Assembly (NCBI GenBank): GCA_977018835.1
Contig: OZ361260.1
Location: 3,658,001 to 3,722,000, forward strand
Length of the DNA: 64,000 nucleotides
Source: Minutocellus sp. GHC0000111
Taxonomy: Eukaryota
Reading direction: 5' to 3'
Notes under the pieces: generated by a model
Seen by the model: the letters and a program-made list of their open reading frames with translations, nothing else
The model's database searches: none
Told to the model about the DNA's origin: nothing
Shown here: positions 1 through 64,000 of the stretch, piece after piece
How the letters are laid out: every line of letters starts with the position of its first letter
Numbering within the stretch: position 1 is the stretch's first letter
Made by a program: the position numbers and the translations under genes

Positions 1-1047
1 GTGCGTGGAGCAAACTTCTCTAACAAATCTGACGAGGACTTCAGCCAAGACGGAGACTGTCCTATTTGTCTTGAGCCTCTCCCCCCGATCTGGGACGTAG
101 AGAGATCGGCGTGTCTCATTTGCTGCGGCGGCCGGACATGCCGAAAGTGCTGCGCCGATGCCATGGCTGCGATTAATAAATCATACGAGGACCCAAATGC
201 TGCTTTTCAGTTGGACGACCGGTGTCTCCTTTGCAAGCAAGACGTGGGCACATCTGCTATCACGGATCGGATTCGAATAATATCCCCTCATATTCGAAAT
301 GGCAAGATTTGGGCCATTGCTCACGTAGCGCAGATCCTTGTTTTTCGCCGATGGAACGAGCGAGAGGACCCGCTCTTCAAAAATGGGCTTGAGCTACTAA
401 GCGTCGCCGCGGGGGGAGGCCACCCAACCTCCCAGTATCTCATGGGAATGATATTCAACAAATCAGCCCATTCATCAAGGGAGGCGAAATACTGGATGGA
501 AAGATCTGCTAAGCAAGGTCATGCAATCGCGCAAGCCACTCTCGGTAGCATGCTTGTGAACCAGGAAGAGGAGGGAGCAAACGAAGAGGCAAGGAAGTGG
601 TACCTCAAGGCGGCGCAGCAGGGATTTCCTGTCGCGCAGCTTCAGCTTGGTCTTGATATTATCAAAGACGGACCCGCTTCGTTGGAGATTCCTTTTGGTG
701 TAAATTTGATCCGAAATGCTGCATCCTGTGGGTACGTCAAGGCATCGGAGGTTCTGGAAATATTGTCGGAGGACCATCCAATGAGTGAAAATTGCTGGTT
801 CTGCAGCGAGAAATTCGATGAGCAGTCCCAGACAAGGATGCGCTGTACAAAGTGCAAAGTAGCTTGCTACTGTTCTCGAGAATGCCAGAAATTGGATTGG
901 CGCGAACGCCATCGAGATGCTTGTAAGCTGCAAGAGAGGGAGATGGCAAAGATCCCGAAGGAGGCGGCCTTCATGTCGAACAGCATGCAGAATGATGATG
1001 TTGATTACAGGCAACAGTACATAAATATCCTGGCACAAGTTCTATAA
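1..1047 (+). CDS. RING-like + SEL1-repeat + MYND zinc-finger protein (5' end probably outside window)
   Basis: CPIC...ICCGGRTCRKC...CLLC RING-like motif; SEL1-type repeats (AKYWMERSAKQGHAIAQATLG, ARKWYLKAAQQGFPVAQLQLG); C-terminal CWFC..CTKCKVACYCSRECQKLDW..H...C MYND motif. Frame is open from base 1. Confidence 0.85.
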   Translation: MRGANFSNKSDEDFSQDGDCPICLEPLPPIWDVERSACLICCGGRTCRKCCADAMAAINKSYEDPNAAFQLDDRCLLCKQDVGTSAITDRIRIISPHIRNGKIWAIAHVAQILVFRRWNEREDPLFKNGLELLSVAAGGGHPTSQYLMGMIFNKSAHSSREAKYWMERSAKQGHAIAQATLGSMLVNQEEEGANEEARKWYLKAAQQGFPVAQLQLGLDIIKDGPASLEIPFGVNLIRNAASCGYVKASEVLEILSEDHPMSENCWFCSEKFDEQSQTRMRCTKCKVACYCSRECQKLDWRERHRDACKLQEREMAKIPKEAAFMSNSMQNDDVDYRQQYINILAQVL

Positions 1048-1466
1048 GGCGCTGCAAATAAATTTTTCATACATGTAAGGATTGATTCCTAAACTAAATC
1101 ATGTAAAATCGGAATGCCACCGAGAGACGCCACGGGTTGCTTTTCGAAGTGTTATACAAACTTGACTCACTCGACTCGCTCGAAAGCGACTCATTCGAGC
1201 GAAAGCGATGACGTGGCAAGACGGCAAGACATGCGCGTTGTTCGTTCGTCGGAGTTGGACCAAGACATCATCACTTTTTCCATTCGGCTCGCCACCGCAT
1301 GATGGAACGGCCGGAAGTTTTTCAATCAGGGAGACCATAAAAGAGAGAGCATTAATTCAATCAAACGCGAAGATAAATGGCAAGAGAGAGGGAAACATAC
1401 TCTTGTTTACATATCTGTAGCACATATCTTCAATACCTGTGAATCTAAACGAGAACACATATCATC

Positions 1467-2417
1467 ATGTCAGCACGATCGCCAACAAAATTGAGCCGGT
1501 ACCTCGTGACTCCGTCACGAGTTGCGTCCCTGATGGACTGGAAGGCAACTCTAGGCACCGCTACCGGGGCCGTCATGGCCCTGGACATCAACCGAGATCG
1601 CATCGGCGTCGCCGTCGCGTCGCATCCCAACAGCAGTTCCGGCGTGGCGACCGCTCGGGCGCTCGATCCCATCCTTCTTCCGCGAAAGAGATCGGCGAGC
1701 ACCTCCGCAGCAGCAGCACAAGCTTCGCATCCGCACCACGACCGCCTGCTGTCCCATCTGGAGGAGGTGGCCGCCCGCGAGCAGGTCTGCGGCGTCATCG
1801 TCCGCTGGCCTCTCCAGGATGGAGGGCGGATGGGCGCCCAGTGTGGCCGAATTCTCTACCAGCTCGACGACTTTGTCGCGGCTGATGGTGGAAAGAAGAG
1901 AACCCTGATTGGCAAGAACCGGCCCTTTGCCCTGTACGACGACCGACCTCTCACACGAGGCCAGGCCATCGAAATTGACGACAGCATGGACATGCCCGAC
2001 GAGTGGGGTCGTCACTCGAGCTTCTCGCGCGTGCCCGAGATGGCTGCTCTGGGCGCTGAGAGGGGTCGCGCCACGATTCAGATCTCACCACACAAGCCCA
2101 ACGACAACGCCCAAGACGACGAGGAGATGGCGGCCAAAATCCTCCAAGACTTTCTAAATGGTCACTTTGCCCAGAATGACGACGAGGACGACTTTCTTGG
2201 CCTCGGTGGCCGCCCCGCTGCTGCACGTGGCAGTACCGGCAGCCCTCCCAGTAGAAAGACGCTGGCCACGGCCGCACCAAAGCAAAGTCTCATCGCTGGT
2301 GCACCGAAACGACGACCGGCACCCTCCTCCTCCTCATCATCATCATCCAAGTACAATCTTGGCAGTTCCATCGATAACGAAAGTGAGCGTGCCTACATTT
2401 CACCGTCCTTGTTATAA
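1467..2417 (+). CDS. YqgF/RuvX-like RNase H-fold nuclease
   Basis: VMALDINRDRIGVAVA (YqgF first strand with Asp), GVIVRWPL..GG, YDDR and DDEEMAAKILQDFL match the YqgF motif order; low-complexity tail. Confidence 0.75.
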   Translation: MSARSPTKLSRYLVTPSRVASLMDWKATLGTATGAVMALDINRDRIGVAVASHPNSSSGVATARALDPILLPRKRSASTSAAAAQASHPHHDRLLSHLEEVAAREQVCGVIVRWPLQDGGRMGAQCGRILYQLDDFVAADGGKKRTLIGKNRPFALYDDRPLTRGQAIEIDDSMDMPDEWGRHSSFSRVPEMAALGAERGRATIQISPHKPNDNAQDDEEMAAKILQDFLNGHFAQNDDEDDFLGLGGRPAAARGSTGSPPSRKTLATAAPKQSLIAGAPKRRPAPSSSSSSSSKYNLGSSIDNESERAYISPSLL

Positions 2418-2601
2418 CATGCAATACCATGGTTACCTAGAGCAAGTGAAGTGGTATTGTCAAGGAGACAGAAGGCGTATTTGCGTATATGGCAAAACAA
2501 AATATAGATAGATAATAGAATATATAATAGAGCACACTTAAGCAAAGTCAAAGTAAATGGGAACTCCTATACGATTCTAGAGTTTGTGTAGCTAAGTGTC
2601 G

Positions 2602-5600
2602 CTATCTGTAGCTGCTAACGGCACCAACCTCGAAGTATCCCTCGATGCGAAGGCCACCACCCTTGGCCTGCTGATAAAGCATTTGTCTTGATACCTCCAT
2701 CATAATACCGTCGTCGTTCTCATACACAAAGGGACAGCATCCAAAGCTGTTGAGATCATCTTCCGATGCGCAGCTGCCACTTTCCAGAGCGGCGGCGTGC
2801 GCTACGATTCGTTGTCCATATTGGTCGCGACAGTGAAGGAATATTTCCATGTTTCGCAGGACGAGATCGGCAGTGATGTCGCCTATGCGCAACTCTACGC
2901 CCGCTCGCGGACCCTGCAGATGCAAGCGTAGGAAGAATCCATGTCCATAGCCCATCTCAACGGGGCTAGACAGACTTCGAAAGTCATCGTTGCTCATAAA
3001 GTGTCGAGCGCCAACTCGCCAACTGAACGAAACAGGATCCCAGCTCCTTATTTGGTCGATGGCGTCAGGCGTGATCTCGATATCTACTACTTCTTCTTCA
3101 TATTCTTCATATTCGTCTTCTTCATATTCGTCTTCTTCATAGACTTCGTCGTTAGCACCCCCGGAACTAGCATCGGGATCGGATTAAATGTTCATGCCTT
3201 GATCTATTGGTGTCGCACTTTGCTGTCGCTGTGTTGCCTGTTGTGCATCCTTTTCTTCGGCAGCTGCTAATTCAGCGTCAAGGCGTTCTGCCTCGCGCCG
3301 TTCCGCTGCCAGCCTCTGAGAAATTTGTGCTGCGCTAGGATCTTCTGCTGGAAGAGCAGCCTCGGGCGGTTCCTCTTTTCCAAATGGATCTACAAAGTCG
3401 GCAACTTCTTCCATCGTTGGTGGCGGTGCGGCAAAAAAGGCGAACGGATCCTCCGATTTGGCATCTTGGGCTGCAGGTGGCGTGTTTGATGCTGGCATCG
3501 TTTGTGATTCTGATGCCGATACCCCAAGCCCCGGTGACGGTGGCGTCGCTCCAAATGGATTTGCAGATTGGGCTGTGTCGCCAGAGGGTGTCGCAGGTGT
3601 TTTCGGTGGCCCCCCAAATGGATTGGACGCAGCAGTAGGTGAGGGGGATCCGAAGGGACTGGAAGACTTTACTTCCGGTCCGTCGCTTGCTTTCGGAGCA
3701 ACACCGAAAGGATTCGATGCTGGCGAACCGAAGGGACTCGATGGTTTCGGCGGTGCAGAACCATCATCGGTTTTGGTATCCACAGGTGGAGGTATCGATG
3801 ATGCTGATGAAAACGGGTTGGCCGGAGGAGAATCTGCCTTCTTCGCAAAGGGGTTTGCTGTTGCCGCTGTAGATGGCCCGGCTCCGATGAGCGAGGCAGT
3901 GGTCTTTTCCGCCTCGGTGGTATCGCCCGTTTTACCAACAGGCTTTGCAGCGGCGAATGAATTGGCCAGAGAATCTGCCCGATTCCCAAAAAGACTTGCC
4001 GTTGCGCTCGCAGGAGGTCCGGCTCCGAAGGGCAGAGTGCTTTTCTTGTCCGTCTCGGCAGTTTCGGCTGCACCTGTAGAAGGTTCAGCTCAAAAGGGCG
4101 AAGCAACCTTCTTCGCTTCCGCATCTTTGCCCCCTTCATCTGCAGAACTGTCGACTGGCTTCTTAGCGAACGGGTTGGCAGGAGGAGAATCTACCTTCTT
4201 TGCTGCGAACGGGTTCACCGCTGCGCCTGCAGGAGGAGCTGCCCCAAAAGGTGACGCCGTCTTCTTCACATCGGCAGTACTGCCCGTAGTATCATCCTCG
4301 GCGTCGTCTGAATCATCGCCAGACTCCGAGGGCTTCTTAGCGAACGGGTTGGCAGGAGGAGAATCTACCTTCTTTGCTGCGAACGGGTTCACCGCTGCGC
4401 CTGCAGGAGGAGCTGCCCCAAAAGGTGACGCCGTCTTCTTCACATCGGCAGTACTGCCCGTAGTATCATCCTCGGCGTCGTCCGAGTCGTTGTCCGTATC
4501 TTCTTTATTCTGAACAAAAGGATTGTTCCCATCAGACGAAGGAGAAGCAAATGGGTTCATTGGCGAAGCACCAGAAGTCTCAGCACCAATATTCTTCGAG
4601 GCAGAGGGATTGCTGGGTGCATCCTCCTTCTTCTTCGTAAAAGGATTTGATACCGGAGTGGACGATGCGAAAGGATTTGTCAGTGGTGCACTTGTTTCTT
4701 CTGCGCTTTGGGAGGCAAGAATCTTGGCCTTCACCTTTTCGGCCTCGAGTTTTACCTGCCGTGCCTTTTCTTCAGTAGCCTTCAATTCTGCCACAATGCG
4801 ATCATCCTTGGCCGCTTCCTCTGCATCATCAATCTTCTCCTCGTCATTGCCATCTTCACCACCAACGCCGGATTCGCTGTTTTGGTTATCTGACTCCATT
4901 GATGCCTCAGAATCTTTGGTATCTTTTACATTCTCAACCCCCGCCTCCTTTTCAGTATCAACATCATCAGCTTTTGAGTCAAGAGAAGGCTTTGAGGCAA
5001 AAGGATTGAAGCTACTTTTCGATGCACCACCATTTCCACCACCACCGAACGGATTCGTGCCGGCAAATGGATTGCTGCTGCTTCCCTCATTCTTTGCAAA
5101 AGGGTTGCTACTGGTATTGCCACCAGCTCCAGGGCCACTGCTTCCCGGAGCTTTGTTGAAGGGATTGTTGCTGCCGGCAGATTTCTTTTCAGTTGCAAAT
5201 GGATTGCTGAAGCTGCTGCTACTGCTGCTGTCGGCGGTACTGGAGGAGGTACCTGTCGGTTCTTTCGTTGCAAATGGATTGCTCATTCCACCCTGGCTGT
5301 TCTGGAGAAATCCAAGTCCAATCTTGGCGGCAACACCGACAGCTGCTGCATCTGGTGTGGCTGAAGCCGACGAATCGGACGGTGATGCAATATCTGACTC
5401 CTCATCGTCGTTCTCTTGCTCTTGCTCTTCCTCGTCATCATCGCCCAACATTTCTGCTGCAGCAAAAGCCTCGTCTTCATCATCGTCGTTGTTGTCTGAA
5501 GTAGAGGAAAGTGATGCCTGAACGTTCGCAGCGTCGGTATCATCCCCGCCATCTGCAGCATCACTTCCATCGGCACCACCACCGCCATCCAACAACAGAT

Positions 5601-6137
5601 CGGAAGGCAAATCCTCCACCCTCATGTATTTGGTGGTAAACAACCGCTTGGACAGCTCCAATACTTCGTCGGCATCATTACTAGTATCAGCGGTCGTTGG
5701 AATGTCATCGCTGCGAAGTCCCACTCGGCTTAGCTCTGCGCGCAGATCGGCAGCTTCGAAGATTCCTGCGGCGTCGCATAAGACGTCAGGTCGATATTCG
5801 GTGGCGTCGTGTCGTCATCATTGTCACTACTACTGCTTCTCAGTGCAGACGCCGATGGGGGGTGCTGCTGCATCGACCCATGTGCATGTGCATGTATCCG
5901 CCGCTGTTCAACATCATGTGCTGGTAAATACGTGTATGCGAAAGGACCATGAACAGACCGCCTACTACCGGTACTAGATATGGTTGATAAGGACGACACC
6001 GAGAAGGAATGGACAAACAAGCTTTGCTGCACGTGCCCAGAGGAACATGCGGTGGGTGACCAGCGGCAGAAGCATGCCACGGCGAAGAGGAGCAGGCAGC
6101 GGTGCCAAAGCGCGTCCCATGGCGCCCAGCGGGTCAT
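2602..6137 (-). CDS. NPF-repeat protein with N-terminal signal-like peptide, SDE2/SF3A3-type SAP-like segment and MATH-like C-terminus; interrupted in this sequence
   Basis: ORFs 4090-5724, 3184-3783 and 2602-2997 share one frame, separated only by TGA (4090-4092) and TAA (3184-3186). A frameshift near 5762 links upstream MTRWAPW...NIDLTSYATPQE to ADLRAELSRVGL...RLFTTK. More than 15 NPF motifs plus SPF variants. Confidence 0.6.
4157..4482. repeat. Intragenic tandem duplication, period 174 bp (58 codons)
   Basis: 4157-4308 is identical to 4331-4482 (152 bp); more diverged copies lie to the left. Confidence 0.9.
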
Positions 6138-6644
6138 CGTGGACTCTGAGAGGCGCGTCGTCGCCGTCGGCCGAATATGGCGCAAGAGGGAACTCAGGCC
6201 GAGCGGTGCCGCCTGATTGCTTGACCGTCGGTAGCTAATTCCTACCCCCACGGCGAATACGTCACCGCATGCGGCATGCGCTCCCCCCCCCCCGCCCGCG
6301 ATCTTCCTCATCAGCTGGTCAGTTTTTCGAGCGCTAGCGAGTGAGTCCCAATTCAAATCTTCGCCGTGGCCTGCCGGCTCGCAAAATCCTTTGTTCGTCC
6401 GACTTCTTCAAGCTTCAGCTTTTTCCCGCCTCATTTTTGCCAATGTTTTTGCTCTCAATTTTTTATGTACCTAGGTACTTCAAGGTGGCAGATTCCTGGC
6501 CTTTCGAATACGAGTAGTCGAAGCAGGCAAGTCAAGCGCTCATAGAAAGAGGGCGCCGCGGGACAACCTCGGCTTCGTTGTGTTCATTTGGTAGGATATT
6601 TTCTTCAGGATTTTGAGCATAACACGAAATAAGCAAGCATCATC

Positions 6645-8858
6645 ATGGCCAAGACGGCGGCATCGGATAAGAACAAGTCGGCCCCGGCCAAAAAGACCCA
6701 GCGCAGCAAGATATCGGTAACCCTCGGCCGTAAGCATGGCAAAAAGGGTGGCAAGGCTGCCGATGATGAGTCGGAAGAGCAGCTGTTTGAGCCCATGCCC
6801 GATCACTACCCCGGTGTTTCGACCAAGCCCGTCACGGGTCTGACAGCCGCCAGCCCCTTCTGGGAGTTGGAGGACATGCAGCCGGAATCGGAGGGTGCGG
6901 ACAAGGCCGATAATTCAAATGCAACTGAGGCAAAAGATGCATCCGTAATGAATATCGATGAAGACGTTTCAGTGTCCGAGTTGGATTTTGGCACGTCCAA
7001 AAATAATGGCACAAGTGCCAGCAAGCACAAGAAGGCTACCGATGCCGCTAAAGCCAATCCCAAAATCGGAGGCCGACTCCGTCCGGGCCAGGCCCTGCAG
7101 CGGTGTTCGGGTGCCGACGTCATGCTGTCCAAATCGGCCATGAATCGCCCCAATTTATCCAAGTCCAAGGGTCGGTATCTCATCATTCTGCCCGGTGGAT
7201 TGTATCCTCGTGTTCCCGGTGCCGAAGAGCGGGAACGGCTGGTCGGGGCTCAAAAGGCCGATGCTGGATCGCATGGTGCTGCTGGTAGTGCCGATATGAA
7301 GGGAGAGGATACAACGACGAAGACCAATGAAAAGAAAAGGGTTGGTGGTGTGGATGATGTAAAGATTATCGACAATGGTGCCGATGATAGTGGCAAGGAT
7401 GTTGATCCGACCGAAGAAACCACAACTCCCAACAAACCAGCACCCTTCACACCCTCCACTGCCCCATCGGTGCTCGGTCAGCTGCAAAAGCTGGGAACAG
7501 ACACCCCCATCCTTCGGATTCCCTTCCCCGATGGCCAGGTTATGTTCCTCAAGGGTAGAAAGTTATCCCTCACCACGTCCTACATGTCCCTCACGTGCAA
7601 GTCCACCGGGAGAGGGGGGCAGGGAACCGTCACGTGCAAGGACATCTTCGCCGGGGCCATCGTATTTGGTGATGTCGGTTGGGAGGACAATGGTGCCACC
7701 GCGAATGCTGCAGCACCCGCCGCTGCAGTAGATGGAGAAGCTGCTGAAACCAGATCTGTTCGGCACTTTGGCCCGTCGGAGCGGACCATCGACGGTGGTC
7801 GGGCCGTCAAGGGTGGGACGTCGCGGTACAGCTCGAGCGTGAAGCGGGGTACCTCGAGTTTGAGCCGTCGCAGTGCGTCCTCTCCTATGCGGCTCTCAGA
7901 CAATGACGGTGATGAAGATGATGAATTTGGCAGTGATTCCAGCCCTATCCTGCACGACGATGATACCGACGAAGATGATGACGATGAGGCCTTTGTGGGC
8001 AGGGCTTCTGATAGTCCCGTCGTCAAGAGGCAGGCATCGTCTCGCCGAAGCGGGGCGAGCGTCAACTATGCCGATATGATCAAGGATAGCGACGCCGAAG
8101 AAGATGACGAAGATGGCAGCGACGAGAATGGTGGTGACGATGATGACAGCAGCGTCGAAGAAGTGATTCCAGCCAAAAAGAGGCGCTCGCCTCCCAAAAA
8201 AGCGGTTACTCAAAAGCCGGCACCAAAGCCAAAAGCAACTTCGACGAAGAAGAAATCTCCAGCGTCGTCCTCATCTGCCAAGAAGAAGACTCCACCAGCC
8301 AAGAAGGTTTCCAAGAAATCGGATAGTGAAAGTGATTTTGATGGCGGGGATGATGACGATGTGATAGCCATCAATGTATCCTCAGGTGCCTCCAAAACTC
8401 CATCCAGCACTGGTAGGCAGAGAAAGAAGATTAGTTATGCGGAAAATTCGGACGGGAGTGGTGACGATGACAACGAGGCTTTTAGCGAAGAGGAGAAGAA
8501 GGGACCAAGCGCCAAAAAGAAGGCTGCTGCCAAGACTCCAACGAACGAAAGACGTGGTGGTACCAGCACCAAGAAGGCCGCAATTTCTGCATCATCCAAG
8601 AAGAAGGCCGCGGTCAAGGTTTCCAAGCCCAAGAGCGAGCCCATTGAGATCAACGACGACGATTCGGAAGAGAAGAAGGTAGATGATACGTCCTCATCTT
8701 CGGCCGCAAAGGCGGCACCGCGTTCTCCAGAGCCAACGTCAGCGGCACGCCGTCGCAAGAAGAAGGCTTCGCCCAAAAAGTCACCCGCTGGTAGTGGTTC
8801 GGCAAAGAAACGCAAACTCGATATGGACGATGACGACGAGTTTGCTTTTTCGGGATGA
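6645..8858 (+). CDS. RHL1: RHL1-like DNA topoisomerase VI accessory subunit
   Basis: LRPGQALQRCSGADV, KGRYLIILPGGL, LGQLQKLGTDTPILRIPFPDG, SYMSL and VTCKDIFAGAIVFGDVGW follow the plant RHL1 core (RFLFSFPGLL...IGDLDRLSTKNPVLYLNFPQG...LCDDYFDNMIVFSE); long K/D/S-rich tail. Confidence 0.75.
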   Translation: MAKTAASDKNKSAPAKKTQRSKISVTLGRKHGKKGGKAADDESEEQLFEPMPDHYPGVSTKPVTGLTAASPFWELEDMQPESEGADKADNSNATEAKDASVMNIDEDVSVSELDFGTSKNNGTSASKHKKATDAAKANPKIGGRLRPGQALQRCSGADVMLSKSAMNRPNLSKSKGRYLIILPGGLYPRVPGAEERERLVGAQKADAGSHGAAGSADMKGEDTTTKTNEKKRVGGVDDVKIIDNGADDSGKDVDPTEETTTPNKPAPFTPSTAPSVLGQLQKLGTDTPILRIPFPDGQVMFLKGRKLSLTTSYMSLTCKSTGRGGQGTVTCKDIFAGAIVFGDVGWEDNGATANAAAPAAAVDGEAAETRSVRHFGPSERTIDGGRAVKGGTSRYSSSVKRGTSSLSRRSASSPMRLSDNDGDEDDEFGSDSSPILHDDDTDEDDDDEAFVGRASDSPVVKRQASSRRSGASVNYADMIKDSDAEEDDEDGSDENGGDDDDSSVEEVIPAKKRRSPPKKAVTQKPAPKPKATSTKKKSPASSSSAKKKTPPAKKVSKKSDSESDFDGGDDDDVIAINVSSGASKTPSSTGRQRKKISYAENSDGSGDDDNEAFSEEEKKGPSAKKKAAAKTPTNERRGGTSTKKAAISASSKKKAAVKVSKPKSEPIEINDDDSEEKKVDDTSSSSAAKAAPRSPEPTSAARRRKKKASPKKSPAGSGSAKKRKLDMDDDDEFAFSG

Positions 8859-8947
8859 GCATATAGTGGTCTAACTTCTAATTCGTTAATAATATTGGGA
8901 CTTGAAAAATAATTACCGGCATATCACAAATCAGATTACATGTAGAT

Positions 8948-9655
8948 CTATGTGTTTCGAAGAAAATAAATGAGGAAGCCGCCGAGGAAGGAGAGTAACA
9001 TTGTTAAACGCTGACAATCTATCGGCACAGGCATACCCAGTTGCCGTTTACTCCAAGCCGAAAGATTCGCCCCGGCCTTGACCGGCCAATCCGGCGGACC
9101 ATTACTCTTGAGGTAGTACTTCCCATCTACCTTTACGAGGATTTTCCCATAGGTCTCTGGATCAGCACCCGGTGGAAGGCAGCCATATGTCGCCTCATAC
9201 TCCCACGGAGGCGTTACTGATTTGCGATAAACTTCAGTGAAGTAGCAGTGGGCGAGTCCATAAACCTTGCCGAACCATATTCTACCAAAATGGTACACCA
9301 GCGCTAACAATGCAATCGAAACCAGCACGAGTGCGCCTGTTCCACCCCGATTCTGGACGTAGCCCATCCCTCGCTTGAATGCGCGGAATGCTTTTAGAGC
9401 CAATGAGGGCGGTTTTGGCGGTTCCCCACCAACGACATACTCCCCATCGCTCGAGTCATTGGAGAGCAAAGATGTAACAGGACGGCAGATGCTGCATGAA
9501 GCAATAGATGGAGCAGAGATGGAGCGCCTGTGATGTTGTATTGAGCTGATGCTTTCGACTTGAGCGCCAGGCGACGAAAAGCCACGTGCAAGTTTGGCGT
9601 CGATGATGAGCACAACCAGCGCAAAAGGCATGAAGGGAAAGGGCCGGGACGCCAT
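8948..9655 (-). CDS. Hypothetical membrane protein, possibly with bipartite plastid-targeting presequence
   Basis: Hydrophobic FALVVLII followed by ARGFSS and an S/R-rich stretch; two hydrophobic segments. Start chosen at MASRPF within the 8948-9811 ORF. Confidence 0.5.
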   Translation of the reverse strand: MASRPFPFMPFALVVLIIDAKLARGFSSPGAQVESISSIQHHRRSISAPSIASCSICRPVTSLLSNDSSDGEYVVGGEPPKPPSLALKAFRAFKRGMGYVQNRGGTGALVLVSIALLALVYHFGRIWFGKVYGLAHCYFTEVYRKSVTPPWEYEATYGCLPPGADPETYGKILVKVDGKYYLKSNGPPDWPVKAGANLSAWSKRQLGMPVPIDCQRLTMLLSFLGGFLIYFLRNT

Positions 9656-10506
9656 CGCTTCTTTTGGTGTGGGTGGTTGAGATACAGCCTGCGTTATGGG
9701 CGGTTCATATGCCGTGGCCCCGGCAAATGAGGCGTTTTGCAGGGTATCGAGCGAGTGGCGGACAGACCGCCATTTGTTGAGAAACGCCCGCGCCTTCAGA
9801 AGAACAGTCACAGACGACGTAGGCCTACCTAGGTACGAGCTCGTACGAGTAGGACTTTCCTATGACGTGACGTACGTAGGTACGGGCTCGGATTTTGTCG
9901 GCGGCGATTCCCGTTTTTGGACAGCAGAAACTCCCCGGATTTTGACGGATCTCGACATGCTGGTTTGCCCTTTGCACTATGTACGAGGTACAGAGATACA
10001 AAAAGGTAGAATAAAAGTAGTTGTATAAAGTTGTTGGAAATATATTGTGACTAGAGTAGAGAGATTAAACTAGATTTGATAAGATTGATCTCCAAAACTT
10101 GACACGATCGGCATCTACTACGTTTTGGGGGGGGACACGTTGCCAGGTCTTGGCACGACACATGATGTGTGCTCGACGGGAACAGCGAGCGTATCCACAT
10201 GACGTAATATTATCGTCATTCAGATGATCACATGTTGCAGCTTCGTTGAAAAAAAAACGCCGGACCTCAGATCGATGTGTGCGTGCAGGCCACGTCTTTA
10301 GCAGCAGCAGTTAGTAGTTAGCGCCATTGCAGCTCATGCGCGCACATGCAGGTAGCTGCTTGGTAATGTTGTCTTTGAAGCTTTGAAGCCGGCAACTCAT
10401 CTTGCACTTGCATGGTTTCAACAGGCTGGCGCTCGGATTTTGCTAGGAGGAAGCCGATCGATGTTGGTAAAAACCTCGCGTGCGTTGGTGTGCATGTTGT
10501 CCCACG

Positions 10507-10725
10507 TCAGGGCTTTTGGCCATTCTCTCGAGCCAAAGAAACACCTCCGGCAATGGCAAATGTGGAGGCGTCGGTGAAGTCCTGGACGAAGGCAGGACTG
10601 GCGATTTGCTCATTGTCGAAGAAGATGAGGTTGTTGCAGGCTGCCGAAATTTGATGGGTGGGATCGGCCGCGACGACGGCAAAGGCGGCGAGAAGGAGGA
10701 CTGCTGTTGGGAGAGTTGTCTTCAT
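10507..10725 (-). CDS. Short secreted protein or gene remnant
   Basis: Clear signal peptide MKTTLPTAVLLLAAFAVVAA; frame ends after 72 aa and downstream frames contain stops. Confidence 0.35.
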   Translation of the reverse strand: MKTTLPTAVLLLAAFAVVAADPTHQISAACNNLIFFDNEQIASPAFVQDFTDASTFAIAGGVSLARENGQKP

Positions 10726-11541
10726 GGTTGGTTGCGGTCGGCTCTTTTCCTAGATTGCTTGGTGTGGCAGGCTCAACTTGTCATGATCAGGCGGGCCAAA
10801 GCATCGGATGCGGCGGAATTGAACCCCGGGCGCAGGCACGAAGTCCTTTTGCTCCTTTTCGTCTGTGCCCTTCGGCTGTGTGCTTTGCCGCTTTCAACCA
10901 CGGTGACGAGAGTGTTTCAACGTCCCCCGACGTCTCATCCGGAAATGTGGCTCTGATGACGACGTGCGTCGACGTCGACTGAGTACGAACACAAAAGATT
11001 TCTTTCTTTCCTGTAGAAACTAAATAAATCGAATCACGGGGCGCTGTCCCGCTTTCCAACCCGCTCGTTATGTGCGCGACGTCATCGACCAGAAACGTCC
11101 GGACCATCTGCGGAAAAGTTCTGACGTCGAATAGGGGGCAAACCCCATATGATTCATTCGAGATCGACCATGGGCCAACTCATAACAAATACAACTTGAA
11201 GTTTGTCCAGATGTGCCCTCCTGTCAGATCTGAGCCCCTAAGGACACCGATAAGGTCGTGACGTTCATAGGGGGGAACTGGATGTACACTTTTTGCTTTG
11301 CAGCTGCTCCTTCTCTTTTTTTATCCGCTTTTTCTTGCAACGCTTGCAGTTCATGATGACGAAGGCCACGACAGCTCACAACACTGCCACAACACAACAA
11401 CTCTCGGATAGCCAATCCCAATCAATTATAGTATCTCATCGACCTACTACGGCCACTCTGAGTGAGGAAAGGAGCGACAAAACAAAGCAAAGTAAAGCTA
11501 AAGCAAAGCACAGAATATCTGGCGTCAATCAGCAAACGAAC

Positions 11542-14353
11542 ATGACCAGCATCGCAAACGAACAACAAGCACGAGAGGCGAGATCCGCAATCTCCTCCTC
11601 CGCCGAGGCCTCTTCCGGTACCGGCATTACTACTGCCCCGCATCCCCCCTCCACCTCCCGGGCTCGATGGAAGAAGCCCAAGAGGTCCATGACCGCCTAC
11701 AGTGAGTGCATGCATGTATGTATGATGCGTTGGGACTTGCGTTGGGACTTGCGTTCGTCGTTTTTGCCCGTGAATGGCGGAGGAATTTTTAATGTCTGTA
11801 TTATTTGTCTGGTTGCGCGGAAAGGGACTGGCTTGGCTGAACAAAACTGCTGGGCTTCCTTTCAACTGACCCTGGATAACCATCTCTAACCTTCACTTTC
11901 CTGTCCGCCTGCCCATTGCATCATCAGGCTTCTTCTTTGCGGAAGAACGTTTGCGAATATTGGCCGAGCAAGAGGCTGCCCACAAGAAGAGCAACGCAGG
12001 AAATAGCGATGGGCAATCGGTATGTCCGAGCTGCGACGGAGAAATCGTCACCCGCATGCCTGCCCAAACGAAGGGGGCGTCCACTGCTTCGAGTAGCAGC
12101 ACCAGCACATCGTCGTCCAAGCCACGGTACGTGTCGTCGTCGTCCAACGCGTCGTTCACCGAAAGCAGTGCCTGCAGCAGCAATAACAGCAGCAACGGTG
12201 ACTCTTCGTCGTCGGCGGCGGCGGCGGCTCCACCTGCTGCCTCGGGTTCCGCCGGCTCGCCTTCTATTTCTGGCGGTGCACCCAAAAGGGTCTGCAACTG
12301 CACCGACAAGTCCATCGCCGAGGCGACGTCCAACCTCTCCGTCTGGAAGGGGAAGAAGAAGCCCCACGGGATGATTTCGTTTCAAGATCTCAACCAGGAG
12401 ATATCGCGGAGGTGGAAGCTCGTCAAGCCCGAGGACCTGGCGCGCTACAAGGACATGGCCAAGAAAGACACCGTCCGGTACCGAGAGGAGATGAAGGTCT
12501 ACCGGGAGGAGCAGGCCGCGGCAATGAACCTCTTCCAACAACAGCAGGGGCAGATCAATGCCGCTGCTGCTTCCACTGCCATGGGCAAGAACGAGCCTGC
12601 CCCTCAAGGTGGCAATGGTATCAACCAGCAACAACTCCTACAGGCTCAGGCTCAGGCCCAGCTTCAGAACCAGGGCGCCTCGCCTGGTTTCCCTCTCGTG
12701 ACCAACAATGACAGCTACAATCTCCAGCTGCAGGCGCAGCTCCTCCTTCAGCAGGGGCAACAGCAGGCGCCGCAAGCTCAATACCAACAGGCCCCGGCGC
12801 CGGCGCCGAGTACAGCTCAGCAGTTGGCCTCCCTGCTGCCCCCCTCACAAATTGGGCAGCAGCCATCCCCGAGCCTTACCATACTAGGACCTACCGATAC
12901 CAGTAGCTCTGACCCCGATAGTCCCAATGCCATCATCGCTATGCTCCTCCAGCTGCTGACCAGCAACAAGCCGCTGAATCAGTCGAATCAGGCTTCCAAC
13001 CCCCAAGACCAGCTCCTCCATGGGCTCCTCCGGCAGTACCTGCAGCAGCAGATCAACCAGAATCAACAGCAGCCACAGCAGGTGCAGCAGCCACAGGTCC
13101 CAGTGCCGGCTCCGGCTATGGCTCCAGCTATGGCTCCAGCTATGGCCCCGATGGCCGTGGCCCAACCACCTTCCATGGCAGCAGCTCAAGCACCCCCAGA
13201 ACCGTCGACCGCTGCCTTTGCCGCCGCACTCCTTGGCCAGTATGCGAGCAGCAGTGCAGGTTCAAGCTCGAACTCCATCGCCAGCAATTCCTCCCCGTCT
13301 TTGTCCCCCGGTGATCTACTGGCCCCAGGGTCCACCACGGCGGCCGCCCTGGCGCAGTTTGGGCTGCAGCAGCTGCAACAGATTCAGCAGCAGCAGCCAC
13401 AGTCGCAACCGCCACAGCAGGTTTTCATGCCACCCCCTTCTCAGCAGCAGCTGCAGCAGCCTCAGTCGGTATCTCTACCGGCATTGGCGGCCGCTTTGTC
13501 ATCGTCGGTGTCGTCTCCTTCCTCTTCAGCCAACTCCGTCATTGCCGGTGGGGGCTCACGAGAGTTCACCAACAGCACTGCCTACCTTCAGCAGGTGCTC
13601 GATGCAGCGAATAGGGCAGGCGATAGTGGCACCAGCGTCGGAGCTGTCGCCTCAACCTCTGCGGGAGGGCTCAATACCAACTTCAACCAGAGAGAGGGTA
13701 CTATCAGCACCACCAACGGCATCAAGGTCAAGAAGGTTCGGAAGAAGCGACGCAAAACCACCACGAGCAGCAACTCAACCGCCACCGACGAGAAGTCCAG
13801 TGATACATCCAGCGAGGCAAGCTTCAGTTCCATGTCGACTTTGGCCACCGTCAAGGATCAGCTCGAGTCCAAGGAGAGCGCCAAGGACAGCAGTACGCCG
13901 AGGACCAGCTCGGTCGTTGACAATGGCTTGTCGTTGTCTCTGTCGAAGAAACGTCAATTGGCCATCAGCGTCGACAAGGGCAATGATTCTACAAATAGAG
14001 GTAAGTCACCAACCTCCTCCAGCGATGGGCCACCAAACAAAAAAGTCCGTGTCATCGACAGCGCCGAGAAGGATGCCCTCAAGAAACAGAGCAGTGATCT
14101 CGACAGCGGTGACCTATCAAGCGCTTCTGACTGGGGTAGCAATGAGGACGCGACGAGCTTCACCAGTGACAAGCATGCTGGTACCCTCAGCGTGGTCAAG
14201 TCCAAGCGCATGTACACCAGCGAGATGTCTAGCGTCATCCCACCCGATCGGGCTCGGTCAGTGCACATCGCTTCAGCTGTGCAAAGGCCAAAACGATGTA
14301 CGAAGGAATCAAGTCCTTGTCCCCAACCTCGACGAGGTCCGTGGCGCCCATAA
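11542..14353 (+). CDS. HMG-box transcription factor, paralog 1 (exons 11542-11701, 11928-; native 3' end apparently lost at about 14237)
   Basis: Intron 11702-11927 (GTGAGT...CAG) gives KPKRSMTAYSFFFAEERLRIL; second half ISFQDLNQEISRRWKLV...RYKDMAKKDTVRYREEMKVY; Q/S-rich tail collinear with paralog 2 until SEMSSV. Confidence 0.85.
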
Positions 14354-16700
14354 GCTTGCGGACGGTAGCCTCGTCGGACATGTCGGGAACATCAAACTTC
14401 TCGATGGTACCCGGCGAAGGCATAGGGAAGGCATCGGCCTTGCTGGCACCACCCTTTTTCTTGCGACCCTTGCCGGAAGTACTAGCAGAAGCCGCCGACG
14501 CCGCCGAAGACCGAGAGACCAGCGTCGCCGAAGAGATGGAATGGCCATCGCTCTGACTATCAAACGATCCCGAGGGGGCGACGTTGACGTCAAGGGGCAT
14601 AAAGTGATTGGAGGTAGGAGGAATGCCGGCCGCCATGGCGGCGGCGCTGCTCTCGGAAGCCGCGGCGGCAGCCACGGCCTCGCGAATCTTGCGAGCGGCC
14701 TCAATCTTCTCAGCCTGGGCCTTCTCGACCATGGCGGTAAAGTCCACACCGGGGGCAAAGCGGATGCCGTCGCTCTCGGTATCGATCAGACCCAGCTTCC
14801 GTGCCGAGTTGGACCAGTAAATCTGTCGGCCAGGGGTGTTGCTGTTCGTCGATGCGGGGACAGTGTGGGCGGCGTTGGTGATATCGACGGTAGCGGCAGT
14901 AGCTCCAGCATCATCGTCGTCAGCACTGGACTCGGTCTCAGCCTTGGCCTCGGCCTCTTTGCTCTTGTCAGCATCCTCCTTGCTATCGTTGACATTGGCA
15001 CCCTCGACGTTTACAATGGGACTGCTCTCCTCCTGAGCGGAAGCGGCAACATCGTCCTCCTGGGTGGTACCACCTGCACCTGCGCCATCCGTAATCGACA
15101 GAGGAGGCATGGCCATGGGAGCACCATTCTTGATGGCCTCCAACCGAGACCGAACGTCGGGGGGCATGAAGGGACACAGGGGGAAGTGACGGCACTGCAT
15201 CATGATGATGGCCGAGTAGATGTTGGCGATCTTGTTGGGGAAGGACGTGGACTGGACGACCTTGTTGAGCCCGTCGCGGCAGAAGACGCAGCGAATACCG
15301 ACCCTGCCAGCCGTCACCTTGGACCTGCGTCCTGCCGTGGTGGTGAATTCCTGTTGGTTTGGTTGGTTAAACAAGCAAAGAAGAGGGTATCGTGTGAGTC
15401 ATGATGAAAATCAAATCAGAATCGAACGTAATGAAGATAATATAGATATCGCAGTACAATACACTCCACTCCACTCCAACACGCTCCAATTCGACTCACC
15501 TTGCCGGACTTGGACCGGGTCTTGGTCAAATTGTCCTCCTGCCCCTCGGCGACGAAGAATTCGCAGCAGTGCGCCCGCACGAAGCAGCTGACGTCGCTCA
15601 GCCAGAACCGATCCTCGGGAGTGGCCATGGGCAGGCCCAGCGGGCGGGCCGTTTCGCGAAACTTGAGGTTCTGGCCCTCGGTGGTTTGGACGCTGCCGGG
15701 ACCCAGGCCGACGGTACCACCGGTGCCACCGTTGGCGGCATTGGCGGAATCCCCCGCATCCATGGAGCCAGTGGGCATGAGGTGGGGCATCTTCATCGAG
15801 GCCAGGCACGAGGCCGTGTCGTCGACTAGATCGGGACTGACGGACCGATGCTTGAGCGTCATGAGGAACGACGCCACCTCCTCGGCTGGGAGGCGTTTGT
15901 TGCCTCCGGAAGAAGATTTGGGGCTGAGACCGCCGTTGCCTGCAGTCCCGTTGGAACCAGTACCGACAGTAGTACCGGCCACCGTGGCCGCCGCCAGCAT
16001 CATGGCATCGAGGGCGGCAGCTCCCAGAGGAGCAGTGGCATCAGTACTAGTAGCACCTGCCGTGGTCTGGGTCTGAAGCTGAGCCAGGCCTCCCACCGGC
16101 TCGACCGACTCGGGACGGGAGGGCGGAGCCGTCGAAGAGAGGGAGGGCGGGGCCGTGCTACTACTAGCAGTAGCGCCCTCCTCTGCAGAGGTGGCAGCAT
16201 TGGCCTCGGTTCCATCGTGCTGCTGCACGACGGTCTCCAGCGAGACGGCCCGGGGAGTCGGGACGCGGACGCCGGGGGGCAGGTGGGAGGGCACCACCGG
16301 CAAAGGAGGGGTGGGAGTCGGACCTCGGGAAGACGACGAGGCGGCCGCAGCAATTGGAGCCGCCGCAGCAGCAGCAGCCGAAGGAGGGGGAGGGGGCATC
16401 CCCATCATATGGTGGGGATGGTGGTACATCATCATGGGAGGGGGCATGCCGGCCGGATGATGAGGATGGTGAGGGGGCGGAGGACCGTACGGATGATGGG
16501 CAGCGTGAGGATGAGGGTGGCCGTGGGGGTGGCCGTGGGGGTGGTGCATCATGGCGAAGGGATTGTGGCCGTGAGGAGCCGCGACGGGAGGAGGAACTCC
16601 CGCTCCTGCATTGGCGTGAGGGCCGGGAGCAGGGGCAGGCTGGCCGCCATGGCCGGGAGCAGGAGGAGGAGCGGAGGCAACAACCAGGCAATGAGAATGA
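14235..16700 (-). CDS. Diatom-type Cys/His-rich repeat-domain protein (intron 15351-15499; 5' end uncertain; second domain copy truncated)
   Basis: PEDRFWLSDVSCFVR..CCEFF...GRVGIRCVFC...FP..IANIYSA..MMQCRHFPLC...YWSNSARKLGL; a second copy begins LVEVGDKDLIP...QLKRCALTEPDRVG and then stops abruptly. H/P-rich N-terminus. Confidence 0.65.
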
Positions 16701-17654
16701 GGCAAACAGTCAAAAATCGCCAGTTCGCTGCAATTTGCAACGAAATTTCGGCCATCAGAAACCAAACGAAGATCAACGATCTGTACCATGCGTCCCCACG
16801 CAGGTTTGTACTGATTCCTACGTAGAACTCACTGTATGGGTTTTTGAGGAGTTTGCGATTTATTTTGCAAGTTTGAGGTTTTGCGGAGGTATTGGAGGCT
16901 CATTCCCGGGAAGTTTAGGCTCTGGCCGTGGAAACTCAATGGCTTCTCCGATTGATTTCTCCCCGTTTTTTCCATGTGCAATGATGAAAAGTTAGGGGGT
17001 TATTGGTCTCTTTTCTTTGTTTTGGGGGATATGTCCCCATGTTTTGATTTGGCGCGCGAAAGAATGCGAGCAAGCCTCGCCTCATTCATCCTTCCAGGTC
17101 AGCCTCTCACGACGAAGCGAAGGCAAGGCGCGGCCGATGCATTCCAAGCGAAGAAGAGCAGCCGTCGCTATCTAATGCATGACTCACAAATTCAATTTGG
17201 ACGCGTTGTGATCTTTTATTTTGAGGGGTATTGAAGTATCTCGGGTTGTACCTCTCTCGTGTCGTTCGTTCGCAACTGCGCCTCTCGAGTTGGTTTCTTC
17301 CCGCCAGTTCCCGCACCTCGCCTCCCGCCACCTTTTGCTTGGCCTTCGCGGTGGGGATTTGTCCCGGTACCGCACGCAACAGCTGGCCGATATTCTGCAA
17401 TTTGGGTTGGTCTGCAGAGAGAAATTCTGGTCAAGTGATTGCCTCTGCTTTGCAACGAGCGTATATCCCAATACACGTACACGTTGCGGTGCGGTGCGAT
17501 TAATTTTGGAAGGACAGTGCAACCTGACCAAATCAAGTCAAGTCCAAGTCGAGCAGCCAGGCGGCCTTTACCTTTGTGCTGAAACAGCACACACTGAACC
17601 CACTGGGATTGGTTTGCACCTTGTCTATTGTGGACTATTAATATATATCATAAA

Positions 17655-20600
17655 ATGCCCCGTCGCAACCAGCAAGGCCGAACCGGCAAGACGAAGACGA
17701 ATGCAAAGCGGCGGCCGATCGTCAGCGACATTCCCGGTGCCGCCGAGGCCCGGACTGACGCCTTTCGTTCCGATCTGTATCTGGCTCGATTAAAATTGGA
17801 AGCCGAGGAGCAGAAGGAAGCCCAGTGCAGGAAGGCGAAGGAACGTGGTGCCTCGGAGAAGGATGATGATGCGAGTGCCAATACAAGTACATGTAACGCT
17901 GTCGGTCCGCCCGAGTACCTCATCAGCGCCACCCGCGTCCTGTCCTGTCCGTCATGTGCCCAGCACGTGGACGAGACCGAGCACCATTGCAACGACAGCC
18001 AATACAACTACGGTGACGACTCCCAGGCCATGTTCGACGACAGCCAGCACTTTATGGACACCAACGAGCAGATTGCCCGGGAGGAGGAGAGCGCTCGACG
18101 GCATCGGCAGCGCTCCCAGCGATATCCTCACATGGTCAATTTGGGGCGCAAGTCGTTGCTGATTTCATCGAAGTGCGGACGCATGTTTTGCACCGACTGC
18201 TGGGAAAGGGAGAAGAAGGAGGCTGTGGGGGGTGCTTGGGGTGGTGGTGGGCAGGGATGGCATGGTTCTACTACTGCTGGTGCTGCAAATGACGACAAAC
18301 GAAAGATACCCTGTCCCATCTGCCTGGTACTCACGCCCTCCACCTCGGTAGAAAAGCTGTGCGTAAGCGGCAGCGACGCATTGATGGGTCCCATGTCGGC
18401 CATGGGGGCGGTGCTGCTCCGGGGGATGATGATGACGTCGATGCACAACGCCAATGGTGACACTGGGGAAACTATGAGCAGGGACGATGTTCGCAGGACC
18501 GCGGGGGAGCTCGTACCTGGCACCAACTGGAGGAAGATTGGTCGGAAGAGAAGGAGCGATGCCTACGTGGATATGACTGGTGTGACGGATGAAGCTGCGT
18601 ATCAAAATATTTCGTCTGGAGATCTGGTCCAGACCAATACCAAGAAGAAGAAGGGGCGGCCTTCTTCAAAGGACAGTGGCAACGAGCGTGGGCCATCGGT
18701 GCTGCTGCCGATCAAGGAAGAGTCGCAGTCACAGGTACTTTCGTCGCATCGTAAAGCTGCCGGTGGGGTGGTGGAAGGTGAACGGTCCGATCAGGATGAT
18801 ATTGAACGACAAGAAGAGGAGGGTCCGGAGTCGCACAAGCTTCAACAGCAAGAGCAGGAGGATGAGACGATGGATCAACCTCGACCGGCATCTCCTCAGG
18901 GCGATACAAACAATGCCACCGCCGATGATGGAGAGGATACGCAGAGGTTGGACCTCGATTTATTCCGTTCCATTGCTGGTGACGGTGGTAACCTTGACGA
19001 TGACGATGATGATGATGAATCGATGGAAGTGGCCGGCGATAAAGATCTTGATCGTGCCGATGGTCCTACTACTGGTGTCGATGGCATAGTACCGAATGAT
19101 GGCCAATCTGAAGATATCGGTCGATCGGATGGTAAGGATTACTATGGCCGACGGACTGAAACTCGTGAGCAGCTCAGTTCGGAGACTACAGCGGCTCCAG
19201 CCAATTCAGCGTCGGCTGCTGATGGTAGTACTAAAGCAACTTCATCGATTGGAGATCGCAAGCCACATACCGGCACTGATCTTCTTGCCCCAAAACGGAG
19301 TCGCATCATCGACCCAGGACCTTCCAAGAAGCGCGGTCGAATGAAGCGAAGAAAAGCTGGGGCCGGTCTCAATTTGAGAAAGAACAAAGCCAAGGCTCTG
19401 GAGGAATCCCTTTCGTTTCACGGATCGCAATCTCAAGCATCAGTCTGTGGAAGTCAGAGCACTGCCGGTTCCCCGCCAGAAAAGAAGCCCTCAACGCCTG
19501 CGAAAGGCAATCAGTTCAGCTTTCGATCAGAGTCATCTGCGCCAACGTCGCAGGAGGATGAGATGCCGGTTCCCGCTTATGGTAGTGCCGACGCGGGAGC
19601 GAGTGGTAGCCAAGAGGACGGCCGTTTTGCCAAAAAGCAACGAATCGATGAAGCAGGTGTGTCCGCTGCCAACGAAAGTGCCCAGGTAGAGGCGCCATCT
19701 GACGAACGCAAGCCATCTGCGGGTTCTGCCCCTTCTGCTGAGTGTGTAGACGCTGCGCTAGATGACAAGGACACGAGTATGACAACTCCTGGATCCAAGC
19801 GAAAACACAAGGATACTATTTTTGAGACGATCGAAGAGGTCGATGATGAGATCATCGAGTTCACGGGAATGGACGGGAAGGTGGAGAAACGTCGCATCGA
19901 TCGCAGCCACGAAATCATCCCAGTCAATACTCTTGTTAGGGTCGCAAATCGAACATTTCCAGGATCGAACAAGTTGGGCGGTACTGCCATGGTCAAGAAG
20001 AGCCGTGGAAGTGTTGCGGACAACACGTTGGTTTATGATGTCGCATTTGTCCTTGGAGGACGTGACACAGGTATTCCATACGTCTATGTTGTTCGAGATG
20101 ATGCTTTTAGTGATGCGAACGAGGAGCCAAGAGCTACTCCCGGGTCTCGCCGTCGATCTACCAGGGCAGGTAGAAGCAGTTCTGCGAAGGCACAGCGTCC
20201 TACTAGCACCAACTCGTCGTCTACTCGTCGCCAGTCTCCTCGGTCCAGGCAGAGTGGGATCGAGGATGTCGTTGCACCACCTCGATATACTGAGGTTGAA
20301 GGAGATGAAGATGACGACAATAACGATTACGAGGAAGTCGAAGCTCAGGATGACGAGGGAAGAGAGGAATCTTCCCAACGCCAGATTCGAGCCGATACTG
20401 GCGCTACTGCTGCAAGTGAAGCCCATACCGGTAGGACGACGAAGAAGAAGATAGTGACGAAGAAACCAAGGCCGATGATCTCGATCTTACTGCATCTCAA
20501 ATGAGATTGCAGCAGTCACCGGCTTTGTTGCCGTTCTCGCCCTCGCAGGGACGCCCGCGAGCAGATACATCTTCAGCGTCTGCACAACTTCGCCTCGACA

Positions 20601-23600
20601 CGAATGCGGAGGGGCATGGCCCGGAGATGGAGGGTGAGGATGAGCGCAAGCACCGATCTGAGATTGCGGAAGAAGAGGAGGAGGATGAGGACAGTCAGAC
20701 GCAGTTACCACCTCAGCCAGAAGATAGCGACGAAACGGCCAAGCCCCAAACCAATGACGGTGTCGACTTTCCGGAGATGGAGAGTAATGATGAGCGCGAG
20801 CGCCGACCCGAGAGTATGGAAGAAGCAGAAGAAGAGCGGGAGGAGGAGGAGGAGGATAGCCAAACGCAGCTACCACCCCAGCCAGGAGACAGCGACGAAA
20901 CGGCCAAGCTCCAAACCAATGACTGCGTCGACTTCGATGATGACAGTCGAACTCAAGCGTCCCCGCATCTTCGTCCTGGTAATGATGAAGATATCGAGCC
21001 GTCGGAATCGCCGGCACTGTTCGGACCTGCCTCGCACGCCGAGGGAACGGCGAAGGCAAAACGCTCTGGCAGCACTAAAACACCCATTGGCACGGATCTG
21101 CGTTGTGTTGCCGAAACGACTCGGGCTACAGACAAAATGAAGCGAGATGCCACAGCTTCGCCTATAGCAGGTGCCGCTCGAAACTTGGACTCAGAGTTTG
21201 TGGCTTTAGGTGACAATGACGTTACCTGGAAGGATGGTAATACTGGGAACCAAGTTGGAGATACCAATGCCGATGATCGCAGTGTCGACTCTGACGGTAC
21301 TGAGGAGGTACCGGCAACCGAGATGCAGCAACATTCTCAAAGTCGGAGATATGCGAAATGAGCCCAGATTTACTCAAGCAGACAGATGGATCTCAACCGA
21401 AGATCAACGACATGGACTTGGACGAGCTTTATGACTCCCAGTCCCAGGTGCCCCCTACAGAGCCTCAGCTCTCCCCGGCGCTGTTCGGCAATCAGCAAAG
21501 CCCAAGTAGAAACGAGGAAGACGACGGTCGCGAGCGGAGCGATTCGTGCTCGGAGGTTCCAGCGACCGAGGCTCAAGGATATTCACAAGGCAGCCCGGAA
21601 TCGCCGTCTCAGCAGCAGAGCCAAGTCTTCGACTTTTCCGATGTGGCGCCCGATGGATGCGGCAGACCCCCCTCGACACCGTCGAGGCCAAGGCAGCAAC
21701 AGCAGCTGCCGCCTCGAGGAAATCACTTTTCCCCGAGCCAAGAGTCACTGCATTCACAGGATCCCTATGAGGTTGGTAGGGAACAGAGCGAGATGCACTT
21801 TCTCCCCTCTCAAGCCCCATCGCAGGCTCCTATCAACCCTTCTTCGTTAGGTGTACAGGGCCAGCAGGAGAGTCCGGCGGCATCTTCGGATCGATCCCAG
21901 GGGTCTGTCGACGCAACTGGTGCCTACTCTCCTACATCGCCCGATTCGCCTGAAGATTCTCTTGATCGCCACCTTGATTATCTTGAGCACGGAACACAAA
22001 CGGAATCTCAGATCGAACCGTCGCAGCACCACCCTACTAAGTCAAGATTTAGTAGCCTCAAGAAGAATGCCTCAGACCGAAGAGGTTTGCACGTGGAATT
22101 CGATATGACGGCAAAGCAGAGTACCGCCAAGAAACCAAGGTCAGCCATGGGCAATCCTGATACACCAGCGACGGGATATTCCACAACCACCGATACATCA
22201 ACAGTTCTGATCGACACCAATGGTGATGATGATCCTCTTCAAGAAACAGAAGAGGTCCCGGCGACTGAACCTCCTCCTGGCTATTACGAGTCTGAAGTCC
22301 AGCGAGATAGAACTGATTTGGAAGGTGACGAGAGCCAATTCCCAGCAACGGAAGAAATCCCAGCAACGCTTCCGCCACCTGGTTATTACGAGTCGCAGAT
22401 TCAGCGCGATAGGACCGAGCTTCGAGTCGACGACGAGAGCCAATGCCCCGGTGATGGAACAGAGGAAATACCCGCAACGTTGCCACCTCCTGGGTACGAA
22501 GAATCACAGGTCCAGCGAGACCGAAGTGAGCTGCGTGTGGAAGAAAGCCAATTCCAGGAAGATTTCGACGAGAAAAGAAATGACAACTACAAGAAGAGGA
22601 AGCGAGAAGGCTGTGAAAGTGAGGCATACGGCCTTGATGCCGATGAGGAAGAGGTGCCTTCCTCGGTACCTCAGAGCTCGCGATACAGTAGCTCGATGCC
22701 GATGGCCGATAGCGAATTTGCATTGTTGGCGCGCAAAACGAAAGAAGGCCTTGCAAGAAAAGCAGGCAGAAATGTGCAACTAGGGCCAATGAAGCTCAGG
22801 CGAGTGAGTGAGGCGGTAGCCAGAGACGATTCCGATTACAAAGACGGCGAGAACCAGGATCAAACGTTCAAGACGACGGGGCCGAAAAAGAGGGTCCTCC
22901 TACTCGCAAGAAAGTGGAAGACAATGACAATAGTGATGACGATACCGATGGCGAAGAGGACTTTGAATGCGAGCTCCGCCTCCCTTCTCAGGATAATTTG
23001 CTCGTTCCTGCTCCTTCGAGGCGCGCATCCACCACTGTCTCTGCCCACACTGCCTCCGCCGCCATTTCCGCAAAAGCCCCTCGTCCGCTAATCATATGCC
23101 ATCCAAAAACGATGACGGAAGATGAGCAGTACGCTATGCATCGTCTGCAAAATGATCTTGGTTTGTGCGATATCACCTACGCTATCGGTAATCATAACGA
23201 TGATGTGAAAGAAGGCCCAGGACGATCTTTCTTTGTTGTGCACACTCGATCGATGCCATTGCTTGACGGGACCGATGGTTCCAATGAAGCTCGCGTTTGC
23301 GATCGACCGCTAGAGTACCTCATGGCCTCGGCCTGTGGTTCATCAATTATCAGCGCCGACTGGCTGGTGAATTGTAATAGGAGGAATCGATGGCTTGATC
23401 CTAAGCCGTTTGCTGCTTGGGGAGATAGTCAGTCTTATGCTCGTCTGGAGGCCCAGCATTGTCCACCGGACTGGCTGGTTTCGTCGTTCAAGGGAGCCGG
23501 TATCTGTAGCAGGTCGCCAATGATTCGAGCCCTGATTGAACGTGGCACGATGTCACCACTTCTTTCTTCCTTTGCTGTAATTATTGTTCCAACCAACAGC

Positions 23601-24056
23601 AAGGATCAAAGCAGCAGCTCATGCGATGGCGTCGGCAATTTTGAGCTGACAACGGAACAGCTTCGACAACTTACCTTGGCACATGGCGGCACGGCCATCG
23701 AAACTGGCGAAGAACAATTGTGGAGGAAGCCCTTGAGCAGCACCAAGGGGATCGTCATCGTTCCGAATTCCTTTGAGTGCGTCAGCTATGGCGCCATATC
23801 GTCATTTCTAATGCCCTGGATGTTGATGAACTCATCAATTATCCCCGATACGGCGAAGATTGAACTTTGTCCTCGCAGCGATGCCATTGGGGAAGTGTGC
23901 AGTACGCAGCAATCTCAAACGGCCAGCAGCCAGGATCGTGGGGGTTTCAAGAAGCTGCCGATCATTAGAGCTCGGTGGTTGGAAGATAGCGCAGCAGCTC
24001 TGCGAAGGGCTCCGCTCAAAGACTACTGCCTCGGCTACATTTGCTTGGACGAATAA
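17655..24056 (+). CDS. BRCA1/BARD1-like protein: split RING, Tudor/SH3-like segment, SQ/TQ-rich repeats, tandem BRCT; three apparent frameshifts (about 20432, 21340, 22851)
   Basis: CPSC...SKCGRMFCTDC...CPIC; BRCT1 RPLEYLMASACGSSIISADWLVNC; BRCT2 LTTEQLRQLTLAHGG...PIIRARWLEDS...LKDY. Four overlapping ORFs join by 1-nt shifts with continuous acidic composition. Confidence 0.7.
20620..20940 (+). repeat. Two-copy coding repeat (PEME..DER...DSQTQLPPQP.DSDETAK.QTND.VDF)
   Basis: Direct repeat visible at both DNA and protein level. Confidence 0.8.
22245..22560 (+). repeat. Three-copy coding repeat (TEE[VI]PAT.PPPGY.ES..QRDR..L...ESQ)
   Basis: Three diverged copies in the 21358-23091 ORF. Confidence 0.8.
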
Positions 24057-24171
24057 AAAAAATCTAATAGAATCTCGCTACTACGTAGTAAGCCATCACT
24101 GCAGTATTTCTTTGCTTCCATCGCCCCTCCAAGGGGCAATTGCTTTACCTGCCAGCTGTACCACCGCTTCT

Positions 24172-27100
24172 TCAACCCCCATTGAGGCTGGCCGTCATCA
24201 CTCTCCCCAGCTGGAAACTGCTGGGCCCACTTCCTTCTTTCCCCCCGACGACATCCATGAGGATGTGAACCAGCGGGCGGGGCGAGCGAGCAAACTCGAA
24301 TGCCTGCATCGCTGAGAGGCTTGAGCAGACCGACAAGAGAAAACGCACCCGCTCGAGAAGTGGCTCGTTGGAAGACACATCTTCAATGAACTCGGTATCT
24401 GACATTTCATTACCATGGCGATCATGAGTTTCCAACGTCAGATTGGCGATAGCTGGGGCGATCGTCTTTTTCGTAACGTAATGATACGTCGTCTTTACAC
24501 CGTCGATCGACATGGCGTTCTGGAGCAGGGAGGCCGACGAATCAACATCGGCGCAAAGTACGACGTGGATGGTATCGTACCTTCCGAGCGCTGCAACGTT
24601 GACAAGTCGACGAATGAAAATTTTCGCCTCCTTCGGTGGCATTCCGGGGGCGGAAGATGACCAGGAGGATAGACGCAAGGCAACAATGGCAGCTCTACCG
24701 GGGAGCTCAAGATCGACTTGCTGCTCATCAATGATGGAGCTGTCATAAAAAAGGACCGGACGTACTTGGTCTTTTGGGATAGATTTTCGGCTGCGAGAAG
24801 TTCCACCAAGCGTATGCACATTGCCCCAGCCGTCACCGGCCAGCTCCATCGAAGCAATGCCCTGTTCGGGTTCTTCGTAGAATCCTCGTGCATACTGCCC
24901 TGTCGATAGGTCGGCCACAACCTCACCAAAGGACTCAAAGAATGCTTCAGAGACCAGTGCCCGGATGGGTTGGTCGATGGTTTGAGCTTGTTGGAGTTGA
25001 GAGGGAGCGTGAACCCTGTGGTTGGGCGCAGTAGCAGCAGTACTACCGGCGTCATTTCCGCCGGTACCAGCAAATGGCTGAGAATAATCAAGCGCCCTGC
25101 TGCCGACTGAGGCTCCCTTCGAAGCGTCAGGACGAGTGCGTTCAATGCCCATTTCCTTCCCCGACCCATTCCCAAAAGGGACAGCGGCGGCCCAAGTACT
25201 AGAAGGAGGACGAGGTAGTCGAGTGGCCGTGGGAGGCTTTGGAGTGAAGCCAAGGTTCATCGCCGCGATCGCATTTGGCCCAAGTGCTGCTGGCTCTGCT
25301 GGTGGTGGTACCGAAGGGGTCGAGCCAGCATGCGGAGTATATCCCAACTTCTTGGCGGCGCTAGTATCAGCGATCTGCGGATGGTTGAATGCAGAGCTCA
25401 TCGGGGTGGTCGAGCCTGAGTTGGGCGGCGGAGTCTGATTGACTTTATCCGATTTGGTTGTCTTGGCCACATTCGAGAGAGCGCTGGAGTGAGGAGCAAC
25501 CGAGGGGACAATGGGAATACGCGACCTACCGGCAAGTGGTTCAGCCTCTGGCGGTGGCCCAGCGGCATTCTCCTTCTCCCTCCTCCTATGTTCCTTACGC
25601 TCTCGTTTCCGCGCCTTCTTCTCGCGTTTCTTCTCCTTTTTTTGCCTCTTCCGTTCGCGACGCTCGGCCTTGGTCTCGGCCGGCCGCTTTGTGCTGGTGC
25701 TATCCTTGGATTCCAACGGCACGGTATCTTGTTCCTCTTGGCTCTTCACATTAGTCGACGTTCTTAGAACAGTATTGCCGCTCTCGACTTGGACAGCGCC
25801 TACAGTGGAAGACTTTGGACTCGCATTTGGGCGAGAAGCAGGAGCTTCAGTGGCTCTATGCTTCGGCGAGAACGTAAGTCTAGAGGCAGTATCGGCACGA
25901 TGGGCTCCTCCTACCATTGACATCTCCTTCCAGTAGGCTTCCTCTTCCTTCGCGACTTCTGCGGCCTTAATCTGAAGGTGACTGAGCTCTCCGCAGATTC
26001 CGATACTCTCTCTTCCAAGGCCCTCAATTGTGCCAAGGGTGGAAAGGGCATCAGATGGCATCGACGGTATCGGCGTTCCATCAGTGGCGGATGGCAGAAA
26101 CGCCAGCCCCTTTCGCTGTTTCACGACAAAGACATAGTGAAAGGAGATGCCGCCTCCATTTGAATCATCCGCCGCTCGTTTCCGAGAATTGATGAATGTC
26201 CTCGTCCTGCCCTTGCTGCTACTGGCGCTGAGACCTAAACTACTGAGCTTGTTGCTTCGACGAGACGAGTTCGCCATGTTCGGATGTCGGCGGTTGCATA
26301 GAAGCAGCGTCTGCGGCTCAGGATGAATCCTTCCCGTTTCAGTCCGGTCGATCATGTTCTCCATATGTGTTCTGGCCAGGGAGCGGTGGAAAATGCGCAA
26401 GGTGGCCTCGCTGGCTGTGCAGGGAGAGTCAGCGGAAATCATTGGCGAGGTTGCAGGCGGAACGAGGAAGCTGGGGACTGTTGCTAGATCACCACCCTCG
26501 TTGGCGTCACAACATGTGCCGGCGTTTTGTGCCGACACCCGCTTGAGAGATGTGCCATACTGCACCATTGCCAAATAACGTGCCGCAAAGTAACGCTGAT
26601 TGACAGCGATATCGGTGAGAAACCCACGGTAGGTGCAACATCCTCGCTCTCGCTTCATCTTGGCACCAGTCAGTACCATCTCCCTGGCACCCTCCTCACG
26701 ATTGCGGCGCCACGCACGATTTTGGAAGATGATACGCACTTCCTCCGGATCGAGAGGGAAGTTCTCACCATCATCCGGTAGTGGATTATCCCCATCGACG
26801 AACCACGAACGACATTCGTAGTCATTTGCCTTCGTCGACAGGGAGCTACCGGCAACAAAACGGTCCGTCTCGCGCGTCTTGGATAGGAATGACCGCACGG
26901 ATGCCGCAAGGTCTGCATCTTCTTTGGCTTTTGATTTCTGGACCTCCATGGCTTCGGCTTCAAGGCTGTTCGATACAACGGGCGAAGGAAAAGGGGGCCG
27001 AGGAATCATGATGCCACCTTGGTCATAGGAACGGCTACCGAGCATAATCTGACCGACGCTGCGCCTATCGATTACTCTGGCCTTTGAGACGATATCTTCG

Positions 27101-29648
27101 AGAGACCGCGGAGACTGCTCATCCATGTCATCATCGTCCTCCTTGTTGCGAGTAGTCTTCATGGAAGGCATTTGGGTACGCACCGAGAGTATTGGCTTGA
27201 TGGCGGACATTGCGGGTGGGAGACTAATCTGCGGCGGCCGCTGACGGTCCTCCATTCCCGGCAGCGGCGGATCCTTGCGAATGAGGGACGGCAGGTGGGA
27301 ATAGTCGTCCTGCGAGACATCAGAAATGGCGGGGTTGGTCCGTACGTCCTCATTGCCCTTGTTTCCAATCTGGGCGATGAGGGTGCAAGGTGGACGGGCC
27401 ATCAGAGTGGCGCCCTTGCCCCCCTCAGTGGAAGAAATCATATCGAGCAGCCTATCACGAGGGTCCTGTTTCTTGTCCATCTCGATCTCATCCTTGTACT
27501 CAGCGATATCTTCCGATTCTAGTAAAGAGGATGGAGCAAAGTTATCTTTGAGATGATCGATGATGCCCCGGTCCAGCTTGGCAGCATTGGTCTGAGCTTG
27601 AAGGTGGCCCGTCGGCGGGCAGTCCTTGGTGGGAAGGGCTGCGTCGATGCGCATCCTGTCGTCCAGGCGTGAGGGCGAGAAAGGGGAGGCAGATGCGAGG
27701 CCGGCCACCTTGAGCGGGAGAAGGCGCTGCTCTTCAACGATGCGGTTGGACTGAGGAATGGTGGATAATTTAGATGAGGATAATGAGTCAGAGAATACTG
27801 TAAATGTAACGATATTGCAAAGAGCATGGCCACGTCCCCAACAATCAGAATCACACGTTGCTCCCATACATGCCGTACCTCGCGGATCGCCCTCTGCATC
27901 TTCCACTTGCGCTTGCTCCTTCTCAGCCACTCCTCCGAAAAGCACGCGGGAGTGGTATCTGCCGCCACCTTGGCACCCTCATCATGATCGTCACCTCCAA
28001 TATGATTGCCATCCTGATCTTTTGCACTGCATGTGTGACGACACAGATCGGCATCGTACTCCTCGATCCGATCGTTATCGGTAATGATTTGGGTCGGTGC
28101 CAGACTAAACTTTGGTTTGAGCAGCATCTGTTCGGCCGATGTTGCAGTGGATTCGTCGTATCCCCAGCAGATGGAGGTTGGCGATGTAGACGACGTGGAC
28201 GAGGTGGTGGTGGATGCCGATGCCTCCTCTGAGGCGGCGTCATCTCCACCAACGTCCTCCTCCATATCATCCACCTCCTTTCTATTAGATGACGACGCGC
28301 GGGTACTAGTGCGTGAAGACGGCGGTGCCCCCCACCCACCCGACGACGACGAGGCCAATCGCTGAATCGATGGCAGTACCGACAGCAGACGTGGGGATGG
28401 AGGCAACGTCCCAGTCCCACCTCCACCTTCTTCTGCCATTGGCACCGGCACCGGCAGGTCGGGATCCTGCCGTATAAAGCGCGATGGTTCCTCGATGATC
28501 ATCGTCATCATTGCCGTCGAAGGATGACCCGTCGGGCGTGCACCACCCTCACCCTGCCGACGCTGGGATCCCGCAGCGCCACCAAACACCGCAGCTGTCA
28601 GATCGACATGGTTCCCAATACCAGTGCCAGTACCAGTGCCAGTAACACCGCCCCCCACAGCATCCTCCTCCTCTCGCTCATCATCTCGCCCACCACCACC
28701 ACCACCATCATCATCATCATCGTCATCCCCACGACGATTCAACATTGCATGGAGACCGTCCATCACTCGAGCGAAGCTGGTGCCGGGCACGACGTCGGGG
28801 TACAGATCCCCCCCGTCCCACAAGGCGCTGCTGCTGTGCGCGTCATCCGTGGCCAGCATCCACAAGGGCTTGGTGGTACCACCGCTGCAGCAAAGTCTGG
28901 CCCTCTTTCGACCGGCGGCACTACATGTACTCCTCGCAGCAGCAGCAGAGCCGGCCTCCTCACCCTCTTCGTCGTCACCGTCCTCCTTCTCCTCATCATC
29001 CTCGTCATCTCCATCAATCTCATCCTCTTCCTCCTCCTCGGCCATCTCCTCGTCGTCCGCCAACATTTTCTCCAGCTCCTTCCGAAGGACGTCCCGGTCC
29101 CCCATGGGTTCGTGGAACGGACACAGCGGCCAGCGCAGGTAGCGGCCGGCCGACACGAGCAGCTGCTCCAGATCATGATGAGACCGTTCGGATAATGGGT
29201 CCGACGGCACGGCTTGTTGGCTGCTCCTGTGAGGGTGGCCGGTTCTGCGAGGACCGAGATTGCGGTTATTGCGGCTGCGGTTGCACGGGTGGGAGGGAGA
29301 AAGGACCAACCGAAAGGGATCGACGGACCGAACACCGCGGGTTGTGGTCGCCGCGGGGCGATTGCCTTTGTTGTTGCGGTCGTCCCGCTCCTCCTCCCTG
29401 CCGTTCTTGCTGCTCTTGCCGCTGCTCTTGCCGCGGACACCAATATTCTCGGTATCCTCGTCGCCGTCGGTTGGATCATCCCCAGAGCAGCAATGGCTAT
29501 GGGGGAGCATCCAACGGCTGCCGCCGCTGCCACCCAGCAGCCGATTCAGGCTGCCACTGCCGTCTAGGCTTTCGAGCGAGGGGGCATCGGACTCCTGCTC
29601 GGCGGCGGCCAAGGCCGCGTACGGGTGGGACCGCGGCCGGAACCTCAT
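24172..29648 (-). CDS. SHOC1/Zip2-like XPF(ERCC4)-fold protein (exons 29648-27879, 27750-24172)
   Basis: Intron 27751-27878 (GTACGG...CTCAG) joins MQRAIRE to SNRIVEEQ. The C-terminal 270 aa (ALVSEAFFES...LELPGRAAIVALRL...FIRRLVNVAALGRYDTIHVVL...ERVRFLLSVCSSLSAMQA...LVHILM) parallel the SHOC1 XPF-like + HhH region as I recall it. Confidence 0.55.
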
Positions 29649-29982
29649 GGCGCTTCGCTTGGAAAGCAAGACGAAAATGATAATAAAAATGGCGAGAAAA
29701 AGAGAAAAATTGAAAAATAAATAAATTTGGGAATAAAATGATGTCATCGTGAGATCGAAAAAAGTACATACGTCTAACTTCGGGACCAGATCGGAAACCA
29801 TCCAAATTCCGCCGTTCCTCGCACGTGCTGTTCAGGCATAGTGGTGGGTGGCTGGCTAGCTAGTCACGGCAGACCACCGCACCGACGCGGCGAGAGTGCT
29901 TCGGCCGATTCGATTCGATCCAGATTGAATTGGGTTGTGGCCGAGCGAGAAGCGTGAGGGAAACAAATTTTAATTGCAAAAT

Positions 29983-31098
29983 ATGTCCGCCCCTCCGCCG
30001 GCCAAGAAGCAGCGCAAGACGGAGGAGGAGGAGGAGGAGCAGGCCAGCCCTGCTGTGGGTGGTGGTGGTGCCCTCAGCATCGAGATGATTGGCAGGGTGG
30101 CCTCGTTTGCCAACTATGGTGACGACTTGATGAACATATGCAAGGCGGTCGGGCCCAAGGAATCGGCGGTCATCCGGTACACAAGTCTGCGGAACAACAT
30201 GGGATTTCTCCGATACACCCTCAAACACCTCACGGACAATGTCGATCTGGATAGCGCCTGGGTAAAAACCACGCGCAACGTTGCCGCATGGATGAAGGTC
30301 AATACCGACTGGAGGAAGCACTGCACCCTGGAGCGGACGGAGGATGAAGAGCTTGCCACGTGCACAGTCCAGGGAGAGAACAACGAAAATGACGACGGCC
30401 AGCGGGTGGTGCCGGTGGTACTGAGTACGAATCCTCTCATCCCCTTCAACAACCCTGCAGTTGCTATGGAGATTGGTGCCACTATTATTCTCAAGCACCT
30501 CGTGGAGGAAGTCGGAATCGACGTCAACGCACCTGCCTGGTGCGGGTACAACACCGCATCGATGGGCAGATACACCAGCAAGACCCATCTTCTGGCTGTC
30601 GCCCTGACCTACGCCTATTCAGTCGGTGGCATTTCTTCCCTCGACTATCTGCTTTCTCGCGAGGAGACCAATGTGCACGCGTTGGTCCTACCAGACACTC
30701 ACAAAGGTGTATGGGAAGTCGCGTACTAACTCGAAAGTTGCACTTGCAACAATTTCCGCGCTCTGCTCGAGCACAGTAGCTTCGAACCCAATACATTTCA
30801 CGGAAAGGCATCCGACTTCCCAATTCTCGTCGCATTTTTAGGCGGTGTGTTCGACGCCGATAAGGATAGCGCATCGCCAGCGGACATGGTGGTCAGAAAG
30901 TTCAAGATTCTGCTGGACGTCGGCGCCGACCCAGAACTCGTTCTGGGTGCTGGCGGTCAAACTGTTCTTGATATTACAAAACTTATGCTCAATTCTTTCG
31001 AAGAATCTGGAACAAACCCCCTGGGTGTGCAGGCAGGACGACAAATGATAGCGGCAATGGAGGAGAAGGTTGCAAGCGGAAGAGGACAATCTGATTAG
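29983..31098 (+). CDS. F-box-like N-terminus + ankyrin-like repeat protein, with in-frame TAA at 30727-30729
   Basis: LSIEMIGRVASFA..GDDLMNIC (F-box-like); ILKHLVEEVGIDVNA, LDYLLSREETNV and KILLDVGADPE (ankyrin-like). The frame continues past the stop into ORF 30847-31098. Confidence 0.6.
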
Positions 31099-32294
31099 CC
31101 CACCCGTACCGATACTACTTATTGCTACTGCCGCCCCTAAATGTAGCACTCTTTTGCTGACTTGTAGTACCGGTAGCATCATCATTTTGGTGATTTATAA
31201 TACATTATTTATATGAATGCGCACTGGTAATTTCCAAACTGGCATAAAACTGGTACATATACGAATGTTCCAGTTTGCAAACTCGTCTGGTTTCCAAATT
31301 CGGATTAGCTTATTTGTCTCAGTTTCCATGCTGTATCATCAGTGCGCACACTGAGATCCCAATTTGGGAACTAGGGTCGAGCTTTCTTTGCACTTGCACA
31401 AGTTGCAAAAGTAGCAGTGCTCCCAAAACCAAATTCAAAATTGACTGCGCCAAAAATCCAAGTTCACTTTTTGAGCCTGCTCTGCTCTTTGCTTCTTCCC
31501 CCCACGCCAGCGACGCCCTGTTCCAAATCCGTTGGTCGTGTGCGTATTTTTGTACCGGTTTCTCGTGGCGGGCAGGCTCGCACGGCCAGGCCACATCTCA
31601 TTTGAACGAGAGGTACCGATATTTCCGCAGTTTAGCTCAGTTGGATACATACCAGGCAGGGGGACAGTGCGTTTCTTTCTTGCCGTGCGTGGTTGCTTCG
31701 TATCTTCCGCTTGGCTTTCCGGGGAGCGGCACAAACTAACTGCAAACGCACCCGGCCAGCTTCCGGCACGAACGCCAACGCTGAGGTTGCGGCCGTGCCG
31801 TGTTGCGTTTCGTTCCTGCTCGAGAGCCTCCCCACATTTGTTGCGTATCGCATCGCTGCGCAGGTGATTGTTTGGGCATTGGGCTCTTGATTTGGTGCAA
31901 TCCCGTCGATTTTTCTTACTAATCTCTACAGAGACGTGGCGTTGGAGGTAGAACCAGCACAAATCGTGGGTTTTGTGCCCGGCCTTCCTGTCCTCATAAG
32001 TAACCGCACGGTAAGTCTCGCTCGTCTTCCCACCAATATACAATGGCTTCTCTCCTTCAGACGCCGGGCGATATGATTGAATTGCCATGCGGCCCACACT
32101 CGGTATTTCTTGCGTTTATCCATTTACATCACGCATAAATCTCACGTCGTGTCTTGGTCAAATCTCCTCTCTCATAGTCACGTCTTCATTAGTTAGGGCT
32201 CGAGGAGAACTTCATTTGACCACCCGGGCCTTTTCCGTCTAGCCCTCGAATCTGCAGGCTTGATCTAGCCTGCTTTCATCGTTTCGTTCCGGCC

Positions 32295-35200
32295 ATGGCC
32301 TCCAAATCGGGCAAGCTCCCCGCAGCGGCGGCTGCCGCCCTGTCGGCCGATGCGAGTGACGAGGAGGAGGAGGATGTGGTGATGATGGAGGAAGATTCCG
32401 ACGCCGAAGAGGCCGCCGGCGGGGCCACGTCCAACATGGATGATGATGACGACGACGATGATGATGACAATGAAGATGAAGACGGAGACGACGAGAACTC
32501 CGACGATGAAGATGACGAGATGGAGGAGGACGAAGATGAAGATATCGCCGAGCAGAGTGGAGCGGCGTCGGCATCAGCGGGCTCTCGAGGAGGCTCGGAC
32601 GAGGAAGGATCAGACGAAGATAATGCAGACGAAGAGAGCGATGGCGACGACGGCGACAAGAAGCCGGCGGCTAAATCTTCTGCTAATGGAGATGGGTCGG
32701 ACTCCGACGATGGAGATGACGAGGAAGACTCCAGCTCTGAAGAGGAGGAAGAGGACGAAGACTAGCTCGGAAGACGACGAAGATGACGAAGCCTCCTTTG
32801 TCACCGTCACCGATGAGTTTGGCAACGAACGTAGAGTGTCGGCCTACGAGGCGGCCCGTATCGAGCGTATCCGTCGTAACAAGGAGCGGTTGGCATCGCT
32901 GGGGTTGGAGGGGAGCAGTAAAGACGGCCGGCGAGGCTTGACCAGCAGCGGTGGGACCTTGCTCTCGGCCCATACGGCCGAGTTGGAGCGGAAGAAGGAG
33001 GAGCGGCGCAAGAAGCGAGAGCAGCGCAAAAAGGAACTGGCGGAGATGAGAGAGGCCGATCGGCGGTCGTCGTCTCGGAAGCGGAAGAAGATATCGTACG
33101 CCGAGATCAAGGAGACCAGCATCAGCGGGAAGAAGGCAGAAGGGGCCAAATCGTCCACCTCGAACCGGGAGGTGTCCAAGTGGAGGACGGAGAAGCCCAG
33201 GGAGAAGCGGGTGCCGCTCTTTATCTTCAAGGAGCTTCGTCGGATCGAGTCGGAGCGGAAGAAAAATCTCAAGCGCGCCGAACGGAACAATCGGGCGGCC
33301 GACATTGAGTATCGCTTCGCCAAGAAGAATGCCGAGAGGGTCGAGAAGGCCATCCGAAGGAGGGAAGAGATGGAACAACAGAAGCGCCAGTGGATGGAGA
33401 GGCAGCAAGAGAAGAAGGAGCTTCAGGAATTCTTCCAAGCGATTGATGATCGCAAGCAGGATCTGGTGCAGGCCCGCAGTGCTTTCGATCACGAGCGCTT
33501 TGTAAGTGTATCAACGCTATCGCCTGCTTGTTTTATATGCTTGTAATATGATTCGGTTCCCCGCCTACCCATCCATCCTCCTTATCACTCACAAACACAT
33601 GTTGCAACTTCTTTCCATGCTTATGAATCTAATTCGCACTGCCCACCCAATAGGCTGAGATGCAACGGCGATCGAGAAACTACTTGGACCACAGTCGTGC
33701 CAAGATGGATGCGATTGTTCGATTCCCTGCAGCCGTCCTGGACACCGAGAGACACTTGGATGTTTTGCTGCTTCAGAGATGTCCAAATGATGAGAGGGCC
33801 CTTGCTGGTATGAGTTCGCTGACCCCGGGCACTGGGCCCAAGCGAAAGAGGAAGAAAAAGAAGAAGACCGAGGCCGATGCCGCGAACCATGGGCCGGTGT
33901 CACCTATGAGAGGGACCGCTGCCGCCGCATCATCTGGAAGTGTCAAGCCAGGCAGGGTCATCCGCTGCTGCTGCAACTACACCCGGGTCAGCAGCGGATA
34001 CGACACTAGCTGCCGGCTGTGCGCTGATGACAACGCCGGTCACAGGTATGCTGCATCCGTCTGCTGCTCCTCAGGTACATGCAGTCCAACAGAAAACCTT
34101 GCAGAGGGCTATGGCGCGCCTCACTGCCAACGATGGCAATGGCGTCGAACAATCGCTTCCTCCCAATGCAAGTGGATATCCCAACCTGACCGGTCGGACT
34201 GTCTTACCAACCATTGCGGAGACAGATAATGGCAAGAGCAAGAAGAAAAAGTCTTCGAAGGGAAAGAAATCCGACGAGCAAGGCAAAAGTAATGACGCCG
34301 GAAAGCTCAAAGATGCTTCCAAGGTGGCTCCTGATCAGGCAAAGAAGATCAAGCACAAGATCCGAAAGAGAAACGTCGGCGGTCCTATTCCCCCAGAATA
34401 TGCCAAGGCAATCCAAAGAAGCTGGCTGGATAATGACGATGTTTTAATACCGGATACGAAGCAGTTTGTTCCTCAGGCGGGTGATCTCATCTTGTAAGTT
34501 TGGTCTGTAATCCTATGTGGATGGCCTCGCCATTGTATGCTTGATTCTCTTTTTTGCATTTGCGTCATTCAGTTTGTCGCTCACCTTTATTGGAATTTCC
34601 CTTTTCTAATACTCTTCATTAATGTAGGTACTACCCTCGAGGTCACAAGGAATTCTTAGAAACGCACACCGACCATCTCGGTAACAAAACGAAGCAGATC
34701 ACTCGGCTGCCTTTGTGGAAACGAGCCAGGAAGGAGATGGCAGATGCAATCAAGAAGTCCGAGGGTAAATCGGACGATTCGAAGCCATCGGTAACAGAGA
34801 CCAAGGACGTTGACGAGGCCAGAACTGTGCCCAGGAGGTCCAAGAGCAGGCCATCTCGCTTTCGTTCGCCCGAAAAGGCTACCGCGGTGGAAGCAGAGAA
34901 GGCCAACGACGCCAAGAAGGGCGCTTCAGCAAAGATGAAGAAAAAGGATGGAGCGTCATCTTCGCCGTCCTGGTGGAACGAAGAATGGCTTGCGGCCATG
35001 GAGGGTGATTTCGGCGGCGAATACCCAATTCTCTGTCGGGTCGAGAACACCACGGCGGAATTCCCGTACAATAAGGGTGCGGTCGATATCGCAACCGACC
35101 GCAAGACATCCTGGTCGATGAAAATCGACAGGGCGAAGAAAGATGAGATCAGGAAACAGTTGGCCAAGAAGCGACCGATGTTGCGACTTGCCGTTACCCT

Positions 35201-38200
35201 CAAAGCTCTGACACCCCTCGTCTCGTCGTCAGCAGGCACCGGCGACGATGTTTCACTCGATCCTCCTCCTCCCTTTGTCGTTCAATGCTTCCCATCAAAG
35301 ACTGTGAATCCATTTGTGTTTCCTTTCTTTTGGGCGTATAGACAGTCGCACTCTCTGTCGTTTGGAGATAAGGTCCGGGTCCAATTCGACGACGACATCT
35401 ATACCGGGGAACACATTGCCCTTGCCGATGATTCTTGTTCCCTGGACAATGCCTTCAAGCGTTTCCCTGAAATCTTTGAGGAGGGCAGTGATACTCCGAT
35501 CGACCAAAGATTAGAGCGCCTCCTTGCAGTCGCTTCAGTGGAAAAGAATGCACCAATTTCCTTCGAGGAGATTCGAGCAGTCCTGCAGTTTGTGTCGCAT
35601 CACTGGCATCAAAAGCAAGAAAAGACTGCCAGAGATGGTAAGGACAAGGCGAGTGGGGACAGTACCAACGCGGAAGCTGGAGAATTGCGCTACTCTACCC
35701 TGCTTGATTTCATTTGTGCGACTCTCCCACGATGGGACAACGCGCTTATTCGTTGGGACGCATCGGAAGGAGAAAAAGAAGAAAATATCTCGGGAGTCTT
35801 CCCTTGGGAGCCTTCTCTCCAGGATCCGAGCAAAGCCTCCGCGGCGTATCCTGGTTGCAGGCCGGGTGATTTGGTATACTCTCTTGGAGGAAATCTGCTG
35901 GAAAATCTTCGTTTTTCCATCCAACGATACGTCGATGAGCATCCCGATTCTGCCGCGCTCATCTCTCAAGTCGACACTAATGCGACGCCCGAATATGCCC
36001 AGAACGTGCCACTCCCAATGTCCATCCAGCGGATCCTTTCCCGTCTTGAACTACGACCTCTCAAAAGAGGTGCCTCACTCATGTCAGAGGAGCTAACTAC
36101 AGCCCACAAGCTCCCCTGGTATCGTAGTGTTGCGGCCGTCGTATCTGATTTGCAAGACATTGCTCATAATTTTGTTCTTTACAGTGATTTAGACGAGACT
36201 CCGACGTCCGATATTATTAAGGTTCGCCAAGTCATCGATAGTATCAAGCACATCGCCGAGAATCTGGACTCTAATGCCCAGCGAAAGCGCCAGAAGAAGG
36301 GGACCACAGGCAAGGCCGGTGGCCAAATGATGTTGTGGCAAAGTCAGACGATGGATGCACCCCAAGTGAAAGAGAGGGACCCTTTTGTTGCTCCATTGCG
36401 GCGTATGTGGGCGCAGGAAATTGTTCCAGACCATTCCTGGGGCGGAGCTATATCCTCGCGCTTGAGGGGTGGTGAGGCGGGATCATCCAAGGCAGCGGCT
36501 AGAGGTAGCGTCACAGCAGCAGCTGCCGCTTCAACAAAGCCTCTCGATCTCAACTCCTGGGTTCCTCAAGTGGGAGATGAAATTTTGTACTCGCGCAACG
36601 AGCATAGCAAGTTCCTACGAGGCCATTTTGCATCCTTATCAGAGAAGCAAAGGATCATGCCGCCCATTGCATCTCAGCAGGTGCAGCAAACCCAAAATGA
36701 CGATGCACTGGGTGCTTCTGCTGCATCCGATGGAGCGGATGCTGAGTCGCCCACTCAAGCCAGCTGGATTGTTGGCACAGTTGTCTCTGTTCATGCCCAG
36801 TTCCCCCCTCCACCGCCTGATGATGACGATGCCGCGATTGCCGCCAGAACCTTTGATGACCTCACTCCCATTCTCGAGATTACTATTTACTGTAACTACC
36901 CCTGGCTGGAACAAAAGTTTCAGATAATTCATTGGAGGCTCTGCCAGGTGCGTGGGTCCGACCCTGCCCACAGGGCGCCTCGAAAGAAGAAGAAAGCAAA
37001 GCCAGCATTCCGCCCTATCCGTGTCAAGGCCTTGGTGAAGAAGAAAGATGTGTATCCGGGCCGGCAGCTATACTTCAAGCCGCAGGCCTTGAAGAAGAAT
37101 CCTCGTCTGGCAAGAGCCCTTGGTATCAAGAAGCAAGCCGTACGCATCAATGTCCAAGTCAACGGAAAAGCGGTGGGGCCTCCCACGAAAAAGGGTAAGA
37201 GCCTCATCATTGACCGAAAGATGTTTATGCAAGACGAAGAGCTCTACCTAGCGCTGTATGGAGATGATGCCACCAAGCCCGCTCGAATTACCGTCAAGGT
37301 TGACGGGAAGACTGTTTCGCCCAAGCCAATCTTGCTCCCTCCGAGCGTCATCGACGGCGTCGACGGTCTTGCAGACGCGCTGGACAATGCCGGGGTCGGC
37401 GAGTACAGCAGCATGCCGATCTATGTCAAGATGAACGACCAGAAGGTGCTACGAAAGCCAATAATGCTCCCTCCGTACGTAATTGAGAAGGTCTCTGGCC
37501 TCGCTGAAGCAATCGGCAGCGTGAGGAGAGAGCCCGAAGCGGAAAATTCAGACGCAGAAGATGTCAACGAGCCCACCAATGCTTCGAAGTCTGATCCATT
37601 GATTGGCGAAACGGAGACCGGGCAGTGCAAGTGCTGTGGCTTGGACTCGGAAGTGTCCTTCCTCCGACCATCTTGGATCCAACCAAGCCGATATAGCATG
37701 ATTACCCCTCTCCCACCGCCAAGTCTCTCAACTCCTTCCGGTATTCCATCTGAGGCATCATCGAACATCCTTCGGCTACTCGAAATACTGAAACAACGTT
37801 CCATTGAAGGTATCCCTCCAGACTCCGTGCGTCCGGAGGCTTTCAACGAAGGCGCTGTTCCAAGTCGCAAAAGAAGTACGAGCATCGTGTCTACCCAAGC
37901 TGCCGCGCTTAGCATGCCCGAGGAGAAAAGAGAGACCTTGGCAAAGGTCCACTATTTGCCTCCTTGGTTCGTGGACAATGGCAACAACGAGGTCTGCGAG
38001 GGAATAAGGAGAAGCGATGCTTACCTCCCTCTTCCGTACCTCTGCCTTGACCTTGTCCAGCGGCGTATCAAGCAAGGCTATTATCGAAGTTTTCTTGGAG
38101 CGACACATGATATTCGCGAGGCCTACGTTGCTACTGTGATGTATCTTCTTCGATCTGAGGGCGTCGAATCCATGAAGAAAATGGCAGTGCTTCTCGCCCA

Positions 38201-40799
38201 TCGCGCTCAGCTTTCGCCTCCACAGTCAGAAGTGCAAGCAGTAACAGAACCGTCGACACAGGGAAATGCTCAGAAGAAGAAAAAGAAAAAGTCGAGTGAT
38301 TACACTTTCCTCTTTGGGGTTAGAGTCACCATCAAGGAGGCCGCTTTGTTCAGGCGCATCGAGCAAGTACGAAAGCTGTATGGGGCAGCCTTGACTTGTT
38401 TCTCCCACACCATTGTTGTGGAGACCACTTGGGAAAGAGCGCAAGGAACCGAGCATTGAGAAAATTTCGGTCGATGAAATGATCGACTTCTACCGAAAGA
38501 CGGAAATAAGGAAGAAGATATGCCACCTCATCGACGTAATCAATCCCGACCCTTGCAGACTTCGACGGGCCATCCGAGGAGGCCGGCCTAATCCTTCTGT
38601 GCGAGTCACGATCAGGGTTGGCGACCAAGGGAGTGATTCCGCCCAAGGTGAAGATCAAAATGTAGCCGCCGTGGCCGCAGCAACAACTGTGACCGAGCTC
38701 GTTGCCACCGACCAGCAAAACGAGGATCCCGATATTGATCCGTCCAAGCCTCTGATTCTTGAACCCGATGATTACTTGTCCAACAGGCAGTTGGTTCGAG
38801 CTCTGTTTGGCACTACCGGGCGCATGGAGGCATGTGTTCGTTGCCAGAAGGCCAAGCGGGGAATGTTTACCTGCAGAGTAGTACGTGCCCACTCCATCGA
38901 AGACTTCGATCTCGACGAAGTGCTAAGCGGCAGGGGCATTGATGGCTTGATTCATGATCTTTTGTCCAAATCAAATACTCAGCCATCTTCCGCAGGAGCT
39001 TCCCTATCCAACGATCAGCCTACCCGCATTATCGTCAAGGTCGACGGAAAGAGTGTCTTCTCCGAACCTATCATACTACCACCGGACGCCGTCAACAACG
39101 TGGATGGTGCCGGTCTTGCCAAAGAAGCCGACGACGAGGAGGATGATCCGCCTACAGAGTCGGTCGAGGGCATTCAGAAGGAAGGAGATGTCGGTGCTGA
39201 TACCGATGCCGATGTCGATGGTCAAGATGATGCCGCAGCTTCCACCACCGGCGAAGAGGAATCGAAAGAACATGCGCTCACCGAGGAAGAAAGAGCCGCC
39301 CAGGCCGCCGCCGCCGAGGAAGAGGCCAAAGAGAGGCGAACTCTCGAAGCCTTCAAGAAGGCGCAGCTGGCTGTCCAGATGGCCAAGGAGAATCTGCTGG
39401 CGGCAAACGCAGCCTTGGACGTCCCGCCGGCACTTAGCAAGGAATTCGTCAAGACCTGGTTTCCTTATGATCATGGGGATGGTCATTATGAGATATGCGT
39501 CGTTTGCGGCCTCGGTGGCGACATTTTATGCTGCGAAACCTGTCCGAACGTGGCACATACCAACTGTGCAGGTCTTGCGAAGGTGCCCGAAGGCGACTGG
39601 TATTGTCGCGATTGCGTCGCCAACGGCAAGGGCCCCTCGCTAAGCGAAAAGAACGATTCGAATGGCACTGCTTCTACCATGGATGTAGATGCAACCGGCG
39701 CTACACACACATCAAATGATGCTGCCGATACGAACGAAACAAAAGCTGGTGCGTCCGCCAAGACTGATACCACCAAGGATATTGGGCCAGCGGAAGACAG
39801 CCAAGGCAATGCTGACGATGGCTCCAATACCGGCGATAAGGCCAAGCTGAAGGACACTGAAGAATCCAAGCCAGACGAAGTTGACCAAGATGCTGGTGAT
39901 GATGCGAAGCCGTCAGAGGATTCTGCCGATGAACCATCAGCGGCAGACAACACTGGTTCCGACAAAAACGTGTCGTTTGAAGAGGTTTCTACAGCCGATG
40001 CCGACTCAAGCAAACCCACCAACAAGGACGCCACATCAGCAAGTGATCCACCGGGTCACTGGCCCACCGAAGAAAAACAAAATTATGAGGAGTTCAAGGA
40101 GAAGGTGGTGTCGCTGGAGAATATTCTTCATGAGCTCAAGTCTCTTCGTTACAAACCCAAATCTTCTTCCAAATCTAACGAGGAGGACGGCGAGGAGAAG
40201 AAGGACGAGGATGCTGAACCTGACGCTGAGGATGATACTTCAAGCGGACGAAGCCGGCGTCGCTCGACCAAGGCCGCCAAGAGGCCAAGGCGCAAGAGAG
40301 CTCTGATTGAGCTTGGCACACAGATATTGAAAGAATTCGAAGGGCACGGTGACTTTGAGGGTGTCATCGAGGCCGTGCCTGACTCGGACGACGAATATCA
40401 GGAATACTACCGCGTTCGTTACCTCGACGGCGACGAAGAGGACATGAGCGAGGACGAAGCGCATGCCTGTGTCGAGTACTGGAAGGAAAAGGAAGCACAG
40501 AAAGAACCGGATGATCCAAACGTTAGGAAGCCGCAGCTGAACTCAAGGGAAGCCGAAAGAAGAAGGACCGACAAAAGAGTGGTGGCAGCACCAGGAGCCC
40601 CTCTCGCGGCCGCCTATCGGTCTTCAAGGAATGCGCCGTCGAAGGCTGTACAAAGCAGAGTCAGGGTAGGGGTAACAATGACATGTGCCGCAAGCATTTT
40701 ATGCAGACTCAGGGCCTGGAATTCCCGCAGAATTCCAGGCCCTTGAGATGGTTGAAGGTCGACACTGTCGCAATGTCATCGTTTTCGTTGTCTGCTTGA
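32295..40799 (+). CDS. Large chromatin reader: two PHIP/BRWD-like Tudor-type + bromodomain-like modules, PHD finger, Tudor-like domain, WRKY19-like Zn finger; introns 33502-33653 and 34494-34627; apparent frameshifts at about 32763, 33935, 38430 and 40524
   Basis: FVPQAGDLILYYPRGHKEFL and WVPQVGDEILYSRNEHSKFL; VD...PEYAQNVPLPMSIQRILSRL...YRSVAAVVSDLQDIAHN; CLDLVQRRIKQGYYRS; CVVCGLGGDILCCETCPNVAHTNCAGL..VPEGDWYCRDC; KEFEGHGDFEG...YRVRYLDGDEEDM; CAVEGCTKQSQG....MCRKH in the shifted frame. Confidence 0.75.
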
Positions 40800-41310
40800 A
40801 CCAAAAGTCGCCGAGCACAGGAGATGTCGTCATGGGGTCGGTGACATCCCGTTTGAGTTGCAGTGGGCAGGGCAACTCTACCGTACCGCACAGCACCCAT
40901 CAGCCTTTCAATGGACTTTACGATTAAACCCTTCAAGGCTGACATTGACGTTTTGATTGGCGCCGAGGCAATTTTAGTGTGTGTGTCAGATTGGAAACAG
41001 TCACTCCCACATTGAACCAGCATCATCTCCGAATGTGGACATTCCCTTCAATAACAATCAACAAGGAAGGAATTGGAGTGAAGGGCCTCCGAAAGGCCTT
41101 GCGCACAGCAACTCTTAAGAGGCAGGCTCCTCAGAAAGTTGAACTTTCTTATCGCAAGCGTCACAAAGGTCTCCCACCGCCAGAACTGACCTGGGAAACC
41201 TTGCTTTGACTTTGCGAGCTGATGAAAGCCTGTTTTTTTTTGTTTGCCGCCGCTTTGATCATCCACACCTCAAACCTCACAAGCAATAGCATGCAACCCA
41301 ACCCAATTCG

Positions 41311-44300
41311 ATGAGCAGCAACAATATTAATACGTGTAGCCAGCAAAGAAACATGCCAACAACCAAGCAACCCTCGAAGCCAAGTCGGCGGCCGAGATGG
41401 CAAAAGCCCAAGCGCGGAGTGAGTAGAACCCATCGAATCGAATCCATCTTGTTTTGCCGTCTTTCCCAACTTTGCGGGTCAAGAAGTTTGCCCTGTGTGT
41501 GCTGTCTGTGTCTTTTCCATGAGCACATTTCTTGCGTGATGGCAAATCGTCTTCTGATACATTCTGATGTTTCACTTCTCCAACGCATCCATCTTGGCTT
41601 TGCCTGCCCAACAACCCACACTGGAATTTGCACGAACGCCAGATGACCGCGTACAACTACTTCTTTCAGGCCGAGCGGGTGAAAATTCTCCAAGAGCAGG
41701 AGGAGGAGGAGGCGCAGAAACGGAAAGCCATTGGTGGCGGCGGCGCCTCGTCGACGGCATGTCCCAGCTGCAGCGGTGCAATTACTAGTATTATCCCGGG
41801 CTCTTCGTCGGTGCCTGCTAGTACTACTACTGCCACGCACAGCGGTCCTCTGAACGATAGGCCAGCTGCCGATGGCGAGATGCCGCCCCGAGAGGTTTCG
41901 TCGTCGTCGTCGTCGTCGGGTGCCGCCGATGTGTCGTCGTCGGACGTGTCTTCGAATGGCACCGGCTCTCCTCTTCCGCCGCACAATTCTGCTGCTGCAA
42001 GTGCAAGTGCAAATGCAACAAGTAGTGCCGCCGGCAGGAAACGCAAGCGATGCGAGTGTGGAAATTATAGCACCAACAACAACACCAAGAGTACCAAGAG
42101 CAACCATGAAATCATATCCTTCAAGGAGCTCGGCAAGGAGATCTCCCGCCGCTGGAAGAACGTGGCGCCGGACGACCTGGCCAAGTACATGGCCATGGCC
42201 GAGAGGGACACCAACCGCTACAAGGAGGAGATGCGAGCGTACGAGGAGGAGCAGCTCGCCGCCATGTCCATGGTCCAGAGCGGGATGATCCTGCGTCCGA
42301 CCCAGGCGCAGGCGCAGCATCTGCGGCAGGTCCAGCAGCGGGAGAAGATGCAGAGGGAGCGGCAGGAGGCGCAGGCTCAGAGGGCCAAGGAGGTGGCGGC
42401 GGCTGCTGCCCAGGCGGCGCAGCAGCAGCAGCAGCCAAAGCAAGTTCATTTCCAGCAGGATCAGCAATCGCAACAACCAGCGCCACCTACAAGTACTTCT
42501 AGTAGGTCTACGAGTACCGGTACTGCCCCAACCTTCCTACCCATGCAATCAGCCATACCTGCCCCTGTCAATCCTCAGGCTCCCATCGCCGTGGCCAACG
42601 CATCATGCATCATGTCTGCCCCTCACCCCCACCATCACCTTCAGCAGCAGCAGCTGCTGCAGCTGCCGCCCAACCTGGCAAGCGCACTCGCGGCCGTCCT
42701 AACGGCCTCCTCCCACCCGATGCAGGCCGGCGCGCAGCAGGTGGACATCAACAGCGTCGTGTCGGCCCTCCTCCGGAGCATCGCCCAGGGCGGACCGGCC
42801 ACGCCGCAGCAGCAGGAGCTGCAGAACGAGCTCCTTCGGCTGCTGTTGCAGCAGCAGGTGCAGATGATGCAGGCTCAGAACATTCAAGTGCCCCCCCAGC
42901 CTCAGCCGCAGCCTCAGCCTCAGCAGCTAGCCGCCGCTCACACCAACGCCTCGACGTCCTCGACGCCGATATCGTCGACGACCCCCACGTCGCTGAGCAA
43001 TGCCACCCTCCCAACGTCCAACCTGTCGTCGTCGATGCAGCAGCACGGCCACAACCACCCTCACACGGTGTCGCAGTACAGCTTTGCTCCCAATCCGCAG
43101 GGCGCCGCAACGTCGGCCCTGCTGAGCACCGTCAACGAGGTCTTCGAGGCCGTCCCCCCACCCCAGCTACCGGCGGCGGCAAGGGCCGCGCAGGCCGCCA
43201 CCGATGTCGCCCGCGCTCAGATGCAGATGCAGCAGCAGCGGCAGCAGCAGCAGCTACCACAGGGATTCACCGACAGCACGGCCTACCTGCAGCAAATCCT
43301 CGAGGCCGTCAAGAAGGGCGACGTATCGATTACCATCGATACCGACACAGCGTCATCTTTGACAGGGACGTCAACATCTGCCGCCGGGTCGTCGGGTGAC
43401 AAGAGCAGCAGTGGCGATGGCAGTGGGTCGGAATCCTCTTCGGGTTCTGGCAGCAGTACCCTGGCCATCAAGAAGGGCAAACCCGGATCGCCGACGACGG
43501 ACATTAGCCTTCACGTGCATAATATCCACCACATTGTTCGCAAGTCCGGTGTAGGAGATGACGACGAAGACAAGGCCGACAAGGACCAGGCTGGCGACGA
43601 TAGGAAGCCTAGGGCCAAGAGACAGAAGATAAATGGCAAGGCATCATCGTCCTCGGGCACAGAGTCCTCGTCCAAGAATGCTGCCATTAGCAGCAACAAC
43701 GAAAGCTCGTCGTCCGACCTGAGCAAGGCCTCCCACAACCTTCTTTCTCTACGCTCTGACATGTCGATTGACCTCAGCCTCAGTTCCGGCTCCATGTCAA
43801 CACTTACCAATAACAACGCCGCCTCCAAAGCCCAGTCGAAGAACAAGCGCAAGTCAAAACTTCACCATAGTTATGAGGTATCGGAAGTTAGCGCCAAGAA
43901 CGACGAGGTGTCCGATATGAGTACATCCGGTAGCGACGATGAGTCAAAGAAGAGCTCCGAGGGCAGTGGAAGGCATGCCTCGAGCGGCAGCACTCCAAAC
44001 AGTCGCCTCCCACCAAGGAAGCGACATCTCGCACCCAACAATCATGACAACAGCGGCAGCAGCAACGGAAGCAGCCGTTCGTCCAGCATCACCTCCGCCT
44101 CCAAGGAGGATGGGTCGCCCACCAAGAAGGTTCGAGTGGAGGACCCAGCCACAAAGAAGCCCGAACTCTCTAAGCGCCTCAGTGACAGCGGCGACTTTTC
44201 GGGCTATAGCGAGTCGGACTGGGCCAGTAATGAGGATTCCCTTGCTGGTGGTCCATTGTCCGGCACCACGGGAGGTCTGAGCCTCATCAACTCCAAGCGA

Positions 44301-44447
44301 AGACTAAGCAGTGAAGTATCCAGCGTCAGCGGCTCCGGTAGCGACAATATTAGCGCCTCGGGCAGCGATAATGGTGCTGCTTCTGGGTCCAGCAGTGACA
44401 ACGACAAAGACGTTGAGGTCAACGCCCATCCAAGTCGCACCAAGTAG
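41311..44447 (+). CDS. HMG-box transcription factor, paralog 2 (exons 41311-41418, 41643-44447)
   Basis: Intron 41419-41642 (GTGAGT...CAG) gives KPKRGMTAYNYFFQAERVKIL; ISFKELGKEISRRWKNV...KYMAMAERDTNRYKEEMRAY; Q/S-rich tail. Confidence 0.85.
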
Positions 44448-44555
44448 TAAAGCGGATTTCTCAAAATATTATCGATTTTGAGACTGTACATTTACATGTA
44501 TCCTATTGAATAGATAATTAATTATGCACAAAATTACACAACATAGGATTCCTAT

Positions 44556-46673
44556 CTACTCAATTATTGCGCCGAAGGGTACTAGGTCATCGAGTAGATC
44601 ATGCAGCTCGGCATCATTCACCGCTTTGCTCTTTTCGTCATTTTGATGGCCCGGATCTGGTTGGTCATGTCTACCCTCCATCAAATCCACATCTGCATGC
44701 TTTGCAGCAGCAATAGCGATCTCATCTTGAATCATTTCTGCCTTTATGTCGACATAACCCTCCAATGCCATGTCTGGAGGAGCATTTACGTACGAAAAGT
44801 ATGACACCGCGCCAGCGCATAGAGTGAAAACGAACGAAGGGATGAGAATGCTGGCCGTTGGAGGAAGTTTCGCCGCTGCCCATGATACCGGCTGGGATTG
44901 ATGCCAAAAGAAATATGATACCATGCATGATAGGAGCGTCGTTACGAGCAGCCGTTTGCTCCAGCTCATTAGCCGCTGTGCCGCATCGGCTACGGATATT
45001 CCAATGTCCATCGCTGCATTGATTCGGAGAGCATCAAGTAAGAATCGATCGATAAGATTCTGCTTTCGCTTAAAAAGGCAAGCTAGATGGAAGGCAACTG
45101 CTGACAGTAAGGCAAGCACGGTGTGCAGAGCTGCCGTGACCGTGGCATCGTGCATGGCGGCCAGTTGGAAAGATGTTATCGAGAGGAAACCATGGCGTGG
45201 TCCAAGAGCGATGAGAAATAGCCCCAGTGACATAATGGTCTGAATAATGGTTGCAAGGGAAAGGATCGTCACCAGTACTATGAACACGTAGAGCTCTCCC
45301 TTCGCAACCATGGCATCCAACTTGGCGACGAATGGTACAAGACCCTCCTTCAACCGCCGCAAGTTCTTGTTCCTTTCGTCATCAACGGCCACCTCCACAA
45401 TCGCCTCCTTGGCACGGGCACGGAGGTCTTTGTCCACTTGCTCGGATATTTCCTTTAGAAAATTGGGATTTTCCGCCAGGGCTCTGATCTGCGATACCAC
45501 ATCACTCAGCTTGGCTGGTTCCGTCACCTTCTTTTCTTTGACTTCTACCGCCCCATGGTCGGGTCCTGGACAAGGCGCCAACAAGGCCTCGGCACGGCAA
45601 TCGTCATGATCCCCGGCACCACCGCCTCGATGAACATTCATGTCACAAAGCTCACACTTGAATCCTTGCGACCAAAGACCAACTAGCAGACCGTTGCATA
45701 TACCGCAGTACGTGGGTTGTTTGTATGTGTGCTCGTGAAACGAATGCGCATGCTCGGTGGATTGAGATACCTTGAGAGTTGGTTTGATAACGCTGGTAGT
45801 GGTAGGCTTGGGGACTGGGGTGGTACTAGCAGCGGTTGGCACTTGTGTCGTTGCCGGAGTACCACTTGTTGGCACCTTGGCAGCAGTAGATTTAGGCGGT
45901 TTGCTCGCGGCCGCACTACCCGTGGCCAAGGATGGCAGGGCAGGGGCACCAAAGCGAGTACTGGAGGTAATGCTGGGACTAGTAGTATTCGCAGGTTCTG
46001 TCTCCGCATGCTCCTTCTGCGTTCCACCATCGCCAGAATCGGCATACCCATCATGTCCTTCTTTTTTTAAAGCCGCTCTCGGCGATGCCTGCAGAGACGA
46101 CTGGATCGACGCCTTCAAGGCCGATGCCGACGTGGCAATATCTCCCGACGCATCGGCAAAGTCCCTCTTGACTTGCCGCAGAAAATCATTCCCCCGCTGC
46201 GGCGTCTTGGTCTCCAGCTGCTGCTGCTGACGATGATCGGGATGTCCCAATAGACGCTTGGCAACATTCTCCAATAAATCCCCCGACTTGTTGCCGCCGG
46301 GCAGCCGCATAGTGTTGGCAATATCTTTCGATTTCTCGCTATGGTGAGGCCCCGATGCAGGCGACGAAGACGCGGCGGGCGAAACCTCGACAAAGTCATT
46401 GTCATCATCTTCTTCACCGACATGATCACTCGTGCCGTTGGAGGATTTCTCTTCTTCATCTGCATCGGATTTTTCATCAATGTCATCATTTGACTTCTCC
46501 GTGGAACCTGTCAAAGATGATGCGGCCCTTTCGCTACTTTCTTCGATGTCGTTTGTGTTGTCTTCTCCTTGTTGTTGTTGCTGTGGTTGAGTTGGCACAT
46601 CTTGTGCCGATTTTCCGTGCGACGGCGAATCATCCTCAGACTCCTCTTCATCATATATCTCCTCTGGCATCAT
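44556..46673 (-). CDS. C1 (DAG/phorbol-ester-binding) domain membrane protein
   Basis: HSFHEHTYKQPTYCGICNGLLVGLWSQGFKCELCDMNVH...C...C; about four C-terminal hydrophobic helices. Confidence 0.8.
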   Translation of the reverse strand: MMPEEIYDEEESEDDSPSHGKSAQDVPTQPQQQQQGEDNTNDIEESSERAASSLTGSTEKSNDDIDEKSDADEEEKSSNGTSDHVGEEDDDNDFVEVSPAASSSPASGPHHSEKSKDIANTMRLPGGNKSGDLLENVAKRLLGHPDHRQQQQLETKTPQRGNDFLRQVKRDFADASGDIATSASALKASIQSSLQASPRAALKKEGHDGYADSGDGGTQKEHAETEPANTTSPSITSSTRFGAPALPSLATGSAAASKPPKSTAAKVPTSGTPATTQVPTAASTTPVPKPTTTSVIKPTLKVSQSTEHAHSFHEHTYKQPTYCGICNGLLVGLWSQGFKCELCDMNVHRGGGAGDHDDCRAEALLAPCPGPDHGAVEVKEKKVTEPAKLSDVVSQIRALAENPNFLKEISEQVDKDLRARAKEAIVEVAVDDERNKNLRRLKEGLVPFVAKLDAMVAKGELYVFIVLVTILSLATIIQTIMSLGLFLIALGPRHGFLSITSFQLAAMHDATVTAALHTVLALLSAVAFHLACLFKRKQNLIDRFLLDALRINAAMDIGISVADAAQRLMSWSKRLLVTTLLSCMVSYFFWHQSQPVSWAAAKLPPTASILIPSFVFTLCAGAVSYFSYVNAPPDMALEGYVDIKAEMIQDEIAIAAAKHADVDLMEGRHDQPDPGHQNDEKSKAVNDAELHDLLDDLVPFGAIIE

Positions 46674-47074
46674 CTTCGCGGCAGTTGGCAGGAATTCCTA
46701 TCGGGGCACACTTCTTCTTGTGAACTGATGGCTGATGGCTGGCAAGGCGAGATCTTTTTGAGTTCCGGCCGGCGGAAGATGGCTCAAACTTCGCATAGAT
46801 TATGCAAAAAAAAATCAACCCCAAATAACATATTCAAATCAAGTACACGAACGCTCTGTCTGTCGCCCGTCGAAATCCTCCGATGATGTGGCATGGAGGG
46901 TCAAAAACCAAATTTTGGCTTTTGATGCGTATCTTCTTCACACACAAATCAACCACCCGACGACGACGCTCGGCCGCTATCCCATTCCAGCCTAGCGACC
47001 CCGCCCTCCTCCTCATCCGTGCCTTTATCCCAATTGCATTTTTGCTCCCAGTTTCTCATTCCTTTTCGATAAAA

Positions 47075-48749
47075 ATGTCTTCCGCAGCTGAACTCCGAAC
47101 CGAACTCCTCGACCTCATCGGCAAGAACCCTGGAGGCCATCTCGATGCCACCCTCCGCTCCACCTTTGCCGACAGGCTCAAGGCCTACGCTGCCTCGGAC
47201 GATGCCGACCCCTCCGACGTATTGTTTGCCATCGGCTCGTCGGTTTATGGCGTCAGCGTCCCCCCGCCCGCCAAGAAGGTCAAGACGACCAATGGCGGTA
47301 CCGGCGCTGCGGAAGAGGAGGCCGACCCCATCCTCGACTTTGACTACATGAAGAAATTCATGTACGAGGTGTTCATCTCCTACGGCGTCACGCCGGAGAG
47401 GGCCGAGATCTGCTCCGACGTTCTCATCGAGTCCGACAAGCGCGGCATCGACAGCCACGGTCTGGGCCGCCTCAAGCCCATCTATGTAAGTAGTGATCAA
47501 TATGTGGTAATACGATTTGATTTGTCCGCATGATTGGAAGGAACGCATTTATTACATACATATATGCATGCTTTGTTCATTCATTTTCAAGTGAAAACTT
47601 TTGGCATTCGCAACTCAACACTTATACACCGCTGGTATGTATGCAACTCCACGCAGTGCGACCGCATGGACAACGGCATCCTCTTCCCCGACAAGCCGAT
47701 CGACATCCTCAAGGAGACGGAAACCACCGCCCTTCTCGATGGCAACCTCGGACTGGGGCTGTACATCGGCCCGTACGCCATGGACATGGCCATCCAAAAG
47801 GCCAAGAAGCACGGAGTCGGATTTGTGGCCGTGAAGAATTCCACCCATTACGGCATCGCGGGATACTACGCCACCATGGCCACCGACGCCGGTTGCATCG
47901 GGCTGACGGGTACCAACGCCCGGCCCTCGATTGCCCCAACCTTTGGCGTCGAGCCCATGCTGGGCACCAACCCGTTGACGTTTGGCATCCCGTCCGACGA
48001 CGACTTCCCCTTTGTCATTGATTGTGCCACCTCCACGAACCAGCGCGGCAAGATTGAAAAGTATGCGAGGGAGGGCGTCCCCACCCCGCAGGGTGCCGTG
48101 ATCGATTTGGATGGCATTGAACGGACCGACACCGACGGCATTCTGAGGGACATGGTTCTGGGCAAGTGCGCCCTGACTCCCGTTGGTGGTGCCGGCGACA
48201 AGATGGCTGGATACAAAGGTGAGAGAGAAGTGAAGTGAAATGCATGTGGTGGATGACGTTTGCGGTCTGTCCAAGATGTGCAATCGATGAATTTATTTTG
48301 TGTCCAATTCGTCGTCTAACGAAAAAAGATATCTCTTCTCATCTCTCATAGGCTACGGATGGGCAACCACGGTCGAGCTCCTCTGTACTGCGATCCAGTC
48401 TGGACCTTGGGGCGAGGATGTATGCGGTATCGACAGAGCTACTGGCAAGCCTAAGCCCATGCCTCTTGGACATTTCTTCTTGGCGGTGGATATCGAACCG
48501 TTGGTCGGACTTGACACGTTCAAGAAGAACGCCGGTGGATTGCTCCGTGCCCTGCGGGAAAGCAAGAAGTCGCCCGCCGGTCCAGGCAGGATTTGGACGG
48601 CCGGTGAGCCCGAGAATGATGCCCGCGTGGAGCGCACGGCCCAGGGTGGAATGAAGGTGTCAAAGAGTCTGCAGGCCAATATGATCAAGTTGAGGGATGC
48701 CCGGCCCGGCCTCAAGGAGAAGTACGAGAAGCTCCCCTTCGAGAAGTAG
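47075..48749 (+). CDS. Ldh2/Mdh2-family (malate/L-lactate/ureidoglycolate-type) dehydrogenase; exons 47075-47485, 47657-48218, 48352-48749
   Basis: ESDKRGIDSHGLGRL, AVKNSTHYGIAGYY, MLGTNPLTFGIP, VIDCATS, GYKGYG and GHFFLAVD motifs; two GT-AG introns restore the frame. Confidence 0.9.
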
Positions 48750-48842
48750 AATCTTGTAGCTAGGTGCCTGTTCTATTGCAGTAGTTGAATTGTCTTAATA
48801 AATTCTATTTCAAATGATCTGCGAAGAGCTTGATAATATGTA

Positions 48843-50852
48843 TTATTCATCTTCTTCATCATCTGCAGCAAGCGAATCAAATACGGGCTCGGAAGTCTTT
48901 TTGGCATCTCGATCTGCTTCCGTTTCGCCCTCAGTTGGCATGAGCAGCTCCTCCATTCTCTCATGCTTTGAATTCCAACCATCTTCATTCTGATTTTTTC
49001 CAGAGCGGGAGCTAAACATATCAACAAGCTCATCTCTAGACCGAACACTAGAACGATACATACCAAGAGCTGTCCTGCCTTTGGAGTCTATGTGATTTTT
49101 ATCGGCTCCGAGATTCAACAACTTCTCGACTAACTCATATTGCTCGTCAGCGTCAGCTACCTGACAAGGTACACTTTGAGCTGCTGCAAATAGTGGAGTG
49201 CACCCTGCAAAATCAACCTCGTCGATTGCTATGCTCTTTTCGTTAGAAGGAACCAGATTGTAGAGGAAGTCGAAGCATGCCAGAAGCCGAAGTTGAGAGG
49301 CATATTGAAGGACGAATGCCTTCCTCACAGCCGCCCCCTCGTCACGAACCAGCATCACCACCTTCTCTTCTAATTGACTGTCATCCTTCACCAAAGCTTC
49401 ATCCTCTTTGGCAGCCACTTCTCTTTCCTTGGAAGCAATTCTGTCCGCCGCGTCTCTTCTTTCAATCAGCTGAGTCCTCCATTTATCGATCCTCTTCCTC
49501 GTCGCTTGTCCTGAAGCATTGTCCATCGTCGAGGCCTGTCTTTCGAGTTCCCTCTCCGACGCTGTAACTTGCTCTAAGGGGTCAGCTGTCTTTCTCCTCT
49601 CTTCATCTCGCATGTGGGCTAGTGTAGATCGATTATCAAGCAACGCCCGGCGGGCATCGCACGCTCGCATAACCAAATCAAGGAGCTTCTTATCAGCACC
49701 TTTAGGCTTGTCGGGAAATGCTGGAGGCTTTACAAGGGCGACCTTGAATGCATCAGCGCTAGACAAAATGGGTGCTTTCAACATAGGAGGAAATGCAAAA
49801 AACCAATTGACGGTGCTTTCATAGCCAATCACTTCAGGTATCTGCTTGCATCCAACGCGAATAAATGTCCTGGAATCGAGATCCATGCACAATTTCCATC
49901 TTCTCAACATCCTCTTCTGCATTTCATTCTCTTCCTCTTTCTCAATCTCGGTTAAGTGCTCATCATCATTGTCGTGATCCCTCAAACGTCTCATGCGCGC
50001 CTCATCCAATATGCGCTCGCATTTCGTATTGTTTTCAGTATAATAGGCTCTAGCATCGGCAATACCAGTAGCGAGGGTCCATTTGTCTTCAAGGTTGGGA
50101 TGAGTGACTGCCAATCGAAGAGCCTTGGAAGCCACATCCGTGTTGTCAGATGGGCGGCATGGTTGAGCAACTCGGACACTAATTTCGTGGAGAAATCCAC
50201 CCTTTTCTGCAGTATTATTTGCATCGGCATCCTTAATACTTTTGACTTTCAGCCGGCCCCGATCATCACATAGGGTCCATCCAACCTCTTGCAGCTCAGC
50301 AGAGTGCGCGTCTGTGGCTTCGTGGAAGCTTCTGCTTCCATTTCGAGGGATGAGGACGAGACGGATCGAGCCTCAACGTATCCTGTCCATCTTCACGTCA
50401 AAGTAAATATCGGTATTCACCATCAGAGGATCTACACTACCAAGGTCTGAGTAGTGCCTTGCCATCTGCTCCTCCTTCAAACGCGCACTCTCCTCGGCAT
50501 CGTAGGCCTCATCTGTAGGATCGTGCTCAGGATCACCTCCAAAATCTTTCTGCCAGAGCTCTTCCTTGGATATGTGGCGAACCTCAACCTCGGCGTATCC
50601 AGAGGAGACTCGTTCGCTGGCAAATGTATCCGAATCGAGCGTGGAACGAGTAGTCTTGCACGTTTTCCAGAGAGCATCGTGATCTGACACCGGCGAGCGG
50701 CATAACACGGCGGTCAGAGCATCGGGCGGAAGTGAGACCAGAGGACTGGTCGGGTCGAATTCGTAGCTCTCTGCCTTTGGAAGATTATCGTCGGACTTAA
50801 TTTTCTTTGCGGCCGGGCCTGCTTCTGGTGGATTTGCCTTCTTTGACTTCAT
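48843..50852 (-). CDS. F-box-like + C-terminal ankyrin-repeat protein, with in-frame TGA at 50373-50375
   Basis: LVSLPPDALTAVLCR (F-box-like); DFAGCTPLFAAA...LLNLGADKNHIDSKGRTAL (ankyrin). ORFs 50373-50852 and 48843-50135 are in the same frame, with an open stretch between them. Confidence 0.65.
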
Positions 50853-51468
50853 TTTGTGTCGTCGTTGTGGGTAGAGATGGTCAACAATTATGCGCTCGAT
50901 TTTCTATGACCCAGCGTTTGCTCTTGGGTTTGCCTTTGCAAATAAATGAAAGTAAAGCTGGAAGAGGAATGATGGAAGAATGAACAACCTGCTAAGCAGC
51001 AGCGCATGATCGTGGCAAGCTCAACTCGTGGCCACCGTTCTCAGGTCGTGATGGGATACGATTGATCTGTGCCATGTGCCATGCGGGCATTCATTCAGCT
51101 TGAAATCTCAAAGATACGCCAACGATGTACCCCGAATTCTTTATAGTCATCCTACAAGAACACGGACAATCTGACACAATTCCACCCAAGACCACCTTCG
51201 AAGATGTGACATCCGAAAATATCTTTCCTCAGAACCTTTATTATGCCTCACAATCACGGGCAAGATACTCTCTACGACCAAATATTGCACAAAGATTGCG
51301 CAAAGGCCGTCCAAATGTTTTTCGAATAAAGCGAGATGGTGTTCGGACAGCATGGCACAACGCGCGTAATAGAGCAGAACGCTTTTGCTGTTGAAAATTA
51401 TTATGAGTTCTTCGTAGGTTTCACAAACACATTCTAATAATCGTAATTGAATTCTATCAACACCAACA

Positions 51469-52269
51469 ATGGCAACCCTACCACCTCCCAAGCGCAATCA
51501 TTCGAATGCACAGCAGTATGGCACTGGCTTCTCTCCCAGCACAATGTTCGGCAGCACCGAACGGGCTGATCTCTTGTCGATCGAACGTCCTCGTCGCAAG
51601 CGTGTGTCATCCATTGAGATGATGATGAGAGCTCTTCGACTCGAGGAGGAGCAGCTCGACATCAATAGTGACGGAAGCTTCGATTCATTGACTACTGACA
51701 ACCAACAGAATGTAGGCAATCCTCGCGACATCAAGCATGCACCCACGATACGAACATCCAAATCTAACGAAGACACTCGAGATGTTCGCCGACGTATCTT
51801 GACTGAATCGTTGGCCACAGCCAAGACCATTCGCATTAACAATTGCAGCAAGATACCAAAGGCAAGAGCCAAAAGCCTTGAGCCTATGCATCTTTCCATC
51901 TCTGCCAAGGGTGAGGAATCTGTCCACGAAGCCATCTGGACATGCATCATCAATGATGAGGCTGCCGTCTCGGATGAAGAATCGGAAGGGTCAGCCGTCT
52001 ATCACGACTCTCGCGATAGTCTACACGAAGTCACAATGGAGATCATCCGCAACGAACATGCTGAGAGATCCAAAGTCCAGCACTCGACCATCAGACGGAC
52101 TCTCTCTGGGCTCAAAGTCCCGTCGGCCGTCTTCGAATCGTCCAAGTTCATCGAAGAGGATGGACTTATGGTCCTCAAGACACGCTCCACCAGAAAGAAT
52201 CATCGCCACGCTGATAACAGCTCGAGCAATGACTGGAGGCGTAGGAGCTTCAATGCTTCGAGCGCCTAA
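51469..52269 (+). CDS. Hypothetical protein
   Basis: 266-aa ORF with ATG in CAACAATGG context and AT-rich flanks; no recognised domain. Confidence 0.55.
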   Translation: MATLPPPKRNHSNAQQYGTGFSPSTMFGSTERADLLSIERPRRKRVSSIEMMMRALRLEEEQLDINSDGSFDSLTTDNQQNVGNPRDIKHAPTIRTSKSNEDTRDVRRRILTESLATAKTIRINNCSKIPKARAKSLEPMHLSISAKGEESVHEAIWTCIINDEAAVSDEESEGSAVYHDSRDSLHEVTMEIIRNEHAERSKVQHSTIRRTLSGLKVPSAVFESSKFIEEDGLMVLKTRSTRKNHRHADNSSSNDWRRRSFNASSA

Positions 52270-52443
52270 ATGAAAGTAGTGTACGAACGTATTTGTATTC
52301 ATAATGTATATATTCGAAATCAACTTATCGATATCCCAGATTTGGTTTTTAATTCGTGCAGCATAAGTCTACATAAAAAAGGGACAATTGTATTTTCTTG
52401 CTAGCTAGCTAGTAGCCAAAACTAGATCTACTTTTGTATTTCT

Positions 52444-54474
52444 TTACTGTGTTGTCTTTTGTTTCTTTCCTCGAGATGGGGATCCTTGTGAAGCTCCTTT
52501 TCGGACCGATTTCTTCCCTTCCATCCGATTATTTGTACCCGAGGTCTTGACCGCCTTGAGTACCTTCTTGACTCCAGAAGTGATGCCCACGGTCTTCATA
52601 TCATCCTCGCTCATAAATCGCACCTCTCGACCATCAGACGTAAATGCACTGGCATTAGCCAGAGTCCCAGAATCATCTTCTACAACCTCACCATACTCAA
52701 TATGATACGTGTGTCGTACGTGGCTGAAAATATGCTCAATCGAATCGCGGATATTGGTTCGATCTAAAACAAGAGAAGACTCGATCTTGCATAAGAACGA
52801 GTCTAGCGCATCCTTTCGTATCGTTGGATCAATGGTAGGAATGTCTGTTTGCTGCTTTTCGTTCTTCTTCTTGGTTTTTCTCGGCGACGACGCACCCTTC
52901 TTCTTTTCCTTTTTAGCATCAGCGCTGTTCCATACACAGCATGAAGGGAATTCCCACTGATTGGCGAGCAGACCCGATTTCGGTCTCTTGACCATGAGCC
53001 ACTTCTCAACCTTGCCATTGGCATCTTCGTCGGCCATTACGCACCGCAGAGCTGCCAGAGCTAATACCTCCTCCCGCTTCGCTTTCTTAGGAGGTGCGGT
53101 AGGGAACGCAGCATGTCCCATCGTTGCCGATAAGTCGTCACTGCGTTTTTCGCCTGACTCCAAAGCTTGAGAGATATCAAAGAGAACCGTCGATATGCCC
53201 TCGGGATCACAGAGTTTGCAACCCTCCTTGCCCCGAGCTACATTGGTCACCGAAACAAATTCGTCGATATCCATCGACTCCGTCCCTTGCAATCTATTTG
53301 CCATTTCTATACCGATTCTAGTAGACCGATAAAACTCCTTCAGCGGATCTCGATCGTCTATGCCGCTCCCATTCGGTGCGCAGTACGTGGCTCCCAATTC
53401 CATCAATGCCTGGTTGACTTCGCCGGCGTGCTGTCCATCACCAGCCTCGACAATCTGCTGCGCCAGGTCCCACCCCAGCTTGTCCTTGAAGATGGGTGCC
53501 TTGATGTGATTGGCTACGCAAGTAAGGCGAGCCAAAACTCGACAGACATTTCCATCGACGACGGGAACACACTGGTCATGTGCGATGCTGGAAATGGCAC
53601 TGGCCGTATACCGACCAATGCCATCAATGGTCATCAATTCGTCGACCGTCTTGGGAAGTTCCCCGTCGTACTTGTCCACGATCATCTTGGCACCGGAGTG
53701 CAGCATCCTGGCTCGACGGTAAAACCCCAACCCTGCCCAATGGGAGTTGACCTGTTCCTCGGTGGCGTTGGCCAGATCGTGGACAGTGGGGAAGGACTGC
53801 ATCCACTTGGCGTAGTACGGGATGACGGCTTCGACGCGGGTTTGCTGCAACATAATTTCCGATACCCAGGTGCCGTATGCCGAAATTTGTTGTGGTGGCA
53901 GTTCTTCATCTTGCTCCTGCTTTGTTGTAGTCGAGACTGTTTTTGTGCCAGCCTTGGCGGCAAAGAATCTGCTGATCGTGGGCTGCTTTTCTTCCTTGAC
54001 GTCCTTCTTCTTTGCTGCCTGCTTCTTGCTGCCATTTGCCGACTTGCCATTTCCAACATATTTTATACCGGCAGTGCTGCCATCGTACGGCGGTGGGTCG
54101 CCCCGCCAGGGCAATTTGCGTCGATTGGGACGGTACCAGTCCAGCAGGGCCTGGCGAATTTCAGCGGCATCCGACGGGGAGAGATGGTGGTAGTCCACGG
54201 AAGTATGCGTCGCAAACCGATCCAGTTCACTCATTGAGTCGCTCATTTTGGTTGCATGAACAGCCTGATGATAACAACGAGGTGGCGGAGATGTGCTCAA
54301 ACTCGAGAAGGCCTGGACAGCGAGCCGGCGATGCAAGATGCTGCCGCCGCTGCGACTACTAGCAAGGCCACCCGTACACGCAAGACCCGCTAGCCCTATC
54401 GTTATGCTGGCCGCACGGAGCAGCGGTCCTGGAGCGAGCGAGCCGGCATCGCCCTTGCTCCGCGAGCCGGCCAT
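52444..54474 (-). CDS. MUTYH: A/G-specific adenine DNA glycosylase (MutY/MUTYH), [4Fe-4S] motif degenerate; alternative start 54246
   Basis: RRKLPWR, VSEIMLQQTRV, WAGLGFYRRA, GIGRYTASAI, VDGNVCRVLAR, NQALMELGA, GLLANQWEFP and HIFSH motifs. Confidence 0.92.
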   Translation of the reverse strand: MAGSRSKGDAGSLAPGPLLRAASITIGLAGLACTGGLASSRSGGSILHRRLAVQAFSSLSTSPPPRCYHQAVHATKMSDSMSELDRFATHTSVDYHHLSPSDAAEIRQALLDWYRPNRRKLPWRGDPPPYDGSTAGIKYVGNGKSANGSKKQAAKKKDVKEEKQPTISRFFAAKAGTKTVSTTTKQEQDEELPPQQISAYGTWVSEIMLQQTRVEAVIPYYAKWMQSFPTVHDLANATEEQVNSHWAGLGFYRRARMLHSGAKMIVDKYDGELPKTVDELMTIDGIGRYTASAISSIAHDQCVPVVDGNVCRVLARLTCVANHIKAPIFKDKLGWDLAQQIVEAGDGQHAGEVNQALMELGATYCAPNGSGIDDRDPLKEFYRSTRIGIEMANRLQGTESMDIDEFVSVTNVARGKEGCKLCDPEGISTVLFDISQALESGEKRSDDLSATMGHAAFPTAPPKKAKREEVLALAALRCVMADEDANGKVEKWLMVKRPKSGLLANQWEFPSCCVWNSADAKKEKKKGASSPRKTKKKNEKQQTDIPTIDPTIRKDALDSFLCKIESSLVLDRTNIRDSIEHIFSHVRHTYHIEYGEVVEDDSGTLANASAFTSDGREVRFMSEDDMKTVGITSGVKKVLKAVKTSGTNNRMEGKKSVRKGASQGSPSRGKKQKTTQ

Positions 54475-54636
54475 GCCATTTTGCCGCCATCGGCCGAAAT
54501 TGTCGGTCGGACACATGACATGAATATGCTGCAAGCAAGATAGATGGCGCACCCACCTGTTCGTAAAGAGTCAGATTCCTCCCAGCCCAACGCCAAATGC
54601 CTCATTCATCTCTGCCATCGGCCATCTTTCTCAACC

Positions 54637-55187
54637 ATGAAGCTTCTCTCTACACTCGCCTCGGCGCTTCTATTCGCTGGCGCCGCCAGTTCGGTCGACT
54701 TTGACTTCTTCGACTTCGAGGGATGGTACGAAGGTGGATTCTTGAGCGTCGCTGCCGACCCACGCCCCGCTGGTTCGAGGCCGGGCCTTAACATGCTCCT
54801 CAAGTGCGAGGAGGGCGATGGTTCAACGGCAACAGCTGCGATCTGGTCATTCGTGGCCCACCTGGGTTCTCCCTCTGCCCCGACACCAGTACCGAGGGAA
54901 CCGTCTTCACAGGAAAGATCGCCGAGAACCAATTCGATGCCGACAAGGGAGTTGCCAAGTTCAGGCTACTCAAGGTCATTTGCGATGGCATGGAAATGAC
55001 GAATATTCCCATCCCCGTCTTTCCGTTTTCCATTCCCTACGAACCCACGCCCGTTTCCCTCACCATGATGCCCGGTGCGAGCAACAGACATGTCAAATCG
55101 CTCAACTTTACCATTGCCAATGAAGAAGCAGGCCAGTCCGACACTTCTCTCTTCTATAAGCTTGGTGGTGGATTCAAATCGTCGTAG
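54637..55187 (+). CDS. Small secreted protein, apparent frameshift near 54815
   Basis: Signal peptide MKLLSTLASALLFAGAASS; coding-like continuation in ORF 54804-55187. Confidence 0.5.
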
Positions 55188-55445
55188 ATGATGCACTGTC
55201 TTTAAAAATCGCCGTTGAATACTTTTTAGAGAAGAAAACTGCCGTTGAATACTTACTTTTTGGAAGGAAAAACATATTGATTCGAATTGTAATGTGGTTG
55301 CAGACCACTGTATAATATCATGATACATAGTAACTAATGATCCTATAACTACGTAACTAGAAACATCATGTAAATCTAAACGAGGATCTAAAATATACTA
55401 GACTAATGGTCACACCTCTAGGTGGATTTCGACGGTACAAGTTGC

Positions 55446-57797
55446 TCAAGGCAAGAACAGATCCGCGCCCTCAATGCCCCTGCAGCACTCGCAATCGACC
55501 AAATCGGCATGAATACCGGACCACAAGACGAAAAGAAGACATCCCTCCTCCTTTGTGTACGATTGGTGTATGCTGCCAACAGCATTATACAAAATTTGAC
55601 CTTCTCGAGTTGACCGATCAACAAATTTACCTTCCGTGCCCAAGCTTGAAATAGCGCTCATGGACAATTGCAATTGTTCCTTTGCTAGAGCCATGTCATC
55701 ATCATTGGGTTCTTCATAGAGCTTACCGGAATACGCCGACATCGACAGCTCTACACCCCGTTTAAGGTGATTAGATGACATTGAAGCACCAATGAGCCTT
55801 CGTTCCCATAGCTCTCCAACAAGAGGGACAATCAGTTCAACGCTTGGATGGGCGTGCAGCTTAAATTCAAAACCCTTGGGACAGGCGAGAAGCTGAAGCT
55901 TAAGTGGGTGTGAATTTGAGGTACCCTTGGCATTGACTTCGTTGACCAAAATGTCATCGGGAAGGGCATTCAGAAGAGCAGCAAAGTACTGGGAATCAAA
56001 TCGATCCTGTGCTTCTGAAGTTGCAAAGCATGGCGATACATCACTGGAAAGCGGAAGCGAAGAAGCGAGAGTCTCCAAAATCGCCGATGGTGATTCCGAG
56101 AACAGATCTCCGCGATTCAGCCACATGGGCGTTGATAACACAACCTTATCAAGTCCATCAAGCCAACCACGCAAATCTCCTTGGAATTCTGAATCAAGCC
56201 CGATCTTGATACTTGGAAACATGGATTCAGTCGACGGATTTCTATTCCGAGATTCCCACGGTAACAAGCTGGGGCGGTGCTTGATGGAAAGCTTGTGCAT
56301 GACGGGATGCACATGCTCGTCCTGGACAAGTTCGATTACGCAGCAACCATGCTCCTTGGCAGAATTCCAGCTAGACTTGATTGTTTCTGCAATTACCTCT
56401 GGGTTTGATGTTGAAACAACTGAGCCATTGGGATAAGAGTAGGCATCAAAGAGCTTGACATAGTCCGGCGAGCCGATATGGCATCCATCCGCTCGAACTC
56501 TTGGACCCCAAGTTTCATTTTGAACACGACCGAGACGTTTATTGACGATGATGACGACCAATACATTTTTGGCTCCGTGGTCCTTTAGAGTCGCTAATTC
56601 GTTCAAACTCATTTGAATGCCTCCATCTCCTGCTACGATGAGGGTCTTGGGGGTGCTTTCGCCGCTAATATCAGCCTTGTCAGCTGCCGAAAGAGAAGCG
56701 GCAAGACCTGAATTTATGGCATATCCCATAATACCAAGGTGCTCCGACGAAAGGAATCTCTGCCCACGTTTTGCAGCAAGGCTCGATCCCAACCAAAGTG
56801 CATTGTCACCGATATCAGCGCATATAACACTGTCTTCATCAAGGTGCTTCGCCATCACATCAAAGAACACGGCAGGATGGCAATATTCCGTGCTTTTGAC
56901 GTCCTTCGGTTCAATACATTTCCCCTGCAGAAAAGTACTGGGTGTTCCAGTCGGCTTACTTATTGATCCTCTCTTCAGTTCTGCCCAAATATCCGTGGGA
57001 GCTTCAACCTCGTGCGTCTCGCTTTGTTCGCGTGAAAGACTTATCGCCTCGAGAGAAGCCAGCCGACTGTGATGTTGAGGATCACTGCGGACCGATTCCG
57101 CTAAGCCTTGAACAACTTTTCCCAGCGATTCCTTTAGATAGCCACAGCTGAATACGGTGGACGGAGAAAAGCGCAGGGAATCACCGGCAACCAAGCGTTC
57201 ATCAATCTGAATGAGCCTTCGGATCTGTAGACCGGACTTGTTTGTCAGGAGCTCTGTCATATCGTTGAGGCATATGCCGATGATGGTATCAAAGTCTTGC
57301 AGCAAATCAACGGCCGATGGAGTACCAGCATTTCCATACACGCCCACAACACCATATGCCAGCGGATGAGCCTCATCAACGGTGCCCTTGCCGTCGAACG
57401 AAGTCAGAATCGGACAATGTAAGAGCTCGGCCAGACGTTCCACTTCCCGTCCAACCGCATGGGCTCGATATCCGCACGCAATCACCACATGTCGCTTGGA
57501 CTCCAATTCCGTTCGGAGGGCCATGGTCAAGGCATCGACCTGCAACTGTGGGGCGGGCGTCGTCACACGCGACTGGAATGCGGTGCCCAAACAAAAATGC
57601 GACCGACCGACGATGGTGTCCTGCTGCACATTGATCGGAACGGCAAGATGAGTGCATCGATTGGAAGCCAAGGACATGGTGAAGGCATTGCGCGTCAATG
57701 GCAGCAGCTGATGAATATCTGCCACAGTCTCCGACAGTGGTAGACCGGCCATGCGAAATATCGCCGCCTGATAACAACAACGTTCGATCCAACTCAA
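55446..57797 (-). CDS. Thiamine-pyrophosphate enzyme (acetolactate synthase/pyruvate oxidase family) fused to a C-terminal cupin; most of the N-terminal domain is missing
   Basis: Central domain LTSFDGKGTVDEAHPLAYGVVGVYG; ADIGDN, LGIMGYAI and AGDGGIQMSLNELAT...NKRLG TPP motif; cupin FKLHAHPSVE...GSIHQSYTKEEGCLLFVLW. Confidence 0.8.
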   Translation of the reverse strand: MSWIERCCYQAAIFRMAGLPLSETVADIHQLLPLTRNAFTMSLASNRCTHLAVPINVQQDTIVGRSHFCLGTAFQSRVTTPAPQLQVDALTMALRTELESKRHVVIACGYRAHAVGREVERLAELLHCPILTSFDGKGTVDEAHPLAYGVVGVYGNAGTPSAVDLLQDFDTIIGICLNDMTELLTNKSGLQIRRLIQIDERLVAGDSLRFSPSTVFSCGYLKESLGKVVQGLAESVRSDPQHHSRLASLEAISLSREQSETHEVEAPTDIWAELKRGSISKPTGTPSTFLQGKCIEPKDVKSTEYCHPAVFFDVMAKHLDEDSVICADIGDNALWLGSSLAAKRGQRFLSSEHLGIMGYAINSGLAASLSAADKADISGESTPKTLIVAGDGGIQMSLNELATLKDHGAKNVLVVIIVNKRLGRVQNETWGPRVRADGCHIGSPDYVKLFDAYSYPNGSVVSTSNPEVIAETIKSSWNSAKEHGCCVIELVQDEHVHPVMHKLSIKHRPSLLPWESRNRNPSTESMFPSIKIGLDSEFQGDLRGWLDGLDKVVLSTPMWLNRGDLFSESPSAILETLASSLPLSSDVSPCFATSEAQDRFDSQYFAALLNALPDDILVNEVNAKGTSNSHPLKLQLLACPKGFEFKLHAHPSVELIVPLVGELWERRLIGASMSSNHLKRGVELSMSAYSGKLYEEPNDDDMALAKEQLQLSMSAISSLGTEGKFVDRSTREGQILYNAVGSIHQSYTKEEGCLLFVLWSGIHADLVDCECCRGIEGADLFLP

Positions 57798-57801
57798 AGA
57801 T

Positions 57802-59153
57802 ATGCCCCTTATGCCACCGGCGGCACCATCGATGGCTACGTCGCTCCCGGCTGGGACAAGGTCCGTGATGCCTTCTCTAAAAATTGTGCTGACGGGCAGG
57901 AAGTTCAGGCTCAGCTGTGCATCACTCGAGGAGATGGCGAATCGCTTGTGGACCTAATGGGTGTCAACTCCTCCGTTGCTGCTGCAGCCGCTTCGGATAA
58001 GTCCCATGATGAGTACACCCTCGACACAGTCCAGCCCATCTGGTCCTGCGGCAAGAATCTCGAGGTTCTCGTCGTGGCCATCCTCGTAGATCGTGGCCTG
58101 GTTCAGTATGACGATCCCATCTGCAAGCACTGGCCTGCCTTCGCGAAGCAGGGCAAGGGGGGCAGAACTATTGCCGATCTCATGCGCCACAGCGCTGGCA
58201 TGGCCTACTTTGTCGATCCCGAGGATCCCGACAACAAGTTCAACCCGCTCACGGCCGAGGATATTGTTGCGAGAACTCCCATGCACGAGCTCATCGAGAA
58301 CTCGCCACCTCAACAATTCGGCAAAAGTAAGCGCACGTACCATACTTTATCTCGAGGATTTGTCGTGGATGGTCTTCTCAAACACGTCGATCCTCAAGGC
58401 CGAACCATTGGCCAGTTTGCCCGTGACGAGATTTTGATCCCCCTCGGCATTGACGACTCGTACTTTGTATCCCTCCCAGTTGGAGAGAGCGCAAAGGTCT
58501 CGGTCGCCAACCTCTGCCCTCCTCACCCAGCGTACTCCATGCATTTCGATTTTGGACCTGCACTCATGGGAGCCGGAACGCCCGACATGAAGTTCATCCT
58601 TCAATTTCTCAATCCAGCATCGGTCGCCAATCGCTGCCAGCTAGGTGTGAGCGGTTACAAAGATGACGATCCACAGGGAACCGGCATATACATGAATTCG
58701 GGTGGTGCTCCAGCCAGAATTGCGGAGTGCACGAGCGCATGGAGCTTTGCATCAGCTCGAGCTCTAACGAAGGTGCTATCCGTTTTTACAAACGGCGGTG
58801 TGTCGGGTGGAACGCGTATTATATCCACGGAGACGGCAAAGAAGGCTCTAGACAAGATGATATTCGAGGTTGATGAGTTCTCTAGCTTGTCCTGCGAGTT
58901 CAGCCAAGGGGGTATTGGAAATATTCATTCTCTCATGAAGGACTTTGGCTTTGTCGCTGAGGATACTGTGGCGGCATATCAGGGATGGATCGGTTGGTTT
59001 GGATATGGAGGCAGCCTCAATTTTACAAATATTGAGGAGAAGGTCACAGTGTCGTACACCATCACTGGTATGAGTGTGCGCGCTCCTGATCCTCGTGGTC
59101 TTGGAATCATGAAGGCCGTGGCGGAGGTTCTTGAGCGAGACTCACCACAATAA
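57802..59153 (+). CDS. Beta-lactamase/class C-family serine hydrolase (start uncertain)
   Basis: IDGYVAPGWDKVRDAF upstream of the listed ORF in the same frame; SxxK (WSCGK), DDPICKHWPAF, TIADLMRHSAG, YH and GWFGYGGS. The ATG at 57802 is one base out of frame. Confidence 0.8.
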
Positions 59154-59345
59154 TCTGAGCGAAGAAAATGTAGAGAAATCTTGTTGTTTGTGAAGCAAAG
59201 ACTATATAAGACTCTACACTACGTAATAGATTACATCGCGGTGGTCTCAAATTTTTTAAATACCATTTGTCTGAAGGCCCTTCCTCTATACAACAGCACT
59301 CCAAATACTGGACGTCTTTTCCTATCTACACCTCGAGGACAAAAG

Positions 59346-59861
59346 CTATTTGTACATCTCGACAAGATCTCCGCATTTAATCATGTTGCGAGCTTTCTCT
59401 CTAATCTGAGTGTTGCTCCTCTTCTTTAGCTTCGGGGAGTGTTTCTGGATCTGGACCCACTTACCATGCCCATGCTTTTTATAACCCTCCAGGAAAGCCT
59501 TGGTCTCCTCGTCAGTCCACCTCTTGCGTGGGCTTTGATAGCCAGCTCTATCACTAGGGCGTAGAACGTCGTAGTAATTTGCGTTGCGGAGAAGACGCTT
59601 CGCAAGCTTCCGCTTGTGCCCAACTGTCTTGAGGTTGTGCTTCCTACAGAGAGAACGAAGAAGGTCAACGTCGATGTCATCTTCACGATACTCAAACGCC
59701 ATTCTCGCTTCTAGGCGAAGCTTTGCCATGATACTTTTGGCTCCCTCGATGGGACCTTTGCTCTTGAAAAGGGCGGTAGCCTCCTCCATCTGCGCCAATT
59801 TGATCAGGAAGTTGTTGTCGATAGCATTGGAAAAGTCTCTCTGGAATTGTTCGGCATTCAT
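59346..59861 (-). CDS. SAP-domain + telobox-type Myb/SANT protein
   Basis: DVDLLRSLCRKHNLKTVGHKRKLAKRL (SAP pattern) and RKRWTDEETKAFLEGYKKHGHGKWVQI...RSNTQIREKARNM (TRF/TRB-like Myb; LKDKWRN is replaced by IREKARN). Confidence 0.75.
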   Translation of the reverse strand: MNAEQFQRDFSNAIDNNFLIKLAQMEEATALFKSKGPIEGAKSIMAKLRLEARMAFEYREDDIDVDLLRSLCRKHNLKTVGHKRKLAKRLLRNANYYDVLRPSDRAGYQSPRKRWTDEETKAFLEGYKKHGHGKWVQIQKHSPKLKKRSNTQIREKARNMIKCGDLVEMYK

Positions 59862-59927
59862 TTTATTTGATCCGTTTCAGTTGCAATATGAATAATTGCA
59901 GTACGTCGTAGGAATAGAAAAATGTTG

Positions 59928-60435
59928 AACTTTCGGGCGCAGCCCGAAAGTTTCGAGTCGAAAGTTTCCCCGCGAAGCGAAGCGAGCGGTGTCTCCGGCA
60001 CAAAAAACGAGAGGAACGAAAGATACCTTCGTGTTGTGGACAACGAACTGGTCTATGACTTGCCTCTTCGCGATCGATAATATCAAATCCGAGTAGGGTT
60101 AGGGTTTGACCGCAACCCTACCTCGGTCGGGATCAATTCCGATCCCATTTTGATTAGGGTTGCGGGTGGCGAACCTCAGCTGCGTTGGCTCCGATCTCGG
60201 GGGCCCGTGCGTCGCAATTGTTGGTGTCAAGCTTGCCGAATCGATTCCTTCCCAGCGTATTTCAAATCAGACAACAGCAGCTGAGCATTCAGATTCATTC
60301 CTGCTGTCCGTAGTACTGCAATTGTCTGTGGCGCCGACCATGCGATTCGAGCGGAGTCCGGAATGTGCTGCTTCATACGCACCAATTGGTAGCAGCCTTG
60401 TTTACGATGCTGGAAGCAAGGTACGTGTGTGAATT
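59928..60435 (+). ncRNA. Candidate structured non-coding RNA (family unknown) containing TTAGGG motifs; boundaries approximate
   Basis: Contiguous nested helices found by eye, e.g. 60187-60200/60347-60358, 60211-60216/60341-60346, 60220-60229/60329-60338, 60268-60274/60322-60328, 60372-60380/60425-60433; about ten G-U pairs when read on the + strand; no credible ORF. Confidence 0.55.
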
Positions 60436-60666
60436 CTTAATGTTTGAGTGAGGATGCGCCAATATTGGCCTGTAGATACATCTGCATGTGCATGAATGAC
60501 CAATTTGTAATTGGATCTCTTTGTGTTCATGCCTGTCCTGAAGCTTTTGATGAAGCATGAATTATTTTTATGTGCATAACAATGTTCTGTGAGCATGCCG
60601 CATTTGCGCACATGTATAAATTCATGTATGTAATATTGCATCGAATTCTCTAATGGAGCGCATATT

Positions 60667-63169
60667 TTATTGATTCAACCTTTCCATCGCTTTAGAATAC
60701 TTGCCATACCGCTTTCCAAGTCCAGTAACCATGGACTTAGCCCTGGCGCCCGCAACAGTAATCTTTTCGGCTCCTGCAGCTACTGCCTCCTCTTCCAATT
60801 GTCGCATCTTTTGCATTACGGCTTTCTCGATATCTTTTGTGATCTTGGCAATGTTTGCCTCTTGGGTTACATTTCCTGCTTCTGGCTTCCGACGGAGGGC
60901 TTCTTTCTGGGCGTCTGTCCAGACCGCATCAACGAGGAGGAGGCAGTGCTGCATGACCACTTGGTTCGCCTCCGATATGAATGGGATTTTTGGCTTGTCC
61001 TTCTTGCCAAAGTCGGTCAATGGAACGCCGGTAGACAAGAGGCCTCTCTCAAACATGCGGGTCAAGGCATCAGCAAGAGTGATGCCGGCGTCACTTGCAG
61101 TAGTATCCTGCATCGCCTTGGTGCCATACTTCACCATTTCTTGGCAGCGGTTCTTGCATTTTGGAAGAAGGATGCTCTGGCACTGTTGCTTGTAGGTGGC
61201 ACCGCGGGCGCCTCATCTGATGCTGTGACACCAATAGCGGCAGCGGCGGCTGCAGTTGGCACAGCAGCGAGGGTGGGAATATTGGTGGAGGAATTATTGT
61301 TCGGAATGGCATCGGGCACAGGTGCATTAGGGCCGGAGCTGCTGCTACCGGTAGAAATGCGCCGGCGCTTGTTTCCGCTACTAGTGCCGGTCGATGATGA
61401 TGGAGATGATGAAGCCCTCGCTGGAGGTACTTGGAGGCTTAATTTGGTCATAATGGCGGTGAGCATTTGATCTCGGCGTGCATCATTGGCATCCCGGTTG
61501 CGGTCTCGTTCGTCTCGGAGGGAAAGCTCTCTGTGCAGGCTGTCTCTGATCTGGTTCGACTGAGACAGTTCAGCCTCGAGTTGTTGGACACGCTGCATCA
61601 TGCGATTCGCCAATCGATTGCTGGTTGCTACGCTCCTACACACATGGTCCATATCGGCTCGTCCGTCTTGATTCGACGGTGATTGAGGAAAATTATCCAA
61701 TTCGAACCTCTTCTTGATGCGATCGGACCAATCCTTGAATTCTTCGGCGGACACACCAGCAACCTCAGCAGCAGTGTTAACCTTTTCGATGATAATGTGT
61801 TACCATCGGGATAGTCGGCCTCCATTTGTGGATGATACATGATAATGGAGGCAAGGGCTGTTTGGACTAGCATGGTGAGGCGACCATGGGAACGGAGTTC
61901 GTCGAGCTCCGGTGCGACATAAAATAGACTCTGGATAAACAATCTAACCCTGTGGACATTTTCAGCACCAAGGGGATCAAGAGTTGGTGGATGTACCATT
62001 TCTTCTGGGTTGGGCCAGTCAGCAATGGCACGGGCAGGCACCATGGTGAGGGCGGGAACAGACATAACGTAATGCTCGGTAGAATCAGGCCGAGCGTGGC
62101 CAGAAAGCATCGTGTGCATGTCTCCAATAACAAAGCGGTTGCCTGCAAGGACTGTATTAAATCCTTTACGTATACTTTTGGCACTGGTCCATTTCTTGCA
62201 TTTCTCGTCTGAAAGCTTCTTCACCACAGAAGTAACTTTCCTCGTAACAGCCTCGTTTGGCATAGATTGTAGAGATGGGAAAATGCATTTGATTCGGGGA
62301 TCCTTTGAGTTGGGACGACGGAGACCACCTTCAATTACAAAGCACCCAAATGCATGGTAGATATCAGTGGCATAGTACTCAGGATCACTGACAAAGGGCA
62401 CATCCTTTTGGGTTAGCTGCTTGACCTGGGTCCACACACCGGTAAGGCATTTGAAATATTCATCCCACGCCATTTTGTTGTACTTAAGATGCTTCGGCTC
62501 TCCTCCTCGTCCGCCGGCAAGGTAGAGAGTGACAAGGATGAATCGCCACTCAAATGGATTGTTCAAAAAAGTTGCAGTACCACTGATGAGCTTCTTCATC
62601 ATGCTCACGAGATCTCTACCCTCAAGGTCCTTCCAATATCCATCCCACGACATGCCGTCTACTTCTTGCCTCTGAGTTAGATGAAGATAGTCTGGCTTGA
62701 GCTTTTTCACGATGGCACGAGTGTCGAGATCTTTTTCGTTGGCATCGTCATCGAGCAAACGACGGCCGACTCCGGTCAGGAGACGCTTCCGCATATCGGT
62801 GTACCAGAGCCTCTCGTGGTCGACCCATATCTTGAGAGTCGGGTGCTTCTCTTTTATAATCTCCTTCACTTGGCCGAAGTACTGAGCAAGCGTGTCAGTG
62901 GCGGTTGACACAGTAGGGTTCGACTTATTTTTGATATCCTCTTCAATCAAATACGTCTGCAGCCCGATGAGCTCGACCGTCACAGTCTCTCCTTTCAAGT
63001 CGTTCTCGTCTTCCTTTCCGTTGTGGCTTTCCATCTCGAGCACGAAGGCCGAGTAAGTCTCATCGCTCTTCTCCTTGTAATCGAGGTACATCTGCCAGGC
63101 GTTTTTCCGCCCTGCGGTAGTAGCCTCTGCTTGGCCAATAACTGCCGCCGGAGCGCTCGTATCCGTCAT
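60667..63169 (-). CDS. Crypton-like tyrosine recombinase, about 830 aa, with two apparent 1-nt deletions (about 61798 and 61138)
   Basis: Catalytic order R (GGRGGE), K (QVKQ), KSIRKG (in place of HxxR), SGH and Y (STEHY), with IFPSL; ORFs 61628-63169, 61131-61754 and 60667-61137 join by adding one A at each shift; no introns and no RT. Confidence 0.75.
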
Positions 63170-63876
63170 CGTTTCCCGTCAATACAATGCAAGAAGATGG
63201 CTATATTACACGAGAAAAAATGACGAGAATCGATCGGCGGGTGGTTTGCGGTGGTGGTAGAGTCGAGCCAGTCACACCCTGATGATGAGTCGCGTCAGTC
63301 GACTATGAATACGAGGCTAGGTTACTGTACTTTATCCCGACTCGAAAGTTTGCTCTGGTGTTATGTACTCTCAACTCGAAAGTTCGTCGAAAAAGAAGAA
63401 AAAGTGAGATGGAGTGGAGTCGGTCCTTTTGCATCAAAATCGTGGAGTATTTGAATGAATCGTGGGAGGAGAATCTCCGATACTTTTTGAATTCGCAAAG
63501 AATTTAGTGAGAAGCGGCGAAACTCATACCTCTCTTAGGGTTCACCGAGCGCAGTTCATCGTAAAAGTTTGACAATAAAGTAAGGAAAAACGGAAACGGC
63601 GATGCCCTTTACATTCTACGGTTGACTCTTAGTGTTAAAAGAAGCGCTGTTATCACAGAAACTTTTGGAACTGCAGTTTGAATCATCGAATCCAGTTGAA
63701 AGAAAATCCAGGCGTAGGATTCCGATGCATCTGGATCGCATGTCAAGGCCAGCCTGCCATCTGCAGAAAACTCCTACCTCTACCGCTTCTGTGTACCGGT
63801 AAACTGTCGTTTCTCTCTCCAGTCGAGTCTCTATTTCAATATCCTTCATTCAACAGGTTTTCCCTAATTCTCAACC

Positions 63877-63999
63877 TTACGAGAACTTTCCAAGAATGTC
63901 ATCCTCACGGTAAAGGTACATCTCATCGCCATCTACCTCAATCTTGGAGCCACCGTACTCGGGAAGGAGGACAGCATCGCCAGCCTTGAGAGTAGGTGT
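63877..63999 (-). CDS. HSP10: 10 kDa chaperonin (Cpn10/Hsp10/GroES), 3' part only
   Basis: Manual translation TPTLKAGDAVLLPEYGGSKIEVDGDEMYLYREDDILGKFS* (absent from the ORF track); runs off the window end. Confidence 0.9.
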   Translation of the reverse strand, partial: TPTLKAGDAVLLPEYGGSKIEVDGDEMYLYREDDILGKFS

Positions 64000-64000
64000 A

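What the first reader, a model, noticed from the sequence alone, without database searches (positions are those of the whole stretch)
59346..63542. Three-part module: Crypton-like tyrosine recombinase + structured RNA-like spacer with telomeric motifs + SAP/telobox-Myb gene
Seen: an intronless YR gene (60667-63169, -) and a small SAP-Myb gene (59346-59861, -) flank about 500 nt of dense base-pairing that carries TAGGGTTAGGGTT (60094-60106), AACCCTA (60114-60120) and TTAGGGTT (60154-60161). Both genes have the same upstream motifs. Known: Cryptons are YR-only DNA transposons found in stramenopiles, and telobox Myb domains bind double-stranded TTAGGG-type repeats. I know of no Crypton described with a structured RNA or a TRF-like cargo. 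Inference: this may be one mobile system in which an RNA and/or a telomere-repeat-binding protein guides, regulates or targets the recombinase.
Basis: partly seen in the sequence, partly recalled or inferred. Interest (0 to 1): 0.88.

Follow-up and report, generated by a model that had tools for sequence, protein, structure and literature searches.

The report
Crypton transposon with backwards spliced RNA
A broken 3.5-kb recombinase-type jumping gene has landed just upstream of an ordinary host gene in what is likely a diatom; the host gene is not part of it, but the element has conserved hairpin ends, likely moves as a DNA circle, and likely makes a spliced RNA running backwards into its own recombinase gene.

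Summary
The three-part module is not one unit. Contigs from public DNA runs show an empty allele: the mobile unit is 59917-63403, bounded by a GAAAAA direct repeat, and the SAP-Myb gene lies outside it, beside empty sites in two studies. The unit is a Crypton-type element: Flp/Cre-like fold, further insertions, deletion derivatives; this copy has two frameshifts. The 'shared upstream motifs' are its two ends. A terminal hairpin and inverted sites recur in families at 28-43% protein identity, and one relative assembled as a full end-to-start circle or tandem. The spacer belongs to the element. Only a ~55-nt hairpin, whose arms are the telomere-like motifs, folds above chance; no insertion flank is telomeric. 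RNA contigs of two studies cover the spacer, and one low-depth contig shows a GT-AG splice antisense to the recombinase; a matching donor sits in 3 of 4 families, the fourth carrying RusA there. The scan noted Crypton hairpin ends and RusA pairing before on other DNA.

The parts
59917..63403 (-). Crypton-type YR DNA transposon, 3487 bp with both terminal repeats
   Evidence: empty-allele joints 59922>63417 (X2, X4) and 59864/59887>63417/63420 (X13); loose ends of other insertions at 59917 and 63402
59917..59922 (+). GAAAAA direct repeat, 3' end of the element (crossover core, inferred)
   Evidence: one copy at the empty site in X13 (loose end at 59887)
63398..63403 (+). GAAAAA direct repeat, 5' end of the element
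59928..59952 (.). terminal palindrome/hairpin, 11-bp arms and 3-nt loop
   Evidence: same loop and paired arm changes in L001 and L005
59927..59935 (+). sub-terminal 9-bp site, inverted repeat of 63377-63385
63343..63385 (+). two CGAAAGTT sites at the 5' end; likely recombinase-binding sites
   Evidence: function inferred
60667..63169 (-). tyrosine recombinase gene, broken by frameshifts near 61800 and 61200; R221, K250, R334, H358, Y367 present
   Evidence: intact 838-aa relative P0002 at 88%
60056..60420 (+). likely exon 1 of a transcript antisense to the YR gene
   Evidence: RNA contigs of X6 and X8 begin at 60056 and 60059; one X8 contig leaves at 60420
60421..60695 (+). likely 275-nt GT-AG intron of that transcript
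   Evidence: 14 loose letters of the X8 contig equal 60696-60709, unique in the window; consensus donor, branch and acceptor
60110..60165 (.). hairpin whose outer arms are AACCCTA/TAGGGTT; shared with another locus or family
   Evidence: contigs matching only 60108-60162 or 60114-60165 in X1, X2, X4, X13
60094..60106 (+). two-unit telomere-like repeat; alternative partner of the AACCCTA arm
   Evidence: 5 kcal/mol less stable fold; broken at 60099 in the X13 copy
59346..59861 (-). host gene, TRF-like Myb with weak SAP; outside the element, start codon 55 nt from its end

Best explanation
59917-63403 is a frameshifted copy of a Crypton-type DNA transposon inserted at a GAAAAA site 55 nt upstream of a host SAP-Myb gene, and it likely moves by tyrosine-recombinase excision as a circle and reinsertion at short A-tracts, while a likely spliced, non-coding RNA read from its 3' end into the recombinase gene would damp its own expression. 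Shown: ends, empty site, other insertions, deletion derivatives, YR fold, conserved end motifs, one end-to-start contig in a relative. Inferred: the recombinase binds the repeated CGAAAG sites, joins the two ends with inverted sites about 40 bp apart overall, and crosses over in the A-tract; this copy needs enzyme from intact copies; the antisense RNA acts by convergent transcription or double-stranded RNA. The telomere-like motifs are arms of a hairpin near the RNA's apparent 5' end; a role for the Myb protein is not shown.
For: Empty allele with one GAAAAA; contig depth inside the YR about half of the flanks in X2 (64 v 133) and X4 (110 v 242), fitting a one-allele insertion though depth is no copy number. 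Model pLDDT 92.9; Flp Z 15.1, rmsd 4.0, 243 aligned, Cre Z 13-14; R221 117/118, K250 119/119, R334 114/118, H/W358 109/118, Y367 118/119. 1227 relatives at E<=0.001; nearest Atlas clusters oomycete and diatom. L001 overlaps itself by 123 nt (3473-bp unit), and L003 holds the same 5' end in host DNA, identity starting at the T-tract. Inverted sites round the joined ends: inner distance 22, 22, 19 in three families. Splice evidence; the strict donor AGGTAHGT occurs 3 times in 128 kb of window strands, one being this one, and once each on the antisense strand just behind the YR stop in L001 and L006.
Against: The splice rests on one contig of depth 3 with 14 loose letters; contigs give no strand, start or level, and only 2 of 7 RNA runs were laid. 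An X6 contig runs unspliced through a deletion derivative, so RNA of the other strand or DNA is possible. L001 may be a head-to-tail tandem, not a circle. The L005+L004 geometry joins ends of two contigs 98.5% alike. L006 is degraded and its donor may lie in host DNA; L004/L005 have no such donor. The spliced form would open a ~260-codon antisense frame from an ATG at 60407, with no TTA/CTA/TCA among 20 Leu/Ser codons of the C-terminal piece, so coding is not excluded (no Pfam hit; frame short in L001, L005, L006). X1-X5 may be the window's own source.
Confidence: 0.72

Rival explanations
1. Same element, but the spacer RNA is incidental: read-through or a cryptic promoter, or the decayed remains of a second convergent gene such as the RusA gene of relatives, with no function.
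For: 12 of 16 listed X13 changes at predicted paired positions break the pair and none is compensatory; exon 1 folds at only z -1.9; its apparent closing stem changes with the chosen start; spacers of window and L001 do not align and L001 has no window below z -1.9; L004/L005 carry RusA here.
Against: Donor site in 3 of 4 families; RNA contigs of two studies start within 3 nt of each other; the 55-nt hairpin is kept in otherwise unlike sequence; 6 of 6 listed X4 variants fall at unpaired positions.
Confidence: 0.3
2. The recombinase works on folded single-stranded DNA, as integron integrases do: the terminal hairpin with a GCA loop and the pairing of the joined ends would be the substrate.
For: Hairpin arms change in pairs (G-C to C-G in L005, one extra pair in L001) with a fixed 3-nt loop; C-GNA-G loops are very stable in DNA (recalled); other notes of this scan propose the same for other Cryptons (unchecked).
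Against: A palindrome bound by a protein dimer on double-stranded DNA predicts the same symmetry; the arms are perfect, with no strand-specific bulges; the crossover lies outside the hairpin; best folds are Flp/Cre (Z 13-15) ahead of integron integrase (Z 10.8).
Confidence: 0.15
3. First reader's module: YR, RNA and Myb form one mobile system aimed at or regulated through telomeric repeats.
For: 13-nt telomeric match above chance; Myb most like TRF proteins; a further TTAGGGTT at 63535 would lie about 190 nt upstream of the Myb start on the empty allele.
Against: Myb outside the element and present beside empty sites; 0 of 9 flanks telomeric; no TTAGGG or CCCTAA in 6 of 6 related loci; double repeat broken in X13.
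Confidence: 0.03
4. The spacer is a telomerase RNA gene or a captured piece of one.
For: The minus strand reads two C-rich repeats, as a template would, with a T-run at 60003-60008; PMC8287931 (passages) names a stramenopile TR only for Blastocystis, so the host TR is not known to me.
Against: It lies in a polymorphic transposon absent from other alleles; the repeat is changed in X13; splice signals point to the + strand; the piece shared with another locus excludes the double repeat; no Rfam hit at E<=5.
Confidence: 0.03

Closest known systems
CryptonS of oomycetes and a diatom (Kojima and Jurka 2011, PMC3212892; parts 1-2 of 7, passages, supplement 1 whole, supplement 4 passages)
   Same: YR-only element of about 3-4.7 kb, 5-6 bp terminal direct repeat, no GCR1_C hit, non-autonomous deletion derivatives, likely stramenopile host; YR motifs look alike by eye (CryS1_PTri in supplement 4).
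   Different: Repeat is an A-tract, not TATGG, TTACTG, TAATG or CTGTAAG; nucleotide motifs at the ends are conserved across families at 28-43% protein identity, whereas that paper found none among Cryptons; first His of the HxxR box is K/R here; convergent antisense RNA or RusA gene; end-to-start contig.
CryptonF-1_cRei of Chlamydomonas (PMC9977147, passages)
   Same: Clean empty sites with one copy of the core; insertions near gene starts.
   Different: Core CAYCG; CryptonF group; no hairpin or antisense RNA in the passages read.
Starships (bioRxiv 10.64898/2026.09.21.753150, abstract start and passages)
   Same: YR-mobilised eukaryotic element with a circular intermediate seen as end-to-start junctions.
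   Different: Giant fungal cargo elements; circles of Cryptons are there still called hypothesised.
Fanzor-carrying Cryptons (PMC13565253, passages)
   Same: Crypton with an RNA-related passenger.
   Different: No Fanzor ORF here, and the RNA would run inward from the end, not out into the flank.

Membership tests
Crypton (broad sense) | encodes a tyrosine recombinase with catalytic R-K-(H)-R-H/W-Y | tested here: met
   first His replaced by K/R in 104 of 118 rows
Crypton (broad sense) | no reverse transcriptase or DDE transposase in the element | tested here: met
   only the YR frames lie in 59917-63403
Crypton (broad sense) | 4-6 bp terminal direct repeat, one copy at the empty site | tested here: met
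Crypton (broad sense) | no long terminal inverted or direct repeats | tested here: met
   only 9-10 bp sub-terminal inverted sites
Crypton (broad sense) | multiple insertions / mobility | tested here: met
   other flanks and deletion derivatives; movement itself not observed
CryptonS | clusters with CryptonS YRs in a tree; shared C-terminal region | not testable with these tools
   Repbase sequences are not held; likeness to supplement 4 rows judged by eye
CryptonS | no GCR1_C domain | tested here: met
   no such Pfam hit in P0002, P0022, P0006 or the window pieces
CryptonS | TATGG termini (majority, not all) | tested here: not met
   GAAAAA here; exceptions exist in supplement 1
CryptonS | stramenopile host | tested here: inconclusive
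   Atlas neighbours oomycete/diatom; host gene style diatom-like is my recall; no genome held
Telobox (TRF-like) Myb protein | single Myb domain closest to TRF1/TRF2/Tbf1 | tested here: met
   18 of 19 PDB hits, weak E-values
Telobox (TRF-like) Myb protein | binds duplex TTAGGG | not testable with these tools
   needs a binding assay
Telomerase RNA | conserved single-copy locus with intact template | tested here: not met
   absent from empty alleles, repeat changed in X13
Guide/bridge RNA of a recombinase | RNA segments matching donor ends or targets | tested here: not met
   longest matches 6, 6, 7 and 11 nt to 4 of 4 end/flank pieces of this insertion; other flanks not tested

The most novel reading that the evidence does not exclude
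A widespread clade of A-tract Cryptons in marine protists keeps a convergent 'second slot' at its 3' end, filled by a RusA resolvase in some families and by a spliced hairpin-bearing RNA in others; the RNA is a functional part of the element (regulator or recombinase cofactor), its telomere-like hairpin recruits host TRF-like proteins, and the elements persist as abundant circles.
Probability: 0.12. Interest if true: 0.8.

Novelty: new variant of a known kind. Interest (0 to 1): 0.42.

Why it matters
A 2026 review (PMC13565253, passages) says Crypton transposition has not been shown experimentally and the circle is a model. This family offers exact ends, empty sites, intact 838-aa enzymes, conserved end sites with fixed spacing and an end-to-start contig, so the mechanism becomes directly testable, and a eukaryotic recombinase with a 5-6 bp target could be a tool. 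A spliced antisense RNA kept across families would be a built-in control not found in my searches.

Tried and rejected
Rfam: 0 hits at E<=5 in 59000-64000. Pfam on the window YR pieces: nothing above cut-off; P0022 Phage_integrase only E 0.011. PDB sequence search with the 119-row profile: low-complexity hits only. First fold with 8 rows: pLDDT 43.5, unused. YR relatives in viral and prokaryote contigs: 0 of 20 and 0 of 51 candidates. Pattern scans of viral contigs: 2 and 4 matches (L007-L012), judged chance from context and no YR by tblastn. No second copy in the window. Global fold of exon 1: rejected; an apparent lack of X13 changes in 60100-60199 was not used, because 32 rows were hidden. 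No RNA contig over 59780-60050 in X6 or X8: no conclusion on Myb expression. Atlas on the Myb protein: best 0.82, lead only. Literature: Crypton+RusA 0 papers; other searches; none of the listings or passages read showed a Crypton with a spliced antisense RNA, though PMC3522703 (passages) reports antisense small RNAs at the 3' end of P. infestans Crypton6, tied to a SINE-like piece. Subscription journals and Repbase were not searched; bioRxiv supplements were not seen. No complex was predicted since no binding is claimed.
Full report
Observation. The recombinase gene is split over three frames, with shifts near 61800 and 61200; an intact 838-aa relative is 88% identical over the first 455 residues, and a contig of run X2 repeats 60492-62718 without a difference, so this copy is really broken. 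The 13-nt telomere-like string is above chance (0 of 100 shuffles). The spacer as a whole folds barely better than shuffles; the signal is one hairpin region, 60060-60179, z -3.7, not matched by 98 host windows.

Boundaries. Laying contigs of four DNA runs (4 of the 24 listed) on 54000-64000 gave joints from 59922 to 63417 in X2 and X4 and from 59864/59887 to 63417/63420 in X13, a different study. The X13 loose end shows a single GAAAAA followed by the right flank. Both ends of the filled site carry GAAAAA (59917-59922, 63398-63403). Other flanks join at 59917 and 63402, a derivative lacks 60521-62670, and X13 holds sequences sharing only the terminal 57 or 113 nt. Protein P0003 is another derivative whose frame runs into the same terminal 110 nt in a 69%-identical family. 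The Myb gene is on the same contigs as the neighbouring beta-lactamase-family gene, at flank depth, and next to the empty site. It is a host gene; the element landed 55 nt upstream of its start. The host is likely a diatom (Atlas neighbours; gene style, my recall); no genome was held.

The enzyme. With 119 relatives the first 455 residues fold at pLDDT 92.9 and match Flp, Cre and Xer recombinases. R221, K250, R334, H/W358 and Y367 are near-invariant. The family is large: 1227 clusters at E<=0.001.

The ends. Six metagenome loci were fetched (6 of 239 candidates). L001 (43%) is a whole 3473-bp element whose contig overlaps itself, with the 3' end joined to the 5' end through a T-tract; L003 shows that 5' end in host DNA. 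A shared core of 5-6 nt is too short for an assembler to close, so a circle or a tandem must exist (inference). Its YR has one apparent intron and no other break seen. L001 and L005 (30%) end like the window: repeated CGAAAG, then a perfect hairpin with the same 3-nt loop and paired arm changes, then the T-tract. Across the joined ends 9-10 bp inverted sites sit 22, 22 and 19 nt apart. Kojima and Jurka (PMC3212892, passages) found no conserved nucleotide sequence among Cryptons. The spacing is too wide for a Cre-like core (6-8 bp, same paper), so I infer accessory binding sites and a relaxed A-tract core.

The spacer RNA. RNA contigs of two studies (X6, X8; 2 of 7 RNA runs) cover 60056/60059 to 60521/60420. 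One X8 contig, depth 3, leaves at 60420 and goes on with 14 letters equal to 60696-60709, removing a 275-nt stretch with consensus donor, branch and acceptor on the + strand. No DNA joint of that kind was among those listed for the four DNA runs. The same strict donor lies just behind the YR stop on the antisense strand of L001 and L006, at a background of 0.023 per kb; L004/L005 lack it and carry a convergent RusA gene (Pfam E 6.6e-13); L002 and L003 lack the 3' part. So 3 of 4 testable families fit a convergent spliced transcript. Against a large folded RNA: 12 of 16 listed X13 changes at paired sites break pairs, none compensates, though 6 of 6 X4 changes avoid pairs. What is kept is the 60110-60165 hairpin, found amid unlike flanks in all four DNA runs. 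Its outer arms are two of the three telomere-like motifs, which explains their clustering. A ~260-codon antisense frame opened by the splice is not excluded but is not shared by relatives.

Telomere link. None of 9 flanks seen (two of this site, four read-derived of up to 30 letters, three in L003-L005) is telomeric, and L001-L006 hold no TTAGGG. The Myb domain is TRF-like, and the string at 60099-60107 equals the plant telo-box (recalled), so host proteins might bind it; this is untested.

Verdict. A new variant of a known kind: a Crypton in the broad sense, near CryptonS though membership by tree was not testable. Element and boundaries about 95% sure; circle about 70%; spliced antisense RNA about 70%; a regulatory role for it about 45%. 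Earlier notes of this scan describe Crypton hairpin ends and RusA pairing on other DNA; none was found for this sequence or for a spliced antisense RNA of a Crypton. Papers: PMC3212892 as stated above; PMC12130899, PMC8287931, PMC13565253, PMC3522703, PMC9977147, PMC13465315 and the Starship preprint as passages only; the rest as listings.

Noticed in passing
L005 2108-2992 and L004 (strand opposite the YR): Convergent RusA resolvase gene with a weak AT-hook inside a related YR element (Pfam E 6.6e-13).
   Followed up: partly
L001 whole contig: Full element assembled end-to-start (123-nt self-overlap, 3473-bp unit): candidate Crypton circle.
   Followed up: partly
window 60108-60165: Hairpin also present at another locus with unrelated flanks of 175-255 letters or more, and at high depth in X13; its source is unknown.
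   Followed up: partly
window 63535-63542: TTAGGGTT in host DNA that would lie about 190 nt upstream of the Myb start on the empty allele; possible self-regulation site displaced by the insertion.
   Followed up: no
window 63261-63275 and L001 about 3295-3309: A 15-nt motif upstream of the YR start is identical in both families but reversed relative to the gene.
   Followed up: no
window 59900-59922 and 63381-63403: The host target flank is 74% like the element's other end over 23 nt; not seen at the second insertion.
   Followed up: partly
window 59973-59984: Overlapping GCGAAGC units near the 3' end, also present in L005; known as very stable DNA mini-hairpins (recalled); changed in X4.
   Followed up: no
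window 63878-64000 (-): End of a host gene resembling chaperonin-10 (recalled likeness).
   Followed up: no
window 52444-59153: Host genes: MutY-like glycosylase, a TPP enzyme with a weak C-terminal cupin, and a beta-lactamase-family hydrolase.
   Followed up: no
L002 3767-4225 and L006 234-500: YR fragments interrupted by other sequence, in L006 gag-like by eye.
   Followed up: no

Follow-up and report, generated by a model that had tools for sequence, protein, structure and literature searches.

The CryptonS elements of oomycetes and Phaeodactylum (Kojima and Jurka 2011, PMC3212892) are described as DNA transposons of about 3.5 kb that carry a single tyrosine-recombinase gene, whose product has a conserved C-terminal region and no GCR1_C domain, and that end in 5-bp terminal direct repeats, in the majority TATGG. 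The same source reports non-autonomous deletion derivatives for other Crypton groups, states that no conserved nucleotide sequences are found among Cryptons of different species, and called the transcription and regulation of Cryptons unstudied in 2011. CryptonF-1_cRei of Chlamydomonas is described as inserting through recombination at a short core (CAYCG) that it has in common with the target, with clean empty sites and a preference for the proximity of genes (PMC9977147). In 2026, the mechanism by which Cryptons transpose was described as undemonstrated (PMC13565253).

Antisense RNA from transposons is already a known kind of transcript. In Phytophthora infestans, an antisense small RNA of 32 nt with a predicted structure comes from the 3' end of a stramenopile Crypton, Crypton6, where it arises from a tRNA-like SINE insertion (PMC3522703). 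Element-internal promoters are described for LINE-1, whose antisense promoter yields RNA antisense to the mobility gene, and for the ends of DNA transposons, which carry inward promoters; LINE-1 antisense promoters are described as lowering mobility, for which double-stranded RNA is the proposed route (PMC3878927). Fanzor-carrying Cryptons have a non-coding RNA region, that of the Fanzor omega-RNA, at the 3' end of the transposon (PMC13565253).

Here, we describe a Crypton-like element in the window, by which we mean the whole 64,000-nt stretch of DNA that was analyzed, together with an RNA that reads inward from the element end. The element shares with CryptonS the single recombinase gene with its conserved C-terminal region and without GCR1_C, the length, the 5-bp direct repeats, and a likely stramenopile host, and it too has a non-autonomous deletion derivative. 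It differs in its core, which is an A/T run (A5, and T4 at the junction of a related metagenome family, L001) instead of TATGG, and with this one exception it fits the description of Cryptons in PMC3212892 and PMC9977147. In contrast to the lack of conserved nucleotide sequence stated for Cryptons of different species, subterminal palindromes are common here to families with 41% identity. The element resembles CryptonF-1_cRei in its insertion at a short core shared with the target, its clean empty site, and its position near a gene, but the core is an A run, and no antisense RNA is mentioned in the passages on it in PMC9977147. Compared with the small RNA of Crypton6, the RNA of this locus is long and spliced, and its hairpin module holds only a B-box-like word, with no A box or tRNA fold. 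In contrast to LINE-1, the promoter here probably belongs to a DNA transposon with a tyrosine recombinase, at the 3' end of which it lies, and its RNA is transcribed convergently towards the gene. No Fanzor/TnpB Pfam family was detected among the long frames of the element, and its RNA is spliced and transcribed from the end inward, whereas an omega-RNA extends outward as far as the transposon end. A literature search that covered chiefly open-access papers found no spliced antisense RNA in a Crypton.

The element, its ends, and its recombinase gene

The element is a tyrosine-recombinase DNA transposon of 3486 bp (59918..63403), whose limits are given by an empty site and by the flanks of a second copy. 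In DNA run X8, a contig of the empty site joins 59922 to the right flank, which is seen as a loose end in X9, and a second copy, which carries an internal deletion (60520>62671), adjoins different flanking sequence at 59917 and 63402. DNA run X9 contains the left-hand loose ends of both the empty and the second-copy forms. The insertion is polymorphic, and its mobility is indicated by the joint of the empty site and the flanks of the second site in X8, X9, and X1, and by L003, in which an end of the related family of L001 is seen integrated.

Both ends carry the direct repeat A5 on the + strand. The left core (59918..59922), which corresponds to a single A6 run at the empty site, is the likely crossover site; the right core lies at 63399..63403, with loose ends behind 63402 in X1 and X8. 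Terminal inverted repeats are lacking, and just a 14-bp subterminal motif is inverted between the ends. The left end contains a subterminal palindrome with a further GAAAGTT repeat (59928..59966), in which 10-bp arms (59928-37/59943-52) enclose a 5-nt loop and which folds better than shuffles on both strands (z -2.8 to -4.9); GAAAGTT motifs recur at the other element end. Near the right end lie two copies of the ACTCGAAAGTT motif (63338..63385), which has five matches in the window against 0.87 expected, four of the five at element ends. Judged from sequence, the palindrome and the end motifs are likely candidates for recombinase-binding DNA sites.

The insertion lies 57 bp upstream of the ATG of a host gene outside the element, encoding a SAP and Myb protein (59346..59861, - strand; Pfam Myb E 5.9e-10, SAP E 0.01), and the flank with this gene is present at the empty site. 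The Myb domain is presumably telobox-like. The element inserted beside it carries, at 60094-60161, three of the six TAGGGTT/AACCCTA words of the whole window. Neighboring host genes in the window are those for a beta-lactamase-family protein (57948-59153, + strand; Pfam E 1e-33) and, as matched by Pfam, for a TPP enzyme with a weak C-terminal cupin match (55446-57797, - strand).

The recombinase gene (60667..63169, - strand) matches an intact relative of 838 aa, P0002, in three pieces at 87, 73, and 83% identity, and has two frameshifts, one near 61790 and one between 61311 and 61143. These are not assembly errors, because a DNA contig matches 60492-62718 without difference. The protein of the element is a tyrosine recombinase. 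A profile search (E<=0.001) yielded 750 relatives, and among P0002 and the first 60 matches of at least 650 aa, R221 and K250 are kept in 61/61 and R334 and Y367 in 60/61 proteins. In the same 61 proteins, the H of HxxR is lost, with mostly S at position 332, and the C-terminal residues L750, L763, G823, and R825 are kept in 44-47. A Pfam Phage_integrase match (E 0.0046, below the cut-off) is found in P0003 only, a truncated frame that runs into the same terminal sequence and behind which the palindrome is kept. GCR1_C has no Pfam match in P0002, and no reverse transcriptase or DDE transposase Pfam family was found in the three recombinase frames or P0002 (2.5 of 3.49 kb). A structure model of the protein has a pLDDT of 83, and its best Foldseek matches are Flp, XerH, lambda Int, and Cre (best E 1.7e-3, none <=1e-3).

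The nearest Atlas clusters of the recombinase are mostly from Bacillariophyta, followed by Oomycota, which makes a diatom the likely source of the window; the GT-AG intron described below marks it as eukaryotic. Recombinase relatives were found in none of 82 candidate stretches in viral contigs, in none of 91 in prokaryote genomes, and in 3 of 255 in metagenomes, with a full 3' flank in L001 alone. Scans of viral contigs with element motifs gave 6 and 16 matches, about the chance number, none of them with a recombinase or extending past the motif.

The second copy is a deleted one, made up of window positions 59918-60520 and 62671-63402, and is present in runs X1, X3, X8, and X9. It differs from the window copy mostly by T>C and A>G. 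Of the 30 changes listed (a further 20 rows lie outside this count), 25 are located in a TA dinucleotide, a context that accounts for 104 of the 666 A/T sites (p 4e-16). The window agrees with P0002 at nine of ten amino-acid-changing sites, and the changes therefore arose in the deleted copy. This copy also carries many short insertions, mostly GC-rich, and a change in the splice donor described below (A60423G). TA is depleted across the window as well (odds 0.55). The pattern suggests a mutation process that acts in one direction, by removing TA, and so is opposite to RIP.

The spliced antisense RNA

The RNA evidence consists of assembled, unstranded contigs from the six RNA runs compared (X1 and X3 to X7), out of seven. 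A contig of run X5 skips 275 nt with GT..AG on the + strand (joint 60420>60696; short side 41 nt, depth 2.8), and therefore the RNA is of the + strand and antisense to the recombinase. An earlier note on this DNA had proposed a + strand RNA antisense to the 3' flank of the recombinase gene; the strand call holds, but on account of the splice joint and not of the fold from which it had been drawn. In X3, a 14-nt loose end behind 60420 equals 60696-60709, a contig of X1 terminates at 60420, and a contig of X7 begins at 60694. The joint was not found in either of the two DNA runs compared.

Exon 1 (60056..60420, + strand) is covered in three of the six RNA runs, from two studies, by contigs of X1 (60056-60240 and 60219-60420), X3 (60059-60284), and X5 (60136-60330 and 60378-60418), and has no contig cover in X4 or X7; the splice evidence comes from two of the six runs, both of study P2, at a depth under 4. 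The intron (60421..60695, + strand, 275 nt) has a GC content of 0.37 against 0.53 in the exon. Exon 2 (60696..61769, + strand), antisense to the 3' part of the recombinase gene, is present in the spliced contig to at least 60800, and would extend from there as far as the strandless contigs of this region reach, to 61769 in X1, 61670 in X3, and 61650 in X4. Some contigs over 60610-61769 enter the intron (X4 from 60610, X3 from 60684), and the contigs of this stretch could include sense recombinase mRNA. Neither the empty result of X6 nor the stretches without RNA cover (59322-60017 and 62106-62627 in X1/X3/X4; most of the intron in X5/X7) were counted as evidence. The bounds of 60177-60435 given earlier for a discrete transcript have to be abandoned: RNA contigs reach upstream to 60056-60059, the exon stops at 60420, and 60421-60435 is intron, so that the span comprises the downstream two-thirds of exon 1 and the first 15 bases of the intron.

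In studies P1 and P2, the contigs have their edges at 60056 and 60059 and carry no loose ends there, and the DNA runs continue past these positions, which is a weak hint that the RNA starts near 60056, about 140 bp inside the element end. The contigs that start there carry the alleles of the deleted copy, whose flanks differ. Because RNA of the deleted copy, with other flanks, begins at the same place, the promoter of the antisense RNA likely lies inside the element.

Once spliced, the RNA contains a frame of 262 codons opposite the recombinase C-terminus, to which an ATG at 60407 is joined, and it might on this account be the mRNA of an antisense protein. However, this ATG is the fourth of the RNA (the third if the start is at 60056), the frame crosses one frameshift of the window copy, and host genes of the window have antisense shadow frames as long as 359 aa. 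The L001 product in the like register has 62 aa, and with six candidate acceptors no product is longer than 130 aa. A protein-coding role appears most improbable.

The reading that we prefer, with a probability of roughly 0.55, is that the exon 1 stretch belongs to a spliced + strand RNA that runs from the end of a Crypton-like element into its recombinase gene, antisense to the 3' end of that gene, and that likely damps the recombinase. An inward promoter carried by the element, adjoining the 3' recombination site, would give rise to a spliced RNA that overlaps the 3' part of the recombinase mRNA, and either double-stranded RNA or a collision of the two transcription processes would limit the recombinase, in the way proposed for LINE-1 (PMC3878927). 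Such damping would need no multibranch fold. The window copy is frameshifted, so that the antisense RNA at this locus regulates no working gene in cis.

Folding of exon 1

The earlier note had taken a long, G-U-rich multibranch fold at 60177-60435 as the mark of a discrete structured non-coding RNA. All ten of the named strand pairs are present on the + strand at the positions assigned to them, and the eight main helices contain 42 Watson-Crick and 8 G-U pairs, 50 in all, and are free of mismatches. The core helices 60220-29/60329-38 and 60268-74/60322-28 have a pair probability of 0.97; the GGCUCCG/CGGAGUC and CUCGG/UCGAG helices are absent from the minimum-energy fold and occur in the centroid only. 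The multibranch fold (60177..60370, + strand) can form, but its stability is at chance level. The + strand has a minimum free energy of -83.6 kcal/mol, and its shuffles average -83.63 (z 0.01), with 98 of 200 reaching the value of the real sequence; with both energy and G-U content at the level of chance the fold loses its value as a mark of a structured RNA. The - strand gives z +1.29, and the span trimmed to the exon (60177-60420) z +0.66. A helix of at least 10 bp is present in 91 of 300 further shuffles, a same-side paired run of at least 17 nt in 55 of 300, and at least 41 of 49 nt paired on one side in 28 of 300.

The preference for G-U over A-C pairs had been read as selection on a single strand. 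The fraction of G-U pairs is 0.155 against 0.15 in shuffles, and the listed helices contain G-U instead of A-C by construction, because G-U was allowed when the helices were picked. The energy gap between the + and - strands (-16.1) is mostly compositional (shuffles -9.6 +/- 4.5) and is reached by 6 of 100 shuffles, which makes it a weak point in favor of the fold. The proposed 3' domain (60372..60433, + strand) has its outer strand, 60425-33, in the intron (donor 60420/60421), and it cannot form in the mature RNA because intron bases are needed. In the second copy, both this domain and the proposed pseudoknot are broken by insertions at 60375-76 and by G60379A. No known family matches, with 0 Rfam matches at E<=5 over 58000-63000 and 0 at E<=10 over 60000-60500.

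Compensatory changes in 60177-60435 number zero, as judged from one close variant copy, the deleted one. None of its six substitutions within 60177-60370 falls in the eight helices (naive p 0.012); three of the six are at TA sites, none of which is inside a helix, and the remaining three give p 0.14-0.42 once the TA/AT bias of the changes is taken into account. With its helices spared, the fold could still have some role. The structured non-coding RNA as first proposed does not stand.

A sliding fold scan found low-z segments at about 59928-59955 and 60089-60165, on both strands. Whole exon 1 folds with z -1.89, matched by 3 of 100 shuffles, and its sole significantly folded part is a hairpin module with alternative pairings (60089..60165, + strand). 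Within it, 60089-60151 has z -5.0 on each strand with none of 200 shuffles as good, and none of 160 background windows reaches z -4. Because the two strands give equal scores, the hairpins could be motifs of the DNA. Telomere-like TAGGGTT/AACCCTA motifs lie in the module, along with a B-box-like word (60130-40) and, at 60148, T4. The word, noticed post hoc, agrees with the strict B-box consensus and is one of three such words in 128 kb of window. The module has no match to an A box, and ARAGORN finds no tRNA-like fold in it even at -ps75.

Another locus in X8 and X9 matches 60108-60162 only, and it perhaps represents a related family of Cryptons, or else a dispersed module of the small-RNA or SINE kind. 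In the upstream loose letters of its contig, CCGAG stands in register at 60089-93, and CCC replaces the TTT of the window opposite GGG. The double change T60094C/A60120G was rejected as covariation, both positions being TA sites and thus mutation hot spots of the deleted copy. Telomerase RNA was considered for this module and rejected as well. A telomerase RNA has a template of about 1.5 repeats and a fixed host locus, but the transcribed strand here has a 7-nt AACCCUA only and the locus is missing from the empty allele. A literature search for diatom telomerase RNA templates found nothing.

A functional structured RNA that binds the recombinase or a host factor, in the proposed fold or in the 60089-60165 hairpins and perhaps Pol III/SINE-like, would be better centered on 60089-60165 than on the proposed span. 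There, the z of -5, the recurrence at another locus with CCC for TTT opposite GGG, and the B-box-like word followed by T4 agree with such an RNA, but the hairpins are equal on both strands, their sole double change (60094/60120) lies at two TA hot-spot sites, the A box and any Rfam or ARAGORN match are lacking, and L001 has no 80-nt window below z -2.3. In the proposed span, the pair probability of the core helices, the helices spared by all six substitutions, and the strand energy gap (p about 0.06) are set against z values of 0.01 and, when trimmed, +0.66, the intron bases needed by the 3' domain, and the insertions that strike the pseudoknot strand. We consider a structured RNA of either form distinctly unlikely, and continue with the reading of a spliced antisense RNA that likely damps the recombinase.

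Possible conservation of the arrangement and proposed role of the RNA

L001 is a metagenome family whose recombinase protein has 41% identity to that of the window element, and it keeps the subterminal palindrome at 23 of 27 nt. The donor-like site AGGTRHGT, with 7 occurrences in 128 kb of window, occurs only once on the 3.6-kb antisense strand of L001, at 494 nt from the terminal hairpin against 490 in the window. At this site L001 steps from GC-rich to AT-rich (0.62 to 0.33), as does the window. From one homologue, with a predicted site and no L001 RNA seen, we infer that the donor arrangement is conserved across families.

Exon 1 and the L001 flank align with a global score of 85.5 against 86.2 for shuffles (161 of 300 as high), and the fold of the flank has z -0.12. 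A match of 15/16 between 60321-37 and L001 (E 0.3) was rejected as homology on account of its different offset and opposite hairpin side. Rfam gives three weak matches on L001, all below the gathering score, and relaxed ARAGORN calls in L001 (1 at -ps85, 3 at -ps75) were taken as noise.

Two further observations concern the related families. A 15-nt word is identical in the window (63261-63275, + strand), L001 (3295-3309), and L003 (218-232), in the 5' non-coding region of both families and in opposite orientation relative to the recombinase gene between families; from its sequence and position, it is possibly a promoter element. L001 also has an apparent sense intron after the catalytic domain (1395-1497), absent from both P0002 and the window copy.

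Transposons commonly undergo cryptic antisense transcription, and the RNA could be a functionless product of this kind, in which the GC-rich element end acts as a weak promoter by chance and chance splice sites are used. The low depth (2.8-7), an exon without similarity in sequence or fold to that of L001, the lack of a conserved ORF, and the donor changed by A60423G in the deleted copy are all expected for such transcription, but a donor-like site at nearly equal distance from the terminal hairpin in 41%-identical L001 and a 5' edge that is the same in two studies and two insertion contexts are not. This account is doubtful in our view, albeit one to be taken seriously.

The L001 contig assembles end-to-start, giving a 3473-bp unit that is possibly a Crypton circle or a collapsed tandem array. 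Its junction (L001 3165-3175) has one T4 core and a contig overlap of 123 nt. In a circle, the promoter region would sit a few hundred bases upstream of the recombinase ATG, and the antisense RNA could then be a by-product of a bidirectional promoter that mainly drives the recombinase across the joined ends. No RNA is seen across the junction, however, L001 may be a tandem array that has been collapsed, and the element has a 5' region of its own of roughly 230 bp with deleted-copy RNA contigs over it. An origin of the RNA as such a by-product is very unlikely.

We return to the spliced antisense RNA as a likely damper of the recombinase. In a broader and speculative form of this reading, a diatom Crypton lineage would have kept an inward promoter and a donor at a fixed distance across families that are 41% alike, the spliced antisense RNA would serve as a brake on the element's own recombinase, and the promoter may switch to the recombinase in the circle. 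In this family, the ends and the A-run core are exactly defined, the candidate sites for recombinase binding are conserved, and there are an empty allele and an intact relative as well as a possible circle, which together make both the excision model and the proposed self-regulation of a Crypton testable.
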